Source: Candidatus Hodarchaeota archaeon
Lineage (GTDB): Archaea; Asgardarchaeota; Lokiarchaeia; Sigyniarchaeales; SOKP01
DNA: 64,000 nt
NCBI GenBank assembly: GCA_048886685.1
Contig: JBHLKM010000001.1
Location: forward strand, 288,001 to 352,000
Direction of reading: 5' to 3'
In this document: in pieces, positions 1 through 64,000 of the stretch
How the letters are laid out: the number at the start of each line of letters is the position of its first letter
Numbering within the stretch: position 1 is the first letter of the stretch
Translations under genes and position numbers: made by a program
The notes under the pieces: generated by a model
The model's database searches: none
Told to the model about the DNA's origin: nothing
Seen by the model: the letters and a program-made list of their open reading frames with translations, nothing else

Positions 1-329
1 TCATCGTAATGATATTTACATAGAGCACAGTTTGAATCTCGAACTCTAACTATGTTCTCAGCTTCACTTAATTCGATTGAAGGAGAGCTGTTCAATACTT
101 TTTGATAAATAGTTGTAATAACATCTTTTAAATTAGAAACATTGACCGTATCCGTAGGTTTCCAGTATTTCATATAGGTTTTAGCTATGTTTTTTCCCAT
201 CTTCCTTAATCTTTCTTTTAAATCGGTAAGTCCATTTCTCTCCATAAATGTTGCTAAGATGTGAATGCTATTGCGCATTTGATTCATGGTTGCATCTGTT
301 TGTACCAGATCTTTCCTCGAAAAATTCAT
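1..329 (-). CDS. Partial hypothetical protein, V4R/Bet3-like fold candidate; runs off the window edge
   Basis: Not in the ORF track. Hand translation from ATG at 329 gives MNFSRKDLVQTDATMNQMRNSIHILATFMERNGLTDLKERLRKMGKNIAKTYMKYWKP...IVRVRDSNCALCKYHYD, open to the edge. The 'LRKMGKNIA' helix and CxxC resemble V4R-like proteins. Confidence 0.6.
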   Translation of the reverse strand, partial: MNFSRKDLVQTDATMNQMRNSIHILATFMERNGLTDLKERLRKMGKNIAKTYMKYWKPTDTVNVSNLKDVITTIYQKVLNSSPSIELSEAENIVRVRDSNCALCKYHYD

Positions 330-561
330 AGTTCTATTTTACACTCTCAAAGTAATTTAAATATTGAAAATCTTCATTAAATAAAAAATTTTTAATCTGA
401 TTAACAGATTATTCGTATGATTTTCAAATATTTCTTGATAATTCAATTAAGAAATTAATACCAGCTCTCAATAATAAAAGATCCATAGAATTATTAAATT
501 GACTGCTTAGATTTGCGATAACTTAAAAAAAGTAAGATAAATAAGAATTTCTTAAAAAAAG

Positions 562-948
562 TTACATTTGGGAGATAATCTGTCTCATAATTTGCTCTCC
601 CGCGGCCCCAACCATCAATCCGTTCCGTACAAGCAACTGACCTTGAATCTCTATTGGGTGATTTAAGAGTTCACCGTTTTTGAAAAACAATAAGGTTGGA
701 ATGGCTGTTATACCAAACATCTCACCGAGAGGCCTATTCCTGTCCAAATCCTCTTTTAATAATTTGATAAGACCTTCACTTTTCAGTTTTTCTAATATTG
801 GACTTAAAAATTTGCAAGGGCCGCACCATTGCTGTTTGAGTGAGGAATTCACTCAAATTTCAGTGTAGACATCTACGATGACTTTGCCCTCTTTCATATC
901 GTCTGTAATTTCAAGTCCAAATTTTTTTAATTCTTCGATATTTATCAT
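562..948 (-). CDS. trxA: Thioredoxin, split by a predicted 30-nt intron: exon 1 948..859, exon 2 828..562, 118 aa after splicing
   Basis: ATG at 948 gives MINIEELKKFGLEITDDMKEGKVIVDVYTE, then I*VNSSLKQQ, then WCGPCKFLSPIL...GITAIPTLLFFKNG in the same frame. The WCGPC and cis-Pro (IPT) motifs are intact. The track ORF (562..852) lacks the strand that precedes the active site. Confidence 0.85.
829..858 (-). other. Predicted bulge-helix-bulge-type intron in the thioredoxin mRNA (30 nt)
   Basis: RNA reads ACUG-AA^A-UUUGAGUGA-AUUCC-UCACUCAAA-CAGC-AA^U-GG. It has a perfect 9-bp stem, a 4-nt central helix (3 pairs plus A.C) and two 3-nt bulges, and contains an in-frame UGA. Excision restores YTE|WCGPC. 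Confidence 0.75.
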
Positions 949-1035
949 ATTAGATACAATTTTGTAGTTTAAGGTATTTTTATTGTATTGTGATATAGTT
1001 GGGGGAATAAATATTTAATTGCTTTTATTAATTTC

Positions 1036-1439
1036 ATTTACAAATTAAAAATCAGATCGAGTGGAAACTGACGAAAACCATATGGAAAAGGAAAGATTAC
1101 ATGGAATACAAAACCACCATATGGTCAAAAATGGGGGTCATTTGAAGTTCAAGCCAATGGAGGTCATGCAGTCAGTGTTGGATCATATATCATCCCTGGT
1201 GTAAATTTCTAAATCTGTATTAAAGCATCAATGAATCAGAGTGATTTTATAGCTATATCCTCAAAATATGAAGCTCCAAATATTACCATAATAAGAGGAA
1301 ATAATGAAATCAGATGTAATTACATATGTTATTAAACAGATGGAAAAAAATACAAATTCTGACACAATTAAGAGATGTAATTTGAATATATTTTTCTTAA
1401 TTTTATTCATGGAATATGAATTATTTACAAATTAAAAAT
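1036..1439. repeat. 17-bp perfect direct repeat ATTTACAAATTAAAAAT at 1036..1052 and 1423..1439
   Basis: Read directly from the sequence; the two copies bracket the pseudogene fragment. Confidence 0.7.
1053..1335 (+). pseudogene. Degraded fragment of a surface-protein domain (DNRLRE/CBM96-like)
   Basis: One frame reads GKGKITWNTKPPYGQKWGSFEVQANGGHAVSVGSYIIPGVNF*ICIKASMNQSDFIAISSKYEAPNITII, with an internal stop and no start. ITWNxKP is typical of DNRLRE domains (from recall). Confidence 0.4.
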
Positions 1440-1573
1440 GGAATGGCACACAAATTAATAAATAACTATATTAATGATTAGGGAATAGTATTAAACTTGA
1501 AGAAAAGAATAAAATCCTTATGTTGAGATTGAGAAAGATAAGGATATTAATTTAGAAAATTAAAGCAAATTTT

Positions 1574-2047
1574 ATGAAGATTATTACATATGGTTGGAGT
1601 TTAAAGTGGAAGGCTCCGATAATAGTGAAAAAGGAAATTGATCTGAAATGCGAGGGTGAGGGATGTGAAGATAATCCTTTTGTCATTAAGCCATCAAGCA
1701 TGCTACCGAGCTATTTTGAAATACATAATTCTGAGTATTACGTAGATATTCAAAATTGTGATCTTGAATCAATTGACTTGAAACATTGCAGGAATGTTAC
1801 TTTTAAAGACTGTAAATTAAAAAGGAGTAAATTAGAGGGGTGTTCGATTATCAGATATTTAAATTCAAATATATATGGTAATTTAACTTTACTTTCCTGT
1901 AATGAAGTAAAAATCGAGGAATGTATAATTAATAAGTTGAAATTTAAGAGCTCAAATTCAAATCTAGTTAAAAATTGCTCAATTAACACTATCAAGAAAA
2001 TTAGAAGTAAAAATAATATTTTTGAAGAAATTATTAATTCCAAATAG
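1574..2047 (+). CDS. Small right-handed parallel beta-helix repeat protein (paralog 1)
   Basis: GxGxExNPFVI cap motif followed by Cys-containing ~21-22 aa repeats (IQNCDL..IDLKHCRNVTFKDCKL). Confidence 0.7.
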   Translation: MKIITYGWSLKWKAPIIVKKEIDLKCEGEGCEDNPFVIKPSSMLPSYFEIHNSEYYVDIQNCDLESIDLKHCRNVTFKDCKLKRSKLEGCSIIRYLNSNIYGNLTLLSCNEVKIEECIINKLKFKSSNSNLVKNCSINTIKKIRSKNNIFEEIINSK

Positions 2048-2084
2048 TGATTTAACCCAAAAAAATTGAAAACTTGATAATTCT

Positions 2085-2543
2085 ATGAAGCTAATTGTAT
2101 ATGAAGCAAATTTGAAATGGAGATTTCCGACAGTAGATTCAAAATATATTGATTTTGACTGTCCTGGTACAGGGATCGAAAGTGATCCATATATTATTGA
2201 ACCTTCAAAAGCTCTTCCAGGCAATTTTGGGCCCTTTAATTCCAAAGAATTCATTAGAATTCAAAATTGTCGACTCGCTCAACTAAATATAGAATCTTGT
2301 CAGAATATAGAATTTGAGAATAACAAGATTAAAGGGATCCAATTAAATAAATGCTCTGACTGTTCCTTAGTAAATACTGAAGTAGAATTATTAAGTTTAG
2401 AGAGTTGTCAGAACATTAAGATTGCAGATTGCATAGTCGATAGATTAAGACTTTATCATTCTGGGTCAAATAGTTTTAAGAATTGCATTATTAAGTATAG
2501 AAAGACGATAAAAAGCAAGGAAAATATTTTTGAAAATATTTAA
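2085..2543 (+). CDS. Small right-handed parallel beta-helix repeat protein (paralog 2)
   Basis: GTGIESDPYII cap and similar repeats. It aligns end to end with 1574..2047 (LKW, IEPS/IKPS, IQNC, SKxNIFE). Confidence 0.7.
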   Translation: MKLIVYEANLKWRFPTVDSKYIDFDCPGTGIESDPYIIEPSKALPGNFGPFNSKEFIRIQNCRLAQLNIESCQNIEFENNKIKGIQLNKCSDCSLVNTEVELLSLESCQNIKIADCIVDRLRLYHSGSNSFKNCIIKYRKTIKSKENIFENI

Positions 2544-2618
2544 ATTCCTGCACAAAAGTCTAAAACGAGAGGAGATAACTTTTTTGTTAAGGGGGACTTA
2601 ATCTTTTCTTATTTATTG

Positions 2619-3254
2619 TTATATAGGAGTTATCCTTAAAATCAGCGACTCATTCCTGGCGAATAATTCGACATCACATTGTTTTTGGTTATGTAATAAT
2701 TCACTGAAGTAATTTCCCCAGAAGTCACTGTATCTTTTGCTATGAAAGTCATGATAAAACGACATTTGATAAGTGCCCTTGCTTCCTACTTCAATATCTA
2801 TTTTATAGAAATAATTAGCGCTTAGCCATACATTTTTAATAGCGTCCAGAAGCTCCCCTATAGACATCTCGACAATATTTTCGTTTTTATACCATTCTAT
2901 AACATCGATTGCTATATTTTCAGTAAGGGCTTTCTTGTGGTCTCCAGAAATATAAGAGAGATATGTTTTTTTTCCAACTAATACCATGTTTAGTTCATTT
3001 CTTGCTCTATTCCAAATATTCTGTAAATCACTTTTTTCAGGAAAATAGTATTGATCAAGTAATTCTAATGCTCTCTCAATTACTTTAGATTTATTTCCAA
3101 AAATTTTGTTTTGATCTTTATCCTTTAAATCAGCATATTTTTCAAGTAGTCCATTTGCTTTTTCAGAAATAGTAGTATGAATGGTTAATTTCTTCTGCTT
3201 TTCAGTTTTATTATTGTTCAATTCTTTTTTCTCCGTTTTGTATATAATTATCAA
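2619..3254 (-). CDS. Putative transcriptional regulator (N-terminal ribbon-helix-helix-like region, C-terminal V4R-like domain); probable start TTG at 3221
   Basis: TIHTTISEKANGLLEKY...NKSKVIERALELL follows a strand-helix-helix pattern. The gene is divergent from the 3437..5631 operon. GGAG precedes the TTG at 3221. Confidence 0.5.
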   Translation of the reverse strand: MIIIYKTEKKELNNNKTEKQKKLTIHTTISEKANGLLEKYADLKDKDQNKIFGNKSKVIERALELLDQYYFPEKSDLQNIWNRARNELNMVLVGKKTYLSYISGDHKKALTENIAIDVIEWYKNENIVEMSIGELLDAIKNVWLSANYFYKIDIEVGSKGTYQMSFYHDFHSKRYSDFWGNYFSELLHNQKQCDVELFARNESLILRITPI

Positions 3255-3304
3255 ATATTATATTTAATTCTATGTTCATATATTTTTCGATTTTTATATA
3301 TTAA

Positions 3305-3390
3305 TGTTGTGATTCTTGTTCATTTTCTGTGTGATCATGTTTATAGATGACCTTTCTGAATGACCACAAAGCTTAGATATGTGACCATGA
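3305..3390. promoter_or_regulatory. Cluster of TGA(C/T)C direct repeats in a divergent promoter region; candidate operator
   Basis: GTGATCAT at 3331, ATGACCTT at 3347, ATGACCAC at 3360, GTGACCAT at 3381, all in an otherwise AT-rich spacer. Confidence 0.35.
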
Positions 3391-3436
3391 TATTATTCAA
3401 GTGATGAAATAAAAAAAAGAAGAGGTGTAAATAAAA

Positions 3437-4330
3437 ATGAGAAAAAGAAGAGCCTTTCTAGGTCTTATTGCGTTATTTCTACCATTTATTTTAATTCTCA
3501 ACACAAACATATACAATGTAGAAAGGAGTTCACAGAATTTACTTGTAATATCTGATGATCTAATATATCATGTCCAGAACTATGTAGTTGCTTTAGATAT
3601 TGATGAACTTGATATTCAAGCACAAATCAATATAACATATAATGTTCTTAGTGGGATTAAACAAGATGGTTTTAAAAGATTTATAATTCCAAAACATTCA
3701 AATGGGGAAATTTTAACAATTAAAGTCTATGATGATGAAGGTCTTAATTTGGCTTGGAATTATAGGGAATTTGAAGGAAGAGATGGTAACCACTATAAAG
3801 AAATTTCTTTTCAGCATCCAGGATTTACCGGGATAAAAACAGTTTCAATCAATTTTAAAATGAAAAATTGGATTGTAGAACGCCAATCTGGTACTCAAAT
3901 TCAACTAGGAAATATAGGAACTTTCTCAATAAGCGTAAAACGAGCAGAATATATTATTATCTTTCCTGTTAATTATGAATTAGAGGAAATAAAATCTTCA
4001 GCGTCAGGAATAGAATTATTTGATGAACTTAATAACCGTTTGAGGTACTACTTCATACAATATGAGCCAATTTCAAATGATCTTAGTTTTACATGTTCAC
4101 CTCATATTACAAACAACCCTCCTTTAGAAGAAGTTAATTTAATAGACTCTCGAATCATATTAGTTACAGTTGCATTAGTAATAGTCTTTTCTTTTATGTT
4201 TTTTATAATTTATGCTGTAATAAAATCAGATCGAGAGTGGAGTGGAGGTGTTGGTTGTGGTGGATGTGGAGGGGGAGGTGGTTGCGGCGGATGTGGAGGG
4301 GGAGGTGGTTGCGGCGGATGTGGAGGTTAA
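3437..4330 (+). CDS. Membrane protein: N-terminal signal/TM, extracellular beta-rich domain, C-terminal TM and Cys/Gly tail
   Basis: MRKRR plus a hydrophobic stretch; second TM IILVTVALVIVFSFMFFIIYAVI; tail GVGCGGCGGGGGCGGCGGGGGCGGCGG. SD-like GAGGTG upstream. Confidence 0.8.
   Translation: MRKRRAFLGLIALFLPFILILNTNIYNVERSSQNLLVISDDLIYHVQNYVVALDIDELDIQAQINITYNVLSGIKQDGFKRFIIPKHSNGEILTIKVYDDEGLNLAWNYREFEGRDGNHYKEISFQHPGFTGIKTVSINFKMKNWIVERQSGTQIQLGNIGTFSISVKRAEYIIIFPVNYELEEIKSSASGIELFDELNNRLRYYFIQYEPISNDLSFTCSPHITNNPPLEEVNLIDSRIILVTVALVIVFSFMFFIIYAVIKSDREWSGGVGCGGCGGGGGCGGCGGGGGCGGCGG
4253..4327 (+). repeat. 27-bp tandem repeat encoding CGGCGGGGG units
   Basis: GGATGTGGAGGGGGAGGTGGTTGCGGC occurs exactly at 4262..4288 and 4289..4315, with partial copies on both sides. 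Confidence 0.95.
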
Positions 4331-4361
4331 GAACAAAATTTGAATATTAAATGATTAAAAG

Positions 4362-5414
4362 ATGAAAGAAATGAGGAGAAAGGTAAAAAACTCGAATTTA
4401 AGAATGTGGAATTTTTTTTTGCAACTCCATATTACAGAGAAATGTAATTTAAAATGTATCCATTGCTATGAGGGGAAGTCACCAAGAAAGGACACTAATT
4501 TATTAACATCTAAAGAGATTTTTGATTTATTAGATGAGTATAATGATTTTCTACGTGTTCTCAAAGCAAAAGGAACTGTATATTTTACTGGTGGAGAACC
4601 GATTCTTGATAGCAATCTTTCTAGCTATATCTCTAAAGCTTCAAAATTAGGTATGCATACTATGGTTTTATCTAATGGAACATTGATAAATAATTCAAAA
4701 GCTAAAGAGTTATACAAAGTTGGAACCAACTTTGTTCAAATTAGTATTGATGGCCTGGAAAAAACACATGACTACATCCGAGGACTTGGTTCGTTTCAAA
4801 AAGCAACTGAAGGATTAGAAAATTGCTTTAAAGTTGGATTAAATACTACAGTGATGACTACTCTGAGCAAATTAAATGCTGATGAAATAGAGGGAATAAT
4901 ACTTCATTGTATTGAACACAATGTTTCTCGAATAGCGTTTGGGAGATTAGTTCCTGTTGGAAATGGAGTCGAATTACTCAGTCAAATTTTCACTAAGTCA
5001 GAAACATTGAAACTATTTAAAACAATTAAGGATTTGAAGAGAAAATACGAAAATCATATAGATTTTGCTTTTCACGATCCTCTTTGGACAAGTTATTTGA
5101 ATATAAAAAGTACCAGTGGTTGTAGCGTAGGTAAGAGAGGTTTATGTATTGTAGAAAATGGAGATATTATGCCATGTCGTAGGATGGATTTAGTTATAGG
5201 AAATATTAGAAATGATGCCCTGCTTGATATTTGGAACTCAAATTATCTTAGACAATTTCTTAATAGAAATAAATATGGTGGGAAATGTAGAAAATGTGAA
5301 AGATTGACTCGTTGTGGAGGGTGCCGGGCTATTGCTAAAGCTATTAATGGTAATGAATTCGGAGAAGATCCTCAATGTTTTCTAAGAACTAAGGAAATTA
5401 GAATGAATAATTAA
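4362..5414 (+). CDS. Radical SAM protein with C-terminal SPASM domain
   Basis: CNLKCIHC (CxxxCxxC), TGGEP and QISIDG; SPASM motifs GCSVG..ENGDIMPC..IGNI..CRKC....CGGC..DPQC. Confidence 0.92.
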   Translation: MKEMRRKVKNSNLRMWNFFLQLHITEKCNLKCIHCYEGKSPRKDTNLLTSKEIFDLLDEYNDFLRVLKAKGTVYFTGGEPILDSNLSSYISKASKLGMHTMVLSNGTLINNSKAKELYKVGTNFVQISIDGLEKTHDYIRGLGSFQKATEGLENCFKVGLNTTVMTTLSKLNADEIEGIILHCIEHNVSRIAFGRLVPVGNGVELLSQIFTKSETLKLFKTIKDLKRKYENHIDFAFHDPLWTSYLNIKSTSGCSVGKRGLCIVENGDIMPCRRMDLVIGNIRNDALLDIWNSNYLRQFLNRNKYGGKCRKCERLTRCGGCRAIAKAINGNEFGEDPQCFLRTKEIRMNN

Positions 5415-5451
5415 AAGAATTACTGAAATAAAATAAGGTGAATTTATTAAT

Positions 5452-5631
5452 ATGTCTTTCATAAACAAGAAAAGAATAGTTGTAAACTTAATAATATGGG
5501 CTAGTTGTACTTCCATTCTTGGATTTTTCGGAATTTTTTTTGGTTTTGACATAATTTTACTATGCATTATCTTAATGTTATGCGGAATGTCTGTACCATT
5601 TATTATTGCCATATCTTTAAGAAATTTTTAA
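5452..5631 (+). CDS. Small two-TM membrane protein (59 aa), absent from the ORF track
   Basis: Hand translation: MSFINKKRIVVNLIIWASCTSILGFFGIFFGFDIILLCIILMLCGMSVPFIIAISLRNF*. AAGGTGA lies upstream, and it is co-oriented with the radical SAM gene. Confidence 0.55.
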   Translation: MSFINKKRIVVNLIIWASCTSILGFFGIFFGFDIILLCIILMLCGMSVPFIIAISLRNF

Positions 5632-5869
5632 TGAGGAGCTATTAGTAATCTCTCACTTTGATGGTTATGAAATTCTTTAGAGTTAATTAATTTGTGTAAT
5701 CAATGTATATTATCACAGAATTTATTGATCAGTCCTTTTACTTAAGATCAGGGAGAAGTAAGAAAAAATGGATGTTAATTTCTAATTTAAAAATTACGAA
5801 TTAAAAGAATTAATTTTAAAATCGAAAATAGGTTATACTAAATAATATTAAGATAAACTGATCGTTCAA

Positions 5870-6373
5870 ATGGCAACTATAGATTTTGAGTTCAGAAACC
5901 AAATTCTCGTTAATGATATAGGCAATACATTAGCATATTGTTATCAATGCGCAACCTGTAGTGGTGCGTGTCCAGTAGCACAGGTTACTGAGGGTAAGTA
6001 TAACCCAAGGCGTTTAATTTTAGATGCTTTATTAGGGCTTAAAGAGAAAATATTTGGCCCTGAAAATGCATTTAATATTTGGGGTTGTACGGTATGTGAT
6101 ACATGTGATGAAGTATGCCCACAAAAGGTAGAGCTAACCGAGATTTTTACAATATTAAAGAATTTGAGTGTAGAAAGAGGAGAAGCACCAGCTCACTATA
6201 CAGGTCAAGCTTCAACAATTTTAGAACACGGAAAGGCAATTCCAATGCAACCCGCTATAGAAAGGAGACGTACACAGTTAGGTTTGCCTGAAATAATGGC
6301 TCCTGATGTGAATGAAGTTAAAAAGCTTCTAGAAGCGACAAAGTTACCAGAGAAACTTCCGAAATCGGAATAA
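5870..6373 (+). CDS. hdrC: Heterodisulfide reductase subunit C-like 2x[4Fe-4S] protein
   Basis: CYQCATCSGACP and WGCTVCDTCDEVCPQ motifs, YNPRRL, and length. Confidence 0.85.
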   Translation: MATIDFEFRNQILVNDIGNTLAYCYQCATCSGACPVAQVTEGKYNPRRLILDALLGLKEKIFGPENAFNIWGCTVCDTCDEVCPQKVELTEIFTILKNLSVERGEAPAHYTGQASTILEHGKAIPMQPAIERRRTQLGLPEIMAPDVNEVKKLLEATKLPEKLPKSE

Positions 6374-6510
6374 GCTTATCTTTTTTCTTTTTGATTTTCT
6401 TTTTTTATATGTTTCGTTAGAATTTTATAGTCTCTAAACCTTAATTGTATTATATTCTAAATTTAGAAATGAGAATATTGAAATTTGAATACGATTTGAG
6501 GTAAAAGAAA

Positions 6511-7281
6511 TTGAGAATACCTATAGTTGGGGGAAATTGGAAAATGAATAGAGGTACCCCAAAAGAGTCTAAGGAAATGCTAAAGGATTTAATTTCTCTT
6601 ATAGAAAAGACTAAGAATGTTGAAGTTGTGATTGCGCCCCCTTTTACTAGTTTAATAAGTAGTAGAGAAATTTTGAAAGGTACCAATATAAAATTAGGTG
6701 CTCAAAACATGTATTTTGAAGAAAAGGGAGCATTTACAGGTGAAATATCACCTAGTTTTTTAAAGGATATCGGGGTTGAATATATTATCCTTGGTCATAG
6801 CGAAAGAAGAGATATTTTCAATGAATCAGACGATTTAATTAATAAAAAGTTAAAAAAGGCTTTATCAATGGGTTTAAAGCCCATAGTTTGTATTGGTGAG
6901 CACTTAGAAGAAAGAGAAGAGGGTAAAACAAAGGAAACAATTCAGTATCAAATGAATGAGACTTTTAAAGATCTTGATAAAGATCAGATAACTCGGACTG
7001 TTATAGCGTATGAACCTATTTGGGCAATAGGGACAGGAATAACGGCTACACCAGACCAAGCTGAGGAGATTCATGTTTTTATTCGTGAAATTTTAGCCGA
7101 AAGATTTGATCGAGAAACAGCAGAGATAGTAAGAATTCAATATGGGGGATCAATTAAGCCAAATAATGCTGAAGAATTATTTAGTAAAAAGAATATAGAT
7201 GGTGGTTTGGTTGGAGGGGCGTCTCTTCAAGCAGATTCCTTAGCACATATAATAAAAGCTGCTGAAAAAACAATCAGTTAA
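6511..7281 (+). CDS. tpiA: Triosephosphate isomerase (bacterial/eukaryotic type)
   Basis: GNWKMN, GAFTGE, GHSERR, AYEPIWAIGTG, YGGS and LVGGASL motifs. Confidence 0.98.
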   Translation: MRIPIVGGNWKMNRGTPKESKEMLKDLISLIEKTKNVEVVIAPPFTSLISSREILKGTNIKLGAQNMYFEEKGAFTGEISPSFLKDIGVEYIILGHSERRDIFNESDDLINKKLKKALSMGLKPIVCIGEHLEEREEGKTKETIQYQMNETFKDLDKDQITRTVIAYEPIWAIGTGITATPDQAEEIHVFIREILAERFDRETAEIVRIQYGGSIKPNNAEELFSKKNIDGGLVGGASLQADSLAHIIKAAEKTIS

Positions 7282-7298
7282 AATTCTATCTCAATTTC

Positions 7299-8168
7299 TT
7301 AACTAAGTATATTATTAAATGAAATTGTCAATTTTTGGGGAAATTCCCCAAAATAACTCTGAGGATCAGCGAAAAGCAAATAAAAATATGGTTCGAATAA
7401 AGTTTCTTCGACTGTAGGTCCAACTCCTGATTTAATTATGCAGACTTGAATTTGTTCATCAGAAAAGAACGAAGTCCTATAAATCCATTCAAATGGAGCA
7501 ATATTGGGTATGAATCCAATACGTCTTAAAATTTCATTTATATTTTCCAGAGAATATTTCTTTCCGTAAGCAGTAATAGGGGAAAGATCAAAGGAGGTTA
7601 TACATATACCTAATAAACCGTACTCCTTCATTTCACTTAAAAAGTCATTTGCTGCGCGTTTAATTTCACTTTGATGATCTAAAACAATTTTTCTTGCTTT
7701 TGAATCAGTTAAAATTTCTATAATTTTGCTTTCTTCATTTTCTAAAATCGCGTCAGCCGAGTCAAGTGGCGTTTTGGCATTAATAAAATTATTATAAATT
7801 AGTTTAATTTTTTCTTTAACTGATTTATGCAACAAAAAAGACTCAGTCTGAGCTGTAATCAGTACATCTCCTTCAAATGGGTTTTTATCATTGTTTTTTT
7901 TAGGTTTTTCAGTTGATTTTTTAGCTTTAAATTCTAATCTCTCAATTTTTTTATCAATATTTCGAGCAAATTCGAATAATGCGGATATTAAACCGGCGGT
8001 TAGATCGAATTTTGATTCAGAATCTAATTGTTCGTGAACGGTGGATTGATCCGTCGAAAAATCAAAAAATCTAAGAAAAATTTTTACGCCTTCAGGTACT
8101 GGGTTAATTATTGTATTATAATATGGGAAACCTGTAGTCGAGATGATGCTTAGTTCGTATATTGTCAT
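7299..8168 (-). CDS. Hypothetical protein with longin-like N-terminal domain
   Basis: IYELSIISTTGFPYY and LTAGLISALFEFARNI match the strand and helix pattern of Asgard longin-like domains (from recall). Confidence 0.5.
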   Translation of the reverse strand: MTIYELSIISTTGFPYYNTIINPVPEGVKIFLRFFDFSTDQSTVHEQLDSESKFDLTAGLISALFEFARNIDKKIERLEFKAKKSTEKPKKNNDKNPFEGDVLITAQTESFLLHKSVKEKIKLIYNNFINAKTPLDSADAILENEESKIIEILTDSKARKIVLDHQSEIKRAANDFLSEMKEYGLLGICITSFDLSPITAYGKKYSLENINEILRRIGFIPNIAPFEWIYRTSFFSDEQIQVCIIKSGVGPTVEETLFEPYFYLLFADPQSYFGEFPQKLTISFNNILS

Positions 8169-8331
8169 ATGTATTAAGGGCCCCAGTAAATTTGCTTTGA
8201 AATTAATTTAACCCATTCTTTAATTAGATTTAATGTTTTCTCAATAAAAATAATTTTTTTAATCTTAAGTTAATAAAATACAACAAAAAATAACGATTTT
8301 AAAAGAAAATTAAAAGGAATTATATAATTTC

Positions 8332-11121
8332 TTAATTAATAACAATAGCAGGTTTACCTGGGAGAGATTGTGCTGCTTTTGGTTCTTCTGAATCTTTTTC
8401 AAACATAATATTAACCGCACATTGATACTTTTTTTCAATAAGAGGTTTAATATCATCGAAAAACTGATATTCATCTTTAGATGAAATTGTATATTTAGGA
8501 TATTTTCCAACGTTCTTTATTATTCTGCCCACAATTTTACCAATTTGTTTACTATGCGTCTTGTTCTCATCATCTTGCATTAATTTTTTCATAATTTCTC
8601 CTTGATTCTTAGTTTCTTCTATTATTGACATTAATGATTTATAAAATTTCAACTTCCAATTATCAGCAATAATTAGTGAGATAGATTTTAATTCCTCTTT
8701 TTTCATTACTGTTTTTATCTTATTGAGATCTTCTAAGATATTATTCATTAATTTCCATTTATAATCTGATTCTTGATTGAGAAGTTTTTCATTATAGGTT
8801 GGCCATTTCGCCAAACTCAAATATCCCTCTTTATCTATAGATTCCCAGATTTCCTCTGTCATATGAGGTGCTATTGGATGAAGCAATAAAACCAACGTTT
8901 TTTTACATTCTTCGAAAATTTCTTTATTTACACCCTCAGCTTTATATTTACCAAATTCTGAAGTGAATTGTATTAAATTATTAACGGCATTTCTAATTGC
9001 GATTTTATTCATATTTTCTGTGAATTCTTTAATGGTTTTATTCAAATAATACCGGATTAATGTATCTCGTATATTTATATCATCTCTTATAGTATCTGGG
9101 GAGTCATTTAACAACATAAATGTATTCTTAATGAATCTGTGAGCATAGTCAACACCCTCTTCAGACCATTCTAATCCTGACGATGGACTTGCTCCAAATA
9201 GTATAAAAAATCTTGCAGCGTCTGCCCCGTACTTTTCAATAATTTCTCCAGGATTTACAGTATTTCCATAACTTTTACTCATCTTTACTGACTTTTGAAT
9301 AAGATCTGTATTACCACATATTTTACATTTCATTTGGGCTAAATCGGCTTTCATGAGAAACGCATTACAGTTAGGACAATAAGGATGCAGTTTATTTATC
9401 ATTCCTTGGGTCAACAATGCCTGAAATGGTTCATCAAATTTGTGAAGTCCTAAATCTCTCGCTACTTTTGTAAAAAATCTAGCGTATATTAAGTGCATAA
9501 CAGCATGCTCTATACCCCCAATATATTGATCTACGTTACCCCAATAATTAATGATATCTTTGCTATAAGGAATATTTGCTTCAACGGAGGGTGGATCACA
9601 AAATGCAAAGAAATACCAAGAACTATCAACAAATGTGTCCATAGTATCAGTTTCGCGTTTTGCATTTTTGCCACATGTAGGACATTTTGTATTGAGAAAA
9701 CTTTCGCTTGTTTCTAGTGGATTACCTACTTTAGCAAAACTAACATCTTTAGGTAAATATACAGGTAAATCTTCATATGGTACAGGAACCATACCACACT
9801 TATCGCAATATACTACGGGAATCGGGCAACCCCAATAACGTTGACGTGAAATCCCCCAATCTCTCAGCTTATAATTTATTGTGGCAGATCCCATATTATT
9901 TTGATTTAATTTATCAGTTATCGCATCAATAGCAGAGCGATTTTCCATACCACTAAATTCTTCTGAATTTACAAGAACTCCATCACCTTCATAGGCTCGA
10001 GTCATCTTAGTTACGTTCAACTCATAGTCATGTGGCTGAATTACTATCCTTATTGGAATCTCATATTCAGTTGCAAACTCAAAATCTCTTTGGTCATGTG
10101 CAGGGACAGCCATAACAGCACCTGCTCCATATTCATAAATAACGAAATTGCCTATATATATAGGTATTTCTTCATTGTTTATTGGATTAATAGCACTTTT
10201 TCCAATGAACATACCTTTTTTCTCTATTTCAATATCGGTTCTTTCAAATCTATCTTGATGCATTACTTCATCATATAATTTCTCAAAGCCTTTCTCATAT
10301 TCCGTACCATTCATCCACTCACGGACCCATGGATGTTCTGGGGCAAAAACCATAAATGTTACTCCATAAAGTGTATCAGGTCTCGTAGTAAATATATCAA
10401 TAGTCCTTTTTTCACCTACAATTGGGAATTTTATAATAGTACCTTCCGATTTTCCAATCCAATTTCGTTGCATTATCTTCACTTTTTCAGGCCAATCAAC
10501 GATATTTAGCCCTTCGAGCAATTCTTCCGCATATTCTCGTATTTTAAAAAACCATTGAGATAAGAACTTTTGATCAACTACTGAATTGCACCTCCAGCAT
10601 CTTCCTCCTTGGGCCTGCTCGTTAGCTAAGACTGTGGCACACTTCGGACACCAATTAACGTAACTCTCTTGCTTATACGCTAATCCCTTCTCTAACATCT
10701 GCAAGAAAAACCATTGATCCCATTTATAGAAGTTAGGGTTGTGACTACATATTTCTCTTGTCCAATCATATGAGAGACCTATCCTTTTTTGTTGATTTTT
10801 CATTGTTTCTATATTCTTATTAGTCCATTCTTCTGGATTAGCACCATGATCTATCGCTGCATTTTCTGCAGGCATTCCGAACGAATCATAACCCATTGGA
10901 TAGATGACATTAAATCCATTCATTCTTTTAAATCTAGCATAGCAATCACCAATCGTGTAATTTCTAAGATGACCCATATGGAGTTTACCAGAAGGATATG
11001 GATACATTTCTAATACGTAGTATTTTTCCTTTTTCGGATTCACTTTAACTTCAAAAATTTTTTCTTTTTCCCACTTTTCTTGCCATTTCTTTTCTATTTT
11101 TTCTGGGTCATATTCAACCAT
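8332..11121 (-). CDS. leuS: Leucine--tRNA ligase
   Basis: EMYPYPSGKLHMGH, FTTRPDT editing domain, DWGISRQRYWG, YIGGIEHA and KMSKS. Confidence 0.98.
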   Translation of the reverse strand: MVEYDPEKIEKKWQEKWEKEKIFEVKVNPKKEKYYVLEMYPYPSGKLHMGHLRNYTIGDCYARFKRMNGFNVIYPMGYDSFGMPAENAAIDHGANPEEWTNKNIETMKNQQKRIGLSYDWTREICSHNPNFYKWDQWFFLQMLEKGLAYKQESYVNWCPKCATVLANEQAQGGRCWRCNSVVDQKFLSQWFFKIREYAEELLEGLNIVDWPEKVKIMQRNWIGKSEGTIIKFPIVGEKRTIDIFTTRPDTLYGVTFMVFAPEHPWVREWMNGTEYEKGFEKLYDEVMHQDRFERTDIEIEKKGMFIGKSAINPINNEEIPIYIGNFVIYEYGAGAVMAVPAHDQRDFEFATEYEIPIRIVIQPHDYELNVTKMTRAYEGDGVLVNSEEFSGMENRSAIDAITDKLNQNNMGSATINYKLRDWGISRQRYWGCPIPVVYCDKCGMVPVPYEDLPVYLPKDVSFAKVGNPLETSESFLNTKCPTCGKNAKRETDTMDTFVDSSWYFFAFCDPPSVEANIPYSKDIINYWGNVDQYIGGIEHAVMHLIYARFFTKVARDLGLHKFDEPFQALLTQGMINKLHPYCPNCNAFLMKADLAQMKCKICGNTDLIQKSVKMSKSYGNTVNPGEIIEKYGADAARFFILFGASPSSGLEWSEEGVDYAHRFIKNTFMLLNDSPDTIRDDINIRDTLIRYYLNKTIKEFTENMNKIAIRNAVNNLIQFTSEFGKYKAEGVNKEIFEECKKTLVLLLHPIAPHMTEEIWESIDKEGYLSLAKWPTYNEKLLNQESDYKWKLMNNILEDLNKIKTVMKKEELKSISLIIADNWKLKFYKSLMSIIEETKNQGEIMKKLMQDDENKTHSKQIGKIVGRIIKNVGKYPKYTISSKDEYQFFDDIKPLIEKKYQCAVNIMFEKDSEEPKAAQSLPGKPAIVIN

Positions 11122-11310
11122 AAAACAACCACTTTTCTTCTAAAATTAAGGGATATACATAATATTTAATATTCTAATAATTGATACAATAAATTTTTTA
11201 TGGAGTCACTTTTACTAAGAAAATCTTGTTATTTCATAAAATAGGATTAATTATATTGAATAAGAAAATTATAATTTGAAGCAATAAAACTTAATATTTC
11301 ATTCTTACTA

Positions 11311-12321
11311 GTGAGAGTTGTGAATATAGAAAAAATAAGAGTATCTGTTGGGAGTGCTTCTGTTTTAGGGTTAGGGACAATGGTAAAATTCAAAGATCCC
11401 CCTACTACATGTTATATTATGACTTATAAGGAGGGCTATTGTACTGCAAATTGTGGTTTTTGCCCACAAGCACGCTCTTCAAAAGGTTCGGAGGAAATGC
11501 TTTCTCGAGTTAATTGGCCAATATTTCCTTTCAAAGAATTCTTAACAAAATTAAAATATTTACCTCCCTTAAAAAAATTTAAAAGAATTTGTATTCAAAC
11601 TCTAAATTATCCTGAAAATTTTACAGACCTAATAAAAATCATAACTCAAATTAGAAGTAATATTGATGTTCCTATATCTGTAGCAATACCTCCCCTATCA
11701 AAAGAAAATTTAGAGGAATTGAAACTAATTGGTGTTCAAAGAGTAGGAATTGCCTTAGATGGTACAACTCCTGAAATTTTTGATAAAATCAAAGGTGATG
11801 GAGTTAATGGGCCTTATAGATGGGATGAACACCTTAATAAAATGATTGAGGCACTGGACATTTTCTCAGAAGGATTTGTAAGCACCCACCTAATAATTGG
11901 ATTAGGAGAAACAGAAAGAGACGTAATAGAACGTATTTATGAGTTACATAATTTAAAAATTCTCATATCACTTTTTGCTTTTACTCCAATAAAAGGAACG
12001 AAACTCGAACACGTAAATCAACCATCTCTTCTGAGTTTTAGAAAGTTACAATTAGGAAGATATCTTATAGTCAATAAAGATAAAAAATTAAACGATTTCA
12101 CTTTTAATATGCAAGGAAATCTTATCAACATAAATATCAGCAAATTGGAATTAAAAAATATCATCAATGACACTAATGCTTTCTTAACTTCGGGATGTCC
12201 AGGATGTAATCGCCCGTATTATACTTCAAAACCATCAGGTCCTATTTATAATTATCCAAGAGAATTAACTGAAAAAGAAAAAGAAGAAATCTATGAATTA
12301 TTGCACAAAATAGTATATTAA
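11311..12321 (+). CDS. lipS2: Radical SAM archaeal lipoyl synthase subunit, LipS2-like
   Basis: CTANCGFC plus C-terminal TSGCPGCNRP motif; next to the lipoate ligase. Confidence 0.8.
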   Translation: MRVVNIEKIRVSVGSASVLGLGTMVKFKDPPTTCYIMTYKEGYCTANCGFCPQARSSKGSEEMLSRVNWPIFPFKEFLTKLKYLPPLKKFKRICIQTLNYPENFTDLIKIITQIRSNIDVPISVAIPPLSKENLEELKLIGVQRVGIALDGTTPEIFDKIKGDGVNGPYRWDEHLNKMIEALDIFSEGFVSTHLIIGLGETERDVIERIYELHNLKILISLFAFTPIKGTKLEHVNQPSLLSFRKLQLGRYLIVNKDKKLNDFTFNMQGNLININISKLELKNIINDTNAFLTSGCPGCNRPYYTSKPSGPIYNYPRELTEKEKEEIYELLHKIVY

Positions 12322-12338
12322 AAATGATTTGAATAGAT

Positions 12339-13118
12339 ATGAAGATATGGCGTTATTTACCTTTAGAAGTTAGAAATGGTTTTTGGAACATGGCATTAGA
12401 TGAAGCCATCTTAAAAATGGCAATTGAGAAGAAATCACCTTACACTCTAAGATTTTATAAATGGAAACCATCAACAGCGAGTATAGGAAGAAATCAAAGT
12501 TTAAGTAATGAAATTGATACTAACTTTGCTGAAGAAAAAGGATTTAATATTGTTAGAAGGATAACTGGAGGGGGTGCTGTTTTTCACGATGAAAATAGAG
12601 AAATTACGTATTCAATTGTTTGTCCTATAAAATTTCTAGAGAATTTGGGTGCTAATAAGGTGATAGAACAGTTTGAGATTATCACACATGGAATTATCAT
12701 AGGACTTACATTTTATGGTTTAAAAACTGAAAAAGATATTATTCATTGTCCTGCAATTCTATTAGATGGAAAAAAATTTTCTGGGAATGCGCAGGTTAGA
12801 AAAAAAGGGTATATTCTTCAACATGGTACTATATTATTAGATATCGATCCAGAATTGATGTATTCTGTGTTAAAAGCACCTGAGAATGTTGGGAAGTCTC
12901 GGATGGTCAGATCTGTACGTGCTAAATGTATTGGAATTAAAAACCATTTACAAGATTTCAATGAAGAAGAGTTGATAAATTCTTTGAAACGTGGCTTCCA
13001 ACAGTCTTTAGGAATAGAAATGAAAGAGAATATTTTTTCCGAAGATGAGTTAAATTTAGCAGAAAGGCTTATGAAAAAAAAATACTCAAATTTAAAATGG
13101 TTGAATAAGTATGAGTAG
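12339..13118 (+). CDS. lplA: Lipoate-protein ligase family protein
   Basis: NMALDEA, RRITGGGAVFHD, KFSGNAQ and LQHGT. Confidence 0.92.
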   Translation: MKIWRYLPLEVRNGFWNMALDEAILKMAIEKKSPYTLRFYKWKPSTASIGRNQSLSNEIDTNFAEEKGFNIVRRITGGGAVFHDENREITYSIVCPIKFLENLGANKVIEQFEIITHGIIIGLTFYGLKTEKDIIHCPAILLDGKKFSGNAQVRKKGYILQHGTILLDIDPELMYSVLKAPENVGKSRMVRSVRAKCIGIKNHLQDFNEEELINSLKRGFQQSLGIEMKENIFSEDELNLAERLMKKKYSNLKWLNKYE

Positions 13119-14172
13119 GACTGAAGAGTTATTAGATAAAATGGAATCAGGAGACGCAAACTGGTCTGATTATTCAGATTTTTTAAAATTGGAATCCAAA
13201 GATTTAGAGCTATTTTTCAACCTTGCCCAGAGTATTACAATGAGGAATTTTGGAAATATTTTAAAAATATATAATCCTACGGGTAAATTCCCTGCTATTA
13301 GTATAACAGGGAGTAATTGTGCGTTAGAATGTGAGCATTGTAATAAAAAATATTTGAAAGGGATGAAACCAATATTAGAGAATAATGATTTAGAATTATT
13401 TTTAATGGAACTTTCTGCAAAAAATGGAGTAGGGGCATTAATTTCCGGTGGAAGCGAATTGGATGGTTCAGTGCCCTTACTCAATTTCTTAGATACCATA
13501 AAAAAGGTGAAAAAAGAAACAAATTTAATTATCAATACCCATACAGGATTATTGAAAGAAAAGACAGCAGAAAAACTTGCTGAAGCTAATGTTGATATTA
13601 TTTCTTTTGATATCAACATGGATGAAGAAGTTGTGAAGAATGTCTATCATTTAGACATTGACATAGACGAATATAGAAAAGCAATAGAGCTATTGAAAAG
13701 ATATAATCTAAATATTGTGCCACATATATGTGTTGGTTTATGGTATGGGAGACTTAATAAAGAGTTAGAATCGTTAAAATTTATTAAAGAAAATCTCCCA
13801 GATCCTTCTTTAATAGTAGTGATTGTTTTAATCCCACCGAATAACTCTAAAACAAAATTTGAGACACCTCAACCAGAGGTTATAGCAAAAGTAATCTCTA
13901 TGATTAGGTTTCTTTTTCCTTTATCAGAGATTTCACTGGGTTGCATGAGACCTCGAGGTAAGATTAAAACAGAGGTTGAGAAAATGGCATTAAAAGCGGG
14001 AATAACAAGGATCGAAATTCCTTCTAGAGATACTTTAAAATGGTTGAGAAAACATAGACCTGAAATTCTATTTAAGTTTTATTCTGCTTGTTGTGCAATT
14101 CCAGAGAAATATGAAAAACTAGCAGAAAGTAAGAAATCTGATATTAAAGGATATTTAAGCATCATAAACTGA
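13111..14172 (+). CDS. lipS1: Radical SAM archaeal lipoyl synthase subunit, LipS1-like
   Basis: SITGSNCALECEHC, LGCMRP and C-terminal CC motifs; overlaps the ligase stop. Confidence 0.8.
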   Translation: MSRTEELLDKMESGDANWSDYSDFLKLESKDLELFFNLAQSITMRNFGNILKIYNPTGKFPAISITGSNCALECEHCNKKYLKGMKPILENNDLELFLMELSAKNGVGALISGGSELDGSVPLLNFLDTIKKVKKETNLIINTHTGLLKEKTAEKLAEANVDIISFDINMDEEVVKNVYHLDIDIDEYRKAIELLKRYNLNIVPHICVGLWYGRLNKELESLKFIKENLPDPSLIVVIVLIPPNNSKTKFETPQPEVIAKVISMIRFLFPLSEISLGCMRPRGKIKTEVEKMALKAGITRIEIPSRDTLKWLRKHRPEILFKFYSACCAIPEKYEKLAESKKSDIKGYLSIIN

Positions 14173-14178
14173 TTTATT

Positions 14179-15591
14179 ATGAATTTTGAAAATGGAATAG
14201 AATTAATTGGTTTAGAAGATATCCCAATAGTTAAGAAAGATGATGATATTGCGAAGATTATAATCGAGAGCTTAAATAAAATGGATCTTTCTTTATTTGA
14301 TGGTGATATACTTGTAATTGCTCAGTCATTAATATCTAAAAGCAATGGTCGAACTAGAAATTTAAATCATATCACGCCTAGTGAAAAAGCTCTCGAAATT
14401 TTCAAAATTATTACCCCAAAATCAAAAAGTCAGGGACTGCCATTAAAAGATCCTAAATTAATCCAATTAATTCTTGATGAATCGAAAGAGATAATAAAAG
14501 CTGAACATGTATTAATAACCGAAACAAAACACGGTTTTATTTGCGCTGATGCGGGAATAGATAAATCTAACATTGAAGGAAAGGAGATAGTGTCATTATT
14601 ACCAGAAGATCCAGATCAAGATGCTGAAAAAATAAGAAAAAGACTTAAGAAGGAAACCTCTAAAGAGATAGCAATAATTATTTCAGACTCTTTTGGGAGA
14701 TCATTTAGAATAGGGGCTGTAGGAACAGCGATTGGAGTTTCTGGTATAAATCCAATTTTGGATATGCGAGGAAAAAAAGATTTATTTGGATATGAACTTC
14801 AAACTACCATAACTGGACAAGTGGATAGTCTTGCTTCAGCTGCTCAATTAGTAATGGGCGAAGCTAATGAGGGAATTCCTGTAGTTTTAATAAGAGGGTA
14901 TAAATTTGAAATAAACGAGAACGCAACAATCAAATCTATATTAAGAAAGAAAGCTATTGATTTGTTTCGGGAGCCGATGCAGGAGAAATTAATTACCTAT
15001 ATGAAAAGTCGAAGAAGTTATAAACTTCCTTTTGAAAATAAATATGTAGATAAACAAATTATTGAGGATTGCATTGAAATAGCAAGGTGGGCACCAAGTG
15101 CCCATAATGGGCAATATTGGAGATACATCGTTATAGAAAAACTAGAAGTGCGAGAGAAGTTAATTAATAATATGAATCAAAAGTTAAGGAATGATTTAAT
15201 AAATGATGGTAAATCAGAAGATTTTATTGAAGTTAAAGTGAATAAATCTAAAAAAAATTTCTTAGATGCGCCGATTTTAATTTTGTTATGTTTAGACAAC
15301 ACGGAGTTAGAAAAATATCCAGATAATGAACGATTAGAAAATGAATTCATTTTAGGTGTTCAAAGCATTAGTAGTTCAGCAACATATTTACTCCTTGCTT
15401 TTGAGATTAAAAAGTTAGCAGCATGCTGGTATTGCGCTCCTTTATTTGCTAAGGATATAATAAAAAGTACGCTTAATCTCCCTGAATCATATGTGCCAAT
15501 GGCCTTTTTTACTGTGGGATATCCTCTAAAAACAATTCAAGCCCCACCCCGCAGAGAACTCAAAGAGATAATATATAAACTAAAAGCTTAA
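14179..15591 (+). CDS. cofE: F420-0:gamma-glutamyl ligase fused to a nitroreductase domain (FbiB architecture)
   Basis: CADAGIDKSN, LLPEDPD, DSFGR and MGEANEGIP; C-terminal SRRS...WAPSAHNGQYW nitroreductase. Confidence 0.93.
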   Translation: MNFENGIELIGLEDIPIVKKDDDIAKIIIESLNKMDLSLFDGDILVIAQSLISKSNGRTRNLNHITPSEKALEIFKIITPKSKSQGLPLKDPKLIQLILDESKEIIKAEHVLITETKHGFICADAGIDKSNIEGKEIVSLLPEDPDQDAEKIRKRLKKETSKEIAIIISDSFGRSFRIGAVGTAIGVSGINPILDMRGKKDLFGYELQTTITGQVDSLASAAQLVMGEANEGIPVVLIRGYKFEINENATIKSILRKKAIDLFREPMQEKLITYMKSRRSYKLPFENKYVDKQIIEDCIEIARWAPSAHNGQYWRYIVIEKLEVREKLINNMNQKLRNDLINDGKSEDFIEVKVNKSKKNFLDAPILILLCLDNTELEKYPDNERLENEFILGVQSISSSATYLLLAFEIKKLAACWYCAPLFAKDIIKSTLNLPESYVPMAFFTVGYPLKTIQAPPRRELKEIIYKLKA

Positions 15592-15606
15592 GAGTGGATA
15601 TAAAGA

Positions 15607-16542
15607 ATGGGCGAAAAATACTATTTAATATTAGCTGGAGGCGTTGGAGCAGCTAAATTAATTGAAGGAATTGCTAACATCATCAACCAAGAAATGTTAA
15701 AAATTATTGTAAACACTGGTGATGATATTGAATTATTTGGTCTAAAAATATGTCCTGATTTAGATATAATTACCTACACTCTAGCAGGTGTAGTTGATAA
15801 AGAAAAAGGATGGGGTTTTGCTGGAGAAACATTTAACTGCTTAAGTATTCTTAAGAATTATTATGAAACAGGGTGGTTTAAGGCGGGGGATAAAGATTTA
15901 GCTACACATATCTATCGTACAGATTTATTTCGAAAAGGATTTAATAAAACCCAAATAACAGAGATGATTTGTAAAAACTTAGGAGTAAAATCTCAGCTCA
16001 TCCCTATGTGTAATGAACCAGTTGAAACATACATAAAAACTCCATCTGATTTTATGCACTTCGAAGAATATTTTATAAAATATCGCTGTGAGCCAGAAGT
16101 CTTGAATATTGAGTTTAAGGGAATTAATAAAGCTGCGCCAATAGAAAAAACTTTTGAACATATTAATAAAGCTAAAAAAATTATTATCTGTCCCTCTAAT
16201 CCAATCGTATCAATAGGAACAATATTGCAAATAAAAGGTATCAGGAAAGCTCTTTCAGAAGTTAAGAAAAAAGTATATGGAATTAGTCCTATTATTGAAG
16301 GAGTAACAGTTAAAGGTCCTGCTGATAAACTAATGAAATGCCTTGGTTTAGAAGTCTCATGTGTGGGGGTTGCTAAATTCTACCAAGATTTTTTAGGACA
16401 TTTCATTATAGACAATAAAGATTTCAAACTAAAATCTAGAATCGAAGAATTAGGAATTAAAACTTATTGTTTTGACACCTTAATGATAAATTTAAAGAAA
16501 AAGATGGAATTAGCACGGTTTATACTTAATTTAAATCAATAA
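15607..16542 (+). CDS. cofD: 2-phospho-L-lactate/phosphoenolpyruvate transferase
   Basis: LAGGVGAAK, VNTGDD, CPDLD, GDKDLATH, PSNPIVSI and KGPADK. Confidence 0.95.
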   Translation: MGEKYYLILAGGVGAAKLIEGIANIINQEMLKIIVNTGDDIELFGLKICPDLDIITYTLAGVVDKEKGWGFAGETFNCLSILKNYYETGWFKAGDKDLATHIYRTDLFRKGFNKTQITEMICKNLGVKSQLIPMCNEPVETYIKTPSDFMHFEEYFIKYRCEPEVLNIEFKGINKAAPIEKTFEHINKAKKIIICPSNPIVSIGTILQIKGIRKALSEVKKKVYGISPIIEGVTVKGPADKLMKCLGLEVSCVGVAKFYQDFLGHFIIDNKDFKLKSRIEELGIKTYCFDTLMINLKKKMELARFILNLNQ

Positions 16543-16552
16543 GAGAAAATGA

Positions 16553-17995
16553 TTATACTGTTTCGGTTGTTACCGATTCAGTTGTTTCTTCTTTTTTTTC
16601 CTCTTTTTCAACTTGTTCTATTCTAACATAATCTCCCACGGAGGTAAGAAGTTCCTTAATTCGTCCTTCTTGTTGTAATCGTATTATCAAATTTCTATGT
16701 TTAACAAAAGAGATCAATTGAGACAATACAGGGAAAAGTAACATAATCGGTAGTAATAAAATAATTATCGCTTCAGGAGAAGCGTTCATTGCCACACTCT
16801 CTGTAATAGCATCTGGCAATTGAATCACTGTATTTAAAAACCAATGAGGATGCATTATGATAAAACTTATTATTAAGAGTAACCCAACACGATATGTGAA
16901 ATTTATCACTGTTGATATCGCCAAATTTCCAGCCCGAGGGGCAGAAGAACTCGCAGTGAGTGTATCTCTTGCTTCCCTATCCTCCTGAAAAAGACGATCT
17001 ATATATCTTCCAAGTCGCCTAGTTTTTGAAGCTGCAGTTACTAATTTTTTCTCTTCCTCTTCTAATTTACGTCTTTCGATCATTTCCTTTACATAAGAAA
17101 ATCGTTTACCAGTTCGTGCAAAAAATTTGCCTATAACTATTCCTTCTTTTTGCTCTAATTCTATTTCTTCCATTCTTTTTTTAGCTTCTTCTCTAATTTT
17201 ATCAACGTTAGCGGTGATAAAATGAGATTCACGAGCTAAAATATTAAGTTGAGCTTCTAATCTATCGCTTCTTTCCAAAGATGGTTTTGTAACTGTATCA
17301 GTATAGTTTATTTGAAACGCTAACTCCAAATAAATGTAAGATATAATAGCAAAGCCAATAACCGGGCTTGCTATAAAGAGTATGAAATTGTCGATAGGAA
17401 TCTCGAATAAGCTAGGATCCAAAGGATCTGCCATCTGATCTAAATAATCAAAATGGAGACCAAATAAATCTAACATCTCCCTTAATTCAAAAACTATGAG
17501 AGGAACAACAATCATTAGAACTATCGAGCCAAGAGCAGTAAGATGGTTTTTTGGATCGCTTTTGAAGAAAGCTCTGATGGCATAAATAACTGAAACTACA
17601 AATAAGATTTGAAAGGCAAATAAATAGAGATCATTAAATAATACTTCTACTTCACTCATCATTAAATCAGGAATCTTACTTAATTCAGGTGTACCGATTG
17701 AAAACCAACTACTTAAGTATCTTTCAAAGAAAGTCTCTATAAATTGAAACATAAAGTTACCATAAGCACCCCCTGTAGCAGCAGCACAAAAGAATGCAAT
17801 TGCTAAACCCCCACCGTAAATCATATAGGAAAAAACATTTCTTAAAGCTCCAAAAAAGGCCAATATAACGAATTCATTTTCTGCTGTAGTGACCACAGCA
17901 TCAAAGTTAAAAATAGACAAGAAAAAGACGGTTAAGAGCCAAGAAAATACTCCTAAGTTAATTATTTTTAAGGTTAATAGATAACTTCTCACCAT
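16553..17995 (-). CDS. Multi-pass membrane protein with cytoplasmic coiled coil
   Basis: Several hydrophobic helices and a charged central region; last gene of the MoxR operon. Confidence 0.75.
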   Translation of the reverse strand: MVRSYLLTLKIINLGVFSWLLTVFFLSIFNFDAVVTTAENEFVILAFFGALRNVFSYMIYGGGLAIAFFCAAATGGAYGNFMFQFIETFFERYLSSWFSIGTPELSKIPDLMMSEVEVLFNDLYLFAFQILFVVSVIYAIRAFFKSDPKNHLTALGSIVLMIVVPLIVFELREMLDLFGLHFDYLDQMADPLDPSLFEIPIDNFILFIASPVIGFAIISYIYLELAFQINYTDTVTKPSLERSDRLEAQLNILARESHFITANVDKIREEAKKRMEEIELEQKEGIVIGKFFARTGKRFSYVKEMIERRKLEEEEKKLVTAASKTRRLGRYIDRLFQEDREARDTLTASSSAPRAGNLAISTVINFTYRVGLLLIISFIIMHPHWFLNTVIQLPDAITESVAMNASPEAIIILLLPIMLLFPVLSQLISFVKHRNLIIRLQQEGRIKELLTSVGDYVRIEQVEKEEKKEETTESVTTETV

Positions 17996-17998
17996 TCT

Positions 17999-19327
17999 CT
18001 AATACGCCCTCCCCTTCTTCTTTGCTTCCATATAATTACTTAAGACCTGATTCATCATATCATCAGGTCCACATGTTATGATATTTACGCCAAGATTACG
18101 TACTTCTTGCTTGATTAATAAAATGTGTTCCATCATTGCTTCGCTAATAGCTTCCGCTAAAGCTTTATCAGTGGAAGATAAATCTATTTCATGAATCTCG
18201 AACCATGGACTAAACGGGTTAATAACAATTATAGTATGGTTGAAAGGCACTAATTTTTTTATTGCTTGACTAATTTCTTTAGGATCTGCTTCTAAATCAG
18301 AAATAACAAAAATCAAACTACGTTTTTGAAAACGTCGTGCAAAAAAATCTATTGCCTCTACAATCCTACATTTTCCTTCAGGTTTCACTCGAGCTACAAA
18401 ATCTAAAACTTGGTAAAAGTGGTCTTCCCCTCCATTTGGTTTTAAAAACTTGAAATTCTTCTTATCTGAAAAAGTGAACACCCCAACATTATCTCTACGT
18501 GTTAAAGCCACTTTAGTTAAAAGCATACAAGCTCTTATTGCGTATTCAAACTTTGTATTTTCAATGGCACCACCCGCCATTGTCTCTGAAGAATCTACTA
18601 AAATCATTACAGTTACATCTCTCTCATCTTCATATTCTTTCACAATTAAGGTTTGTGAACGTGCACTAGCTTTCCAATCTATTAATCTAAACTGATCTCC
18701 AAAAACGTATTTTCGCATACCATAAAACTCTGAACCAAGGCCCTTCTGTTTTGACCTTTGTACACCATAGTTTAATTGTAGCGATCTTTTTGAGCCAAGG
18801 ATTTCAATTCTTTTTATATCATCGTATGGGGGATAAACTAATATATCTGTAACACTATCTGGAACGATCCTTTCTACAGAGTTAAAACCTAATCTATCTT
18901 TGACAATAACAGATAATGGCCCAAGAGCATATTCACCACGAACTTTTGGCTCAAGAACATATGAAAATTTAACTATTTCTTTTGGACCGATTCTAGTTGA
19001 AATAAAGTTTTCACCTAGAATTAACCTAAAAAGCTGGGGATTATAATTATCCCTGATTTCTAGAAAATCAAAACTATTTCTTCCGGTATTTTCAATCACA
19101 ACTTTTATATGAACAAAGTCGTCTTTAAAAACTTTTTCCTTTTCTAATTCTCGATAAACACGTAATTCCTCTATATTCATTTTATAGTGGAAAATAGGTA
19201 AACTAATAATGGTACTAAACAGCAATAGAATTCCAAAATATAGAAGAAAATAATTTTCAAACGCAAATCCTGCTGTAAGAAAAAATACAGCAAACAAAAT
19301 TAAACTTCTACCCTTTCCACCTAATAT
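17999..19327 (-). CDS. DUF58 / vWA-like MoxR partner; probable ATA start at 19327 (track start 19297)
   Basis: GSEFYGMRKYVFGDQFRLIDWKASAR, LIVKEYE and LVDSSETM motifs. Confidence 0.9.
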   Translation of the reverse strand: MLGGKGRSLILFAVFFLTAGFAFENYFLLYFGILLLFSTIISLPIFHYKMNIEELRVYRELEKEKVFKDDFVHIKVVIENTGRNSFDFLEIRDNYNPQLFRLILGENFISTRIGPKEIVKFSYVLEPKVRGEYALGPLSVIVKDRLGFNSVERIVPDSVTDILVYPPYDDIKRIEILGSKRSLQLNYGVQRSKQKGLGSEFYGMRKYVFGDQFRLIDWKASARSQTLIVKEYEDERDVTVMILVDSSETMAGGAIENTKFEYAIRACMLLTKVALTRRDNVGVFTFSDKKNFKFLKPNGGEDHFYQVLDFVARVKPEGKCRIVEAIDFFARRFQKRSLIFVISDLEADPKEISQAIKKLVPFNHTIIVINPFSPWFEIHEIDLSSTDKALAEAISEAMMEHILLIKQEVRNLGVNIITCGPDDMMNQVLSNYMEAKKKGRAY

Positions 19328-19408
19328 AGTACTTCACCACTTTGATACTAGCATTAACAATTTACTTAACGATACTACTACACCAACATTATAAAAATTT
19401 GGTGATTC

Positions 19409-20401
19409 TTAGATTGGGACTGGAATTTCCTCTACTATAGACTTTAATACTGACTTTGCGTCAAGGCCTTCAAGTTCTGCTTCGGGTTTTAATAGAATTC
19501 GATGATTTAAAGCTGCGACGATCAATGCGCGAACATCATCTGGTGTGACGTAAGATCTTCCTAAAATAGCAGCTCGTGCTTTAGCACATTTCATAAGTGT
19601 TAAACTAGCTCTTGGTCCACATCCTAAAGCAATTTGTGGATGATTTCGCGTTTTAATGATTAGATCTCTGATATATTTGAGAATTCTATCGTCTATATAT
19701 ACCAAATTCATAATTCTTTGAGCGGCTAGAATTTCTTCTCCTGAAGTAATGGCTTCAATTGAAGGTAATTCTCCAGATAACTGTCTTCTCATGATTTCTA
19801 CTTCCTCAGTGTCTTCAGGATAATCTAACCAAAGTTTAAAGAGAAAGCGATCAACTTGTGCTTCTGGGAGAGGATATGTTCCTTCCATTTCAACCGGATT
19901 TTCTGTAGCAATTACGATAAATGGTTTTTCAAGTAGAAGCGTTTGACCTTCAATAGTTACTTGACGTTCAGCCATGGCCTCGAGAAGAGCAGCTTGGGTT
20001 TTAGGAGCGCTTCTATTAATTTCATCGGCAAGAACTACATTTGCAAAAATTGGTCCTTTCTGTAAAACAAAAGCCCCTTCATTTTGATCAAAAATTTTCG
20101 TGCCTGTGATATCTGCTGGGAGTAAATCTGGTGTAAACTGGACTCTTCGAAATGTTATTCCAAGTGTATGAGCGTAAGTTTTAGCCATCACTGTTTTACC
20201 TAATCCAGGAACTCCTTCTAAAAGAACATGTCCATTAACTAAAAGGGCGATAAACAGTTGCTGAAGAATTTCACCATATCCTACAATAACCCGACTAACT
20301 TCACTAAGAACTTCTTGTGCAATTTCACGAATTGGTGTAACATCAATCTCTTCTTTTTCATAATATTTAGCTTTATCTGAAGTTTCTATTTTTTGACTCA
20401 C
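19409..20401 (-). CDS. moxR: MoxR-family AAA+ ATPase
   Basis: HVLLEGVPGLGKT, QFTPDLLPAD, LADEINR, ATENP and EGTYPLPEAQVDRF. Confidence 0.97.
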   Translation of the reverse strand: MSQKIETSDKAKYYEKEEIDVTPIREIAQEVLSEVSRVIVGYGEILQQLFIALLVNGHVLLEGVPGLGKTVMAKTYAHTLGITFRRVQFTPDLLPADITGTKIFDQNEGAFVLQKGPIFANVVLADEINRSAPKTQAALLEAMAERQVTIEGQTLLLEKPFIVIATENPVEMEGTYPLPEAQVDRFLFKLWLDYPEDTEEVEIMRRQLSGELPSIEAITSGEEILAAQRIMNLVYIDDRILKYIRDLIIKTRNHPQIALGCGPRASLTLMKCAKARAAILGRSYVTPDDVRALIVAALNHRILLKPEAELEGLDAKSVLKSIVEEIPVPI

Positions 20402-20460
20402 CTTTTCATTTTTTATTTTTTTTTTATTTATTTTTGATTTTTATTATAATTTGAATGTGA

Positions 20461-22218
20461 TTAAATATTATCTACTGCCCAACTCATCTCAAAAAAGATT
20501 TCTTCGAAATCTTCTTCATCTCTAATTTTATATTTACCTTCTTTAATGGAAATAATTATATCCATAAATTTGGTTAATCTTTTTATCTTTAACTTAGTTG
20601 TTGAAGGATCCTTTGCAATAACAAAATCTACAACATTGCTAGAAGTAATTTTTTGGCCTCTCATTTGACTATGAAGCTTTCTCTCTAACCTACGATATAG
20701 TAATTTCAATGCTTCCCCATATTTGCTTTTATCCTTAAATTCTTCGATTTTTTGGGCAAAAAATGATGATGTTCTAAATCGAGCCCTCTCTTCCTTTTTT
20801 TCTTCTTCTTCAGCTATTTTTTTCTCTTCTTCTTTTTTATCTTTTCTTGGTAAATATCTTCTTAAAGTATAATATGCTAAAAGAGGATAAATCCATGATG
20901 TTATAGGATTTGTAGAGAGATGAATAATATATTGCATAATAAACCCATAAATTCCGGCAGAAGTCAGATCTCTGGAAATTTCAGGACGGATGTGCGCTTC
21001 ATCGAAAACTATTACCCAATCTTCTTTAGTTCTTGTATCGCCCGGATCATTTTCATAAGTTAGCCATTCAATAATGTTTATAGCAAATTCCTCATTGTCA
21101 TATCCGATCTCATTGATTAACTCATTATTAAACACGCTTGCATCCGCTGAAACGAATAATCTTAGGTTTCCTAAATCCTTGGCTAAGAATACTTGTTGAG
21201 AATATCCTCCAAGAGGAAAAGTATCTGGGAAGGGAAATCCTAAATCTAAAATACTCATAAAACCTAAATTTAAATCATCTGTACCTTCATCATATTTTTT
21301 ATTGCCGTTTTTGTCAATAAATGCATAATCGGTTGTGGCGCCAATAGGATCCCATCCAAAATAAGTAATAAATTCACCCCCTGTAGCACAAGATGCCCTG
21401 GAAAGAACTATTTTATTAATGAGATATGGGGTTTCGGTGGTTGGGTGAGAATTAAAAGATTGAATTACGGGAAACTCGGGAGTTGTATCATAGGAAGCAT
21501 TATCGCGTAAAATCCCATTAGGGAAAATTGTTACTGGTACTTGTATCTCAGGAGCAAACACACTGGCAACCAAGATTTCCCATAAAAGCGTGCTTGTAGA
21601 ACCATGATCATGACATATGAGGAGAGCGTTTGTCCCATTGAAGAATTCAATAAAATAAGGAACTTCAAAGATAGGATCATAGAATTGATTAGGTCCCATT
21701 AAAATTAATAATATAGATTTATCTAACCGTTCAGTAGCACTTAAGCTCGATTGAACAGTCATTACCTCATAACCCTCATTTTCGATTATTTTTTTAAGGT
21801 CGGAACACCCGTTCCAACGGTTGTTATATACCGAAAAGTGTTGAGTGTTTTCTCCTTGATCAATAATAGGTGAGAGTAATGGAATAAAAGCAAAAATGAA
21901 TATAATTATGAATAAAGCCTGTTTATATATAGAACCTGACTTTATTTTTTTTCGAGATTGTGTTTCACGGGATTTTTGAGCTGTGGCATTTCTTATAAAT
22001 ATAAGAAAACCGATGCCACAAAACAAAGCACCTATATAACATAATAAAGGCAAATAAGTTATAAACACGGGAAAATCTTCTGGACTAATTTTTTGAAAAC
22101 TAATAGAAAATTGACTGATAATGATCCCAAATATTATAAGATATATTGTAAAAAAAGTAAAAATTATCCCTTTTGAGATATTAATACTTTTCCTCGAAGC
22201 TTTTCCCGTTTTTGCCAT
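20461..22218 (-). CDS. DUF4350-like membrane protein
   Basis: Three N-terminal TMs, FSVYNNRWNGCS, DASVFNNELI, VFDEAH; MoxR operon context. Confidence 0.7.
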   Translation of the reverse strand: MAKTGKASRKSINISKGIIFTFFTIYLIIFGIIISQFSISFQKISPEDFPVFITYLPLLCYIGALFCGIGFLIFIRNATAQKSRETQSRKKIKSGSIYKQALFIIIFIFAFIPLLSPIIDQGENTQHFSVYNNRWNGCSDLKKIIENEGYEVMTVQSSLSATERLDKSILLILMGPNQFYDPIFEVPYFIEFFNGTNALLICHDHGSTSTLLWEILVASVFAPEIQVPVTIFPNGILRDNASYDTTPEFPVIQSFNSHPTTETPYLINKIVLSRASCATGGEFITYFGWDPIGATTDYAFIDKNGNKKYDEGTDDLNLGFMSILDLGFPFPDTFPLGGYSQQVFLAKDLGNLRLFVSADASVFNNELINEIGYDNEEFAINIIEWLTYENDPGDTRTKEDWVIVFDEAHIRPEISRDLTSAGIYGFIMQYIIHLSTNPITSWIYPLLAYYTLRRYLPRKDKKEEEKKIAEEEEKKEERARFRTSSFFAQKIEEFKDKSKYGEALKLLYRRLERKLHSQMRGQKITSSNVVDFVIAKDPSTTKLKIKRLTKFMDIIISIKEGKYKIRDEEDFEEIFFEMSWAVDNI

Positions 22219-22273
22219 TTTTATTTTACTTTTATTTTTAGGGTTAATTAAAACAATTCATATTAATTATGAT

Positions 22274-22651
22274 TTATAAAGAGAAATTAATGGTTTTTCC
22301 TGTAATATCGTTGTATAAATTTGAGAACAAATCAATAGTGAAGTTTAATTCCTTTGTTGTCGGTTCTACTCCACCATATATTATATCTTCTATTTTTTTA
22401 ATAAAAGGATATACCGATTCTGGTTTCAATTTCTTTTCTAATTCATTTACGCATGTGATTGCATATTCTCGAATAGTTTGGTGGATTAATCTTGGTTTCT
22501 TGAATTTTACGTTAATAAGATCGTCGTAAACTAGATATATGTAGGCAATTGCTTCTTTTGGTCGATTTGTATCTACTAAAACTTTTACATTTTCTAATCT
22601 CTGCTTTATATCTATTTCTGGTTCTGGTGCCTTTTTTTTCTTTTTTGCCAT
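22274..22651 (-). CDS. Small DUF4129-like helical protein
   Basis: EAIAYIY..TIREYA..VYPFIKKIEDIIYG; similar to the C-terminus of the 22774..24381 product. Confidence 0.65.
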   Translation of the reverse strand: MAKKKKKAPEPEIDIKQRLENVKVLVDTNRPKEAIAYIYLVYDDLINVKFKKPRLIHQTIREYAITCVNELEKKLKPESVYPFIKKIEDIIYGGVEPTTKELNFTIDLFSNLYNDITGKTINFSL

Positions 22652-22773
22652 TTTTTAAACCTTTCACTGTATTTTTTCATATAATTTATTTAATAATTTA
22701 TTTTGGGTATATAATTTTTTGTACTAATCTTTTTTATTATTATTTTTGATTGGTTATTTTATTAGTAATTATA

Positions 22774-24381
22774 TTAAAAATTCAATTGAAAATTATATCC
22801 AGTTAATTGGAAATACACTGGTGAAAATAATTCACATGTTTTATAAAAATCTTTGTCTGTTATTTTAAAAGGTTTTGCATATATTATCTCCTCTACTTTT
22901 TGTATAAAAGGGTAAATAGCCGCTGGAGTTAATTTCAATTCCTTAACAGAAATTATTGCAAAATCTCTTATTGTTTCATTTTCCTTTCTAGTTCTGCCAT
23001 ATTTCGCATTAACTAATTCTATATAAATCGCGTTAAATAAGTATGATATAGATTCTTCTAATCGACCTGAATCTTTTAAAAGTTTAAGATTAATGAGTTT
23101 TGACTCAAGAGGTAGATTTATAACTCTAGATTCTTTTTCTTGCTTTTTAAAATAACGATAACCTAAAACTGCTAAAACTGTTATTATAGCTCCTAGGATT
23201 GGAAAAAATACCAAAGAAAACATTAAAAATGGTGGTAATCCGGCAGGATTAGAAGGAGTATAAGGTGCTGCAGTTATATTTATGTTTCTAGAAAGAGAGA
23301 TGAAAAGTCCAGCAGTGTTTACTACCTCGATCTCAATTGGCATAAGACCTATTCCAGAGGGGATGGTGTATATATAGGAGAAATCACCATTTGAATCAGT
23401 GATAGCAGAACCAATTGGAATTCCGTTGAAGCTGATTATAAGCGTTCTATTACCTATTTTAATGGAAGAATTTGTAAGCGAACTTAATTGTCCTGCTATT
23501 GTAATTACTTCTTCTTCAGAAGCTTCATCGTCAACATCCCAGAGGCATGTGACATTTGAAAATAGTGTTATAAAAGGGATAATAATTCCTGAACTCCCAA
23601 TTCGTGGAACGTCTCCCGAATAACTCAGATTTAAACTTATACTTTGATTGACTACAGTCGAAGGAATTAGTATATCTTGTGTAAAAGCCCCATCAGAAGG
23701 GCTTGTAAGAAAGAAATCGCTTGCCCAATTATAGGTACTATTAAACCAATTATAATTTATTTGAACATTTGAAATACCTGTGCCATTCAAATTATCGTAT
23801 CTTAAAAATCCCTCAACTCTAAAATCTTCTCCAGGAATTTTAGGAAAATCATCTCTATAGGTAATATCGAAAATAGAAGTAGCATTAACGAAGATATTAA
23901 AAAAATTGATGGGTATAATATCATCAGTACCTAGATCATCAATACATTCTACCTCAATTTTGTGGGTCGCATAAACGTCTAAAGTAAATGGAATTCTATA
24001 GCTGATTTGAAATTCACCAAGTCCATTAGAAGTAGCATTATATCTAGTATCTAAAAATCCATCTACAACTATCGATACGTTAATATTTGAGAGATTGGTG
24101 TAAGGTGGTGGAGGAGGTAGAGGTTTGTATATTTTTCCTTCAATAGTAAGAGTTGAATTATGGGAATAAAATGTTTCATTAATCCAGTAATTTGTTAAAT
24201 TAATTACTCCAATTAACGATGAAGCTTTGGGAGTTATGATAATCTCATTGTCGTGATTCTCTTTAAGATTATTGTTATTTAAAATTTGAAAATTCTTAAT
24301 AAAACAAAATAAAAATGAAAAGGATATTAATAAAACAAAAATTCCAACCAAGATCCTTTTCATTTTGTTTTTTCTACTCAA
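22774..24381 (-). CDS. Membrane-anchored surface protein with Ig-like repeats and C-terminal DUF4129-like domain
   Basis: Signal/TM, TxxxGxF repeats, many NxS/T sequons, a TM, then ETIRDFA..IYPFIQKVEEIIY. Confidence 0.75.
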   Translation of the reverse strand: MSRKNKMKRILVGIFVLLISFSFLFCFIKNFQILNNNNLKENHDNEIIITPKASSLIGVINLTNYWINETFYSHNSTLTIEGKIYKPLPPPPPYTNLSNINVSIVVDGFLDTRYNATSNGLGEFQISYRIPFTLDVYATHKIEVECIDDLGTDDIIPINFFNIFVNATSIFDITYRDDFPKIPGEDFRVEGFLRYDNLNGTGISNVQINYNWFNSTYNWASDFFLTSPSDGAFTQDILIPSTVVNQSISLNLSYSGDVPRIGSSGIIIPFITLFSNVTCLWDVDDEASEEEVITIAGQLSSLTNSSIKIGNRTLIISFNGIPIGSAITDSNGDFSYIYTIPSGIGLMPIEIEVVNTAGLFISLSRNINITAAPYTPSNPAGLPPFLMFSLVFFPILGAIITVLAVLGYRYFKKQEKESRVINLPLESKLINLKLLKDSGRLEESISYLFNAIYIELVNAKYGRTRKENETIRDFAIISVKELKLTPAAIYPFIQKVEEIIYAKPFKITDKDFYKTCELFSPVYFQLTGYNFQLNF

Positions 24382-24426
24382 AATTTTTACCAGATTTTTT
24401 TGATTATCTCTCCGTTAAATATTATA

Positions 24427-27400
24427 TTATGGAGGAAAAATCGATTCCTCGTCAGGCTCTACATAAACCATACCATTAATAATAGGATTAAAAGATACTC
24501 TAATTTCTACATCACTTTTTAAAGATGGCCAGGGATCATTTTCATCAATAAATATTGATACATTAAATCCTCCAGAAAGGTCTGTAGAAACAATATCATT
24601 ATAGGCAACAATAATCCCACCCCTCTCATCGATTATAGTTACATTTATAAGAACGCCTGCTATTGCAGTATTGTTGTCCCATCTTAATTCTCCCCACACG
24701 TAGAGTGTATCACCATCAATCCATAAATTAGGAAAAATGTCATACTCAAGAGAATATGAAAGACCTATTAATTGCGTGTCAGCGTTAATATCTAATGATA
24801 TAAGGGAAGAACTGGTATGAATCATATAATCATTCAAATCAACACTGGGAAATCCTGCTGGGTATTCAATGCTCCCATTAAAATCAATTCTGATATAATA
24901 ATTCCCTTGAAGAATAGCTTGATCAACAGAACTTACTGTAAAACTATAAGTACCATCATTATTTATTACAATTGACTGTGAACCAACCAAGTTAAGATAC
25001 CCTGAAACATCATTAAGAGAACTATTTAATAGGATTATTGAAACTCTTAATCCTCTTAAACGTTCAAAAGTATTAAAGTCTTCAACAGTACCAGACACAG
25101 CAAAACTTTCAACGCCTCGAATAACCTCATTTTTATTGGAATTAGCATCTATATTTACTGTTTCATTTATAATGATATAAGTTGTATTAATAGTGCTATA
25201 AGTATGATATTGAACTCTTATCCTATGTAGCCCAGCGTGTAAAGAAGCAGTTGATATATTGAATTGAACAAATCCAGTTAAACCAGTTCCCCCGGGAAAC
25301 ACGTAATTTTGTAATTCGATATTTGTAAAATCATCATAAATGTATACTGTTCTCCCATCAAGAGCTTGGACATGATTAACTTGAACTTGAAAATGTGCTG
25401 TCGTTGCGTTATTATACCTTTCTGGTGGATTAAAATCATCATAAAAAGTTCTTGTAGGGTTTCCTTCAACATCTAAAAATATTGTGACCAGATTTGTATC
25501 ATAAATATAGAGTTCTTTGGGTATTTCAACAGAATTGTATAAATAACCTAGACTAAATGATGCCGGATAAGGATAAGCGTAAAAATTAAAAAAGCCATTA
25601 AATTCAAGAGTTAAGGTATAGTTATCAAGAGGTATTCCTGGATTTACTCCTCTATTAAAATTAAAAAAGTTGGATCCGGTCGGGGATGGGTATTCTGGAT
25701 TGGAAGGCGTTAAAAAACCAGTATAATCAATTGTACTATTCATTCTTAAATCTAATTGCGAATAATAGATAGGATTAGCAAAAAGATCGATTAATTCGCA
25801 TTGAATATTAAATGGAATTGGATTAGCAAGATCATATTCAAGAGGACTTGTATATGAAATTAAATTAACCCCTATAGATTCATTAACGATGTAATAAGAG
25901 TAATTAAAATCACCCCCATACCTAGCATACACTAAAGTTGGACCAGATTTATTGGTATTCCCAATATTATATAGAATTGAAGCTCTCCCAAAAGCATCAG
26001 TAATGTCAGCACCTATGATAACATCGCCGTTTGTATAATCATAAAATTCGACAATTTCACCAGGAGTAGGAAACATTGTACTCTCATCAATTAGAATAAC
26101 AGAAAGGTCAACTTGTTGACCTCGTTTGACATTTACTACACTACTAGGGAAAGATGGATAATCAGTAGGTTGACCATTAATAGAGAATAATAAAATAGAT
26201 GTTAATTTTTCAGTCACATTAAATTCTATTCTATTACTTGAATCATTCATAATACCCCAAGCTAATGGCCACCCCCCCCAAGAACCATTAAAATCGACTC
26301 GAATTTCATAATTTCCTCTCGAAACATGGGGATTCACATTGGTGAATACGTCAAAATCACCGTTACTATCAGTATCCGTATATGTAATATCGAATGGATT
26401 AGGAACTATATTACTTGTCCCTTTTTCAAATAAAACAAATTGAACTGTAGCATTTCTTACTCGTTGACTTGCTATCGGATCATAAACATAACCTTGGATA
26501 TTAGTAGTATTGCTGATTGAGCGATTTACTACTGTAGGATTCACACTTGTAAAGTTCACTTCTATATCTCCAAATACTATAAAAGATGTGAAATTATTCG
26601 CAAGTTGATAGGTTGCCATAATTACATGGGGTCCCACTACAAATGAATTGTTAATATTAACCAAAATTGATGCACTACCATTTTGATTGGTATATGAAGT
26701 ACCTAGTGGTAATCCGGAACCTAAATCAGTAAAGGTTATTTCTTTATTATCTATAGAACCTGTAGGGGAACTTAATATAGCAGTTAGATTAGCCCATTGT
26801 CCTCTATATCCTGCAGTAAAATTTGTAAAAACCTCTATATTATAATTAGCCATTGGATTTCCACCTTGTCCAAATGAATCACCAATAATATCCATTAGTA
26901 CCCACATCCCATCCCCAGAAATATCTGTTGGAACATAGATTTCAGCCCAATTGTACAGATTTAAATACTTGATTGCGAAAAAATCCTTACCCTCATCGAT
27001 ATCATAACCCTCTTCAATCCCCCAACTATTAAAACCATCGACAAAACGACTAGACACATTGAAAGCCCTCGTAAATGCGCAAAACGCTGAAGCAAATTCG
27101 GACCATAAGCCTTCTTCATGCGCACAAAACCATTCTACAATGTCTTCACCATCAGCAGGAGGGTCGTTGGTTAAGGCATCAATGCCAACAGTAAAGTTAC
27201 TTTGAAGATAATTCCTAATTTTATTAGCTACTACAAAAGATGTATCGGTATCCTTAATAATTATATCTAAAACGTCATAATGAGATTTAAAATATGGATG
27301 TGTATTGATATAAGTATCTATTGAGGGAGGTAATTGTAAATACTTATTTTGTATGAATATTGGAGTGTATTGTGCTTCAATAGCACTATTATTAATATCA

Positions 27401-28188
27401 TTATTAGAGGGCAAATTTAATCCGAATAATTCGTATGACATATTAACTGGATCTTCACTATTAAAATCTAAATCGATTGTAGTACAATTAAAATCTGTTT
27501 TGTGAAGTGCTATTGTTCCTAAATCTAAATTATCAGCATAAACACTCCCTTCCATTATAAAAGGGATTGGGAAAAAAGAAGGGATAACCATTGAATTTAG
27601 ACCTAAATTAGGAGAAAGTGGCATTTTAAGCTGTATTATATCTAAAGAAGAATACTGCCCAAAATATTCTGCATATGTTAGGAAAGGATATGGATTAGTT
27701 GCTGCTGTTGATTGCCATTGATCTCCCGTGAATTCATCAAAACATTCGTATCTCCAAAATTTATTTGTCATATTTGGAAATGAATCATAATCATAAACTC
27801 TAAAGACCTCCTGTTGAGCCGCTTGAGAACCTAGAAGTGCTAAAAGAGCTTCTGAAAAATCACTTAAATCCAAATCGTCAATACTGCTATCCATCATATC
27901 TTCTAGCATTTCCATTACATCTGCTAATTCATCTGGGCTTAAATCATTAAACAGATCATTGAAAAAATCTTCATCAAAAGGATATGGGGGCTTTATTAGT
28001 TCAGCATCCTCATAGTCTGTATCGGCTTTTTGCCTATTAGGATTTGGTCTTTGGGTGCCGAATAAGAAACTAATAATAAAGGTTGAGAACGCAAATACAG
28101 AAATTAATAAAAGGACAACTAATATTACTCCTATTACTCTCTTTTTGTTAATGCCGGTGTCTATTAGTTCCTCCCTTATATCCGACAT
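24427..28188 (-). CDS. Large surface protein with a transglutaminase-like domain (catalytic Cys apparently lost) and Ig-like repeats
   Basis: WRYECFDEFTG, KYLQLP, EEGLWSEFASAF...SRFVDGF, NWAEIYVP and WVLMD; many TDxxG repeats. Confidence 0.8.
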   Translation of the reverse strand: MSDIREELIDTGINKKRVIGVILVVLLLISVFAFSTFIISFLFGTQRPNPNRQKADTDYEDAELIKPPYPFDEDFFNDLFNDLSPDELADVMEMLEDMMDSSIDDLDLSDFSEALLALLGSQAAQQEVFRVYDYDSFPNMTNKFWRYECFDEFTGDQWQSTAATNPYPFLTYAEYFGQYSSLDIIQLKMPLSPNLGLNSMVIPSFFPIPFIMEGSVYADNLDLGTIALHKTDFNCTTIDLDFNSEDPVNMSYELFGLNLPSNNDINNSAIEAQYTPIFIQNKYLQLPPSIDTYINTHPYFKSHYDVLDIIIKDTDTSFVVANKIRNYLQSNFTVGIDALTNDPPADGEDIVEWFCAHEEGLWSEFASAFCAFTRAFNVSSRFVDGFNSWGIEEGYDIDEGKDFFAIKYLNLYNWAEIYVPTDISGDGMWVLMDIIGDSFGQGGNPMANYNIEVFTNFTAGYRGQWANLTAILSSPTGSIDNKEITFTDLGSGLPLGTSYTNQNGSASILVNINNSFVVGPHVIMATYQLANNFTSFIVFGDIEVNFTSVNPTVVNRSISNTTNIQGYVYDPIASQRVRNATVQFVLFEKGTSNIVPNPFDITYTDTDSNGDFDVFTNVNPHVSRGNYEIRVDFNGSWGGWPLAWGIMNDSSNRIEFNVTEKLTSILLFSINGQPTDYPSFPSSVVNVKRGQQVDLSVILIDESTMFPTPGEIVEFYDYTNGDVIIGADITDAFGRASILYNIGNTNKSGPTLVYARYGGDFNYSYYIVNESIGVNLISYTSPLEYDLANPIPFNIQCELIDLFANPIYYSQLDLRMNSTIDYTGFLTPSNPEYPSPTGSNFFNFNRGVNPGIPLDNYTLTLEFNGFFNFYAYPYPASFSLGYLYNSVEIPKELYIYDTNLVTIFLDVEGNPTRTFYDDFNPPERYNNATTAHFQVQVNHVQALDGRTVYIYDDFTNIELQNYVFPGGTGLTGFVQFNISTASLHAGLHRIRVQYHTYSTINTTYIIINETVNIDANSNKNEVIRGVESFAVSGTVEDFNTFERLRGLRVSIILLNSSLNDVSGYLNLVGSQSIVINNDGTYSFTVSSVDQAILQGNYYIRIDFNGSIEYPAGFPSVDLNDYMIHTSSSLISLDINADTQLIGLSYSLEYDIFPNLWIDGDTLYVWGELRWDNNTAIAGVLINVTIIDERGGIIVAYNDIVSTDLSGGFNVSIFIDENDPWPSLKSDVEIRVSFNPIINGMVYVEPDEESIFPP

Positions 28189-28433
28189 TTTAGACTAAAA
28201 CAAACAGTAATTTTTCAATTAGAATATTAATAATAAAAGTCTTATATATAATTTTCCACACATTCTTTTAAATTCTATAATTTTATAAAAGTGTTATCTA
28301 ATATGGAAATTATATGATTCTCAAGTATATATTCTTATTATTAATGAGATTAATAATCTTAGCACATTGACTATTAGATGAAGAATTAAGATAAAAATCC
28401 TTGAGAATTAATTAAAAATTATCTTTAAGATAT

Positions 28434-29303
28434 TTAGAACTCAAAACCGCATTTTGTACAGACAAATTTCTTTGCATAAATCGGTTTAGGAATGTAACTA
28501 ATTATACGTGATTTATCTTCAACCTCTTTTACGGCGAAACCAGATGCACCACAGTTGGGGCATAATCGTCTCCCTGTTCCTGTTGGTATAGTTGTACTTG
28601 GAGTTGTTGTTGTTGGAGTGGAAGGTGAATAAGAGGGGGTAGTTCCGTAGCCAGGCGTTGATTGAGAAGTGATTCCTTGGGCTAAACTCGAGGGCATTAC
28701 GGCCTTTGGTTCTTTTAATTCTTCAATGCGTTTCTCCTTATATGCAACCTCCTCTTGTAATTTAGAAATTTGGGTTTGTAATGGTCCAATTTGTTGTGAT
28801 AGCATTGAATTATGTTGTTGTAATTCTTGAACTTGCTGTTGTAAACCAGGGATATGTGCTTGTAATTGAGCTTTTTCATCATTGAGTTGATTTACTTGTT
28901 GTTGGTATCCTTCTATTGAGGCTTGAAGAGATTGAAGTTGATTAGTTAATCGATTGACTTGATTTTCTTTTTCGAGAAGCTGAGCGTTTAATGAAGAGCT
29001 CTGAGCACTTACTTCATTAATTTGACTTTGTAGTTGGCTTATTGTAGAATCTTTTTCTTGTAGTTGAGTTATTACAGAATCATATTCAACTTGTGATGGA
29101 CCTACAGAAATAGCTGGGGAAGGAGTTGGTTCATAAACAGGTGGGGGAGGTACTTCAAAAGTGGGAGGAGTTGGTTGCTGTGAAGGAGGTGTCATTGAAG
29201 GAGGAGGTGTTGTTGGTGTCAGTGAAGGGGGTGGCATAGGAGGGGGTGATAACGATTTTTTTTCATTTTCTTCCTCATCGTCTCTCTCATATTCGTACGA
29301 CAA
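28434..29303 (-). CDS. Proline-rich / coiled-coil / C-terminal zinc-ribbon protein; probable TTG start at 29303 (track start 29366)
   Basis: Poly-Pro N-terminus, a Gln-rich heptad region of about 120 aa, and CPNC...CTKC. GGGAGA precedes the TTG. Confidence 0.75.
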   Translation of the reverse strand: MSYEYERDDEEENEKKSLSPPPMPPPSLTPTTPPPSMTPPSQQPTPPTFEVPPPPVYEPTPSPAISVGPSQVEYDSVITQLQEKDSTISQLQSQINEVSAQSSSLNAQLLEKENQVNRLTNQLQSLQASIEGYQQQVNQLNDEKAQLQAHIPGLQQQVQELQQHNSMLSQQIGPLQTQISKLQEEVAYKEKRIEELKEPKAVMPSSLAQGITSQSTPGYGTTPSYSPSTPTTTTPSTTIPTGTGRRLCPNCGASGFAVKEVEDKSRIISYIPKPIYAKKFVCTKCGFEF

Positions 29304-29417
29304 ATTAATCTCCCTTAATTTTTTTTTCTTTATTAATTGATTATTTAACATAAATATGGTATTCAAGTTTATAAATTAATGCATAAATATGAATAAAATT
29401 GTTTTGAAGAGAAGATA

Positions 29418-30512
29418 TTAGAAGCAATTCCAATGTGGTGTTAATTTACCTTTTAATGCAGGGATTAGTTTGTTATTATAATAGTCTAAAAGTTCTAATC
29501 TAGATGATTTTGAATCTTCTTGCAACACTTCTTCATCCTCATCATTTAAAACTTTCAAACAATTGTAAACTCCTCTTGCTTGTTTATCCACACTATATCC
29601 TCCTTCAAGAGTTATGAGAATTCTATTTTTTGCATATTTATTGGCGATTGTTTTAATTTTACTTAAATAATTTGCAGGTGCTTGGTAAGTCCAATTCATT
29701 TCTGTCAATCTATCCGTCCAATGGGTATCAAACCCAGCAGAAATTAAAATAAATTCTGGTTTATATTCTTCACATATAGGAGCAATAATTTGATTAAAAT
29801 AAAGTGAAATAACATCATCAGCAGAACCAGGTGGCATTGGAAAATTTATAATTTTTCCTTCACCTTTCCCTGAACCGATCTCATTTATAAATCCACTTCC
29901 CGGATAAAGTGTTCTCCCATCTTGATGCGAATTAAATATAACCAAATCGCCTGAATCTGACTTAGAACCTTTGAAAAAAATATCTTGTGTGCCATTGCCA
30001 TGATGACAATCCCAATCAATAATAATAATTTTTTTTATGCCTTTTTCTCTAAAAAGATATTCAGCAGTCACCGCAATATTATTGAATATACAAAAACCTG
30101 CGAATTTATGGGAATTTGAATGGTGTCCAGGTGGTCTTACTAAAGCAAAAGCATTTTTAATATTTCCATTTAAAATCTCCTCAGCAGCTAGTAAATTACC
30201 ACCTACAGAGTATAGGGACGCCTCAAACGTTTTTGGAGATGCCGCAGTATCAGCATCTAAATACTGTATACGCCCTGTTTTTTCACTAAACTCACAGACT
30301 TCTTGTATCTCTTTTATTAATCTATCTCTATGGACGTATCTTATTTGATCCAAACTTGCTTTCCTTGGTTTAATGATTTTAAAATTAGTGTCCTCAAGTA
30401 CTCCTTTCTCTTCTAGAAATTTCATGATATTAATTAATCGTTCAGGACTCTCAGGATCCGTTCCTGTTTGATGTTCTAAATATATAGGATCATAAACAAT
30501 TCCTACAGTCAT
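29418..30512 (-). CDS. Histone deacetylase-family Zn hydrolase
   Basis: RPPGHH, GFCIFNN, DWDCHHGNGTQDIF, SAGFD and LEGGY. Confidence 0.95.
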   Translation of the reverse strand: MTVGIVYDPIYLEHQTGTDPESPERLINIMKFLEEKGVLEDTNFKIIKPRKASLDQIRYVHRDRLIKEIQEVCEFSEKTGRIQYLDADTAASPKTFEASLYSVGGNLLAAEEILNGNIKNAFALVRPPGHHSNSHKFAGFCIFNNIAVTAEYLFREKGIKKIIIIDWDCHHGNGTQDIFFKGSKSDSGDLVIFNSHQDGRTLYPGSGFINEIGSGKGEGKIINFPMPPGSADDVISLYFNQIIAPICEEYKPEFILISAGFDTHWTDRLTEMNWTYQAPANYLSKIKTIANKYAKNRILITLEGGYSVDKQARGVYNCLKVLNDEDEEVLQEDSKSSRLELLDYYNNKLIPALKGKLTPHWNCF

Positions 30513-30629
30513 AATATTCTATTTTTACTTTCTATTCAAAGAATTAATTTCTTTTTTATTTTTAAGGATATAATAATTCTAATAACTGAAAATAAACTTA
30601 AAAAAGTTTTTTCATAAGTTTAATTATAT

Positions 30630-31151
30630 ATGATTAAGACTAAGAAAATCACATTAAAAGTAATTATAACTGGAGAACCCGCAGTTGGTAAAACTAGCCT
30701 AGTCAAAAAGTTTATATCAGGGCAATTTTCTAAAGATTATCGCTCCAGTATTGGAACAAATATCTATACAAAAAAAATAGCACTAGAAGAAGACACAGAT
30801 GTAACGCTTCAGCTTTGGGATATTGCTGGACAAGAAAGATGGATTAATATGAGGCATTCATATTATTCAGGCGCTAAAGGTGTAATAATTGTTGGAGATA
30901 TAACGAGGAGAAATACATTCACTCAAATCGAAAATTTTTGGGTTCCAGATATAAAAAAATACTGTCCTATTGCACCAATTATCTTAATTGCTAATAAAAG
31001 AGATTTATCTAGCAATTTAAGTGAAGAAGAACTTAATTCTTTAAGCAAACGTATTAATGCCAAGTCTGAGTTTTTTACTTCGGCAAAAACAGGTGAAAAT
31101 GTTGAATTGGCATTTGAGATGATATCCAAACAAGCAATTCATAATTCTTAA
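30630..31151 (+). CDS. Rab/Ras-like small GTPase
   Basis: G1 GEPAVGKT, G3 WDIAGQE, G4 NKRD, G5 SAK; no C-terminal Cys for prenylation. Confidence 0.95.
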   Translation: MIKTKKITLKVIITGEPAVGKTSLVKKFISGQFSKDYRSSIGTNIYTKKIALEEDTDVTLQLWDIAGQERWINMRHSYYSGAKGVIIVGDITRRNTFTQIENFWVPDIKKYCPIAPIILIANKRDLSSNLSEEELNSLSKRINAKSEFFTSAKTGENVELAFEMISKQAIHNS

Positions 31152-31202
31152 TAAAGATTAAGATTCTAATTGAAAGAAGAATTATGTATGTAAAATTAGG
31201 AT

Positions 31203-34200
31203 TTAGATCATTTCCTTATTAGTAAATTTAATATAGTTATTCTTTGGTTCATAAAGAGTTCCTTCTTTTATTAATTCTTCAAGAGCATTTTCAATGAATT
31301 TCTTGTCCAAATTTTCCTCTAGTTCAAGGATTTGAATAACATTATTTTTTTCCAGAGATCTCCAGTTATTTTCTTCAAATATTTCCTTTAGTCGGTTCAT
31401 TAAGGACTCAAGTCTATTCAAATTGCTTCTCGATTGTCCTACGAAAATTCTATCCATGTCTATTTTCCCAGAAGTCTCATCATATCCAGTATCTTTAAGA
31501 AATCTTTTGAATAACTTAATAACTTCTTCAACGTCTTCTTTATTTACGTTATCTCTTAGAGCCATTTTTGCATGTGCTTCACTTAGTCTTACCAGAGCAT
31601 CCAAATTTCTAGCTAAAATCGAAATAATCGCATCTTCACTATCATATTGATTTCTTAATTCCAAATAAAAGCTTTTTATTCGTTCTTTAGCTTCATCAGT
31701 AAGGACTGGATGACAGGTTCTTCGGGCATGTTTAATATACTTTTTAAGAAGCTCATTAGGAATAGGTGCTATACTCTCACCTATGTCTTCAAAATTTTCC
31801 TCCGGTTTAATCATTGAATTTCTTAAAATAAATTCTGCCATTTGGGCATCTTCTGAGGGATTGGGTCTATCTACAACAACAAAAATTAGATCAAAACGAG
31901 ATAAGAGGGATGGAGGTAAACGGATATTTTGAGTAGGCGTTTTATATCTATCATATCTTCCAGAATATGGATTAGCTGCTGCGATTATTGCTGTTTGAGC
32001 TTTCAAAGTAGCGACTATACCTGCTTTAGCTATACTTACAGTGTTATGTAGAATAATTCCTTGGCTAATAAATGTGTGATTTGGTTCAACTGTTATATCA
32101 TAAACCCATGGTGTATAATTCTTTCCCTTATTTTGAATACACTCAATTTTCTTAATTCTATCCCAACAAATATCTGACTCTAAGAAGGAAGTTAAATAGT
32201 TAATTTCTTCTTCAATTTCTTTCATTTTAGTTTTAAGAGAGGAAATGATCTCTAATCTAAATTTATCCCTCTGTTTTTTATTATATCCTCCTCTTTCATA
32301 ATAATCAATACTACTGCGATTAAGGCTAGCGATTTGAGCTAAAGTTTCCTGAGAATAGCCAGTTTTATTCCTAATTTCTTTAATATCAAGATTGTTATCA
32401 AGTATTTTTATTACTTCTAATAATTTATCTTTGATAAGATTTAGATCTTTTTGAAGAACATTGCGAGTGATTCCATGATTTTCTTTTAAATGTCGATGGA
32501 AATATCCATCATAAGTAATGGCTAAGTTATGTTTAAGATTAATAATCATTTCTGTTATTGAAGTTGGAAATATATCATGATGATGTGTTTTGGGTTTATC
32601 AGGCTTAATTAGATTTCTGATTTTTTTAATTCTATGATCATCATCTTGAACGATCTCTTCATAGAATTGAATTAATGACTGTGCACGAATATAGACTTTA
32701 TATGAATCATTATACTTATCATAAGTAATTCGGGAATGAATTCCTAATTTTAAGAGCGAATCTTGATAATCAACACATAAACCTTTAGAAGCAGTTCGAT
32801 AGCATATCGCTGTAGATTCTACACTTCCATCACCTTTAAAAGCACTAATCAAGAATTCCTTGATTATATTACGACTGCTTGATAATATTTTATTTGGTAT
32901 ACGTTTAAATTTTGATAATATTATAACTTCTGGAAAATTCTCTATCATCCATTCATATAAATTAATTGATGAATATCTTAGTGTTTTTAATCCATCATCC
33001 CTTTCATTTATAGAAGGTTCAATATTGAATATATCTTCCATCAATTCATAGAAATCTTTAAGTAAAACGTCATCCATATTTGAAAAGCCTATTTCTGATC
33101 CAGAGCCTCTATAACTATGGCCTTCACTAACTAAATATCCAATTATTCGACTTAATTTAGAATCTAAATATCTTGGAAGGGTTAATTTCTTAGCTAGAGG
33201 ATGATTTGATTTAATTATTTCATTTAATTCTATAATATCACTTGAATTTGGCAAATATTTCGGTATAGGGATGAAATCGTCTTTAACACAATCTTTTGCG
33301 TTGATACAGTTTAATTTACCTTCTCGAAACGCGAAAATTGGGTGTTCAGGTGTAACTATTATTGCTCTTCCATTAGTAAATGTAATCTTATAAAAATATT
33401 CAGGAGCTTTATGACGACTTACTCGATCTACATTAGTTTTAAATATTTTCTTGAAGTCAGTTGTGAAAAGCTTTAAATCATTAAAGCATAAAATTTCACA
33501 ATCTTTTCCTAATATTATTTTATCTTTATTTTGTTCCATTAACTTATTGATGAATTTTCCAATAACAATTCGTTTACCATTCACACTTAAGATTTCAGTG
33601 TTGTAATGGTAAGATTGCTGTTCCATCGCTTCGTGAAGTGCTGAGCGATCTGCTGTATCCATTTTGTCGAATTCGTCAATAGCCGCAACTCCTCCGTTGG
33701 CTAAAACTACAACACCAGCCTCAAGATTCATTTGTCCTGTATCACTCTCCTTTATTACAGCTGCTGTAAGGCCAACACCTGTTGAACCCTTACCAGAGGT
33801 ATATAATCCTCTTGGAGAAACTCCGACTGATCCTTTTAATATTTCACTATTATGGACGATGATATTACCATTCGCTATAATAAAGTGACCATCATCAGTT
33901 CCTATGTCATAAACCAATGTTTCTTCATTGATTACGTTAATTTCCTCAATTTTATCCCAGAAAATATCTGATTCAGTTAACTTTTTCAACCAGATTAGAT
34001 CGTTACTATACTCTTTATTTTTACATCTATATAGATTTTCGAATTTGGTTGTAATTTTTTTAAGATATAACCTACCAGCTCGTTGTCTTTGAGTTTTACC
34101 GCGAAGTTCTGCTAAAAAAGCTCGCTCATTAGAACCTCTTCTCGCTACAATTTCGAGATCATTTGAAATCCTCTGTAAGATATTACCAAAATTAGGTATA

Positions 34201-36512
34201 ATGTCCTTTTTTTGATATCTTGTTCTCGAACATGCAATATCTATAGCTATATCGAGGCGGTCTTGTTTTTCTGTTGATAAAAATCCTATTCTTTCATTGA
34301 ATTTGATTACTTCTTCTCCTGTTAGAATTATTTCATAATAGATATTTCCTTCATATTGTCCTGATTGAATGGTTTTAGTATTAATTGTACTAAAAATCCC
34401 AAAAGTACTTAACATATCTGATATTGAATATGCCAATAGTTTACTTGCCGTAGTGGCAGAAATAAATAGAGCTTCATTTTCAATATAACTATCTCCTGTA
34501 AAATAAGCAGAAAGTAAGTTACAACGAAAATCTGATGGAGCAGATAATAAAATACTAGGGAATTTTTTATTTTGAGCATGATTTCCAAATAAACTGTTAA
34601 ACCAATATCGTAGGCTAGCATTATGAATTTGGATAGAATCATCATAATCGTAATATAAAGCTCTACCAAAAATATCTATAAGATCGTTTTGAAGCACAGT
34701 TATTATTTCTTCATTAGTGTTTGAAATTCTTATACTATTTTGAGGTGTATCCCCTTCTGCGAGATAAAATCCAATAATTCTTCCAAGTTCTTCATTAAAT
34801 TTAATCATTCTTGGAACCCAAGTATTATCATATTTCCTCCTTATCCAATCTTCATCTGGTATTGAATCAAGATCTCTCAGATATGATAAAAATGTTCCTT
34901 CAGTAATATTTGAAATTCTAGCTGCACTACTAAGAGAAATTCCATCATTCAAATATAATTGAACCTGTTCACGTATTATTTTGGCGCTGACTAAATCCTC
35001 TTTATTAAAAAATACACTTATATCAATCCAATTACAATTATCTCCAAAATCTAAATTTCTCGCTATGGGTAGATATAAATTGTTACATTTTTCAAAAAGA
35101 TCATTACCATCAATTAATCTTAATTCACCATTTATTAATGTAGTAAATGAATGATTTGGAGTTGTAATAATAATACGCCCAGATTGTGTTTTAATCTGGA
35201 AAAGAATATTAGTCTTATGTCTGCTTACTTCATTAATTCTAGAGATTTGAGATTTTAGAGTATTTAGATTCATTGAATATGTATATATTGGATTATTATT
35301 TAATAATTTAAGGATTTCTGTATCTCCTTTTAAAATTACGTCAAAATGGTTTTTATCAAGAAGTCCATCTACAAATTCTCCTATTTTTTCAGTATTCCAC
35401 ATTGTTCCTGTTGATGTTTCGGTTCCAATATATATTTTTTCAGAACTATAAACACTTTTCCCAGTACCAGGATCACCTACCACAAGAAAATGAATATCTC
35501 CTCGTTTATAGCCACCACCTGGTTTTTGTCTTCTTGTTCCTCCAAAGAGACTCAAAGCGCATGCCATTTTTAATTGTTCCCGACCATATATACTGGGGCT
35601 AATTGATCGTGCAATTTTTTTTTGAATCATTGGTTCTTTTGATAAATCTTCAATTCTCTGTTTATCTTCTTTTGATAATTCTATAATATCTTCAATTTTA
35701 TCTTCGGGATCTATGAAGTTGACATCAACAAAAGTTTTGAATAACGTAGAATTGTAACTCTTTGTTGATTGAGCCAAAACAGATCTAAATACGCCCATTA
35801 CTTTTAATCTGTCTCCTGGTTTAACTGTATCAACTAAATTATGGGTTAAAATTGCTTGGACCGATCTTGGTATTCTCCCAGGTGGCAAATCTTCGGGGAT
35901 TTCCTGGATCATAATGCTTTGCCAATCAATAAATTCTGAATTTTTTGATATTAGTCTAAAATCTGATTGAGCTTTAGCTTTACAACGTTTATTAATACAA
36001 AAATTTGGCCACTTAATTCTTGAAGTTAGTTGAATAACTTCAAATTGACTCCCGCATAGTGCACATTCGAAAGTAGCTTTGACCAATTTAGGTCTAATGG
36101 TTGAACTTCTAACCAAAATTCCTTTTGACCAAACAAGATTATCGATATTTTTGGCTCTTAGACTTCTTAAAGATACAAATAAGGGTGATTTTTCATCTTT
36201 AGTTGTAATTCTTACAAAATAATCTTGATCACTTAATACTGTTCCCTGAAATTTTAAAATATTTTTAAATGCCTCTACAGCATCTTCTAACAAGGTTTCA
36301 GGATCCTTTTTGAGTTTCTCTGCAATTTGGGGGTCAAATGCTAATAAATCCTCATAAAAGATAATTAAAGTATTTCCTCCCTTTGAAAAAGTATCGTTAA
36401 TTTGGTCTAAATATTTATATTCCCCTGGTTTTTCTTGAAATAGGCGATAAAAATCTTCAAACTTCTGAATTTTGTTTACTGGTATTGTAGGGTTAGTAAG
36501 TGGGGTAGTCGT
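31203..36512 (-). CDS. mcm: MCM replicative helicase with two inteins; probable ACG start at 36512 (track start 36293); about 709 aa after protein splicing
   Basis: Zn finger, IQEIPEDLPPGRIPR, GDPGTGK|S, IDEFDKM, HEAMEQQ|TVSIAKAG and LLSRFDL. The frame stays open upstream of 36293 and encodes typical MCM N-domain sequence (FEDFYR...FYEDLLAFDPQIAEKLKKDPETLL). Confidence 0.96.
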   Translation of the reverse strand, partial: TTTPLTNPTIPVNKIQKFEDFYRLFQEKPGEYKYLDQINDTFSKGGNTLIIFYEDLLAFDPQIAEKLKKDPETLLEDAVEAFKNILKFQGTVLSDQDYFVRITTKDEKSPLFVSLRSLRAKNIDNLVWSKGILVRSSTIRPKLVKATFECALCGSQFEVIQLTSRIKWPNFCINKRCKAKAQSDFRLISKNSEFIDWQSIMIQEIPEDLPPGRIPRSVQAILTHNLVDTVKPGDRLKVMGVFRSVLAQSTKSYNSTLFKTFVDVNFIDPEDKIEDIIELSKEDKQRIEDLSKEPMIQKKIARSISPSIYGREQLKMACALSLFGGTRRQKPGGGYKRGDIHFLVVGDPGTGKSVYSSEKIYIGTETSTGTMWNTEKIGEFVDGLLDKNHFDVILKGDTEILKLLNNNPIYTYSMNLNTLKSQISRINEVSRHKTNILFQIKTQSGRIIITTPNHSFTTLINGELRLIDGNDLFEKCNNLYLPIARNLDFGDNCNWIDISVFFNKEDLVSAKIIREQVQLYLNDGISLSSAARISNITEGTFLSYLRDLDSIPDEDWIRRKYDNTWVPRMIKFNEELGRIIGFYLAEGDTPQNSIRISNTNEEIITVLQNDLIDIFGRALYYDYDDSIQIHNASLRYWFNSLFGNHAQNKKFPSILLSAPSDFRCNLLSAYFTGDSYIENEALFISATTASKLLAYSISDMLSTFGIFSTINTKTIQSGQYEGNIYYEIILTGEEVIKFNERIGFLSTEKQDRLDIAIDIACSRTRYQKKDIIPNFGNILQRISNDLEIVARRGSNERAFLAELRGKTQRQRAGRLYLKKITTKFENLYRCKNKEYSNDLIWLKKLTESDIFWDKIEEINVINEETLVYDIGTDDGHFIIANGNIIVHNSEILKGSVGVSPRGLYTSGKGSTGVGLTAAVIKESDTGQMNLEAGVVVLANGGVAAIDEFDKMDTADRSALHEAMEQQSYHYNTEILSVNGKRIVIGKFINKLMEQNKDKIILGKDCEILCFNDLKLFTTDFKKIFKTNVDRVSRHKAPEYFYKITFTNGRAIIVTPEHPIFAFREGKLNCINAKDCVKDDFIPIPKYLPNSSDIIELNEIIKSNHPLAKKLTLPRYLDSKLSRIIGYLVSEGHSYRGSGSEIGFSNMDDVLLKDFYELMEDIFNIEPSINERDDGLKTLRYSSINLYEWMIENFPEVIILSKFKRIPNKILSSSRNIIKEFLISAFKGDGSVESTAICYRTASKGLCVDYQDSLLKLGIHSRITYDKYNDSYKVYIRAQSLIQFYEEIVQDDDHRIKKIRNLIKPDKPKTHHHDIFPTSITEMIINLKHNLAITYDGYFHRHLKENHGITRNVLQKDLNLIKDKLLEVIKILDNNLDIKEIRNKTGYSQETLAQIASLNRSSIDYYERGGYNKKQRDKFRLEIISSLKTKMKEIEEEINYLTSFLESDICWDRIKKIECIQNKGKNYTPWVYDITVEPNHTFISQGIILHNTVSIAKAGIVATLKAQTAIIAAANPYSGRYDRYKTPTQNIRLPPSLLSRFDLIFVVVDRPNPSEDAQMAEFILRNSMIKPEENFEDIGESIAPIPNELLKKYIKHARRTCHPVLTDEAKERIKSFYLELRNQYDSEDAIISILARNLDALVRLSEAHAKMALRDNVNKEDVEEVIKLFKRFLKDTGYDETSGKIDMDRIFVGQSRSNLNRLESLMNRLKEIFEENNWRSLEKNNVIQILELEENLDKKFIENALEELIKEGTLYEPKNNYIKFTNKEMI
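32043..33614 (-). mobile_element. Intein 2 in MCM (524 aa, MEQQ|T site) with LAGLIDADG endonuclease and XRE-like HTH
   Basis: EQQ|SYHYNTE...VTPEHP...IGYLVSEG...FLISAFKGDGS...VYDITVEPNHTF...ILHN|TVSI. Confidence 0.93.
33849..35456 (-). mobile_element. Intein 1 in MCM (536 aa, Walker A site) with LAGLIDADG endonuclease
   Basis: GK|SVYSSE...TTPNHS...IGFYLAEGD...LSAYFTGDS...VYDI...IVHN|SEIL. Confidence 0.93.
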
Positions 36513-36683
36513 ATTAAATCACTTCATTTTTGATTATTCGAATATTTAATTTAATTACTTTTTGTTATTTTAATACTGATATTAAGGGATAGGTTATTAA
36601 ACAGTGAATAAATCAAAAAATTTAAAAAATATATGAGAGAAGAGATTTAGTAATGCCTTTTTTAAAGAATCGGATTTGTTTTT

Positions 36684-39600
36684 TTACCCATCTTTTAGTT
36701 TTTGCAAAGTGCTGCATATAATTGGATCCTGACTCATTTCACATCGAATTTTTAACAGCGAAATTACTCTTTTTCTAGTTTTTTCATCTTCGTACATTGC
36801 TGTACGACCTAAAATTAAAGCAATTGACCGCTGAATTTCAATCGAACCTTCATCGCTTAAGTTTTTCAAAAGTTTTGATAATATTTGATTTATTCCTATT
36901 TCTTGAATAATTTTAACAAGACTATTGATTGTACTAGTTCTTACTTCTTTTATATTATCGCCCAATAATTCAATGAGTTCATCAAAAATCTCATTAACCT
37001 GATTACTATAAATATTTAACAAATTAGCTGAAGCTTCTCTAACCTTAAGATCTTCGCTTTTTAAGCATTTGATTAAAATTTTAAAGGGTAAGTATGTTTT
37101 ATCAACTTCTTTTATTTTGGATAAAATGATTAATGCAGATCTGAGAACCCAACTTTGTTCACTACTTAGTAAGGATACAAGTTTCTCAATGATATTCTTT
37201 TTATCTTCAATATATTCAATTATTCTACCTAAACTCGAAACAGCCGCTTCTCTGACAATCCATTCTTCATCTTTTAAACCTGTATTTATTAAGGCATCAG
37301 CCACTGTCAAGGGATCTCTATATCCAATAATTCCAAGTATTTTCATATTTGTTTCACGGATGAAAGAATCAGAATCTGATAAATGATCAATTATAGTCTT
37401 TACAGGTACGATTTCTGGTGACACAGTAGCAATTTCTAACAATGATTTGAAAAGTGCAATCTGTACAGATGATTCTTGTTGATTTATAGAGTTTAAGAAT
37501 TCAGATATTAATGGTTTTATAAAAGTAGAATCCTTTTTAGCTATAGTTGAAATTAATTTTGATGTTTCCTTTTTTATTTGTTTGTTTTGATCTTTTTGTA
37601 ATATGTTAAAAATAGGTTTAATATCAATGTTCCTAGGTATTTCATCAACTAATCCATCCAAAGCAGCAATTGCATTTAATTTGATATCGTTATTGTCATT
37701 TTCTAAGAATCTAATTAATTTCTGAATTAGGTTAATGGGTTCATTTCTACCAATTTTAATAATAGTTTTAGCAACTATCCCTTTTGTTATATACCCAGAA
37801 ATATCAGGAATCTTTATTAAATTTTGAATTACTAATTCTGGATTATTGGTATAATTTTCAACTAAAATATTTGAGATATTTGACTTTAATTGTTCATTCT
37901 CAAATTTAATAAATATTAATAAAGTTGTCAAGATTTTTTCAGGCTCATATTTCCATAATCTCCCAAGTAGAGTTAAGGTGGTATTTAATATTTCAAAATT
38001 ATTTGGGTCGATATTATTTATTATCTCATCCAAATCTAGTTGATTTGGTTCCTCTTCATAGTATCTCATAAGTGCCAAGATTGCCGAGTTTCTAACGTTT
38101 TCATCATAATCAGTTATTCCTTCAAAGAGTGGTAAAAAGGGAATTTTATTTTTCTTAAATTTACCAACCCTTCCTAAAATATCAAAAATTGAAGCTCTTA
38201 CTAAACTTGAAGGATCCTTCATTAAAGGGATTATTTTTGATACAATTTTTTCATTGAATCCAACTTTAGCTAGATTATCTAAATTCTTTATAGCTATAGC
38301 TCTTATTTCATCGTTAGAACTAAAGATTTTATCTATAATAATTACTTCAGGAAGGTCAATTGAAGCTTCCGCAAAGATTTTAAGAATTTCGATTTGAATT
38401 TTACTATTCGGATCATCTATTAATTTTTGTATATCTAATTCAGTAATTAATTTTTTATCCATTTTTAATAATCTTGAAAATAATTTTAATGCTAATAATT
38501 TCACTCTCCACTCTGTATCATTAAGTAAGTTAAGAACTGTGTCTTTAGGAATTTTTTCAACAAGTTCATTACCAGCGTTGATCAATGATTTTAATACAGG
38601 GATATTTTTTTCATAGTTAGGGGATTCTAAAGATTCGATTATCCATGGTAGTATGATATTTGGAGCATCTCGTTCGAGTTGCTCTAAAATTTGATAACAT
38701 ATTCTTCTTGAATTGTAATTGGTATCACAAATTCCATCCATTATTGAATTTTTAAACTTCCAGTTATTTAAATCTATTTCTGATTTAAGTGGTATTCTTT
38801 CAAACATTAATAATATTGTCTCTTGTGCATGTCTTCTAATATCAGGATCAGGATTTTTAATGAAATTAAATAATGGAATAGGATCAAAAGTTTGTCCAGA
38901 TTCAGATATCTTTGAGTACTTAATATTTCTTAAAAATGTACTTTTCTGAGCTAAAAAGAAATAGGAAGTAAATATTATTAGGACAATTTCCTCTATGACT
39001 GCAGCCCAAGCAAACATTAAATGGTCTGATACTATTTGACTGGTAATTTTCCATAAGTTAAAAGTATAAAATAACTTATTCGGATTTACAATTAAAAAAT
39101 TAACAAGAACATTAATGCCTATAGCCGCCATTAAATAAGCAGCAAAGTATATATCAATCCCTCGATACTTTATTTTCCTTCCCCAAAAACGAGTAAAGTA
39201 ACCAATTATCCCAAAAAATAGAGTAACAAAGACAAAAGCAGAGGACATTGTTGATATCGCTAATTTGCCTGTAAAAAAGAAAGCAATAGTTTGAAATAAA
39301 GAAATCCACGCCCATACAAATACAAATAACATTAATCCTAACCCTATATACGGAACTGGATCTGAAAGAAATTGTTTCATCCCTCTTTTATTGTCTTCAA
39401 AATTCAGAAAAATATATCTATTGATAGAAGGGATGTGATAATAGAAATTGGATATTCCTGCTATATATCCTTTTGAACCGTAAAAAGTCAGTATCATTAA
39501 CGGATATATCAGCATCCAACTTATCCACATCATTATAAATGGCAATCCCGCCAGAGATAATAAAATGGGTGGAAGGATGAATATAGAGATGTAAAATAAG

Positions 39601-40031
39601 GAGGCAAGTAACACTGCAATTGTTTTTTTTTTGAATCTATTAATCAATTTTAAGCTAATAATTCTGTGAAAAGGCGTTAATCCCTCATCAGTTTCTTTAC
39701 TTAGAGCAATGAAAAGAAAGTCTATTAGAGGATAAGTTGTTATGTATATTAAACAAGAGGCAAATGGAATTAGCAAAACTAAAGGATGAATATCCGGTGG
39801 AGTTATTTCCCATAACTCTGGTGTTTTTACAGCAAAAATGAAGCCTACAGCAACAACTACCAAAACAGCTAAACTAAAAATAAAACCATAAATTATGCAT
39901 TGAAGTCTATCTTTATTACGAAATTCTCCTTTTTTTACTAAAGCAACCTGTCGATAAATAAGATAAAATCCAATAACGAAAAATGTTAGAAAAATTATTA
40001 TTAGGATAATTTCTATAATCAAAATTTTCAC
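36684..40031 (-). CDS. Multi-TM membrane protein with long cytoplasmic HEAT-repeat solenoid
   Basis: About 360-aa hydrophobic N-terminus, then repeats such as LLNDTEWRVK, LMKDPSSLVR, LSDSDSFIR and LKDEEWIVREAA. Confidence 0.85.
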   Translation of the reverse strand: MKILIIEIILIIIFLTFFVIGFYLIYRQVALVKKGEFRNKDRLQCIIYGFIFSLAVLVVVAVGFIFAVKTPELWEITPPDIHPLVLLIPFASCLIYITTYPLIDFLFIALSKETDEGLTPFHRIISLKLINRFKKKTIAVLLASLFYISIFILPPILLSLAGLPFIMMWISWMLIYPLMILTFYGSKGYIAGISNFYYHIPSINRYIFLNFEDNKRGMKQFLSDPVPYIGLGLMLFVFVWAWISLFQTIAFFFTGKLAISTMSSAFVFVTLFFGIIGYFTRFWGRKIKYRGIDIYFAAYLMAAIGINVLVNFLIVNPNKLFYTFNLWKITSQIVSDHLMFAWAAVIEEIVLIIFTSYFFLAQKSTFLRNIKYSKISESGQTFDPIPLFNFIKNPDPDIRRHAQETILLMFERIPLKSEIDLNNWKFKNSIMDGICDTNYNSRRICYQILEQLERDAPNIILPWIIESLESPNYEKNIPVLKSLINAGNELVEKIPKDTVLNLLNDTEWRVKLLALKLFSRLLKMDKKLITELDIQKLIDDPNSKIQIEILKIFAEASIDLPEVIIIDKIFSSNDEIRAIAIKNLDNLAKVGFNEKIVSKIIPLMKDPSSLVRASIFDILGRVGKFKKNKIPFLPLFEGITDYDENVRNSAILALMRYYEEEPNQLDLDEIINNIDPNNFEILNTTLTLLGRLWKYEPEKILTTLLIFIKFENEQLKSNISNILVENYTNNPELVIQNLIKIPDISGYITKGIVAKTIIKIGRNEPINLIQKLIRFLENDNNDIKLNAIAALDGLVDEIPRNIDIKPIFNILQKDQNKQIKKETSKLISTIAKKDSTFIKPLISEFLNSINQQESSVQIALFKSLLEIATVSPEIVPVKTIIDHLSDSDSFIRETNMKILGIIGYRDPLTVADALINTGLKDEEWIVREAAVSSLGRIIEYIEDKKNIIEKLVSLLSSEQSWVLRSALIILSKIKEVDKTYLPFKILIKCLKSEDLKVREASANLLNIYSNQVNEIFDELIELLGDNIKEVRTSTINSLVKIIQEIGINQILSKLLKNLSDEGSIEIQRSIALILGRTAMYEDEKTRKRVISLLKIRCEMSQDPIICSTLQKLKDG

Positions 40032-40126
40032 AAACTTTTATAGAATATTAATAAATTAATACTAAGTTTATTTCTCTTGTATTACGTTTGTATAATATAT
40101 AAAGTTTTTATAATTTAATAAATCTG

Positions 40127-40699
40127 GTGAGAAAATTATTGGAAACCATTGAAGAACTCTTTACAAATTCCCTAAGTAGAATAAATTTCATGTTTAAAAA
40201 CGAAAAAATCACTACTATATGCATTAAAAGTTATAACGGGTTTACCTTATTAGGCGAATCTTTCGGACCTTACGAGAAAGGGAAAAAATATAAATTAAAG
40301 TTGTTTTCTGCTATACCTTTTATTGAAAATGATATTTTAGAGATAATACAATCAGAAAAATGTGATAATGTCGATGTTCAAAGATATGCTATTAGTGAAA
40401 GAGATGATCAAAAATTAATTCAACCAGTAGATAATTTTTTCTTGAATAAAATTAAGGAATTCAAGCAGTTCATGGTAGATGATATTAAGAAGAAAAAAAT
40501 ACCCCAGATTAATCTAGAACGTTATAATTCATATTCATTAAATATTGTTGATAATCGGTTGTTAAAATTATTGAAGTTAGCAAAAACGGAATTGTCTCTG
40601 GATGATGAAAGAAGATTAACAATTTCTGAGAAGTTGCTTTTTGAACTGTTGTTTAATCTCATTAAACATTGGAGGAATTTTTTTATAAACTCAAAATAA
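40127..40699 (+). CDS. GINS23-like DNA replication protein
   Basis: N-terminal GESFGPYEKG..L..AIPF beta domain, then helical RLLKLLKLA..LTISEK..W; close to mcm. Confidence 0.65.
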   Translation: MRKLLETIEELFTNSLSRINFMFKNEKITTICIKSYNGFTLLGESFGPYEKGKKYKLKLFSAIPFIENDILEIIQSEKCDNVDVQRYAISERDDQKLIQPVDNFFLNKIKEFKQFMVDDIKKKKIPQINLERYNSYSLNIVDNRLLKLLKLAKTELSLDDERRLTISEKLLFELLFNLIKHWRNFFINSK

Positions 40700-40731
40700 A
40701 ATGTGAGTTTTTCAGAGTTTAATTTAATTTT

Positions 40732-41409
40732 TTAGACTTTAGACATTTTAAATTCATTAGTTCCATACTTTTTAAAATAGGCTTCAATTTTTGAGATAAT
40801 AGTCTTATCAGGATTAAGATATGGTATTAGATCTATAGCATTACTCATTGCGTGATATGGTACACCTTTTTCTCTTACCGCAATTTCCACACTTTTCTTA
40901 TCTTCTCTTAATTCATTTCTATTAGTAAGACTAATTGCTGCAATGATTGATACATCAATTTGATTTAATTTATCAATAGTTTCAATTAAAGATCCTCCTG
41001 TAGTTGTAACATCTTCCAAAATAATAATCTTTCCCCGAGGTTTTCCCAAGAAAAATTTATCTTTTGGATCGCCATGCTCTTTTGGTTTAGCTCGCCCCAT
41101 TGATAATATATATGAACGTGTATTATAATCAGGTTGTTCTTTTGCCCATTTAAATTGACAAATAATTCCGAGCTTAGTAGCACCCTCTGGCACTCCATAA
41201 AAGCAATCAGGCTTTAAACCTAAATTTTTTATAAATGCGATAATAAAATTTGATAAAACATCAATTGAGTGTACATCTTGAGCAACATTTCTCCAATTTA
41301 CGTACCAGTATGAATGCCTACCAGATTTTAAAATTAAAGGTTCTTTGAAGAATCCAACTACATTTTGGCTTATTATGAATTTGTAAAAATCATCTCTATT
41401 CCATTTCAT
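40732..41409 (-). CDS. pyrE: Orotate phosphoribosyltransferase
   Basis: LKSGRHSYWY, RAKPKEHG and PRPP loop LEDVTTTGGS. Confidence 0.9.
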   Translation of the reverse strand: MKWNRDDFYKFIISQNVVGFFKEPLILKSGRHSYWYVNWRNVAQDVHSIDVLSNFIIAFIKNLGLKPDCFYGVPEGATKLGIICQFKWAKEQPDYNTRSYILSMGRAKPKEHGDPKDKFFLGKPRGKIIILEDVTTTGGSLIETIDKLNQIDVSIIAAISLTNRNELREDKKSVEIAVREKGVPYHAMSNAIDLIPYLNPDKTIISKIEAYFKKYGTNEFKMSKV

Positions 41410-41432
41410 ATAAAATCAAGTTCTTCTTTTTT

Positions 41433-41825
41433 TTAAGTTATAAGATTATTAAGAATTCTTTTTGCGCTTGCTGCTATTGTCTTATTAATGTTTTTAGTGA
41501 GATTTTCTATTATTGGTTCTATTGGTTTTATTGCTCCTATGTTAGTTTCTGAGAGTTCTTCAAAGGAAGAGAGGAGGGAAATAATAGAATCGTTAGTAGA
41601 ATCCTCGAAAGTTTCTTTTATTCTAGGAATAGCTATATTGTTTAATATATCATCAAGATAATTGGAAATTTCCTTCTCTACATTTGGATCTCGATAACTT
41701 TTTAGTTTGCTTCGCATGTCTTCCACAAATTTCAAGGGTAATTCAATTGGCCAATCCAGTATTTTTTCCTTATCGATTAATTGGACAATGCCCCCATCTT
41801 TTTTATGAAAAATTTTTATATCCAA
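41433..41825 (-). CDS. Hypothetical protein
   Basis: 130-aa ORF overlapping the top6A stop; co-oriented, normal composition. Confidence 0.7.
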   Translation of the reverse strand: MDIKIFHKKDGGIVQLIDKEKILDWPIELPLKFVEDMRSKLKSYRDPNVEKEISNYLDDILNNIAIPRIKETFEDSTNDSIISLLSSFEELSETNIGAIKPIEPIIENLTKNINKTIAASAKRILNNLIT

Positions 41826-43003
41826 TCACCTGTAGTTAATTTTTCTGGTAAATAATCATCTGTTAAAAATTTGAAACCATGAGATGCAAAGGCTTGGATT
41901 TCTGCTTTTTCTTTCTTTTTCAGAGCTAATTTTAGATCTAATTCCCAAGCTTTATTAATTTTTACGAAATCCTCTTGTAAAAGATCTTTTGTTCGTTTTT
42001 CATCTTGTTTATTCATTTTTATCCTAGCTTCTGTCGGAATTTTATATTTATCTAAATCTCGAGTCAAGACTCCAAGAAGTTTAATATTTGGAGTAGCAAG
42101 GAAAGGTGATTCATAACTCAATCTTTTGGAACCTCTTAAATAAACAGAGTGAATGTAATGTCCATAAGGATCACTATCAACTAAAGTAAAAGTTGGTAAA
42201 TTGAGCTCTTTATTTAACCTTTTCAAAAACATACGAGTAGCTACATTTCCAACTCCTTGAGCTGTTATCAAAATACAAGGATATTTTCGCCAAAATCGTG
42301 CCTCGGAAAGTCGCATCATCGCGGCATTTTTTTCAATTACTAAAATAAATTCAGCATCCGATTCAATTATTTCTATTTGATCTAAGAATGGAGATATTGT
42401 CCAACCGCCACTACCTTGGCCTTCTAGATCAATAATATCTGTTTGATCTCTTATTCTTAATCTACCAACACATGAACCTCTTGGAGCTGCGACAATATGA
42501 GTAGAATTTCTAGTAGTGTACAACATTGTGGCAACATCTTCAATACTTTTATCACTGTTTTTTTGCTCCTTGAATAGATTTACATCAGTATAAAAGACTT
42601 CTCTTTTTGTAGCATGAAGATTTTCGTTTAGAAGTTCTGTTACAACTTCAAGAATTCTCATTAAGCGCGTTATATCTGCAACACTAGTCAGGGTATGAAA
42701 TTGTTTCTCCATAATTTGTTTTCCAAGTAATAATAGATCATTTTCTTCATCCCATCTAATATTTGAACTTGATCTTGAAGGTAGCTGAATCGAAGGTCTT
42801 CCTGTCGTATAAATTTTAGTTAGCACATCATCTACTAATTTATACAACCTTGATAGTACTTCTTTTCTATTTAAGTCATCGATCTTTACAGCATCCACTG
42901 GAAATTCGACTTCCTTTTTCACTTGCCCTTTATCTATGTAATCATTGAATAAATCCTTAGCTGCTTTTAAATCAAAATTTTTCATTTTTTGTTTTTGAGA
43001 CAT
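41816..43003 (-). CDS. top6A: DNA topoisomerase VI subunit A
   Basis: TKREVFY (catalytic Tyr), TOPRIM VIEK and DSDPYG, KAEIQA. Confidence 0.96.
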   Translation of the reverse strand: MSQKQKMKNFDLKAAKDLFNDYIDKGQVKKEVEFPVDAVKIDDLNRKEVLSRLYKLVDDVLTKIYTTGRPSIQLPSRSSSNIRWDEENDLLLLGKQIMEKQFHTLTSVADITRLMRILEVVTELLNENLHATKREVFYTDVNLFKEQKNSDKSIEDVATMLYTTRNSTHIVAAPRGSCVGRLRIRDQTDIIDLEGQGSGGWTISPFLDQIEIIESDAEFILVIEKNAAMMRLSEARFWRKYPCILITAQGVGNVATRMFLKRLNKELNLPTFTLVDSDPYGHYIHSVYLRGSKRLSYESPFLATPNIKLLGVLTRDLDKYKIPTEARIKMNKQDEKRTKDLLQEDFVKINKAWELDLKLALKKKEKAEIQAFASHGFKFLTDDYLPEKLTTGDWI

Positions 43004-43018
43004 ATATTTCGCCTTGTT

Positions 43019-46000
43019 TTATTTTAATTTCCATTGTTTCCTACCCATTTTTATATCAACTAAAACCTCTCCCTTCCGCTCCAATTCTTTGAGTTTAAGT
43101 TGAAGATACCTCGCATCCATCATGTCTTTTATTTTTAACTTAAAAATAAGATGTTTTATAGTTTGCCATTCGTATGTTAACACATTTAGTATTCTATCAG
43201 TGGTTATAATTGGTAGCGTAGTTTGAGTTGATTTTGGTTTTGAAGGTGTCGGTCGGGGTTTGATGCTTACAGGTTTTTGCTTTACTGCAACTTTGACTAG
43301 TTTAGGTTTTGCTGTAATGATTTCTGATACTTTAGGTTTAGGTACTTCTGGTTTATGCGAAATTTTTTCAACTGTAAAAGATTCTAATATTTTTTCAATT
43401 ATCTCATTTTTCCTTGCTTTAGAATGTATTCTAATTTCTTTTTGTTCGCAATATTCCTTTAGTTCTTTGATTGTCCAATTATTTAAAGTCTTTTTAGAAA
43501 TTGTTTCTTTCTCGACAATAGGTTTCTTTATAGGGGATACTTCTTTTATTACAATAGGTTCTTCCTTCACTTCTTTTTCTACTTCTACTTTTTCAATCTC
43601 AGGCTTTTCAGGTCCCTCTATCTCAAGTTTTTCAGGCTCCTTTATCTCGGGTTTTTCAAGCATCAATTCAGGTTCAATCATAGGGACTGGTTTTTTTCCA
43701 ATTGCGCCCTTCATCAAATTTATGATTTCTTCAAGTTTGAGTTCAGATTTATATTTACTCTCTCCTTTGGATGCGATATTATAAACACTTTCTGCAAAAA
43801 TGGGGATATATTTTTCAATCAAACTAGCTCTTTTTTCAGTTTGACGAAGACTTGCTTTTCTATTAAGATATATCCTTAATCTTCGCCCTATTGATTCAAG
43901 GCAGAATTTTATTTCTTTGATTAAATCCTCATCATCAGCTAATGCATTTTTCGATTGAGATTTGAACATAAGATGTACAAATGGTCCAGAAACATTCACC
44001 AGTAATTTTATTGGTCCTTTTGGTAAGCCATTATCATAAGTTTCAAGTTTATAATTTTTCCAATTTACTGATTGAACTGCTTTCGTTATAGCGCAATCTG
44101 CACTGTCCCTTAATTTAGGAGTTCTATTCACAAATCTGGATAATACATCTCTAGAACGTTTTGGAACTTCAATATTTCTTGAATGTGCCATAACAGCCTC
44201 TACCACATAGGCCAATCCTTTTCCGCTTGTGGGTGCTCTAGTTTCTGCTGCTACAAAATCATCATCTTTTCCATAACTTTCAATAAAATATTCAAATACT
44301 TGTTGATAGCTATCTATTGAATCCTCTTCAGTAAAGACTATAAGATCATTAATTGATTGCTGAATTTGGGAGGATTCTAATTTTTCATCGACTATATCAA
44401 TAGTTCCTATTATCTCAGAACTCAAATTGACAATTTCTTCTGAATCTACTGAAATATCATTAATTATTTCAGTACTAATTTTAGGATCTTCATCTAATAA
44501 AGTTTTTTTCTTATCTTCAATTATTATATCCCCCGTTTGACTTAATATTTCTATTGGTTCATCAAAATTATCAATACCCTGAGAAATTTTTAATCCTATT
44601 TCCTTTATCAATGTATTTTCTAATATTGATTCACCTACAGGAATCGCTGTGTCTGTGGGAGGCGCCATGTATTTCATTGATTTAAAAGCAAGAAAAAGAG
44701 AGTTAAATTGTTCCTTTGTTAACTCAATTGGTTTTGCTTTAGAGATTTGAACTTTCTGAACTAAATCTTCAAATTCATTTCTATTTTTAATCTTTTTAAG
44801 TTCCAATAAACCACTTTTATTTAAGGCTAATAGCCCGTTTAATTCAAGTTTAATCTTTTCCTTTTCTTCACTAATTTCATCTATATTTTTCAACAATTTT
44901 TTAATTTCTTTTTCATAATTTTTTCGTTCTTTAATTGTCTCAACCTTTTCAATGTATTTATTTAGGGTTTTTATTTCTTTATTAATTTTTTCATGGTTTT
45001 TCTCATTTTTTGTATAGGTGGAGATTAAATCCCAATATTTCTCTTTAAGCTCCTCAGAAGTTATTTGGTATATTATTAATTTGTCCCTCATTTTGGTAGA
45101 ACGACCGTAAACTCTTTTTTCCATTACAAGATAATAAACTTGTTCAGTTTTTTTCTTAATTTTACTTACAAACCCATCCTTAAGGATTAGAAGATTAAAT
45201 TTATCCTGGAGATCCTTTTCAGCCATATCAATAATTTCCTTAGCTGTTTTTGAACTAATTCGTACAAAATTATCTTTTAGGAATGCTGAAAGGGATTTAT
45301 TTTCTGATTTAGCAACTAAATCTTGGAGATCACCAATATTAACTGATGATGGATGAGGTTTTGCATATTTTGGTTCTTTTGGAAAAGCAGAAGCTAGACG
45401 GCGATAAATTTTTTCTTTACCATCGGGATCGATGTAGATTACTGTGATATGTGGGTTCATAAAGGCGGTTTCTTCAATATATTTTTCAACATACCCTTTA
45501 ACATATTTAACATTTAAGTAATTCAACTTTACGTAAGTCCCATGTAAGAATGGACTGTCAATATCAGTTGGATGTATTAGATATTTCTTTTCGTTCTTAG
45601 ATGTGGTAAAAAATTCATTAACTGTAGCATAAACATTTTCAGAGGACTTAGAGACTGCAACAATGGGTCTACCAGTAGTATTTTGAGCATCGCTAAAGGC
45701 GCTTGGGGCTCCAAATCCTTGGCTACCTCTTGTTTGTTTTAATTCCATTGATTTTGATGAGGCAAGATACCTTCCAAATTTTCTCAAATCGATTTTTGAC
45801 ATCCCGGTTCCATTATCAAAAATCTCAAATGTATAACTCATTACATTTTTCTGACTTATCTCTGAGGTTAAGAGTGATGGCGCTTCATATTCTCTTATAC
45901 GTACTATAACAATAGGTTCTACATCAATAATATTTTCAACAGGTTTAATGATTTCTTGCATATCATCGATGATTCTTTGTACTTCTTCTTCTATCTCCAA

Positions 46001-46411
46001 CTCATTTTCATTACTTATTTCCCCAGATTCCTCTTCCTTTATTTCTGGTTCTATTATAATAGGTTCTTCTGAATCCTGTGTCTCAATACCTAATTCTTGC
46101 ATTAATGTGTGTTTAGCTTCATTGTCTAAATGTTGCGTCTTTTTTTCCTCCTTTGCTGCTTCAACAATAGAAAATTTTTCTAAAAATAGTTCTTGATCCA
46201 AAGAAAACTTAATTTTTGAATCTGGTTTTTCTAATTCTCTCCATTGGAAACTTTCGATGGCATCAAGCGCATTATCTATAAATTCTGCACAATATTGAAC
46301 GTGCTTCCAATACCCAAACTCAAAACCAACTAATTGGGTACGCTTTCGCATATATTCTGCTATTGTACCTTGCTTTATTTTGCCTTCTTCTTTTGTTGTA
46401 ATTTTTAACAC
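43019..46411 (-). CDS. top6B: DNA topoisomerase VI subunit B, greatly extended (1130 aa)
   Basis: EFIDNALDA, DNGTGM, TRGSQGFG, KPHP, RFVNRTP, WKNY and FKSQSK; adjacent to top6A. Confidence 0.93.
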   Translation of the reverse strand: MLKITTKEEGKIKQGTIAEYMRKRTQLVGFEFGYWKHVQYCAEFIDNALDAIESFQWRELEKPDSKIKFSLDQELFLEKFSIVEAAKEEKKTQHLDNEAKHTLMQELGIETQDSEEPIIIEPEIKEEESGEISNENELEIEEEVQRIIDDMQEIIKPVENIIDVEPIVIVRIREYEAPSLLTSEISQKNVMSYTFEIFDNGTGMSKIDLRKFGRYLASSKSMELKQTRGSQGFGAPSAFSDAQNTTGRPIVAVSKSSENVYATVNEFFTTSKNEKKYLIHPTDIDSPFLHGTYVKLNYLNVKYVKGYVEKYIEETAFMNPHITVIYIDPDGKEKIYRRLASAFPKEPKYAKPHPSSVNIGDLQDLVAKSENKSLSAFLKDNFVRISSKTAKEIIDMAEKDLQDKFNLLILKDGFVSKIKKKTEQVYYLVMEKRVYGRSTKMRDKLIIYQITSEELKEKYWDLISTYTKNEKNHEKINKEIKTLNKYIEKVETIKERKNYEKEIKKLLKNIDEISEEKEKIKLELNGLLALNKSGLLELKKIKNRNEFEDLVQKVQISKAKPIELTKEQFNSLFLAFKSMKYMAPPTDTAIPVGESILENTLIKEIGLKISQGIDNFDEPIEILSQTGDIIIEDKKKTLLDEDPKISTEIINDISVDSEEIVNLSSEIIGTIDIVDEKLESSQIQQSINDLIVFTEEDSIDSYQQVFEYFIESYGKDDDFVAAETRAPTSGKGLAYVVEAVMAHSRNIEVPKRSRDVLSRFVNRTPKLRDSADCAITKAVQSVNWKNYKLETYDNGLPKGPIKLLVNVSGPFVHLMFKSQSKNALADDEDLIKEIKFCLESIGRRLRIYLNRKASLRQTEKRASLIEKYIPIFAESVYNIASKGESKYKSELKLEEIINLMKGAIGKKPVPMIEPELMLEKPEIKEPEKLEIEGPEKPEIEKVEVEKEVKEEPIVIKEVSPIKKPIVEKETISKKTLNNWTIKELKEYCEQKEIRIHSKARKNEIIEKILESFTVEKISHKPEVPKPKVSEIITAKPKLVKVAVKQKPVSIKPRPTPSKPKSTQTTLPIITTDRILNVLTYEWQTIKHLIFKLKIKDMMDARYLQLKLKELERKGEVLVDIKMGRKQWKLK

Positions 46412-46655
46412 GCTCTTGTTCTTTTATCTCATTAATCTTTTAAACTAAATAATTATATAAATACGTTTAGTGATCATTTTTTGTCATATTGTAACAAATA
46501 TAAACTAAACATCTTGGTCTTTTACAAACTGTAGAATCTTCACTTACTTCTTCACTTTTTACTGTAATTAAATTAGTATTTAAATATTTTCCTTAAATAG
46601 AAAATTAAAACAGAAATTTAATTACTAATAAGCAAGAAATTAGAAACTTTAGGTA

Positions 46656-47945
46656 TTAATCGGATTTAGAATCTTTAATTTTTTCAGCTTCTAAAGCAAC
46701 ATCAAGAATTTTAGATGCGATATATCTTTTAGTGTTTCTCTCAACATGAGTAATATGTTTTTTGTTATCTATAATATATACTTCGTTGTATTTGCTGCTA
46801 AATCCAATATCTTCTCTACCGATATCATTTGCAACAATCAAATCTACTTCAGATTTCTTAAGTCTATTATATGCTCTGTTTATTAATTCTGTTCTGGAAA
46901 CGTTTGATTCCGCTTTGAATGCAACGATAAATAAATTATAATCCTTTTTTCTTGCTACATTTATGATTTTTGGTGTGAGCTTCATATTAAGTTGTATCTC
47001 TTCTACATTGTCAGAAGAAATCTTACCTTCAATACATTCTATTGGTTTGTAATCACTAATAGCAGCAGCAGATATAAAAAAGTCATAACTTTTATATGAG
47101 ATTTCATCTTTGACAGCTTTAATAAAGTCTTCAGTAGATATAACGTGAATCGTTTCAATATATTCAGGGAGTTTAGCTCTACATTCTCCTGCAATTAATA
47201 TTACTTCAGCACCTCTAGCAGCAGCTTCTTTTGCTATTTCTATTCCCATTTTTCCAGATGACTTATTTGAAACGAATCGAACAGAATCAATGGCTTCTCT
47301 AGTTGGTCCAGCAGTGATTAGCACTTTTTTGCCTTCATAATCTTTTTTAGTAACCAAAATATCAATGACTCTATCAATAATATCATCAATTCGGGCAATT
47401 TTTGCTTTTCCCTCTGAAATTCTTGGTCTTAAAATCTCCACTCCGCATTCTCTCAATTTACTTTCATTTTCTTTAAGAATTGGATGTTTGTACATACTCT
47501 CGTGCATTGCTGGTACAATAACAATAGGTATAGAAGACCCAAATGCGGTTGATGTGACTGTTGTTACAGGGGTATCATCAATACCACAAGCTATTTTTGA
47601 GATCGTATTTGCTGTAGCAGGACAAATTAAAATAATATCTGCCTTTCCCACAGTTTTTGGTCTATCACCCGCTAGATAAATATGTTCAACTGCTCCAGTC
47701 AAATTAGTAATTACTTTATTTCCTGTTGCCCATTCCATTAATGAAGGATTTAATAGTTCTGTTGCTGCCTTTGACATAACACAAATCACTTCAGCACCTA
47801 ACCTCATAAGTTCTCGTGCTACTATTGGGGAGGATATAACTGCAACTGAGCCAGTTAAACACATACAAACAGTCTTTCCTCTTAAAATAGTCCCCTTACT
47901 TTCTACTATATCCTTAGAAGGATGTTGAAAATTATTTTTTTTCAT
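46656..47945 (-). CDS. coaBC: Phosphopantothenoylcysteine decarboxylase/ligase
   Basis: PATANTISK, PAMHESM, TAGPTRE..DSVRFVSNKSSGKMG and AAAISDY. Confidence 0.97.
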   Translation of the reverse strand: MKKNNFQHPSKDIVESKGTILRGKTVCMCLTGSVAVISSPIVARELMRLGAEVICVMSKAATELLNPSLMEWATGNKVITNLTGAVEHIYLAGDRPKTVGKADIILICPATANTISKIACGIDDTPVTTVTSTAFGSSIPIVIVPAMHESMYKHPILKENESKLRECGVEILRPRISEGKAKIARIDDIIDRVIDILVTKKDYEGKKVLITAGPTREAIDSVRFVSNKSSGKMGIEIAKEAAARGAEVILIAGECRAKLPEYIETIHVISTEDFIKAVKDEISYKSYDFFISAAAISDYKPIECIEGKISSDNVEEIQLNMKLTPKIINVARKKDYNLFIVAFKAESNVSRTELINRAYNRLKKSEVDLIVANDIGREDIGFSSKYNEVYIIDNKKHITHVERNTKRYIASKILDVALEAEKIKDSKSD

Positions 47946-48223
47946 TTTTTTGAGAATTTTATTATCTATTTCTCAATTTAACTTTCAGAATCTATTAAAG
48001 ATAAAATTTATGCAAAATAAAAAGATATTCATATAAAAAAAATAAGTATCTATTATTCCTTTGCTAAGATTTTAATAAAATTAGAATAGATATTAATTTT
48101 CTCTGATCTCTATATTTCTAATTATTTTAGTGGATTTTAAATATTTTAAGCGCAATTATAATACAATTTTTCACAAAATTGATTGATAAGTAATGCAAAA
48201 GATATGTGATCTACATATTCATA

Positions 48224-48412
48224 TTGAACTACTACTATCTAAAGGCAAGTAGCTTCTTCTTTCCTTAAGAATTGCTGATTAATCAGTCTTACATTCTCTC
48301 TAAAAGCAAACCCCGTAGTTCCTACGGTTCTATCATTATTTTTAATGATCTTGATATGGTTCTTCTTCAAAATTTCTATACCTTTACTTCGAATATTAAT
48401 AGAAGCATTAAT
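48224..48412 (-). mobile_element. Degenerate IS200/IS605-family remnant: tnpB 3' end plus right end
   Basis: Translates to INASINIRSKG...TVGTTGFAFRENVR...KEEATCL, the typical TnpB C-tail. Ends GAAGCTACTTGCCTTTAGATAGTAGTAGTTCAA, resembling a decayed right-end hairpin plus TTCA(A) terminus. Recognised from recall, not a search. Confidence 0.65.
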
Positions 48413-48547
48413 TTGGGAGGGAAGAAATAACTTTGAAGGTATATCTGAAGATTTAGTCAATGCAATAAATAGAATTAGGGAATAAAATTTTTGGTTTGTA
48501 CTTGGGTATGATGCAAATTGTGGAAAGTTTCAATTTAATGCCTAAAA

Positions 48548-50902
48548 CTATACTTTGATAATTTCATCAATAATCATTAGATTCAAATTCAATTTCAAGG
48601 CAAAATCTTGGAATTTTTTAAATTTTTCTGGTTTAATAGATAATAATGCTTCAAAGTGTAATATGTTCGAGAATTTTTGACCGTAATAAGTCTTTTTAAT
48701 TTCAGAGATGTTATATCGTGGTCCATTACCATCATTAAATCTTACTATTCGGGTTGATTCAAATTCTTCTTTCCTAATCTTTAAAATCTTATCAGCATAT
48801 TTAAAAAATTGAGTGTTCCTTAATTTCTTTAAGTCAAAAATCTTGGTACTTCCAAGATCCCGTTTATTTAAAATTTCTTTTATAAATAGATGGGTTCTAT
48901 TTAAGAATTCTGTTCTAAATTCATTTAAATTCATATCTGGATGAAGAATATCTTTTGAGATTTCTGAATAAGGTAAGGTTAATCCATTTAATTCATTAGT
49001 TAAACCTAGTAATATAAGGATTTGATCAGATTTGCTTTCAAAATCTGACTTTATTTCTTCAAAAATATATTCCTTCTCTTTAAAAATAAAATTAAATAGA
49101 AATTCTCTAAAGGCTTGAACGAATTGAGTATAATTAGGGATAAATGATTTATTTTCGTTATTGGTAATTATTTCATTAGCGTGAAATGGACTCATTTCTT
49201 TATTAATTACGGCTCTTACAAGGGATAAAGGATAATATCCTTCTATAAAGGTCATACCTTTCGCAACACTTATAATGGCATCTTTGAAAGAACATTTAGT
49301 GATAATATTAACTATTTTAATTATATTGCTTTCAATTTTAACTGGAGTTTTCTTACAATAACAAAGATCAAATGGTTTTAGATCATGAAATAAGGGATTA
49401 TTTTGATCCGGTATAATTATTTGAGAACCGTAGGCATTCACAATACTACCTTGAATTGGTTTGTTAGCTAGGTCCCATTCAATGATAATAACATCCTCAG
49501 AATATTTCTGTTCATCCTCATAGCTAAATTCAATATTTTTTGTTAGTAAAGAGAATCCATCAATTGGATTAATTAAATTATCAGAATCTCCCCAAAATTG
49601 GGTTTTATAATAATTTACATCCTGAAAAGTACTTATATCGTCCAAAAACAGTTCCTTCATAATAAAATAATTAATACCAATTTCGGAAGACTTGATAGTT
49701 TGTTCATTTAGCCCAAAAAAGCCAATACGAGATATTATGTAACTGTATACAGGTTTTTCTAAATTATCATCAAGGTGGTTTACAATATATGCATTTCTTT
49801 TTTTTCTAAATTCTCCATTTGTTTTTTTTATATTATATTTTTCTATTAGTAATTTCAAAAAGGCAAATTTTTTCAAATATAATTTTTTTTCAAGATGTTT
49901 TATTTCTGTTTTGTATTTCTTATATTCACTAAGAAACTTATCTTTAGGAATTTCTATAATCTGAAATTGCCTTTTCAATAGCTTTAATTTATCAATTAAA
50001 CAAAAACTATCAATTTCAGACAAAAAATAATTTAATAATTTACTTTTTAATGAATTTAGTTGATCTTGGGTAAAGATTCCCTTAAAATTGGGATTATACT
50101 TAATTAATTCCCTATTATTCTTTTTAATAAGATAGATTGAAAAGTAATTCTCATTAAAATAAGAACTATTAACCAATTTCTTTAGTTTATCAAAATAGGG
50201 AGCAATAAATGAAACATTTCTAAAATTTAGAATAGAATCAATTGATTCAATAATTCTAAGGATGTTAAAAAATGAATATTCATGAATAACATTTAAAAAT
50301 TTTTTAAATCCTATGTTCACAATTTCATCGAATTTAAAGATATCTTTAGAGCCATTTTCATATCCATGTTTTAAGAACTCAAAAAATTCAATAAATAAAT
50401 TATTCTCGGTTGCAATCGTTAAATAATCCTTTATAGCAGATTCATTTTCAAATTGACTAATAATTGCCTTTTTCAAATAGTTGAGTGCTTCAACACAATT
50501 ATTGTTCTCAATACAATTATTGGCTAATAATTGATAATTTTTACCCTTTTTTTTAGAGCCAAAATCATCAGATGTAAGATTATATCCCTCCATGTTCTTT
50601 AATATTTTCTCAGAATGTTGTTTATTAATGATTGAGAGCAATTTAATAAAATGGACACAGATTTTTTTATCCTTCTCTGAATGAATCAAGAAAAGAGGGC
50701 AATCGTGAAAAATTTCATTTTTTTTCTCATTTATTATAAGGTGATATTCACGGTCATTATCCAAGATAATGCTTCTGATCTTTAGTGGATCTTCTCGTAA
50801 ATAGAAAACATTTATCTTATTTCTAGGAAATTTAAGAGTTTTTTGATAGAGGTTTAAGCCAAATTTATCGATTATTAAACTTGAAGTTGATTTAGTTGTC
50901 AT
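48548..50902 (-). CDS. Large hypothetical protein with N-terminal SWIM-like zinc finger
   Basis: HDCPLF-x9-ICVH motif; lies downstream of the AAA+/vWA pair. Confidence 0.65.
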   Translation of the reverse strand: MTTKSTSSLIIDKFGLNLYQKTLKFPRNKINVFYLREDPLKIRSIILDNDREYHLIINEKKNEIFHDCPLFLIHSEKDKKICVHFIKLLSIINKQHSEKILKNMEGYNLTSDDFGSKKKGKNYQLLANNCIENNNCVEALNYLKKAIISQFENESAIKDYLTIATENNLFIEFFEFLKHGYENGSKDIFKFDEIVNIGFKKFLNVIHEYSFFNILRIIESIDSILNFRNVSFIAPYFDKLKKLVNSSYFNENYFSIYLIKKNNRELIKYNPNFKGIFTQDQLNSLKSKLLNYFLSEIDSFCLIDKLKLLKRQFQIIEIPKDKFLSEYKKYKTEIKHLEKKLYLKKFAFLKLLIEKYNIKKTNGEFRKKRNAYIVNHLDDNLEKPVYSYIISRIGFFGLNEQTIKSSEIGINYFIMKELFLDDISTFQDVNYYKTQFWGDSDNLINPIDGFSLLTKNIEFSYEDEQKYSEDVIIIEWDLANKPIQGSIVNAYGSQIIIPDQNNPLFHDLKPFDLCYCKKTPVKIESNIIKIVNIITKCSFKDAIISVAKGMTFIEGYYPLSLVRAVINKEMSPFHANEIITNNENKSFIPNYTQFVQAFREFLFNFIFKEKEYIFEEIKSDFESKSDQILILLGLTNELNGLTLPYSEISKDILHPDMNLNEFRTEFLNRTHLFIKEILNKRDLGSTKIFDLKKLRNTQFFKYADKILKIRKEEFESTRIVRFNDGNGPRYNISEIKKTYYGQKFSNILHFEALLSIKPEKFKKFQDFALKLNLNLMIIDEIIKV

Positions 50903-50909
50903 TTTAATA

Positions 50910-53399
50910 TTAAAATCTTGACTTAATTATTTCTGAGATTAATTTGGGAAATTCATTCCAATCTTTTATAGTTAGTAATTGCCCTCCTACAACTTTTATC
51001 ATTTTATTCGCTTCCTTTAAGTTGTAAGAGGTTTCAGGACAAACTAGAATGAAGTCTACTCCTTGAGACCTCATTATCCTAAATTCTTGTAGGGCATCTT
51101 GAAGATCAAAGATTTCAGCATCTGTAAACAAAACATTTAATTTTTCTCGTGAATAGGAATGCTCTTTAAATTGTTTATTTGCCCACTCAAGAGCACTTTG
51201 TATTTTAGTCCCTCCTCGGGCAGATACTGAAAGTAACTCATCAGCTAATTTATCTAGATCGATTTTTTGATTAAGTTCTTTTAATACATGTGTGTTAGAT
51301 TCAAAAAATGTAATTCCTAGTTCATCCTTACGTAATCCATAACACAGCATAGTCACACAAATAGCCATGTATGCAAGTTTTTCTCCAGTCATACTGCCTG
51401 AAATATCGAGCTCAAAACATGCTGTTCTGAGACCCTTAGCAGTTTCAAAGACGAAAAAATCATCATATTCAATATGGTCTAATTTTTTCCCTTTCTCTAA
51501 TATATTATAAATTGTTTCTTCAAGGTCTATATTTTCAAAATCATCCCCGATTGAAAAGGGTCTTACTATATTTATTGGAATAGGACCGGTTGTGGAGCTG
51601 CCTAAACGCGCCCGTGAATAATAAATTCCTAATTCAATCAAAACTTTCTTTGCTAATTCTTTTACTTTTTGTTTAGCAATTTCAGGCAATCTTGTTCTAT
51701 GCATAAACCATTGTTTAAGTAAGTTTTCCCCACCACCCGCAGAAAGGCAAGATATCATTTTGTCTTGTGCTTCCTTACCACCGATTTGTTGAGCTTCTTT
51801 TAATGCATCACTTAAATTGAAATTACCTATTGCTCCTAAAGCTTCTCTATTATCAGAGGCTAAAGCACTAGCGATTAAATCTCTAAATCTCTCTGGGTTT
51901 AATTGATCTTTGATCTGATTCATTAGGTTACTTAGACGCTGAAAGTCTGCAGCTTTTTTATCCACTAATTTTTTTAGTAACTGATAATTCGGTTCAATTA
52001 ATTCATAAATATCTTCTTCACTCATCTGGAGTTTCTTGCCAATTTTTTTTATATCTCCTGATTGTGGATTTAATCCAATCTTTCTCAGAAATTCAGTCGC
52101 ATTTTTTAATTGATAAGGAGCTTCACAAGATTCTAAAGTTAACGCAGTTAATTCAGGAAGAGTTTGTGCTATTTTTTGACTGCAATGTAAATTTTGACAA
52201 CTATTCGAGAGTTGTTGAAGTTGATGCGAGAGGGATTTAAAAGCTTCAAATTTCTTATTTTGATGCATTGCCTCTTTTATTGCATTTTTAAGTGCTTGAT
52301 TGAACAGAGAATTCCATGATTTATTTGCAAATGCACCTTTAGTTAAAGATTCAAGTGAAAGATTCTTTTTGAAATCATCATTTTGTTGATTAATTTTATC
52401 AAGCAATGAATTTCTAAGGTTAGTGCCATAATATTGATCTAGCGAGTTTGCTAAATTAAAATTATGCTCAAATGAAGAACTTTGTAGAGAGTTATTTAAA
52501 ATATCATCTAAATTAAAATTTGGTGCTTCTCCTAATGTTTTAGCGGCATTAAACAATTGGTCTAAATTTTGAATTTGATTTTTTAAATCATTTTTTAATT
52601 TTTGTAAGGAATCTTTAGAGATTGCGTTTGTTTTGTCAAGAAATTTAATGGTTTGAATTAAATCTTCCAACTTGTTTGATTTAATTAACTCATCTAAGTC
52701 CATAGAAATATCTTGATTAGCAAGTGCTTTACTTGTTAATTTCTCCCAAGATCGTTTGGAGCTTTCTTGAATTAAATCATTTAAACCCAGTGAATTGCCT
52801 GCTCTTAAATCCTTAGGATCCAGAGAATTAATTCTTTGAACTAGCTTTTTTTGTGCCTCCTCAAGTAATTTATTAAAGGAATTTATTTCCTCTTTATATA
52901 ATTCAGAATCATCATTAAAAAAATTTAACGCAGCTTCTATTAGAGTTTCATTTCTCCTTTGGTTTAATGTTTCCATAAATTGTTCCATTTCTTCGATCAT
53001 GTTAGTATCTATAGATTTAGACAACTCGATTTCATCGATTAAATCTTGTAACCTATCTAATTCTGATTTTACTTCTTCATTTACAGTATTATCTTCAATT
53101 TCAATCATTTCGTTGTCATTAAAGAAAGATTTCATGATATTTTTTTTATAATTTGGAAATAAGACCTCAAAAGCAATTTCTTTTGCCAAGTTTTGATTAT
53201 CTGGAAATGATGTAACAGCACTAATTTCAATATAGTCATTTGGAGTTATAGAACCCTTACGATAATATCGAGAAATTATTAATTTAGGGATTGATAAAAC
53301 TTGTCTTGAAGATGGAATCTGAACGATATCTGGGTGGTTTCTCATCCTTCTAATAAATTCTACCGCAAATTCACATGGATTCTCAGGAAAAATCCCCAA
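50910..53399 (-). CDS. vWA-domain protein (CoxE-like C-terminus) with long helical N-terminal part
   Basis: IDLEETI, MIDAS ELDISGSM, GGTKI and LFTDAE. Confidence 0.88.
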   Translation of the reverse strand: MGIFPENPCEFAVEFIRRMRNHPDIVQIPSSRQVLSIPKLIISRYYRKGSITPNDYIEISAVTSFPDNQNLAKEIAFEVLFPNYKKNIMKSFFNDNEMIEIEDNTVNEEVKSELDRLQDLIDEIELSKSIDTNMIEEMEQFMETLNQRRNETLIEAALNFFNDDSELYKEEINSFNKLLEEAQKKLVQRINSLDPKDLRAGNSLGLNDLIQESSKRSWEKLTSKALANQDISMDLDELIKSNKLEDLIQTIKFLDKTNAISKDSLQKLKNDLKNQIQNLDQLFNAAKTLGEAPNFNLDDILNNSLQSSSFEHNFNLANSLDQYYGTNLRNSLLDKINQQNDDFKKNLSLESLTKGAFANKSWNSLFNQALKNAIKEAMHQNKKFEAFKSLSHQLQQLSNSCQNLHCSQKIAQTLPELTALTLESCEAPYQLKNATEFLRKIGLNPQSGDIKKIGKKLQMSEEDIYELIEPNYQLLKKLVDKKAADFQRLSNLMNQIKDQLNPERFRDLIASALASDNREALGAIGNFNLSDALKEAQQIGGKEAQDKMISCLSAGGGENLLKQWFMHRTRLPEIAKQKVKELAKKVLIELGIYYSRARLGSSTTGPIPINIVRPFSIGDDFENIDLEETIYNILEKGKKLDHIEYDDFFVFETAKGLRTACFELDISGSMTGEKLAYMAICVTMLCYGLRKDELGITFFESNTHVLKELNQKIDLDKLADELLSVSARGGTKIQSALEWANKQFKEHSYSREKLNVLFTDAEIFDLQDALQEFRIMRSQGVDFILVCPETSYNLKEANKMIKVVGGQLLTIKDWNEFPKLISEIIKSRF

Positions 53400-53403
53400 A
53401 AAT

Positions 53404-54345
53404 TTACCCCCCTAAAGTTTTATGTATTATGTTTTCAATTACATTTTCAACTTTTACACCAGGTTTAGGCTTGATACTCCCTAATAGCACATTTTTTGCA
53501 ATCTCAGAAAGATAAACATATATAGATTCTTTTTCTTTTATGTTCTTATCTTTTTCAATCTGTCTTCTTCTTCCTAGTAATTTAGCCATTGCAATTCCCG
53601 CTCTTATTGATGCGGGGATTTCAATGTCAACCTTATTTTGCCTAGTTTCTTTTATAACAGAATAAATTAATTCTAATTCAGATTCTTCTACAATAAAATG
53701 TTCTGGTAAATTTAATCTTATAATATCTAACTCCGTTGATTTATCAGGATAAGTTAGTTTAATCCAAACTTTTATTCTATCTTTTAATGCTTCAGATAAG
53801 CGGTGTGTTCCTGATAATTCTTCAGGATTCATTGCACATATAAAAAAGAAATCTCTATCTGCTTTTATCCTCCCTAAATGGGGAATTCCGATGGAAGCTT
53901 CTTCTAATGGTTCTAACAAAGTATTTTGAGAATATTCTGTGGCACGGTTAATTTCATTTGCAAGGAATGTCCCACCTTCTAGCATAGCATTCAATAATGG
54001 TCCAGGATTAAATGCTTCTAGTACAAAACCTTTTTTTAACGTGATTGCTGGATCAAACGATCCAACGAAATGTGAAGGTTTGATGCTTTCATCCATAGTC
54101 ATCCAATTGAAACTTTTGTTTTTGTTTTCTTTTGCTCTGAGACTCGCAAAGTATCTACATAAAATAGTCTTTCCGACGCCAGGAGGACCTACCAATGCTG
54201 GAAATAGACCAGTTGCTTCTGCATCTCTTAATAATTCAAGTGCTTTACCGTACTGACCTGATAGTACAATATCAATTTGTACTTCGGAAATATCTTTTAT
54301 AAGGTGTTGACTGAATAATTCCTCAAACTTTTGTTTATTTATCAT
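53404..54345 (-). CDS. MoxR-like AAA+ ATPase (second subfamily)
   Basis: GPPGVGKT, GPLLNAM, ANEINRA, CAMNP and LSEALKDR. Confidence 0.92.
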   Translation of the reverse strand: MINKQKFEELFSQHLIKDISEVQIDIVLSGQYGKALELLRDAEATGLFPALVGPPGVGKTILCRYFASLRAKENKNKSFNWMTMDESIKPSHFVGSFDPAITLKKGFVLEAFNPGPLLNAMLEGGTFLANEINRATEYSQNTLLEPLEEASIGIPHLGRIKADRDFFFICAMNPEELSGTHRLSEALKDRIKVWIKLTYPDKSTELDIIRLNLPEHFIVEESELELIYSVIKETRQNKVDIEIPASIRAGIAMAKLLGRRRQIEKDKNIKEKESIYVYLSEIAKNVLLGSIKPKPGVKVENVIENIIHKTLGG

Positions 54346-54467
54346 CTTTAAATCTATAAAGCATTTTGAATTAGTTAATGATTTTCTTACATGAATATTA
54401 AGTGTTTGTTAATATAAAACTTTAAAGTTAATAATTAAAAGATATTATATTTTCTTAATTAGATTGA

Positions 54468-55343
54468 TTGAGGTTTAATAAAATCCTAAAAAAGATTTGT
54501 CTTATTATGATCCCGCCTTATTTTGATGAGAAGAATTTTATTTTATATCACAGTGATGCCATCGAATTATTAAATCAATTTGAAAGCGATAAATTTGATT
54601 TGATTTATGTTGATCCTCCCTACTTCCTTTCAAATGATGGTATAACTTGTCAATCAGGGAAAATGGTATCCGTTAATAAAGGTACTTGGGATAAATCCAA
54701 GGGATTTGAGGAAGATGTACAGTTCATAGACTCCTGGTTGAAAGCGTGTAGAAGTGTATTAAAAGAGAATGGGAGTATCTGGGTTTCCGGTACTTTACAC
54801 AATATATATAAAGTGGGATATCTATTGGAAAAAAATGATTATGACATAATTAATGATGTCATAATGTATAAACCCAATGCGCCTCCTAATTTATCATGCA
54901 AATATTTCACGCATAGCCATGAGGTCATTTTATGGGCTCGAAAGTCGAGAAACTCTGAACACACCTTTAATTATGAGAAAATGAAATTTTGGAATAACCC
55001 TAAAGATAAACTAAAAAATAAAGATAAACAAATGCGTAGTGTTTGGTCAATTCCTTTAATCCCCAAGGAAGAAAAAGTTTTTGGTAAACATCCAACCCAA
55101 AAACCGTTAGAATTGTTAAATAGAATAATTTCATCCTCTTCAAATGAAGGTGATTGGGTATTGGATCCCTTTGTAGGATCTGGTACTACAGGGATAGTAT
55201 GTAGTATTTTAAATCGAAAATTCATTGGGATCGATTCAAATAAAGAATATTTGGATGTAGCAATTAAAAGGTTTAAAGATCCAAGAAAAGGAAGCCAATT
55301 ATATTCTCCCAAAACTAAAAATCATTTAATGAAATTTATTTAA
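54468..55343 (+). CDS. Beta-class amino-DNA methyltransferase, DpnA-like; probable ATG start at 54507
   Basis: DPPYFLSN..GKMVSVNKGTWD, HPTQKP and DPFVGSGT in beta-class order. Confidence 0.9.
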   Translation: MRFNKILKKICLIMIPPYFDEKNFILYHSDAIELLNQFESDKFDLIYVDPPYFLSNDGITCQSGKMVSVNKGTWDKSKGFEEDVQFIDSWLKACRSVLKENGSIWVSGTLHNIYKVGYLLEKNDYDIINDVIMYKPNAPPNLSCKYFTHSHEVILWARKSRNSEHTFNYEKMKFWNNPKDKLKNKDKQMRSVWSIPLIPKEEKVFGKHPTQKPLELLNRIISSSSNEGDWVLDPFVGSGTTGIVCSILNRKFIGIDSNKEYLDVAIKRFKDPRKGSQLYSPKTKNHLMKFI

Positions 55344-55452
55344 ATCTTTTAAATTCTAACATTTCTTTGAAAATATATAATGAAAATTCTTATTAAATAA
55401 GACAGTTATATTTTTAATTAAACTAAAGAATTGATAATTTTTAGGGATATAT

Positions 55453-57831
55453 ATGCAATTAGACCAAAGATCTTTATCAGATTATAAAGAACGCACATTA
55501 AGAATGAAAAATAAGCTAACAAAAGCACCACATGAAATATGTGTAGAAAGAGCGAGATTTTTTACAGAATCCTATAAAAAAACTAAAGGAGAAAATCCCA
55601 TTATTAGATTTGCAAAAGCCATGGATAACTATTTAACTAATATGACAATAAAAATATGGGAAGATGAATATATAGTCGGAAATAGATGTACAAAATATGT
55701 AGGAACTCCCATGTATCCTGAAGCCCGAATAGATACAATTGAACAAGATATTGATAATTACGATACTCGTCCTATCCAAAAACTTTTCTTAACAAACCAA
55801 GAAAGAGAATTTATAAAAGAAGAACTAATCCCTTATTGGAAAAATGAAGAAATTACTGTACAAGAACGATTTCAATCTTATTTAAGCCCAGATGTAAAAG
55901 ACATTATGGAAAAGCTTTTGTTTGCTGTAGATGTGGAGCTCTCTAGTGGAATTGGTCATTTTTTTCCAGGTCATGAAAATATATTAAAAAGTGGGATAGA
56001 TGGATTAATTGAAAAAACAAGGAGAAGCTTGGGCAAAAACTCTAATGATTTAGATAAAAATGCTTTTTTGGAATCGGTTATCATTCTATTGAAAGCTGTC
56101 AAAAAATTAATACGGAGATTTTCAAGTTTAGCGAGAGAAATGGGTAATAAAGAAAATAATCCCGCCCGTCAAGAAGAACTTTATGAAATCTCTAGAATTT
56201 GCGATAATATTTCAAGTAAACCTCCAAAAAGTTTTGAAGAAGCTTTACAATTAATTTATTTTACTCATATAATATGTGGTTTAGAAGATGGTGGTTTTGC
56301 TATTTCGGTGGGACGGTTGGATCACTATCTATATCCTTATTATTTATTAGATAAAAAGAAAGGAAAGATTACCAGAGAAAAAGTTCAGTTTCTTATAGAA
56401 TGTTTTTTCATCAAACTCTCTACATTATGGAATTATGTTATTTCAAAAGGAGTGGTGGCAGTAGAAGGTCCTCCCATTGCTCAAAATGTAGTAATTGGAG
56501 GATTAGATCGTAAAGGACACGACGCTACAAATGAATTATCATTGATTATTTTAGATGCTTATACTCACATTAAATCCGTACAACCGACTTTTTGTGTTAG
56601 AATTCATAAAGATACATCCGAAGATTTTCTTATGAAAGTTGGAGAATCTATAAAAAGTGGTACTAGCATTGCTCTACTTAATGACCAAGTGATGATCCCC
56701 GGTCTTATTAATCGCGGTTTTACTATTGAAGATGCTCGAGAATATGCACCAATAGGATGCGTTGAGCCTCAACACCCTTATAAATCATTTGGTTCGACAA
56801 ACGCTAATCAATTTAATGTAGTGAAATGCTTAGAATTAGCATTAAATAATGGGATTGATATGATCTCTCGAAAAGAATATGGAGTTAAAATGGATAAAAA
56901 TATTAATTCTTATGAGAATCTTTGGGAAGCATTTAAGGATCAGGTAAGATATTTCATTGAATATATGGTAAAAATCATGCATTTTCTTGATAAATCAATT
57001 GCTGAACTTACCCCTCAACCATTTTTATCTGCTACTATAGATGATTGTATAGAACGTGGATTAGATATTACTAAAGGAGGAGCAATTTATAATTTTACAG
57101 GTCCTCAACTGATTGGTTTAGCTACAATCGCAGATAGTCTTGCTGTAATTAAAAAAGTTGTTTTTGAAGATAAACTACTTTCATTTGAAGATATAGTTCT
57201 GATGCTAAGAAAAAATTTCAAAGGTGTTTATCAAGGCAGAAAAGGAACTGAATGGCGGGAGTTTTTCATAAATAAAGTTCCAAAATTTGGTAATGACAAC
57301 AATTATGTTGATCAAATAGCCGTTGATGTCGCAAGATTTTATTGTGAAGAAATTTCTAAATATTCCAACTATCGAGGAGGGAAATATAATCCTGGAATAT
57401 ATTCCACAACTTTCCATTTAGCATTTGGTGTTTTTACAGGAGCTTCAGCTGATGGTAGAAGAAAGACAGAACCCCTTTCAAATGGCCTTTGTCCTACAAG
57501 TGGTATGGACGAAAATGGCCCCACGGCTATTCTCAATTCTATTAAAAAGCTTGATAATGGATTAATGAGTAATGGTAATTCATTAATTCTATCTTTTCAT
57601 CCGAATACATTAAAATTGAATATTTTAATTCCACTAATTAGAACTTTTTTTGAGCCTGAAGGTGGTTATCAAATCCAATTTAATGTTGTGGGAAAAAAGA
57701 CTTTATGTAATGCTCAAGAAGATCCGGATAGTTATAGAGGGCTTGTTGTAAGAATTGCAGGATATTCAGTGTATTTTACTGAGTTATCAAAAAGTGCGCA
57801 AGATGAAATTATTGCTCGAACTGAATATTAA
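55453..57831 (+). CDS. Glycyl radical enzyme (PFL2/dehydratase-like), substrate unknown
   Basis: SVGRLD, Cys loop IGCVEP, PKFGND, ASADGR and Gly loop LVVRIAGYS. Confidence 0.93.
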   Translation: MQLDQRSLSDYKERTLRMKNKLTKAPHEICVERARFFTESYKKTKGENPIIRFAKAMDNYLTNMTIKIWEDEYIVGNRCTKYVGTPMYPEARIDTIEQDIDNYDTRPIQKLFLTNQEREFIKEELIPYWKNEEITVQERFQSYLSPDVKDIMEKLLFAVDVELSSGIGHFFPGHENILKSGIDGLIEKTRRSLGKNSNDLDKNAFLESVIILLKAVKKLIRRFSSLAREMGNKENNPARQEELYEISRICDNISSKPPKSFEEALQLIYFTHIICGLEDGGFAISVGRLDHYLYPYYLLDKKKGKITREKVQFLIECFFIKLSTLWNYVISKGVVAVEGPPIAQNVVIGGLDRKGHDATNELSLIILDAYTHIKSVQPTFCVRIHKDTSEDFLMKVGESIKSGTSIALLNDQVMIPGLINRGFTIEDAREYAPIGCVEPQHPYKSFGSTNANQFNVVKCLELALNNGIDMISRKEYGVKMDKNINSYENLWEAFKDQVRYFIEYMVKIMHFLDKSIAELTPQPFLSATIDDCIERGLDITKGGAIYNFTGPQLIGLATIADSLAVIKKVVFEDKLLSFEDIVLMLRKNFKGVYQGRKGTEWREFFINKVPKFGNDNNYVDQIAVDVARFYCEEISKYSNYRGGKYNPGIYSTTFHLAFGVFTGASADGRRKTEPLSNGLCPTSGMDENGPTAILNSIKKLDNGLMSNGNSLILSFHPNTLKLNILIPLIRTFFEPEGGYQIQFNVVGKKTLCNAQEDPDSYRGLVVRIAGYSVYFTELSKSAQDEIIARTEY

Positions 57832-57917
57832 TCACTTAATTTTTAAACATTGATTAAAAATAATAAAAAATTTTAGTTATCTTGATTTTAAAATTATAAA
57901 TATTAATATTATTAAAC

Positions 57918-58019
57918 GGGCCTGTAGATCAGTGGAAGATCGCTTGATATCATTAAGCAAAACGCTTAATAACATGATTCGCATTCAAGAGGTCACGGGT
58001 TCAATTCCCGTCAGGTCCA
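57918..58019 (+). tRNA. tRNA-Ala(CGC) with a 30-nt intron at non-canonical position 32/33 (57949..57978)
   Basis: Acceptor GGGCCTG/CAGGTCC with G3:U70 and A73; T arm ACGGG-TTCAATT-CCCGT. Removing 30 nt gives the anticodon arm CTTGA-TTCGCAT-TCAAG and a 72-nt tRNA. CCA is not encoded. Confidence 0.92.
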
Positions 58020-58142
58020 TTTAATTTAGTCGAATTAATTTATGAAGAAAGCAAAATCAACAGCTACAATTTGAATAAATATTATAAAGTTATCAAATAT
58101 TATGCATTGTTATATTAATATACCTTCTAATTAGAATTTAAA

Positions 58143-60743
58143 ATGACACAAGAAACAGTTTTTCCAAAAAGATTCAATTTTAAAGAAGTTCAAAAAAAGT
58201 GGATAAAATTTTGGAAAGAAGAGAAAATATACGCATTTGACGTCAATAATAAGGCTGAAGTATTTTCAATCGATACGCCTCCTCCTTTTGTAAGCGGGGA
58301 TCTTCATATGGGACACATTTTAAATCATTCATGGATTGATTTTGTGGCAAGATATCATAAGATGAAAGGAGATAATGTTTATTTTCCTCAAGGTTTTGAT
58401 TGCCATGGACTCCCTGTAGAACTCGCTGTTCAAAAGGAATATGGGATTTCTCAGCATCAGAGGGATGAATTCCTCGAAAAATGTGTTGAATGGGTCGATA
58501 ATAACATTGAAAATATGAGGAGACAATTTGATGATTTGGGATATTCCGCTGATTGGGATTATACATATCGAACTATGAATGATGATTATAAATTTAAAGT
58601 TCAATTATCACTATTATTCTTTTATGAAAAGGGATGGTTGTACCGTGAGAAATTCCCTACACATTTCTGTGTTAACTGTGAAACATCTGTTGCAAAAGCG
58701 GAAGTGGGTTATCAAGAAGAACAAGGACAATTATGGTATATTAAATTACCAATTGTTGGGAGGGAAAATGAATTTATAACGATAGCAACAACAAGACCTG
58801 AATATATGGAAGCCTGTGTTGCCGTTATGGTTCACCCAAATGATGAAAGGTATTATGATCTTTCTGCTGCTGAAATAGAAATACCTTTCACTGACCGAAC
58901 TGTTCGAGTTTATATGGATAGTATAGTTGATATGAATTTTGGTACAGGAATTGTTTATGTTTGTACTTATGGCGATGAAATGGATATAAATTGGAAATTG
59001 AATTATAATCTTGATGAAATACAGATCTTCACGGAAGATGGTCATATGAATGAAAATTCTAAATACCAGGGTCTAACTATTCTTGAAGCTCGAGAAGAAA
59101 TTGTAAAAGATCTTGATAAAATAGGATTGATCGAAAAAATAGAAGATTATGAGCATAGTATCATTGTTCACACAGAACGTTCATCTTGTCGAAAGCCAAT
59201 TGAATATTTACCTGTATATCAGTGGTTTATCAATGTAAGGGATTTTACTGGAGATATAATTGAATCTGCTGAAAAAATGAAATGGTATCCGGAAAAACAG
59301 AAACAGAGATTAATAGATTGGGCAGGAGGATTAGATTGGAACTGGGTTATTTCACGTCAGCGTGTTTTTGGAACTCCTATCCCCTTTTGGTACTGTAAAG
59401 ATTGTAATGAAATCATACCACCGAAAAGAGAAGACCTACCATTAGATCCTGTAAAAGTTCAACCCCCAATTAAAGAATGCCCGGAATGTAAAAGTAAAAA
59501 CATTATAGGGGAAAAAGACGTTTGTGATTGTTGGATTGATTCGAGTATAACTCCTTTAGAAATTGCTAAATGGAAAGAAGATGAAAATTTTTTTAAGAAG
59601 ACGTACCTATATGCAAAAACTCATCGACCACAAGGATATGAGATTATTCGAACTTGGTTATTTTATACATTGTTCCGATGTAAAAAATTGACAGGAAAAG
59701 ATCCTTTTTATGAGGTAATGATAAACGGAATGGTAGCTGGTCCAGATGGTCGTCATATGTCAAAAAGTCTTGGAAATTCTGTTTCACCAGATGAAGTTAT
59801 GCCAAATTTTGGTGCAGATGCAATTAGATATTGGGCAGCTATGGGTTCTTTAGGAGACGATTATCCATTTGAATTTAATTGGATAAATCTTCAATCTCAA
59901 CAGCCAATTTCCATTGAAACTATTTCAAAAGAAAAAGAGAATCTACCTGAAAATAAATTTAATAAAAAATATGGAATAAGATATGAACAATTAATAGGTG
60001 CATCAAGATTTGTAACAAAAATATGGAACGCTTTCAGATTTTTATTTCTAAATCTAACTAAGATTGAAATAAAAGAACTTACTCTTGATTCTAACGAATT
60101 ATCTGAAATTGACAGTTATTTTTTTTCTGAATTTAATAAGAATTTGGAATTGATCACAAAAAATCTAGATAATTATAATTGGCATGAAGCTATGATGACC
60201 TATCGTTCTTTCTTTTGGAATGAAATTTGCGATAACTACATTGAAGCAATAAAATACAAGTTTTATGTCGATAACCTTAACATCAGAGAAATATCCTTAA
60301 GAAATGCATTGAATTTGTTTTATAAATTAGTTATTATTTCTGCTATTACAATGCCTTTCATTTCTGAAGAAATATATTCTATAATTTATAAAAATTTTAG
60401 AAACGTGAAATCAATACATTTAGAGAATTGGCCAACTCCTTACCAAGATATCCCTGAGGAGCTAATTGAAAGAGGGAAATTTGGAATTGAAATTATTAAA
60501 ATTCTAAGAATGAATAAATCAAAACTTCAAATACCACTAAACCAAGATATAAGAAAAGTTATTATTTTCTCTGACAAGTCGAATTTAGAAAAGATTAAGA
60601 ATCTTAAAAAAGATATCAAAAATACTATTAGAATAGAGAATTTAGAGTTAATCGAGAAAGCTAAGGAGACGTCTATTAAAGAACAACCAATTTTAACAGA
60701 AAAGGTTGAAGATTTAAATCTTACTATCCATTTCTATAATTGA
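58143..60743 (+). CDS. valS: Valine--tRNA ligase (archaeal type)
   Basis: IDTPPPFVSGDLHMGH, ATTRPE, WVISRQR, RPQGYEIIRTW and HMSKS. Confidence 0.97.
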   Translation: MTQETVFPKRFNFKEVQKKWIKFWKEEKIYAFDVNNKAEVFSIDTPPPFVSGDLHMGHILNHSWIDFVARYHKMKGDNVYFPQGFDCHGLPVELAVQKEYGISQHQRDEFLEKCVEWVDNNIENMRRQFDDLGYSADWDYTYRTMNDDYKFKVQLSLLFFYEKGWLYREKFPTHFCVNCETSVAKAEVGYQEEQGQLWYIKLPIVGRENEFITIATTRPEYMEACVAVMVHPNDERYYDLSAAEIEIPFTDRTVRVYMDSIVDMNFGTGIVYVCTYGDEMDINWKLNYNLDEIQIFTEDGHMNENSKYQGLTILEAREEIVKDLDKIGLIEKIEDYEHSIIVHTERSSCRKPIEYLPVYQWFINVRDFTGDIIESAEKMKWYPEKQKQRLIDWAGGLDWNWVISRQRVFGTPIPFWYCKDCNEIIPPKREDLPLDPVKVQPPIKECPECKSKNIIGEKDVCDCWIDSSITPLEIAKWKEDENFFKKTYLYAKTHRPQGYEIIRTWLFYTLFRCKKLTGKDPFYEVMINGMVAGPDGRHMSKSLGNSVSPDEVMPNFGADAIRYWAAMGSLGDDYPFEFNWINLQSQQPISIETISKEKENLPENKFNKKYGIRYEQLIGASRFVTKIWNAFRFLFLNLTKIEIKELTLDSNELSEIDSYFFSEFNKNLELITKNLDNYNWHEAMMTYRSFFWNEICDNYIEAIKYKFYVDNLNIREISLRNALNLFYKLVIISAITMPFISEEIYSIIYKNFRNVKSIHLENWPTPYQDIPEELIERGKFGIEIIKILRMNKSKLQIPLNQDIRKVIIFSDKSNLEKIKNLKKDIKNTIRIENLELIEKAKETSIKEQPILTEKVEDLNLTIHFYN

Positions 60744-60756
60744 GGTACTTTATTTA

Positions 60757-61608
60757 TCAATCTTCTTGTTCTATATTTTCTTGCTCTTTAGTTTCCTCAA
60801 TTTGTTCATTTTTTGATTGTTCTTCAATTGGTTGTTCTTCAATTCCTAACTGAGTAACCATTGCTAGTTTTAGCTGATGTTTATCTTTTGGTAATCCGAA
60901 CATATCAGCATATTTATCTGTTGTTGTTAATTCATGAGTTCTCCCTTTTTTTACAGCATCTATAAAACCATTATCGATAAGATAATTTATGTGTTCATAG
61001 GCTCCTGTTCCTCTCAATTTAATAACAGTTGATTTTAAAATGGGTTGCTTTAAAGCAATTACCGTTAACGTTCGAAGATAACGCTCTGCTATTGCACCAC
61101 CTTTAGCAAATTTAGATACTTTTTCTGTATATTCTGGTTTAATTTGCATTTGGTATCTGTCTCCTATTTGCGCAATTACTAATGCTGTTGAACGGTCGAG
61201 ATAGTCAAATGCAACTTCATTGATTAGTTCTTCTACTTCTTTTTTAGAAAATTCTAATTTATTAGATAATTCCTCTATAGTTAAAGGTCTACCAGCAGCA
61301 TATAAAGAGGCTTCGATTAAATTTCTATGGAATTCTCTCATTTTTTCTTCGAATGATTGCTCTTCAGTAATATCTTCTTCTAATGTTTCAATTTCAATTC
61401 TTTCTTCTAAATTTTCCATAGTTCGTTCTATAATTTCAGATTTTTCTTCTTGAGTTTCATCTGTGATAAATTCCTCGGATTCTACCTCATTTTCATTAAT
61501 CTTGTTCGATTCAATTTCTTCATTTGGGAGTTTTTCAGAGTCTTCTACTATTTCCTCTATCAAATCGTCCTCTTGTGCTTCTTTGAGTTCTTTATCAAAA
61601 CTATTCAT
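60757..61608 (-). CDS. scpB: SMC-Scp complex subunit ScpB with acidic N-terminal extension
   Basis: IEASLYAAGRPL, LRTLTVIALKQPI and TTDKYADMFGL; downstream of smc-scpA. Confidence 0.92.
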   Translation of the reverse strand: MNSFDKELKEAQEDDLIEEIVEDSEKLPNEEIESNKINENEVESEEFITDETQEEKSEIIERTMENLEERIEIETLEEDITEEQSFEEKMREFHRNLIEASLYAAGRPLTIEELSNKLEFSKKEVEELINEVAFDYLDRSTALVIAQIGDRYQMQIKPEYTEKVSKFAKGGAIAERYLRTLTVIALKQPILKSTVIKLRGTGAYEHINYLIDNGFIDAVKKGRTHELTTTDKYADMFGLPKDKHQLKLAMVTQLGIEEQPIEEQSKNEQIEETKEQENIEQED

Positions 61609-61638
61609 CTTTTCTCACGGATTTTTTATAATTATCTT

Positions 61639-62637
61639 TTATTTAATATCTACTGAAATGTCTCTGAAGTCTTCATCTTGAGCCAAAGTTAATTTATTTC
61701 CTGTGGAAAGAAACATTAGCGCTAAAAACATTCTTACGAGAGCAAATTTTCTGCCTATACTAGTCTCTTCTTCATCTTTTATTATATTTGTTAAATCATA
61801 GAAACTAGTATCCTTGTTGTTTAAATTTATTGTACCCTTAATCCTATTATACCATGATTCGTGTAATTCTTCAACGGTTTGTTCTCTCCCACTAATATGT
61901 TTTAATAATTCTTTTGGTAATTGGGCTTTAGATCTCATTTGGATTTTTTGTTGTTTTAATTCTTCCCGTCTCATTCTCCTTCTTCTTAGTTTTTCTTTAT
62001 TTTGCATTACTTCTATAATTGCTGATCGCATTGCATCAAATAACTCCTCTTTTGTTGCTATTTGCATCTTGGGTTGTATTGGTTGTGGTAATGCTTTTGG
62101 AATTGATCTTGAATGCCTTTGCCGAAATTTTTCTAGTTCTTCTTTTTTTTGAATTTGCTCTTCTTCCCTTATAATACTTGAGATTTTATAATGATGCAAA
62201 TTTGCTGATGTTTTCAGTGCAATACCAGAAATCTTATAATTTATTAATTCTTCATGAAGCATCTTATCAAAAAATTCATCAACTAAACTAGCTAAACCAT
62301 AAAAAGCTATTTCCGATTCTTTAGCTAATTCTGTGTCTAATAGGCTTGAAAATGGCGGTTTTTGCCAAAATTTCAAGTTTATTTTTTCTTTTCTTAATAA
62401 CGCGAGATCTTCATCCTCATCAAAACCAGCTACTAATTCTTCTTCCAATTCTTCGACTTCTTGGGATCGATCAATGAATTCAGGATGTGAAACTATTTTT
62501 TGTAATAATTCAATAATATCATTCTTTTTTGATTTAGACGGGATCTTTATATTATTTTTATTAGCAAACTCTCTTAATTGTTTCACAGTCCATTCATTAA
62601 AATTATATCCCTCACTGGAGTTCGGTTCTTTAGAAAT
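61639..62637 (-). CDS. scpA: Kleisin ScpA with N-terminal SAP-like domain; probable ATT start at 62637 (track start 62586)
   Basis: SGIALKTSA..K and C-terminal FLALMFL..L.QDEDFRDI; lies between smc and scpB. Confidence 0.85.
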   Translation of the reverse strand: MSKEPNSSEGYNFNEWTVKQLREFANKNNIKIPSKSKKNDIIELLQKIVSHPEFIDRSQEVEELEEELVAGFDEDEDLALLRKEKINLKFWQKPPFSSLLDTELAKESEIAFYGLASLVDEFFDKMLHEELINYKISGIALKTSANLHHYKISSIIREEEQIQKKEELEKFRQRHSRSIPKALPQPIQPKMQIATKEELFDAMRSAIIEVMQNKEKLRRRRMRREELKQQKIQMRSKAQLPKELLKHISGREQTVEELHESWYNRIKGTINLNNKDTSFYDLTNIIKDEEETSIGRKFALVRMFLALMFLSTGNKLTLAQDEDFRDISVDIK

Positions 62638-62654
62638 TTTATTTCACCTTTTCT

Positions 62655-64000
62655 TTAATTTTCAGTAACTGTTGGTTCAATATCTTCAAGTTCTAAAAGT
62701 CTCTTCGCCTCTTCCTCTAAATCTACGCTAAAGATATCCGTTATACCACTTTGCTGCATAGAAACGCCATAAATTCTGTCTGAATTTACGATATTCTCCT
62801 CTCTATGGCTAATGACCAAGAATTGCGCTTGACTGGAAAATTCCTTTATAACCATCGAAGTTCTATGTACATTGGGACCATCCAAGGCCGCATCGATCTC
62901 GTCCATAATATAGAACGGCGCGGGATAGAACTCCTGCACGGCAAAGATGAACGAGAGCGCCACAAGAGTTTTTTCACCCCCACTTAAAATTTCGAGGCTT
63001 GAAATTTTTTTCCCGCGCGGTCGAGCTTCGATGCTGATACCACCTTCGAAGGGCTTATCGGGACGGTCTAAAATCATTTTAGCAGAACCACCAGGAGAAA
63101 GTTTTTGAAATATCCGAGAGAATTCTCGATTAATTTCATGATAAGCTTTCATGAATGTACGTGTTTTTTCTAATTCAATTTTATCTATGGCATCGAGGAT
63201 TGATTTTCTTTCCCTTTGGATGGTTTGTCTTCGCATATCAATCTCATCAAATCTTTCCTTTACAGTATCATATTGTTCAATTGCTTTCAAATTAACTGGT
63301 TCAAGAGTTTTTTTATTATTAATTACTTCTACAATTTCAGATTGCAATTCTGGTTCCGAAAGATCCTCTGTAACAGGAGGTAGTGAGCCATATTCTTTAG
63401 AACGTTGAAATAAAGTTTCTATTTGATCCGCACAAATGATCTTTTTGGATTCAAAACTGTTCTTCTTTGAATTTTCCATTGATTGATCTGATTTTAAATC
63501 TGTAATAGTCTTTTGGTATTGCTTTTGTTTCTTCCAAGATTCATCTTTTTCTTGAGTATAATTATCGATCTCCTCCTGTTTTGCATCCTTTTTCCCATTT
63601 TCAGTTTCTAATTCACTTTTAAAATTTTCTAGTTCTTTCATTACAGATTCTATTTGATTTTCAGTATCAATGATTTCTTGATTTAATTCAAGAATTTTTT
63701 GTTCTCTTTCTTTATTCTTATTTAACTCATTTAATCTTTTTTGATGTTTTTGTTGATCCTTATTAAATTTGTTTAATTTCTTTTGGGCGGCTTTTTGTGC
63801 TTCTACTTCTTTAGTTTTCTCACCCCTTAAGGAATCTATTACACTTTGTTTTTGGTCAACATTTACTTGGATCTTATCAACTTCAGAGTTAAGTTCATCT
63901 ACGTTTTTTAGACAAACTTCAACATCATTTTTTGCTTCAATATTCTCTTTTTTAATGTCTTCAATTGAGTTAATGATTCTCATTACGTTTTCAAGTGCGC
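62655..64000 (-). CDS. smc: SMC protein, C-terminal part (5' end outside the window)
   Basis: Coiled coil, PVNLKAIEQY, LSGGEKTL, PAPFYIMDEIDAALD and QFLVISH. Confidence 0.97.
   Translation of the reverse strand, partial: ALENVMRIINSIEDIKKENIEAKNDVEVCLKNVDELNSEVDKIQVNVDQKQSVIDSLRGEKTKEVEAQKAAQKKLNKFNKDQQKHQKRLNELNKNKEREQKILELNQEIIDTENQIESVMKELENFKSELETENGKKDAKQEEIDNYTQEKDESWKKQKQYQKTITDLKSDQSMENSKKNSFESKKIICADQIETLFQRSKEYGSLPPVTEDLSEPELQSEIVEVINNKKTLEPVNLKAIEQYDTVKERFDEIDMRRQTIQRERKSILDAIDKIELEKTRTFMKAYHEINREFSRIFQKLSPGGSAKMILDRPDKPFEGGISIEARPRGKKISSLEILSGGEKTLVALSFIFAVQEFYPAPFYIMDEIDAALDGPNVHRTSMVIKEFSSQAQFLVISHREENIVNSDRIYGVSMQQSGITDIFSVDLEEEAKRLLELEDIEPTVTEN

What the first reader, a model, noticed from the sequence alone, without database searches (positions are those of the whole stretch)
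562..948. Candidate tRNA-type (bulge-helix-bulge) intron inside a thioredoxin mRNA
Seen: the minus-strand frame reads MINIEE...KVIVDVYTE-[I*VNSSLKQQ]-WCGPCKFL. Both flanks are intact thioredoxin, but 30 extra nt (829..858) with an in-frame UGA sit immediately before the active site. The RNA folds as ACUG-AAA-[UUUGAGUGA/AUUCC/UCACUCAAA]-CAGC-AAU: a perfect 9-bp stem, a 4-nt central helix (3 Watson-Crick pairs plus A.C) and two 3-nt bulges. Cutting after the 2nd nucleotide of each bulge, the established rule for archaeal splicing endonuclease (EndA), joins GAA to UGG and gives VDVYTEWCGPCK, the canonical thioredoxin spacing. The exon-side outer helix is weak, so the motif is a relaxed BHB. Established: BHB introns occur in archaeal tRNA and rRNA and in the cbf5 mRNA of some crenarchaea; I know of no thioredoxin example. 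Inference: thioredoxin synthesis would be gated by EndA/RtcB splicing, because unspliced mRNA stops after 31 codons. That would parallel IRE1/RtcB splicing of XBP1 in an archaeal relative of eukaryotes. RtcB-type ligases are oxidation-sensitive, so redox-linked control is plausible but speculative.
Basis: partly seen in the sequence, partly recalled or inferred. Interest (0 to 1): 0.93.

Follow-up and report, generated by a model that had tools for sequence, protein, structure and literature searches.

The report
tRNA-type mini-intron in Asgard thioredoxin gene
A 30-base hairpin with a stop codon interrupts the thioredoxin gene of an Asgard (Lokiarchaeota-type) archaeon, and comparison with many relatives indicates it is an intron cut out of the mRNA by the tRNA-splicing enzymes, a kind of coding-region intron that the papers I found confirm for only one archaeal gene (cbf5).

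Summary
Confirmed. The 30-nt insert (829..858, in-frame UGA) is no artefact. It occurs at the same site in 6 of 52 genus genomes and in 41 protein clusters. In 16 distinct DNA versions the length is fixed, the loop is free, 97% of predicted pairs hold, and the ends fall on the EndA cut positions. Both exons are under purifying selection (pN/pS 0.18, 0.14); the insert is not protein-like (1.28). The tree gives one gain and at least three precise losses. New here: (1) four other genomes carry a different 25-nt frameshifting insert at a second site of the same gene, with a 4/4 central helix in the three examined; (2) six more such inserts in this genome, four of them frameshifting, restore conserved motifs or frames; (3) the genus-wide tRNA-Lys intron has the same 30-nt layout and 20/30 consensus identity, a possible donor. 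The genome encodes two-subunit EndA and RtcB. Splicing is inferred (~0.9), not seen in RNA. Redox gating is unsupported. This scan noted the same class earlier in other Lokiarchaeota genes and this intron in another genome.

The parts
859..948 (-). Thioredoxin exon 1 (30 codons, ends in the strand before the active site)
   Evidence: pN/pS 0.18 among carriers; the last three codons are invariant in 15/15 carriers
829..858 (-). 30-nt BHB-type intron (1 bulge nt + 9-nt arm + 5-nt loop + 9-nt arm + 4-nt central strand + 2 bulge nt)
   Evidence: 16 distinct versions, all 30 nt
562..828 (-). Thioredoxin exon 2 (starts with WCGPC; 88 codons plus stop)
   Evidence: pN/pS 0.14
861..864 (-). Exon strand of the central helix (ACUG)
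   Evidence: three pairs invariant in 16/16; the fourth position is A.G (14) or A.C (2)
858..860 (-). 5' bulge (AAA); predicted cut between 859 and 858
835..857 (-). Intron hairpin: 9-bp stem 857..849 with 843..835, loop 848..844
   Evidence: 95.8% of cells paired; one two-sided change, four pairs changed to wobble; loop hypervariable
853..855 (-). In-frame UGA inside the 5' arm; unspliced mRNA ends after 31 codons; followed directly by GUG (852..850), which gene callers use for a 96-aa product
831..834 (-). Intron strand of the central helix
828..830 (-). 3' bulge; predicted cut between 829 and 828
554..560 (-). T7 run just after the stop (terminator-like; no SECIS-like element follows)

Best explanation
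The insert is a real short intron of the archaeal bulge-helix-bulge class. In the pre-mRNA it folds into a 9-bp hairpin that stacks on a 3-pair central helix formed with exon 1, leaving two 3-nt bulges (shown as sequence potential and as conservation). The cell's two-subunit splicing endonuclease cuts after the second base of each bulge and RtcB joins the exons (inferred from the cbf5 and tRNA mechanism). This gives the normal 118-aa thioredoxin. Unspliced RNA ends at the UGA after 31 codons. The intron was gained once in one subclade of the genus and has since been lost precisely several times. It is most likely spliced constitutively, as one of several such mRNA introns in this genome, and is not a dedicated switch. 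Its likeliest source (about even odds) is the genus-wide tRNA-Lys intron.
For: Same 30-nt insert at the same site in 6 of 52 genus genomes, each time in the only close copy of the gene found, and in 41 of the top 120 protein clusters. 16 distinct DNAs: 97.1% of cells paired against 29-44% when slid; U-A to U-G to C-G series at one pair; loop free. Exons pN/pS 0.18 and 0.14, like intron-less orthologs (0.24, 0.18); insert 1.28. Synonymous exon sites in the motif are frozen in 15/15 carriers and variable in 40 non-carriers. Sister sequences L003, L018 and L136 have exactly the predicted junction. A second insert, 25 nt and frameshifting, sits at another site of the same gene with 4/4 central pairs, and BHB cuts restore the frame. 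Other inserts in this genome of 29-34 nt, four not a multiple of 3, restore conserved motifs or frames at BHB ends. Two EndA subunits and RtcB are present. The catalytic one aligns best with PDB 3P1Z/3AJV, including the N-terminal loop region. PMC5829648 reports that Asgard EndA is (alpha-beta)2 with the L1 loop linked to relaxed motifs. The genus's tRNA-Lys intron has only 2-3 central pairs in most genomes, so relaxed motifs are usual here.
Against: The motif is relaxed (3 of 4 central pairs, weak outer helix). A 2026 preprint warns that the relaxed class alone arises often by chance. Formal covariation is weak: one two-sided change, 63 of 500 shuffles as high. One stem pair is often mismatched (4 of 16). 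UGA is followed directly by an invariant GUG, which allows a reinitiation reading. A homology-free genome scan showed no excess of the BHB geometry over control geometries (noise-dominated, it missed inserts verified otherwise).
Confidence: 0.9

Rival explanations
1. Split gene: ribosomes stop at UGA and reinitiate at the adjacent GUG, giving a 31-aa and a 96-aa piece that reassemble; the hairpin couples the two.
For: UGA then GUG is invariant in 16/16 DNAs; gene callers annotate a 96-aa thioredoxin.
Against: GUG invariance is explained by stem pairing. It does not explain the frozen central-helix bases in exon 1 and the intron, the fixed 30-nt length, or losses exactly at EndA cut sites. The second-site insert has no start codon in the downstream frame. 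The 8 extra N-terminal codons change mostly at first and second positions.
Confidence: 0.04
2. UGA is read as selenocysteine (or read through), giving a 128-aa thioredoxin with a 10-residue insertion.
For: The genome has a tRNA-Sec and a VhuD-type selenoprotein; the insert keeps the frame.
Against: No lokiSECIS-like pattern downstream in any of 17 carriers, while the same pattern finds one after the VhuD-type gene. The UGA does not align with a cysteine. The insert evolves with pN/pS 1.28. The 128-aa records looked up are gene-caller products with TGA read as Trp (7 of 7, searches show six; the seventh carrier looked up is a 96-aa call). The second-site and four other inserts shift the frame.
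Confidence: 0.015
3. Ribosomal bypassing (as in T4 gene 60): the ribosome hops over the 30 nt.
For: A stop codon inside a hairpin right after the last coding codons resembles gene 60 (own knowledge); four carriers end the insert with the same Glu codon that precedes it.
Against: Matching take-off and landing codons are missing in most carriers, including this one. The central-helix complement is conserved instead, and the ends equal EndA cut sites.
Confidence: 0.02
4. Inactivating insertion (pseudogene) or assembly error.
For: The in-frame stop removes the active site if nothing repairs it.
Against: Found in many independent assemblies with about 20% exon divergence; strong purifying selection on both exons; no other lesion in any carrier; only close copy in carriers.
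Confidence: 0.005
5. Add-on to the best explanation: splicing is real and is regulated by redox state, gating thioredoxin.
For: The intron sits right before the catalytic motif, as in cbf5, where negative regulation was proposed (PMC2738675). The A of UGA never changes although its pairing partner does, which hints at selection to keep the stop; this is suggestive only.
Against: Absent in most of the genus, lost at least three times, and unrelated genes carry the same kind of insert.
Confidence: 0.12

Closest known systems
cbf5 pre-mRNA intron of Desulfurococcales and Sulfolobales (Watanabe 2002; Yokobori 2009, PMC2738675)
   Same: Short ORF-less intron (16-44 nt there, 30 nt here) inside a coding sequence next to the catalytic residue; BHB-like ends, often relaxed; heterotetrameric EndA; lineage-specific precise loss.
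   Different: Different phylum and gene; two independent sites in one gene family; several more such inserts in the same genome; recent gain within one genus; resemblance to a tRNA intron. Splicing is proven for cbf5 and only inferred here.
HVO_1309 5'-UTR BHB intron of Haloferax volcanii (PMC7714728)
   Same: EndA substrate in an mRNA.
   Different: Lies in the untranslated leader, so it does not break the reading frame; different EndA type.
Asgard tRNA introns (bioRxiv 10.64898/2026.10.13.758758)
   Same: Same lineage, same motif, repeated gains, frequent relaxed motifs; the tRNA-Lys intron of this genus has the same 30-nt layout.
   Different: That study covers tRNA genes only (no mention of mRNA) and found no general route of arrival, including copying between tRNAs.
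IRE1/RtcB splicing of XBP1/HAC1 (own knowledge)
   Same: Non-spliceosomal removal of a short hairpin intron from an mRNA, with RtcB-type ligation.
   Different: IRE1 cuts two stem-loops under stress control; here the ends are a BHB and no signal-dependent nuclease or regulation is shown.

Membership tests
Archaeal BHB (EndA-type) intron | Intron helix next to a central helix with two 3-nt bulges, ends after the second bulge base | tested here: met
   ends unambiguous and at the cut positions in 11 of 18 loci
Archaeal BHB (EndA-type) intron | Canonical motif: all four central pairs plus a flanking helix | tested here: not met
   3 of 4 pairs in all 16 versions: relaxed class only. The second-site insert does meet 4/4
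Archaeal BHB (EndA-type) intron | Host encodes an EndA able to cut relaxed motifs, and a ligase | tested here: met
   two EndA subunits and RtcB; Asgard type with L1 loop per PMC5829648; activity itself untested
Archaeal BHB (EndA-type) intron | Removed from the RNA in the cell; cut by EndA in vitro | not testable with these tools
   needs RNA reads or an assay
cbf5-type coding-region intron | Short, ORF-less, breaks the frame or protein; removal restores the conserved protein; exons under purifying selection | tested here: met
cbf5-type coding-region intron | Precise presence/absence among relatives | tested here: met
   one gain, at least three precise losses
Lokiarchaeota selenoprotein | UGA aligned to a conserved Cys and a lokiSECIS downstream (PMC4989117) | tested here: not met
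Programmed ribosomal bypass | Matching take-off and landing codons | tested here: not met
   absent in most carriers, including this one
Mobile element footprint / MITE | Other copies in the genome, target-site duplication | tested here: not met
   no second copy by blastn or by ungapped scan; ends slide 0-3 nt only
Transposed tRNA intron (Thermoproteales type) | Sequence shared with a tRNA intron beyond structure and composition | tested here: inconclusive
   20/30 consensus identity with the tRNA-Lys intron; P about 9e-4 and 3e-4 per comparison, but noticed after looking at about 16 introns, and no direction test

The most novel reading that the evidence does not exclude
Lokiarchaeia use tRNA-type (EndA/RtcB) splicing on many ordinary mRNAs, and these mini-introns move: the thioredoxin intron is a copy of the genus-wide tRNA-Lys intron that landed at a look-alike site (CUGAA) in an mRNA. 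This would be a traceable tRNA-to-mRNA intron transfer in close relatives of eukaryotes.
Probability: 0.45. Interest if true: 0.92.

Novelty: new variant of a known kind. Interest (0 to 1): 0.8.

Why it matters
The papers found list one coding-region BHB intron in archaea (cbf5) and one in a leader (PMC7714728). Here one small gene shows two independent gains, several precise losses and a candidate tRNA donor within a single genus, and the genome holds at least six more such inserts. If confirmed, Asgard genomes are systematically misannotated: dozens of database entries for this gene are 96-aa truncations or TGA=Trp read-throughs. mRNA splicing by the tRNA machinery would be routine in relatives of eukaryotes. 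The question of how BHB introns arrive, called the central open problem in a 2026 preprint, would get a concrete donor-recipient pair. A 60-nt transcript and the two EndA genes found here are enough for a direct test.

Tried and rejected
RNA evidence: the one run search returned 'no RNA holder listed', so no reads could be laid; this is no evidence either way. I looked for spliced/unspliced pairs among protein cluster members and found none with identical exons. A homology-free genome scan with control geometries showed no enrichment: 52 hits against 38-56 for controls. AT-rich hairpins swamp it and it missed verified inserts, so no genome-wide count is claimed. A paralog-based, motif-free scan gave 28 sites, mostly operon junctions, with four credible inserts. 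Rfam found nothing meaningful. No RVT_1 reverse transcriptase was found in this genome, so losses cannot be assigned to cDNA. L136 and L025 look like recombinants with other alleles, so gene conversion is enough. The uL11 lead from scan notes did not meet my strict geometry. A kink-turn (C/D box) reading of the 5' arm was considered and dropped, because the pairs needed are not conserved. The apparent extra conservation of the 5' arm is mostly explained by wobble rules. No structure prediction was run, since it could not separate the rivals.

Full report
Observation. The window's minus strand from 948 to 562 encodes a thioredoxin broken by 30 extra bases (829..858) with an in-frame UGA, just before WCGPC. 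The 9-bp stem is in the minimum-energy fold, although the region's z-score is only -1.27. The full geometry at these exact ends (3 central pairs plus 9/9 stem) arose in 0 of 200,000 shuffles of the insert. Relatives are annotated as Promethearchaeota/Lokiarchaeota, so this is an Asgard archaeon.

Conservation. A search of the whole genus found the same break in 6 of 52 genomes, each time in the only close copy of the gene. 41 of the top 120 protein clusters carry it, called either as 96-aa products from the GUG after the stop or as 128-aa products. All six 128-aa records whose DNA was fetched read TGA as Trp. 18 carrier loci gave 16 distinct inserts, all 30 nt. The loop varies freely. Three central pairs never vary, and the fourth is A.G or A.C. 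Stem changes are mostly to wobble pairs, and one pair runs U-A, U-G, C-G. 97.1% of cells pair, against 29-44% when partners are slid. The formal covariation test is not significant (63 of 500 shuffles), and one stem pair is broken in 4 of 16. In 11 of 18 loci the ends cannot slide and fall after the second base of each bulge.

Selection and history. Among carriers pN/pS is 0.18 in exon 1, 0.14 in exon 2 and 1.28 in the insert read in frame; intron-less orthologs give 0.24 and 0.18. So both exons make protein and the insert does not. The last three exon-1 codons are identical in 15 of 15 carriers, while the same Tyr and Thr codons vary in 40 non-carriers. All carriers fall in one well-supported branch (100/97). 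Four intron-less sequences are nested inside it, which needs at least three losses, and three of them show exactly the predicted junction. The tree is midpoint-rooted for drawing, but the carriers' branch lies inside the genus with many non-carrier branches around it, so one gain is the simplest reading. Two near-duplicates and three distant rows were left out.

A second intron in the same gene. Genomes G010, G028, G031 (second copy) and G072 have the gene split at another site, about 36 codons downstream. In the three examined, a 25-nt insert shifts the frame, has a 4/4 central helix, two AAA bulges and a variable loop, and cutting by the BHB rule restores the frame. A frameshifting insert with no downstream start codon cannot be explained by read-through or reinitiation. 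This is independent support for splicing.

More in this genome. A paralog-based scan that used no motif recovered the thioredoxin insert and found a 34-nt frameshifting insert in a gene with a 79-83% identical intact paralog (C18:88180; central 3/4, stem 9/9) and a 31-nt one at C5:86550. Following leads from scan notes I verified uvrB (29 nt, 4/4), an acetoacetate-CoA ligase-like gene (30 nt) and two inserts in phosphofructokinase (30 and 31 nt; the second has a weak stem), each restoring a conserved motif. My homology-free scan failed to show an excess over control geometries, so I give no genome-wide number.

Machinery. The genome has a catalytic and a structural EndA subunit and an intact RtcB. 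The catalytic subunit's best solved relatives are 3P1Z and 3AJV, aligned through the N-terminal loop region. PMC5829648 states that Asgard EndA is (alpha-beta)2 with the L1 loop tied to cutting relaxed motifs. The tRNA-Lys(UUU) intron, present in all 29 genus genomes parsed, has only 2-3 central pairs in most, so weaker motifs than this one are tolerated in this genus, at least in a tRNA context.

Possible origin. That tRNA-Lys intron is also 30 nt with the same 1+9+5+9+4+2 layout. Its consensus matches the thioredoxin intron consensus at 20 of 30 positions (best pair 22), against 9-15 for four other 30-nt introns of this genome. A structure-preserving null gives P about 9e-4. Among 16,842 genomic windows with this hairpin layout, 3e-4 reach the same stem-loop identity. 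The exon context is alike (CUGAA) in G000, G017, G003 and G024, which belong to the branch that gained the intron, and in G020, which does not. The match was noticed after looking at about 16 tRNA introns, this genome's own copy is less similar (12 of 23 in the stem-loop), and shared AT-rich features can converge. I put common origin at about even odds. The tRNA intron is genus-wide and the mRNA one is confined to a subclade, so tRNA to mRNA is the likelier direction (inference).

Rivals. Selenocysteine: no lokiSECIS-like pattern follows any of 17 carriers, while the pattern finds one after a VhuD-type selenoprotein gene of this genome, and the UGA aligns with no cysteine. Reinitiation at the GUG cannot be excluded for this site but does not explain the exon-side constraints or the second site. 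Bypassing lacks matched codons in most carriers. Pseudogene and artefact are excluded. Redox gating has no support beyond position. The A of the stop never changes while its partner does, which is only suggestive.

Comparison and verdict. This works like the crenarchaeal cbf5 intron (PMC2738675) and meets the features I could test, except the canonical four-pair helix. PMC7714728 lists cbf5 and one leader intron as the known mRNA cases. The recent Asgard intron preprint covers tRNAs only, and my four paper searches on archaeal introns found no report of Asgard mRNA introns (the library is incomplete). This scan's notes describe the same class in other Lokiarchaeota genes and this intron in another genome; they are not counted as evidence. 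Shown: sequence, conservation, selection, gain and loss, machinery genes. Inferred: cutting, ligation, constitutive use, origin. Confidence in splicing 0.9; interest 0.8.

Noticed in passing
L031:1100-1160, L032, L033 (G010, G028, G031; also G072): Second, independent 25-nt frameshifting BHB insert in the same thioredoxin family, with a 4/4 central helix.
   Followed up: yes
L139:141-247 (G000 C15:47740-47845) and L140-L169: tRNA-Lys(UUU) intron in the variable region, 30 nt in 29/29 genus genomes parsed, same layout as the thioredoxin intron and 20/30 consensus identity; central helix often only 2-3 pairs.
   Followed up: yes
G000 C18:88180 (+), C5:86550 (+), C3:215413 (+), C40:3422 (+), C16:51445 and 51761 (-): Further 29-34-nt BHB-like inserts in coding genes: a probable CO dehydrogenase/ACDS alpha subunit, a hexapeptide-repeat-like protein, uvrB, an acetoacetate-CoA ligase-like gene and phosphofructokinase (two).
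   Followed up: partly
window 57918-58019 (+): tRNA-Ala(CGC) with a 30-nt intron near position 31-32 and a relaxed central helix (3/4).
   Followed up: partly
G000 C8:16466-16780 (+); L045, L046: A thioredoxin paralog has TGA in place of the Trp before its CxxC-like motif; related copies in G012 and G014 have stops at other places, so it looks like a decaying paralog.
   Followed up: partly
G000 C2:241160-241665 (+): VhuD/MvhD-type gene with an in-frame TGA at a Cys-like position and a lokiSECIS-like hairpin right after the stop; used as positive control.
   Followed up: partly
window 32652-32864 and 34284-34529 (-): Two LAGLIDADG_3 matches inside one 1771-aa open frame, probably intein(s).
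   Followed up: no
L136:490-575 against window 562-650: The 3' end of an intron-less relative is almost identical to this gene while the rest differs by about 20%, which suggests recombination between alleles in this genus.
   Followed up: no
G000 C1:204855-204900 (+): uL11 gene is broken by a frameshift-sized gap; my strict BHB scoring did not recover a clean motif at the expected ends.
   Followed up: partly

What the first reader, a model, noticed from the sequence alone, without database searches (positions are those of the whole stretch)
3437..5631. Radical SAM/SPASM enzyme paired with a membrane protein bearing a six-Cys (CGGCGGGGG)n tail
Seen: a compact co-oriented unit of three genes with a divergent regulator. 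The first is a surface protein whose short post-TM tail is almost only Gly and Cys (three CGGC motifs built by a 27-bp tandem repeat). A radical SAM/SPASM gene follows 31 nt later, then a 59-aa two-TM protein. Established: SPASM enzymes often modify Cys-rich peptides encoded next to them (sactipeptide and ranthipeptide thioethers), and Cys/Gly tails are known on TIGR04222-type membrane proteins found near other peptide-modifying enzymes. Inference: the tail is a membrane-tethered RiPP-like substrate or metal-binding module matured by this enzyme, a system I do not recognise as described in archaea. No free precursor peptide is visible nearby.
Basis: partly seen in the sequence, partly recalled or inferred. 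Interest (0 to 1): 0.75.

Follow-up and report, generated by a model that had tools for sequence, protein, structure and literature searches.

The report
Radical-SAM enzyme for a Cys-Gly protein tail
An Asgard archaeon carries a small inserted gene island in which a membrane protein ending in six cysteines spaced by glycines is encoded just before its own radical-SAM iron-sulfur enzyme; the same pair recurs across many anaerobic archaea and bacteria, so the enzyme very probably modifies that tail chemically, and I found no description of such a protein modification.

Summary

**What is in the window**
- Gene 3437-4330 encodes a 297-aa protein: signal anchor, all-beta ectodomain, one TM helix, then the tail CGGCGGGGGCGGCGGGGGCGGCGG. 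The tail is built by a 27-bp tandem repeat.
- A radical SAM/SPASM gene (4362-5414) starts 31 nt later.
- This is the only Cys/Gly tail in the 4.4-Mb genome.

**Evidence for a functional pair**
- In 398 Asgard genomes the enzyme occurs in 11. All 10 with upstream DNA have a Cys/Gly tail ending 2-120 nt before it.
- In a tree of 83 related enzymes, 26 of 27 tail-linked ones form one clade from Asgard archaea to Nitrospirota, Chloroflexota and Planctomycetota. Every member of that clade is tail-linked.
- Sister enzymes sit beside short Cys-rich peptide ORFs.
- Two metagenomic proteins fuse membrane protein, tail and enzyme.
- No NCBIfam cut-off is passed. The best match is the ACGX-system rSAM, 191 of 400 bits.

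- Only the two genes are conserved. The 59-aa ORF is not, and the divergent regulator is conserved only in close relatives.
- The pair lies on a 4.7-kb island that 50 of 51 same-genus genomes lack.

The closest published idea is MNIO enzymes acting on TIGR04222 tails. The scan has found this pairing before on other DNA, and those notes agree with this analysis.

The parts
1072..5765 (.). About 4.7-kb accessory island. It holds two beta-helix-like ORFs, the putative regulator, the tail protein, the rSAM/SPASM enzyme and the 59-aa ORF.
   Evidence: In same-genus genomes, window 1-1071 and 5766-9000 abut. The gap is 14 nt in G190 and 42-46 nt in G188 and G205. The island is 29.5% G+C and its flanks 31.6%.
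2619..3254 (-). Divergent 211-aa ORF: putative ribbon-helix-helix regulator with a V4R/H-NOX-like C-terminal domain.
   Evidence: It is conserved divergently next to the tail gene in L021, L022 and L023 but not in L020. Pfam, NCBIfam and PDB sequence searches give no hit. The ESM Atlas gives 0.93 to AF_0136_C / RHH_1 archaeal proteins. The AF2 model has pLDDT 69, and Foldseek gives only weak H-NOX/Bet3/V4R-type matches at E 3e-3 to 5e-2. Paralogues occur elsewhere in genus genomes.
3437..4330 (+). Tail protein, 297 aa, a distant DUF2207-type membrane protein. It has an N-terminal signal anchor (residues 3-26), an all-beta ectodomain (residues 42-221), a TM helix (about 232-269) and a Cys/Gly tail.
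   Evidence: ORF. All homologues carry Cys/Gly tails. The AF2 model has pLDDT 77, with the core above 90. The fold resembles the N-terminal beta domain of M1 aminopeptidase/LTA4H (E 4e-7) and OST1. DUF2207 hits are found in relatives.
4256..4327 (+). Proposed substrate: C-terminal tail CGGCGGGGGCGGCGGGGGCGGCGG (residues 274-297, six Cys in three CGGC motifs), predicted cytoplasmic.
   Evidence: Sequence read. It is disordered in AF2, with pLDDT about 32. Across 103 tail proteins, 88% have exactly two residues after the last Cys and 78% end in CGG; spacer residues are 79% Gly and 16.5% Ser. It is the only such tail in the genome.
4252..4326 (+). 27-bp tandem DNA repeat (2.8 copies, 95% matches) that encodes the repeated CGGCGGGGG unit.
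   Evidence: family D1.
4362..5414 (+). Radical SAM/SPASM enzyme, 350 aa, with no N-terminal RRE domain.
   Evidence: Pfam Radical_SAM covers residues 24-180 and SPASM residues 254-313. The best NCBIfam hit is TIGR04340 rSAM_ACGX at 191.5 bits against a cut-off of 400. The best PDB relatives are SkfB, PqqE, anSME and CteB. It sits in the tail-linked clade.
4443..4466 (+). CX3CX2C radical SAM cluster motif (Cys28, Cys32, Cys35).
   Evidence: These columns are invariant in alignment A2.
5121..5378 (+). SPASM region with seven conserved Cys (254, 272, 309, 312, 318, 321, 339), enough for two auxiliary 4Fe-4S clusters.
5452..5631 (+). 59-aa ORF with two hydrophobic segments. It lies inside the island but is not a conserved part of the system.
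   Evidence: ORF. An AGGTGA motif lies upstream. It has no Pfam or NCBIfam hit and no counterpart in related loci.

Best explanation
This is a two-gene protein-tail maturation system. The membrane protein places a beta-sandwich domain outside the cell and, after its last TM helix, a short disordered (Cys-x2-5)n tail in the cytoplasm. The adjacent, probably co-transcribed, radical SAM/SPASM enzyme binds that tail directly, without an RRE or a leader peptide. It uses 5'-deoxyadenosyl radical chemistry to modify the cysteines or the neighbouring glycines.

The most plausible product is thioether (sactionine-type S-C-alpha) crosslinks or a related Cys-derived structure. The result would be a permanently membrane-anchored modified peptide, for example a metal-binding or redox module, rather than a secreted RiPP.

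- **Shown:** gene anatomy, conserved adjacency, clade structure, fusions and enzyme motifs.
- **Inferred:** that the tail is the substrate, its cytoplasmic location, and the chemistry.
For: 1. **Exclusive adjacency in Asgard genomes.** 11 of 398 genomes have the enzyme at E<=1e-45. All 10 with upstream DNA have a Cys/Gly-tail ORF ending 2-120 nt upstream, some overlapping the enzyme ORF. The genomes holding the tail-protein family are nearly the same set.
2. **Clade structure.** In an IQ-TREE of 83 enzymes, 26 of 27 tail-linked ones form one clade in which every member is tail-linked. The label needs 2 changes against 23 in shuffles. A single origin for all 27 is not rejected (AU p = 0.37).
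3. **Taxonomic breadth.** The clade spans Promethearchaeota, Thor- and Njordarchaeota, Thermoplasmatota, Chloroflexota, Nitrospirota, Planctomycetota, Omnitrophota, Cyanobacteriota, Bacteroidota, Acidobacteriota and others. A high-GC soil contig carries the pair too.
4. **Only these two genes are conserved.** This holds across 24 loci.
5. **Sister enzymes have peptide neighbours.** They sit beside short ORFs with Cys-rich C-termini of CxxC type.
6. **Natural fusions.** P0240 (851 aa) reads body, Cys-rich segment, about 40-aa linker, then enzyme. P0230 is a fragment of the same kind.
7. **The tail is the conserved feature.** 88% of 103 tails have exactly two residues after the last Cys. The body varies: DUF2207-N, DUF2207_C or TIGR04222, in short and long forms.
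8. **The enzyme is intact.** It has CX3CX2C plus seven SPASM Cys. Its nearest solved relatives are peptide or protein modifiers: SkfB, PqqE, anSME and CteB.
9. **One-to-one relation.** The genome has one tail and no MNIO gene.
Against: - There is no biochemical evidence of any kind, and the product is unknown.
- Topology rests on a crude hydropathy count and the positive-inside rule. Some bacterial members show only one TM and no signal peptide, so their tails could face outward.
- The tail offers only Gly or Ser as possible thioether acceptors, unlike characterised sacti- and ranthipeptides.
- CxxC pairs could simply bind metal.
- The enzyme has no RRE, and no leader-like recognition element has been identified.
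- The fusions are single metagenomic gene predictions and could be read-through errors. A search for longer homologues found none.
- Clade support is moderate (SH-aLRT 84), and one tail-linked enzyme (L118) sits outside on a long branch.
Confidence: 0.7

Rival explanations
1. The tail is not a substrate but a partner. It would be a Cys-rich metal- or Fe-S-binding tail that tethers the rSAM/SPASM enzyme to the membrane, or feeds it electrons or clusters. The enzyme would then act on something else in or at the membrane, such as a lipid or a small molecule.
For: - CGGC (CxxC) pairs are classic metal ligands.
- The profile of this enzyme group also matches a lipid-modifying rSAM/SPASM enzyme, GDGT-MAS (7tol), at 71.8 bits.
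- The enzyme has no RRE.
- The fusions fit a docking role as well as a substrate role.
Against: - Sister enzymes pair with short soluble Cys-rich peptides, the usual signature of a substrate.
- The same tail-and-enzyme pair occurs in archaea and bacteria, whose membrane lipids differ.
- No other gene is conserved that could supply a different substrate.
- The best solved relatives are peptide modifiers.
Confidence: 0.15
2. It is a true RiPP pathway. The tail is a core peptide that is modified, then cut off the membrane protein, which would act as a giant leader, and released.
For: - The tail resembles the Cys-rich cores of neighbouring short precursors.
- SPASM enzymes are typical RiPP maturases.
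Against: - No protease or exporter is conserved in 24 loci.
- The tail is predicted to be cytoplasmic and starts only 7-30 residues after the TM helix.
- The ectodomain is well conserved and well folded, which argues that the whole protein is the functional product.
Confidence: 0.08
3. The adjacency is ordinary. The enzyme is a cofactor-biosynthesis rSAM of the AhbC/AhbD/NirJ type, or an anaerobic sulfatase maturase, that merely lies beside an unrelated low-complexity membrane protein.
For: NirJ2, AhbC and AhbD models score 157-164 bits, close behind the top hit. JGI names some distant homologues 'AdoMet-dependent heme synthase'.
Against: - All those scores are far below the cut-offs of 500-650.
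- Adjacency is kept across phyla and in both domains, with a 2-120 nt gap and occasional fusion.
- The pair is gained and lost as a unit.
Confidence: 0.03

Closest known systems
TIGR04222 membrane proteins with Cys-containing Ser/Gly-rich C-terminal tails, proposed as substrates of MNIO (DUF692, PF05114) enzymes (Microb Genom 2025, PMC12452194; read)
   Same: A full-length multi-domain membrane protein with an unstructured Cys/Gly/Ser C-terminal tail is encoded next to a metalloenzyme family known to modify Cys in RiPPs. Some tail proteins in the present enzyme clade pass the TIGR04222 cut-off: L039, L100 and L107 at 57-94 bits against 43.
   Different: - The enzyme here is an oxygen-sensitive radical SAM/SPASM protein, not an MNIO. 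The genome has no PF05114 gene.
- The window protein itself does not match TIGR04222.
- That paper places its tails in the periplasm and finds them mostly in Actinomycetota. Here the tail is predicted cytoplasmic and the hosts are mostly anaerobes, including archaea.
- In that paper 'radical SAM' occurs only twice; the one passage shown is a reference-list entry.
ACGX system (NCBIfam TIGR04340 radical SAM/SPASM protein; by my recollection paired with ACGX-repeat peptides, a computational family without published biochemistry)
   Same: It is the best-scoring curated model for the enzyme (191.5 bits, full length). By my recollection it is likewise an rSAM/SPASM enzyme paired with a repeat of Cys followed by Gly.
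   Different: The score is under half the cut-off of 400. No NCBIfam model matches the tail protein. The substrate here is the tail of a 297-aa membrane protein, not a short peptide.
Sactipeptide and ranthipeptide maturases (SkfB, CteB, AlbA, PapB) and anaerobic sulfatase-maturating enzyme (anSME)
   Same: They share the radical SAM + SPASM architecture with two auxiliary clusters and act on Cys of a ribosomal peptide or protein. SkfB is the best solved relative (127 bits). anSME, like this enzyme, has no RRE and modifies a full-length protein.
   Different: - All NCBIfam scores are far below the cut-offs (PapB 93 of 340, SkfB 97 of 300).
- There is no short leader-bearing precursor, no RRE, no protease and no exporter.
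- The tail has no Asp, Asn, Thr, Met or Phe acceptor and no sulfatase CxPxR motif.

Membership tests
Radical SAM superfamily (PF04055) | CX3CX2C motif ligating the SAM-binding 4Fe-4S cluster, and a Pfam score above the gathering threshold | tested here: met
   Cys28, Cys32 and Cys35 are present and invariant in A2. PF04055 scores 80.6 bits against 29.5.
SPASM subgroup (PF13186) | C-terminal seven-Cys motif for two auxiliary 4Fe-4S clusters | tested here: met
   PF13186 scores 47.6 bits against 21.5. Cys254, 272, 309, 312, 318, 321 and 339 are conserved in A2.
ACGX system rSAM (TIGR04340) | Score at or above the curated cut-off of 400 bits | tested here: not met
   The score is 191.5 bits and 189.3 bits in the genome search. 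Clade relatives score 155-180 bits.
ACGX system | Adjacent short ACGX-repeat peptide | tested here: not met
   The neighbour is a 297-aa membrane protein. No NCBIfam model matches it at E<=0.1.
Haem / haem d1 cofactor rSAMs (AhbC, AhbD, NirJ, NirJ1, NirJ2) | Score above the equivalog cut-offs (500-650 bits) | tested here: not met
   Scores are 124-164 bits.
DUF2207 (PF09972 N-terminal domain) | Pfam match above the gathering score in the tail protein | tested here: inconclusive
   The window protein has no Pfam hit at E<=0.1. Its homologue P0006 (39% identity) carries a precomputed PF09972 hit, and L031 scores 27.5 bits against 24.4. The bodies cluster together by BLASTP in 21 of 24 loci. It is a distant member at best.
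TIGR04222 domain-containing membrane protein | NCBIfam score at or above 43 bits | tested here: not met
   The window protein has no hit. It is met by other tail proteins of the same enzyme clade: L039 at 57, L107 at 64 and L100 at 94 bits.
MNIO-TIGR04222 system (PMC12452194) | MNIO (PF05114) gene next to the tail-protein gene | tested here: not met
   The whole genome has no PF05114 match, while the control genome was detected. No third conserved gene family is found in 24 loci apart from a facultative nucleotidyltransferase.
Classical sacti-/ranthipeptide RiPP cluster | Short leader-bearing precursor, an RRE domain in or beside the maturase, and a protease or exporter | tested here: not met
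   The radical SAM core starts at residue 24, so there is no room for an N-terminal RRE. No short precursor is present in the island. No protease or transporter is conserved.
Tail-linked rSAM/SPASM clade (defined here) | The enzyme falls in the clade whose members all have a Cys/Gly(/Ser)-tailed membrane protein encoded beside them (immediately upstream in all but three; downstream in L054) | tested here: met
   The window enzyme groups with L029, L030 and L111 (SH-aLRT 100) inside the 26-member all-tail clade.

The most novel reading that the evidence does not exclude
Cys/Gly tails on DUF2207/TIGR04222-type membrane proteins are a widespread, membrane-anchored, post-translationally built module, for example a metal-chelating or redox-active one. 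Two unrelated metalloenzymes would mature it: oxygen-dependent MNIO enzymes in aerobes and oxygen-independent radical SAM/SPASM enzymes in anaerobes, including Asgard archaea. The division would parallel FGE versus anSME for sulfatases. The radical SAM route would install a modification not yet seen in any RiPP, on Cys flanked only by Gly and read from a fixed Cys-Gly-Gly carboxy terminus.
Probability: 0.3. Interest if true: 0.8.

Novelty: new variant of a known kind. Interest (0 to 1): 0.65.

Why it matters
Radical SAM/SPASM maturases are known mainly for small secreted peptides. Here the same chemistry appears to be aimed at the tail of a complete membrane protein. The pair is conserved from Asgard archaea to a dozen bacterial phyla, yet no curated model or paper that I could find describes it.

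If confirmed, it would add a new class of enzymatic protein modification and give a function to part of the large DUF2207/TIGR04222 'unknown' families. It would also supply the anaerobic counterpart to the recently proposed MNIO-tail systems.

The substrate is short, repetitive and easy to synthesise, so the hypothesis can be tested directly.

Tried and rejected
The contexts of proteins P0002-P0011 and of the closest enzyme homologue, P0013 (79% identity), could not be fetched. I used the genome search and the search for related loci instead.
- **The metagenome scan** with the tail-protein profile returned only one locus, L119.
- **Fused forms:** a search for longer homologues of the enzyme found none (weak evidence). 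The two fusions came from the representative library.
- **ACGX comparison:** no genuine TIGR04340 member was reachable, since no control genome passes the cut-off. The ACGX clade could therefore not be placed in the tree.
- **The 59-aa ORF** was tested as a third component. It has no homologue in the four nearest loci or any other, so I rejected it as a conserved part.
- **The regulator** had no hit in Pfam, NCBIfam or PDB sequence searches. The fold search gave only weak H-NOX/Bet3/V4R-like matches, so 'regulator' remains a lead.
- **Other partners:** I looked for a conserved protease, transporter or MNIO partner and found none.
- **'The enzyme tracks the tail, not the body'** holds only in part. 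Most bodies are homologous (21 of 24 cluster together); only L100, L107 and L118 fall outside that cluster, and L100 and L107 match TIGR04222.
- **Island edges:** no clear terminal repeats or integrase were found.
Full report
**1. The observation**

The window is AT-rich, about 30% G+C, and comes from an Asgard archaeon whose relatives are labelled Promethearchaeota/Lokiarchaeota.

ORF 3437-4330 (+) encodes 297 aa. Its features, in order:
- a basic N-terminus (MRKRR) and a hydrophobic segment at residues 3-26;
- a long hydrophilic region;
- a second hydrophobic segment at residues 232-266;
- the linker KSDREWSGGVG;
- the tail CGGCGGGGGCGGCGGGGGCGGCGG, with Cys at 274, 277, 283, 286, 292 and 295.

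Tandem Repeats Finder reports a 27-bp unit x2.8 at 4252-4326 with 95% matches. I read the repeat directly. The tail DNA is 67% G+C in a gene that is otherwise 30%.

The next ORF, 4362-5414, starts 31 nt after the stop and is a radical SAM/SPASM protein. Pfam gives Radical_SAM 80.6 bits and SPASM 47.6 bits. It has CX3CX2C at Cys28/32/35 and seven conserved SPASM cysteines.

A 59-aa hydrophobic ORF follows at 5452-5631, and a 211-aa ORF lies divergently at 2619-3254.

A six-frame scan of the whole 4.4-Mb assembly finds no other Cys/Gly tail. The tail protein has no paralogue, and the enzyme's nearest paralogue is only 35% identical.

**2. The tail protein family**

A word-indexed search found 10 relatives, and every one ends in a Cys/Gly tail.

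An exhaustive profile search of 1.8 billion representatives found only 304 proteins at E<=1e-3. Among the 152 sequences examined (the best 150 listed plus P0005 and P0009):
- 74 have an unmistakable Cys tail;
- about 8 more have Cys separated by long Gly runs;
- 6 have Gly/Ser tails without Cys;
- most of the rest are fragments.

Across 103 tails, 88% have exactly two residues after the last Cys and 78% end in CGG. Cys-Cys spacing is mostly 2-5 residues. The spacers are 79% Gly and 16.5% Ser.

The window protein matches no Pfam or NCBIfam model. Relatives do reach DUF2207 (PF09972), DUF2207_C or TIGR04222.

An AlphaFold2 model has mean pLDDT 77, with the core above 90. It shows an all-beta sandwich (residues 42-221), one long TM helix (235-269) and a disordered tail. 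The sandwich resembles the non-catalytic N-terminal domain of M1 aminopeptidases/LTA4H (Foldseek E 4e-7) and also OST1 of the oligosaccharyltransferase.

With a basic N-terminus and two TM segments, the tail is predicted to be cytoplasmic. Close relatives have a Lys/Arg-rich linker after the last TM, which fits that prediction. Long forms of about 500 aa have 4-5 TM segments and a linker of about 100 aa. This topology is an inference from a crude hydropathy scan.

**3. Is the enzyme linked to the tail?**

- **Asgard genomes.** Scanning 398 genomes gave the tail-protein family in 10 and the enzyme at E<=1e-45 in 11. Nine genomes are shared. The other cases are explained by contig ends that fall in or next to the tail. 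In all 10 genomes where DNA upstream of the enzyme exists, an ORF ending in a Cys/Gly tail stops 2-120 nt before the enzyme, or overlaps its longest ORF.
- **Wider scan.** A scan of 185,579 species genomes with the enzyme profile returned the best 80 loci. Twenty-four of these carry such a tail next to the enzyme. It is usually immediately upstream. It is downstream once (L054) and separated by one gene twice (L100, L107).
- **Tree.** In a maximum-likelihood tree of 83 enzymes, 26 of the 27 tail-linked ones form one clade (SH-aLRT 84), and every member of that clade is tail-linked. The label needs 2 changes against a shuffled mean of 23. A single clade of all 27 is not rejected (AU p = 0.37).
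- **Taxa in the clade.** It spans Promethearchaeota, Thor- and Njordarchaeota, Thermoplasmatota, Anaerolineae, Magnetobacterium-type Nitrospirota (tails ending CGGCGGGGD), Planctomycetota, Omnitrophota, Auribacterota, Cyanobacteriota, Riflebacteria, Bacteroidota, Acidobacteriota and Zixibacteria. A high-GC soil metagenome contig shows the same pair.
- **Conserved neighbours.** Clustering all neighbouring ORFs of 24 loci shows that only the enzyme and the tail protein are conserved. A nucleotidyltransferase-domain gene occurs in five loci and a second rSAM/SPASM gene in two. No protease, transporter or MNIO gene is conserved.
- **Sister enzymes.** The nearest enzymes outside the clade sit beside short ORFs (35-74 aa) with Cys-rich C-termini of CxxC type. 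This is the usual look of a RiPP precursor.
- **Fusions.** Two predicted metagenomic proteins are in-frame fusions. P0240 (851 aa) reads long-form body, Cys-rich segment, about 40-residue linker, then rSAM/SPASM domain, which is 36% identical to the window enzyme. P0230 is a fragment of the same kind.

Together these results make chance adjacency untenable. They point to the tail as what the enzyme recognises.

**4. What the enzyme is and is not**

No NCBIfam model is passed. The best is TIGR04340 (rSAM of the ACGX system) at 191.5 bits against a cut-off of 400. NirJ2, AhbC, AhbD and SbtM follow at 148-164 bits against 350-650. Clade relatives and sister clades behave the same way.

Against solved structures, the profile matches SkfB best (127 bits), then PqqE, anSME, CteB and SuiB.

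The radical SAM core begins at residue 24, so there is no N-terminal RRE. In this respect the enzyme is like anSME, which also acts on a full-length protein.

**5. Mechanism proposed**

The enzyme is cytoplasmic and oxygen-sensitive. The tail is short, flexible and held at the inner face of the membrane.

I propose that the enzyme binds the (Cys-x2-5)n tail directly, perhaps reading the fixed Cys-Gly-Gly carboxy terminus. It would then use 5'-deoxyadenosyl radical chemistry, with its two auxiliary clusters, to convert the cysteines.

Thioether formation to a Gly or Ser C-alpha is chemically reasonable, because a glycyl C-alpha radical is stabilised. Nothing here shows that chemistry. The product would stay anchored to the membrane protein.

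Confidence that the tail is the substrate is about 0.7. Confidence in thioethers specifically is much lower.

Rivals are:
- the tail as a metal or Fe-S docking partner, about 0.15;
- a released RiPP, about 0.08;
- coincidence with a cofactor enzyme, about 0.03.

**6. Local context**

BLAST of window 1-9000 against 51 same-genus genomes shows that window 1-1071 (thioredoxin side) and 5766-9000 (HdrC-like gene, triose-phosphate isomerase) are adjacent in those genomes. The gap is 14 nt in G190 and 42-46 nt in G188 and G205.

So about 4.7 kb (1072-5765) is an island particular to this genome. It carries two paralogous beta-helix-like ORFs, the putative regulator, the pair and the 59-aa ORF. Only one same-genus genome (G199) has the enzyme, and there it sits elsewhere, at a contig end. 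The pair is therefore an accessory, patchily distributed module.

The divergent ORF is conserved beside the tail gene in three of four close loci. It resembles archaeal RHH/AF_0136-type proteins in the ESM Atlas (0.93). Its modelled C-terminal domain weakly resembles H-NOX/Bet3/V4R folds. Its paralogues occur elsewhere without the pair. 'Regulator' is plausible but not shown.

The 59-aa ORF has an AGGTGA motif upstream but no relative anywhere.

**7. Comparison with what is known**

The closest published idea is that TIGR04222 membrane proteins with Cys-containing Ser/Gly tails are substrates of MNIO (DUF692) enzymes, mostly in Actinomycetota (PMC12452194). In that paper 'radical SAM' occurs only twice, and the one passage shown is a reference-list entry.

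This genome has no MNIO gene. Full-text searches for DUF2207 with radical SAM, and for TIGR04340, TIGR04341 and ACGX, found nothing relevant.

I therefore class this as a new variant of a known kind: SPASM-type Cys-peptide maturation applied to the tail of a whole membrane protein.

After finishing my own analysis I consulted the scan's notebook. The same pairing has been reported several times on other DNA, with the same closest-known system. Those notes agree with this analysis and were not used as evidence.

**8. Limits**

- There is no experiment.
- The topology prediction is crude.
- The fusions are unverified gene predictions.
- The tree used a quick search with LG+G4.
- The 80 loci are the best-scoring subset of 372 confirmed matches.

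Noticed in passing
window 1072-5765: The whole cassette sits on a 4.7-kb island that is absent from the same site in the other same-genus genomes. There the thioredoxin-side gene and the HdrC-like gene abut, 14-46 nt apart. No integrase or clear terminal repeats were seen.
   Followed up: yes
window 1574-2047 and 2085-2543: Two tandem paralogous ORFs of about 155 aa, with weak pentapeptide/right-handed beta-helix matches, lie inside the island. They are not found next to the pair in other loci.
   Followed up: partly
window 1036-1052 and 1423-1439: A perfect 17-nt direct repeat (ATTTACAAATTAAAAAT) lies at the left edge of the island. By a rough estimate, about 0.02 such pairs are expected by chance in 5 kb of this composition. 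A 15-nt inverted pair at 1448-1462 / 5683-5697 lies near both island ends.
   Followed up: no
L031:2364-3119, L037:3336-4148, L100:4207-4974, L107:3895-4968, L118:396-1190: A ~250-360-aa gene clusters across five tail/rSAM loci, including one Asgard genome; two of the five pass the NTP_transf_2 (PF01909) gathering score and a third falls just below it. In L100 and L107 it lies between the tail gene and the enzyme gene. It is absent from the window.
   Followed up: partly
L032:2309-3310 and L034:2366-3436: A second, more divergent rSAM/SPASM gene lies upstream of the tail-protein gene in a Thermoplasmatota locus and a Magnetominusculus locus.
   Followed up: no
L104:6282-6425, L106:6265-6408, L108:2815-2922, L077:2060-2209, L058:110-334: Sister enzymes without tail proteins have short ORFs beside them with Cys-rich C-termini, for example ...CFGCTNCNCN and ...CKQCSSCHNCR. 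None matches an NCBIfam precursor family. They are possible undescribed RiPP precursors.
   Followed up: partly
P0240 (851 aa) and P0230 (279-aa fragment): These are predicted in-frame fusions of tail protein, Cys-rich segment and rSAM/SPASM enzyme. In them the Cys segment is internal rather than C-terminal.
   Followed up: partly
G278 C193/C393, G326 C64/C24, G130 C192, G199 C195: Several assemblies break at or beside the Cys/Gly tail. It is a GC-rich repeat in AT-rich genomes, so the pair is easily split across contigs and undercounted.
   Followed up: partly
own genome C6:73723-73749 (-): Another ORF of about 250 aa ends in CDDCDCDCD. It is not near the rSAM-like gene on that contig, which lies about 15 kb away.
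   Followed up: no
window 3560-4099 (residues 42-221 of the tail protein): The modelled ectodomain also aligns with yeast OST1/ribophorin I (6ezn_A, E 1e-5). Earlier notes say this genome encodes a ribophorin-like protein elsewhere.
   Followed up: no
G177:C6:6234-6888 and other genus genomes: Paralogues of the divergent putative regulator occur in same-genus genomes that lack the tail/rSAM pair. The closest has 80% nucleotide identity over window 2632-3286.
   Followed up: no
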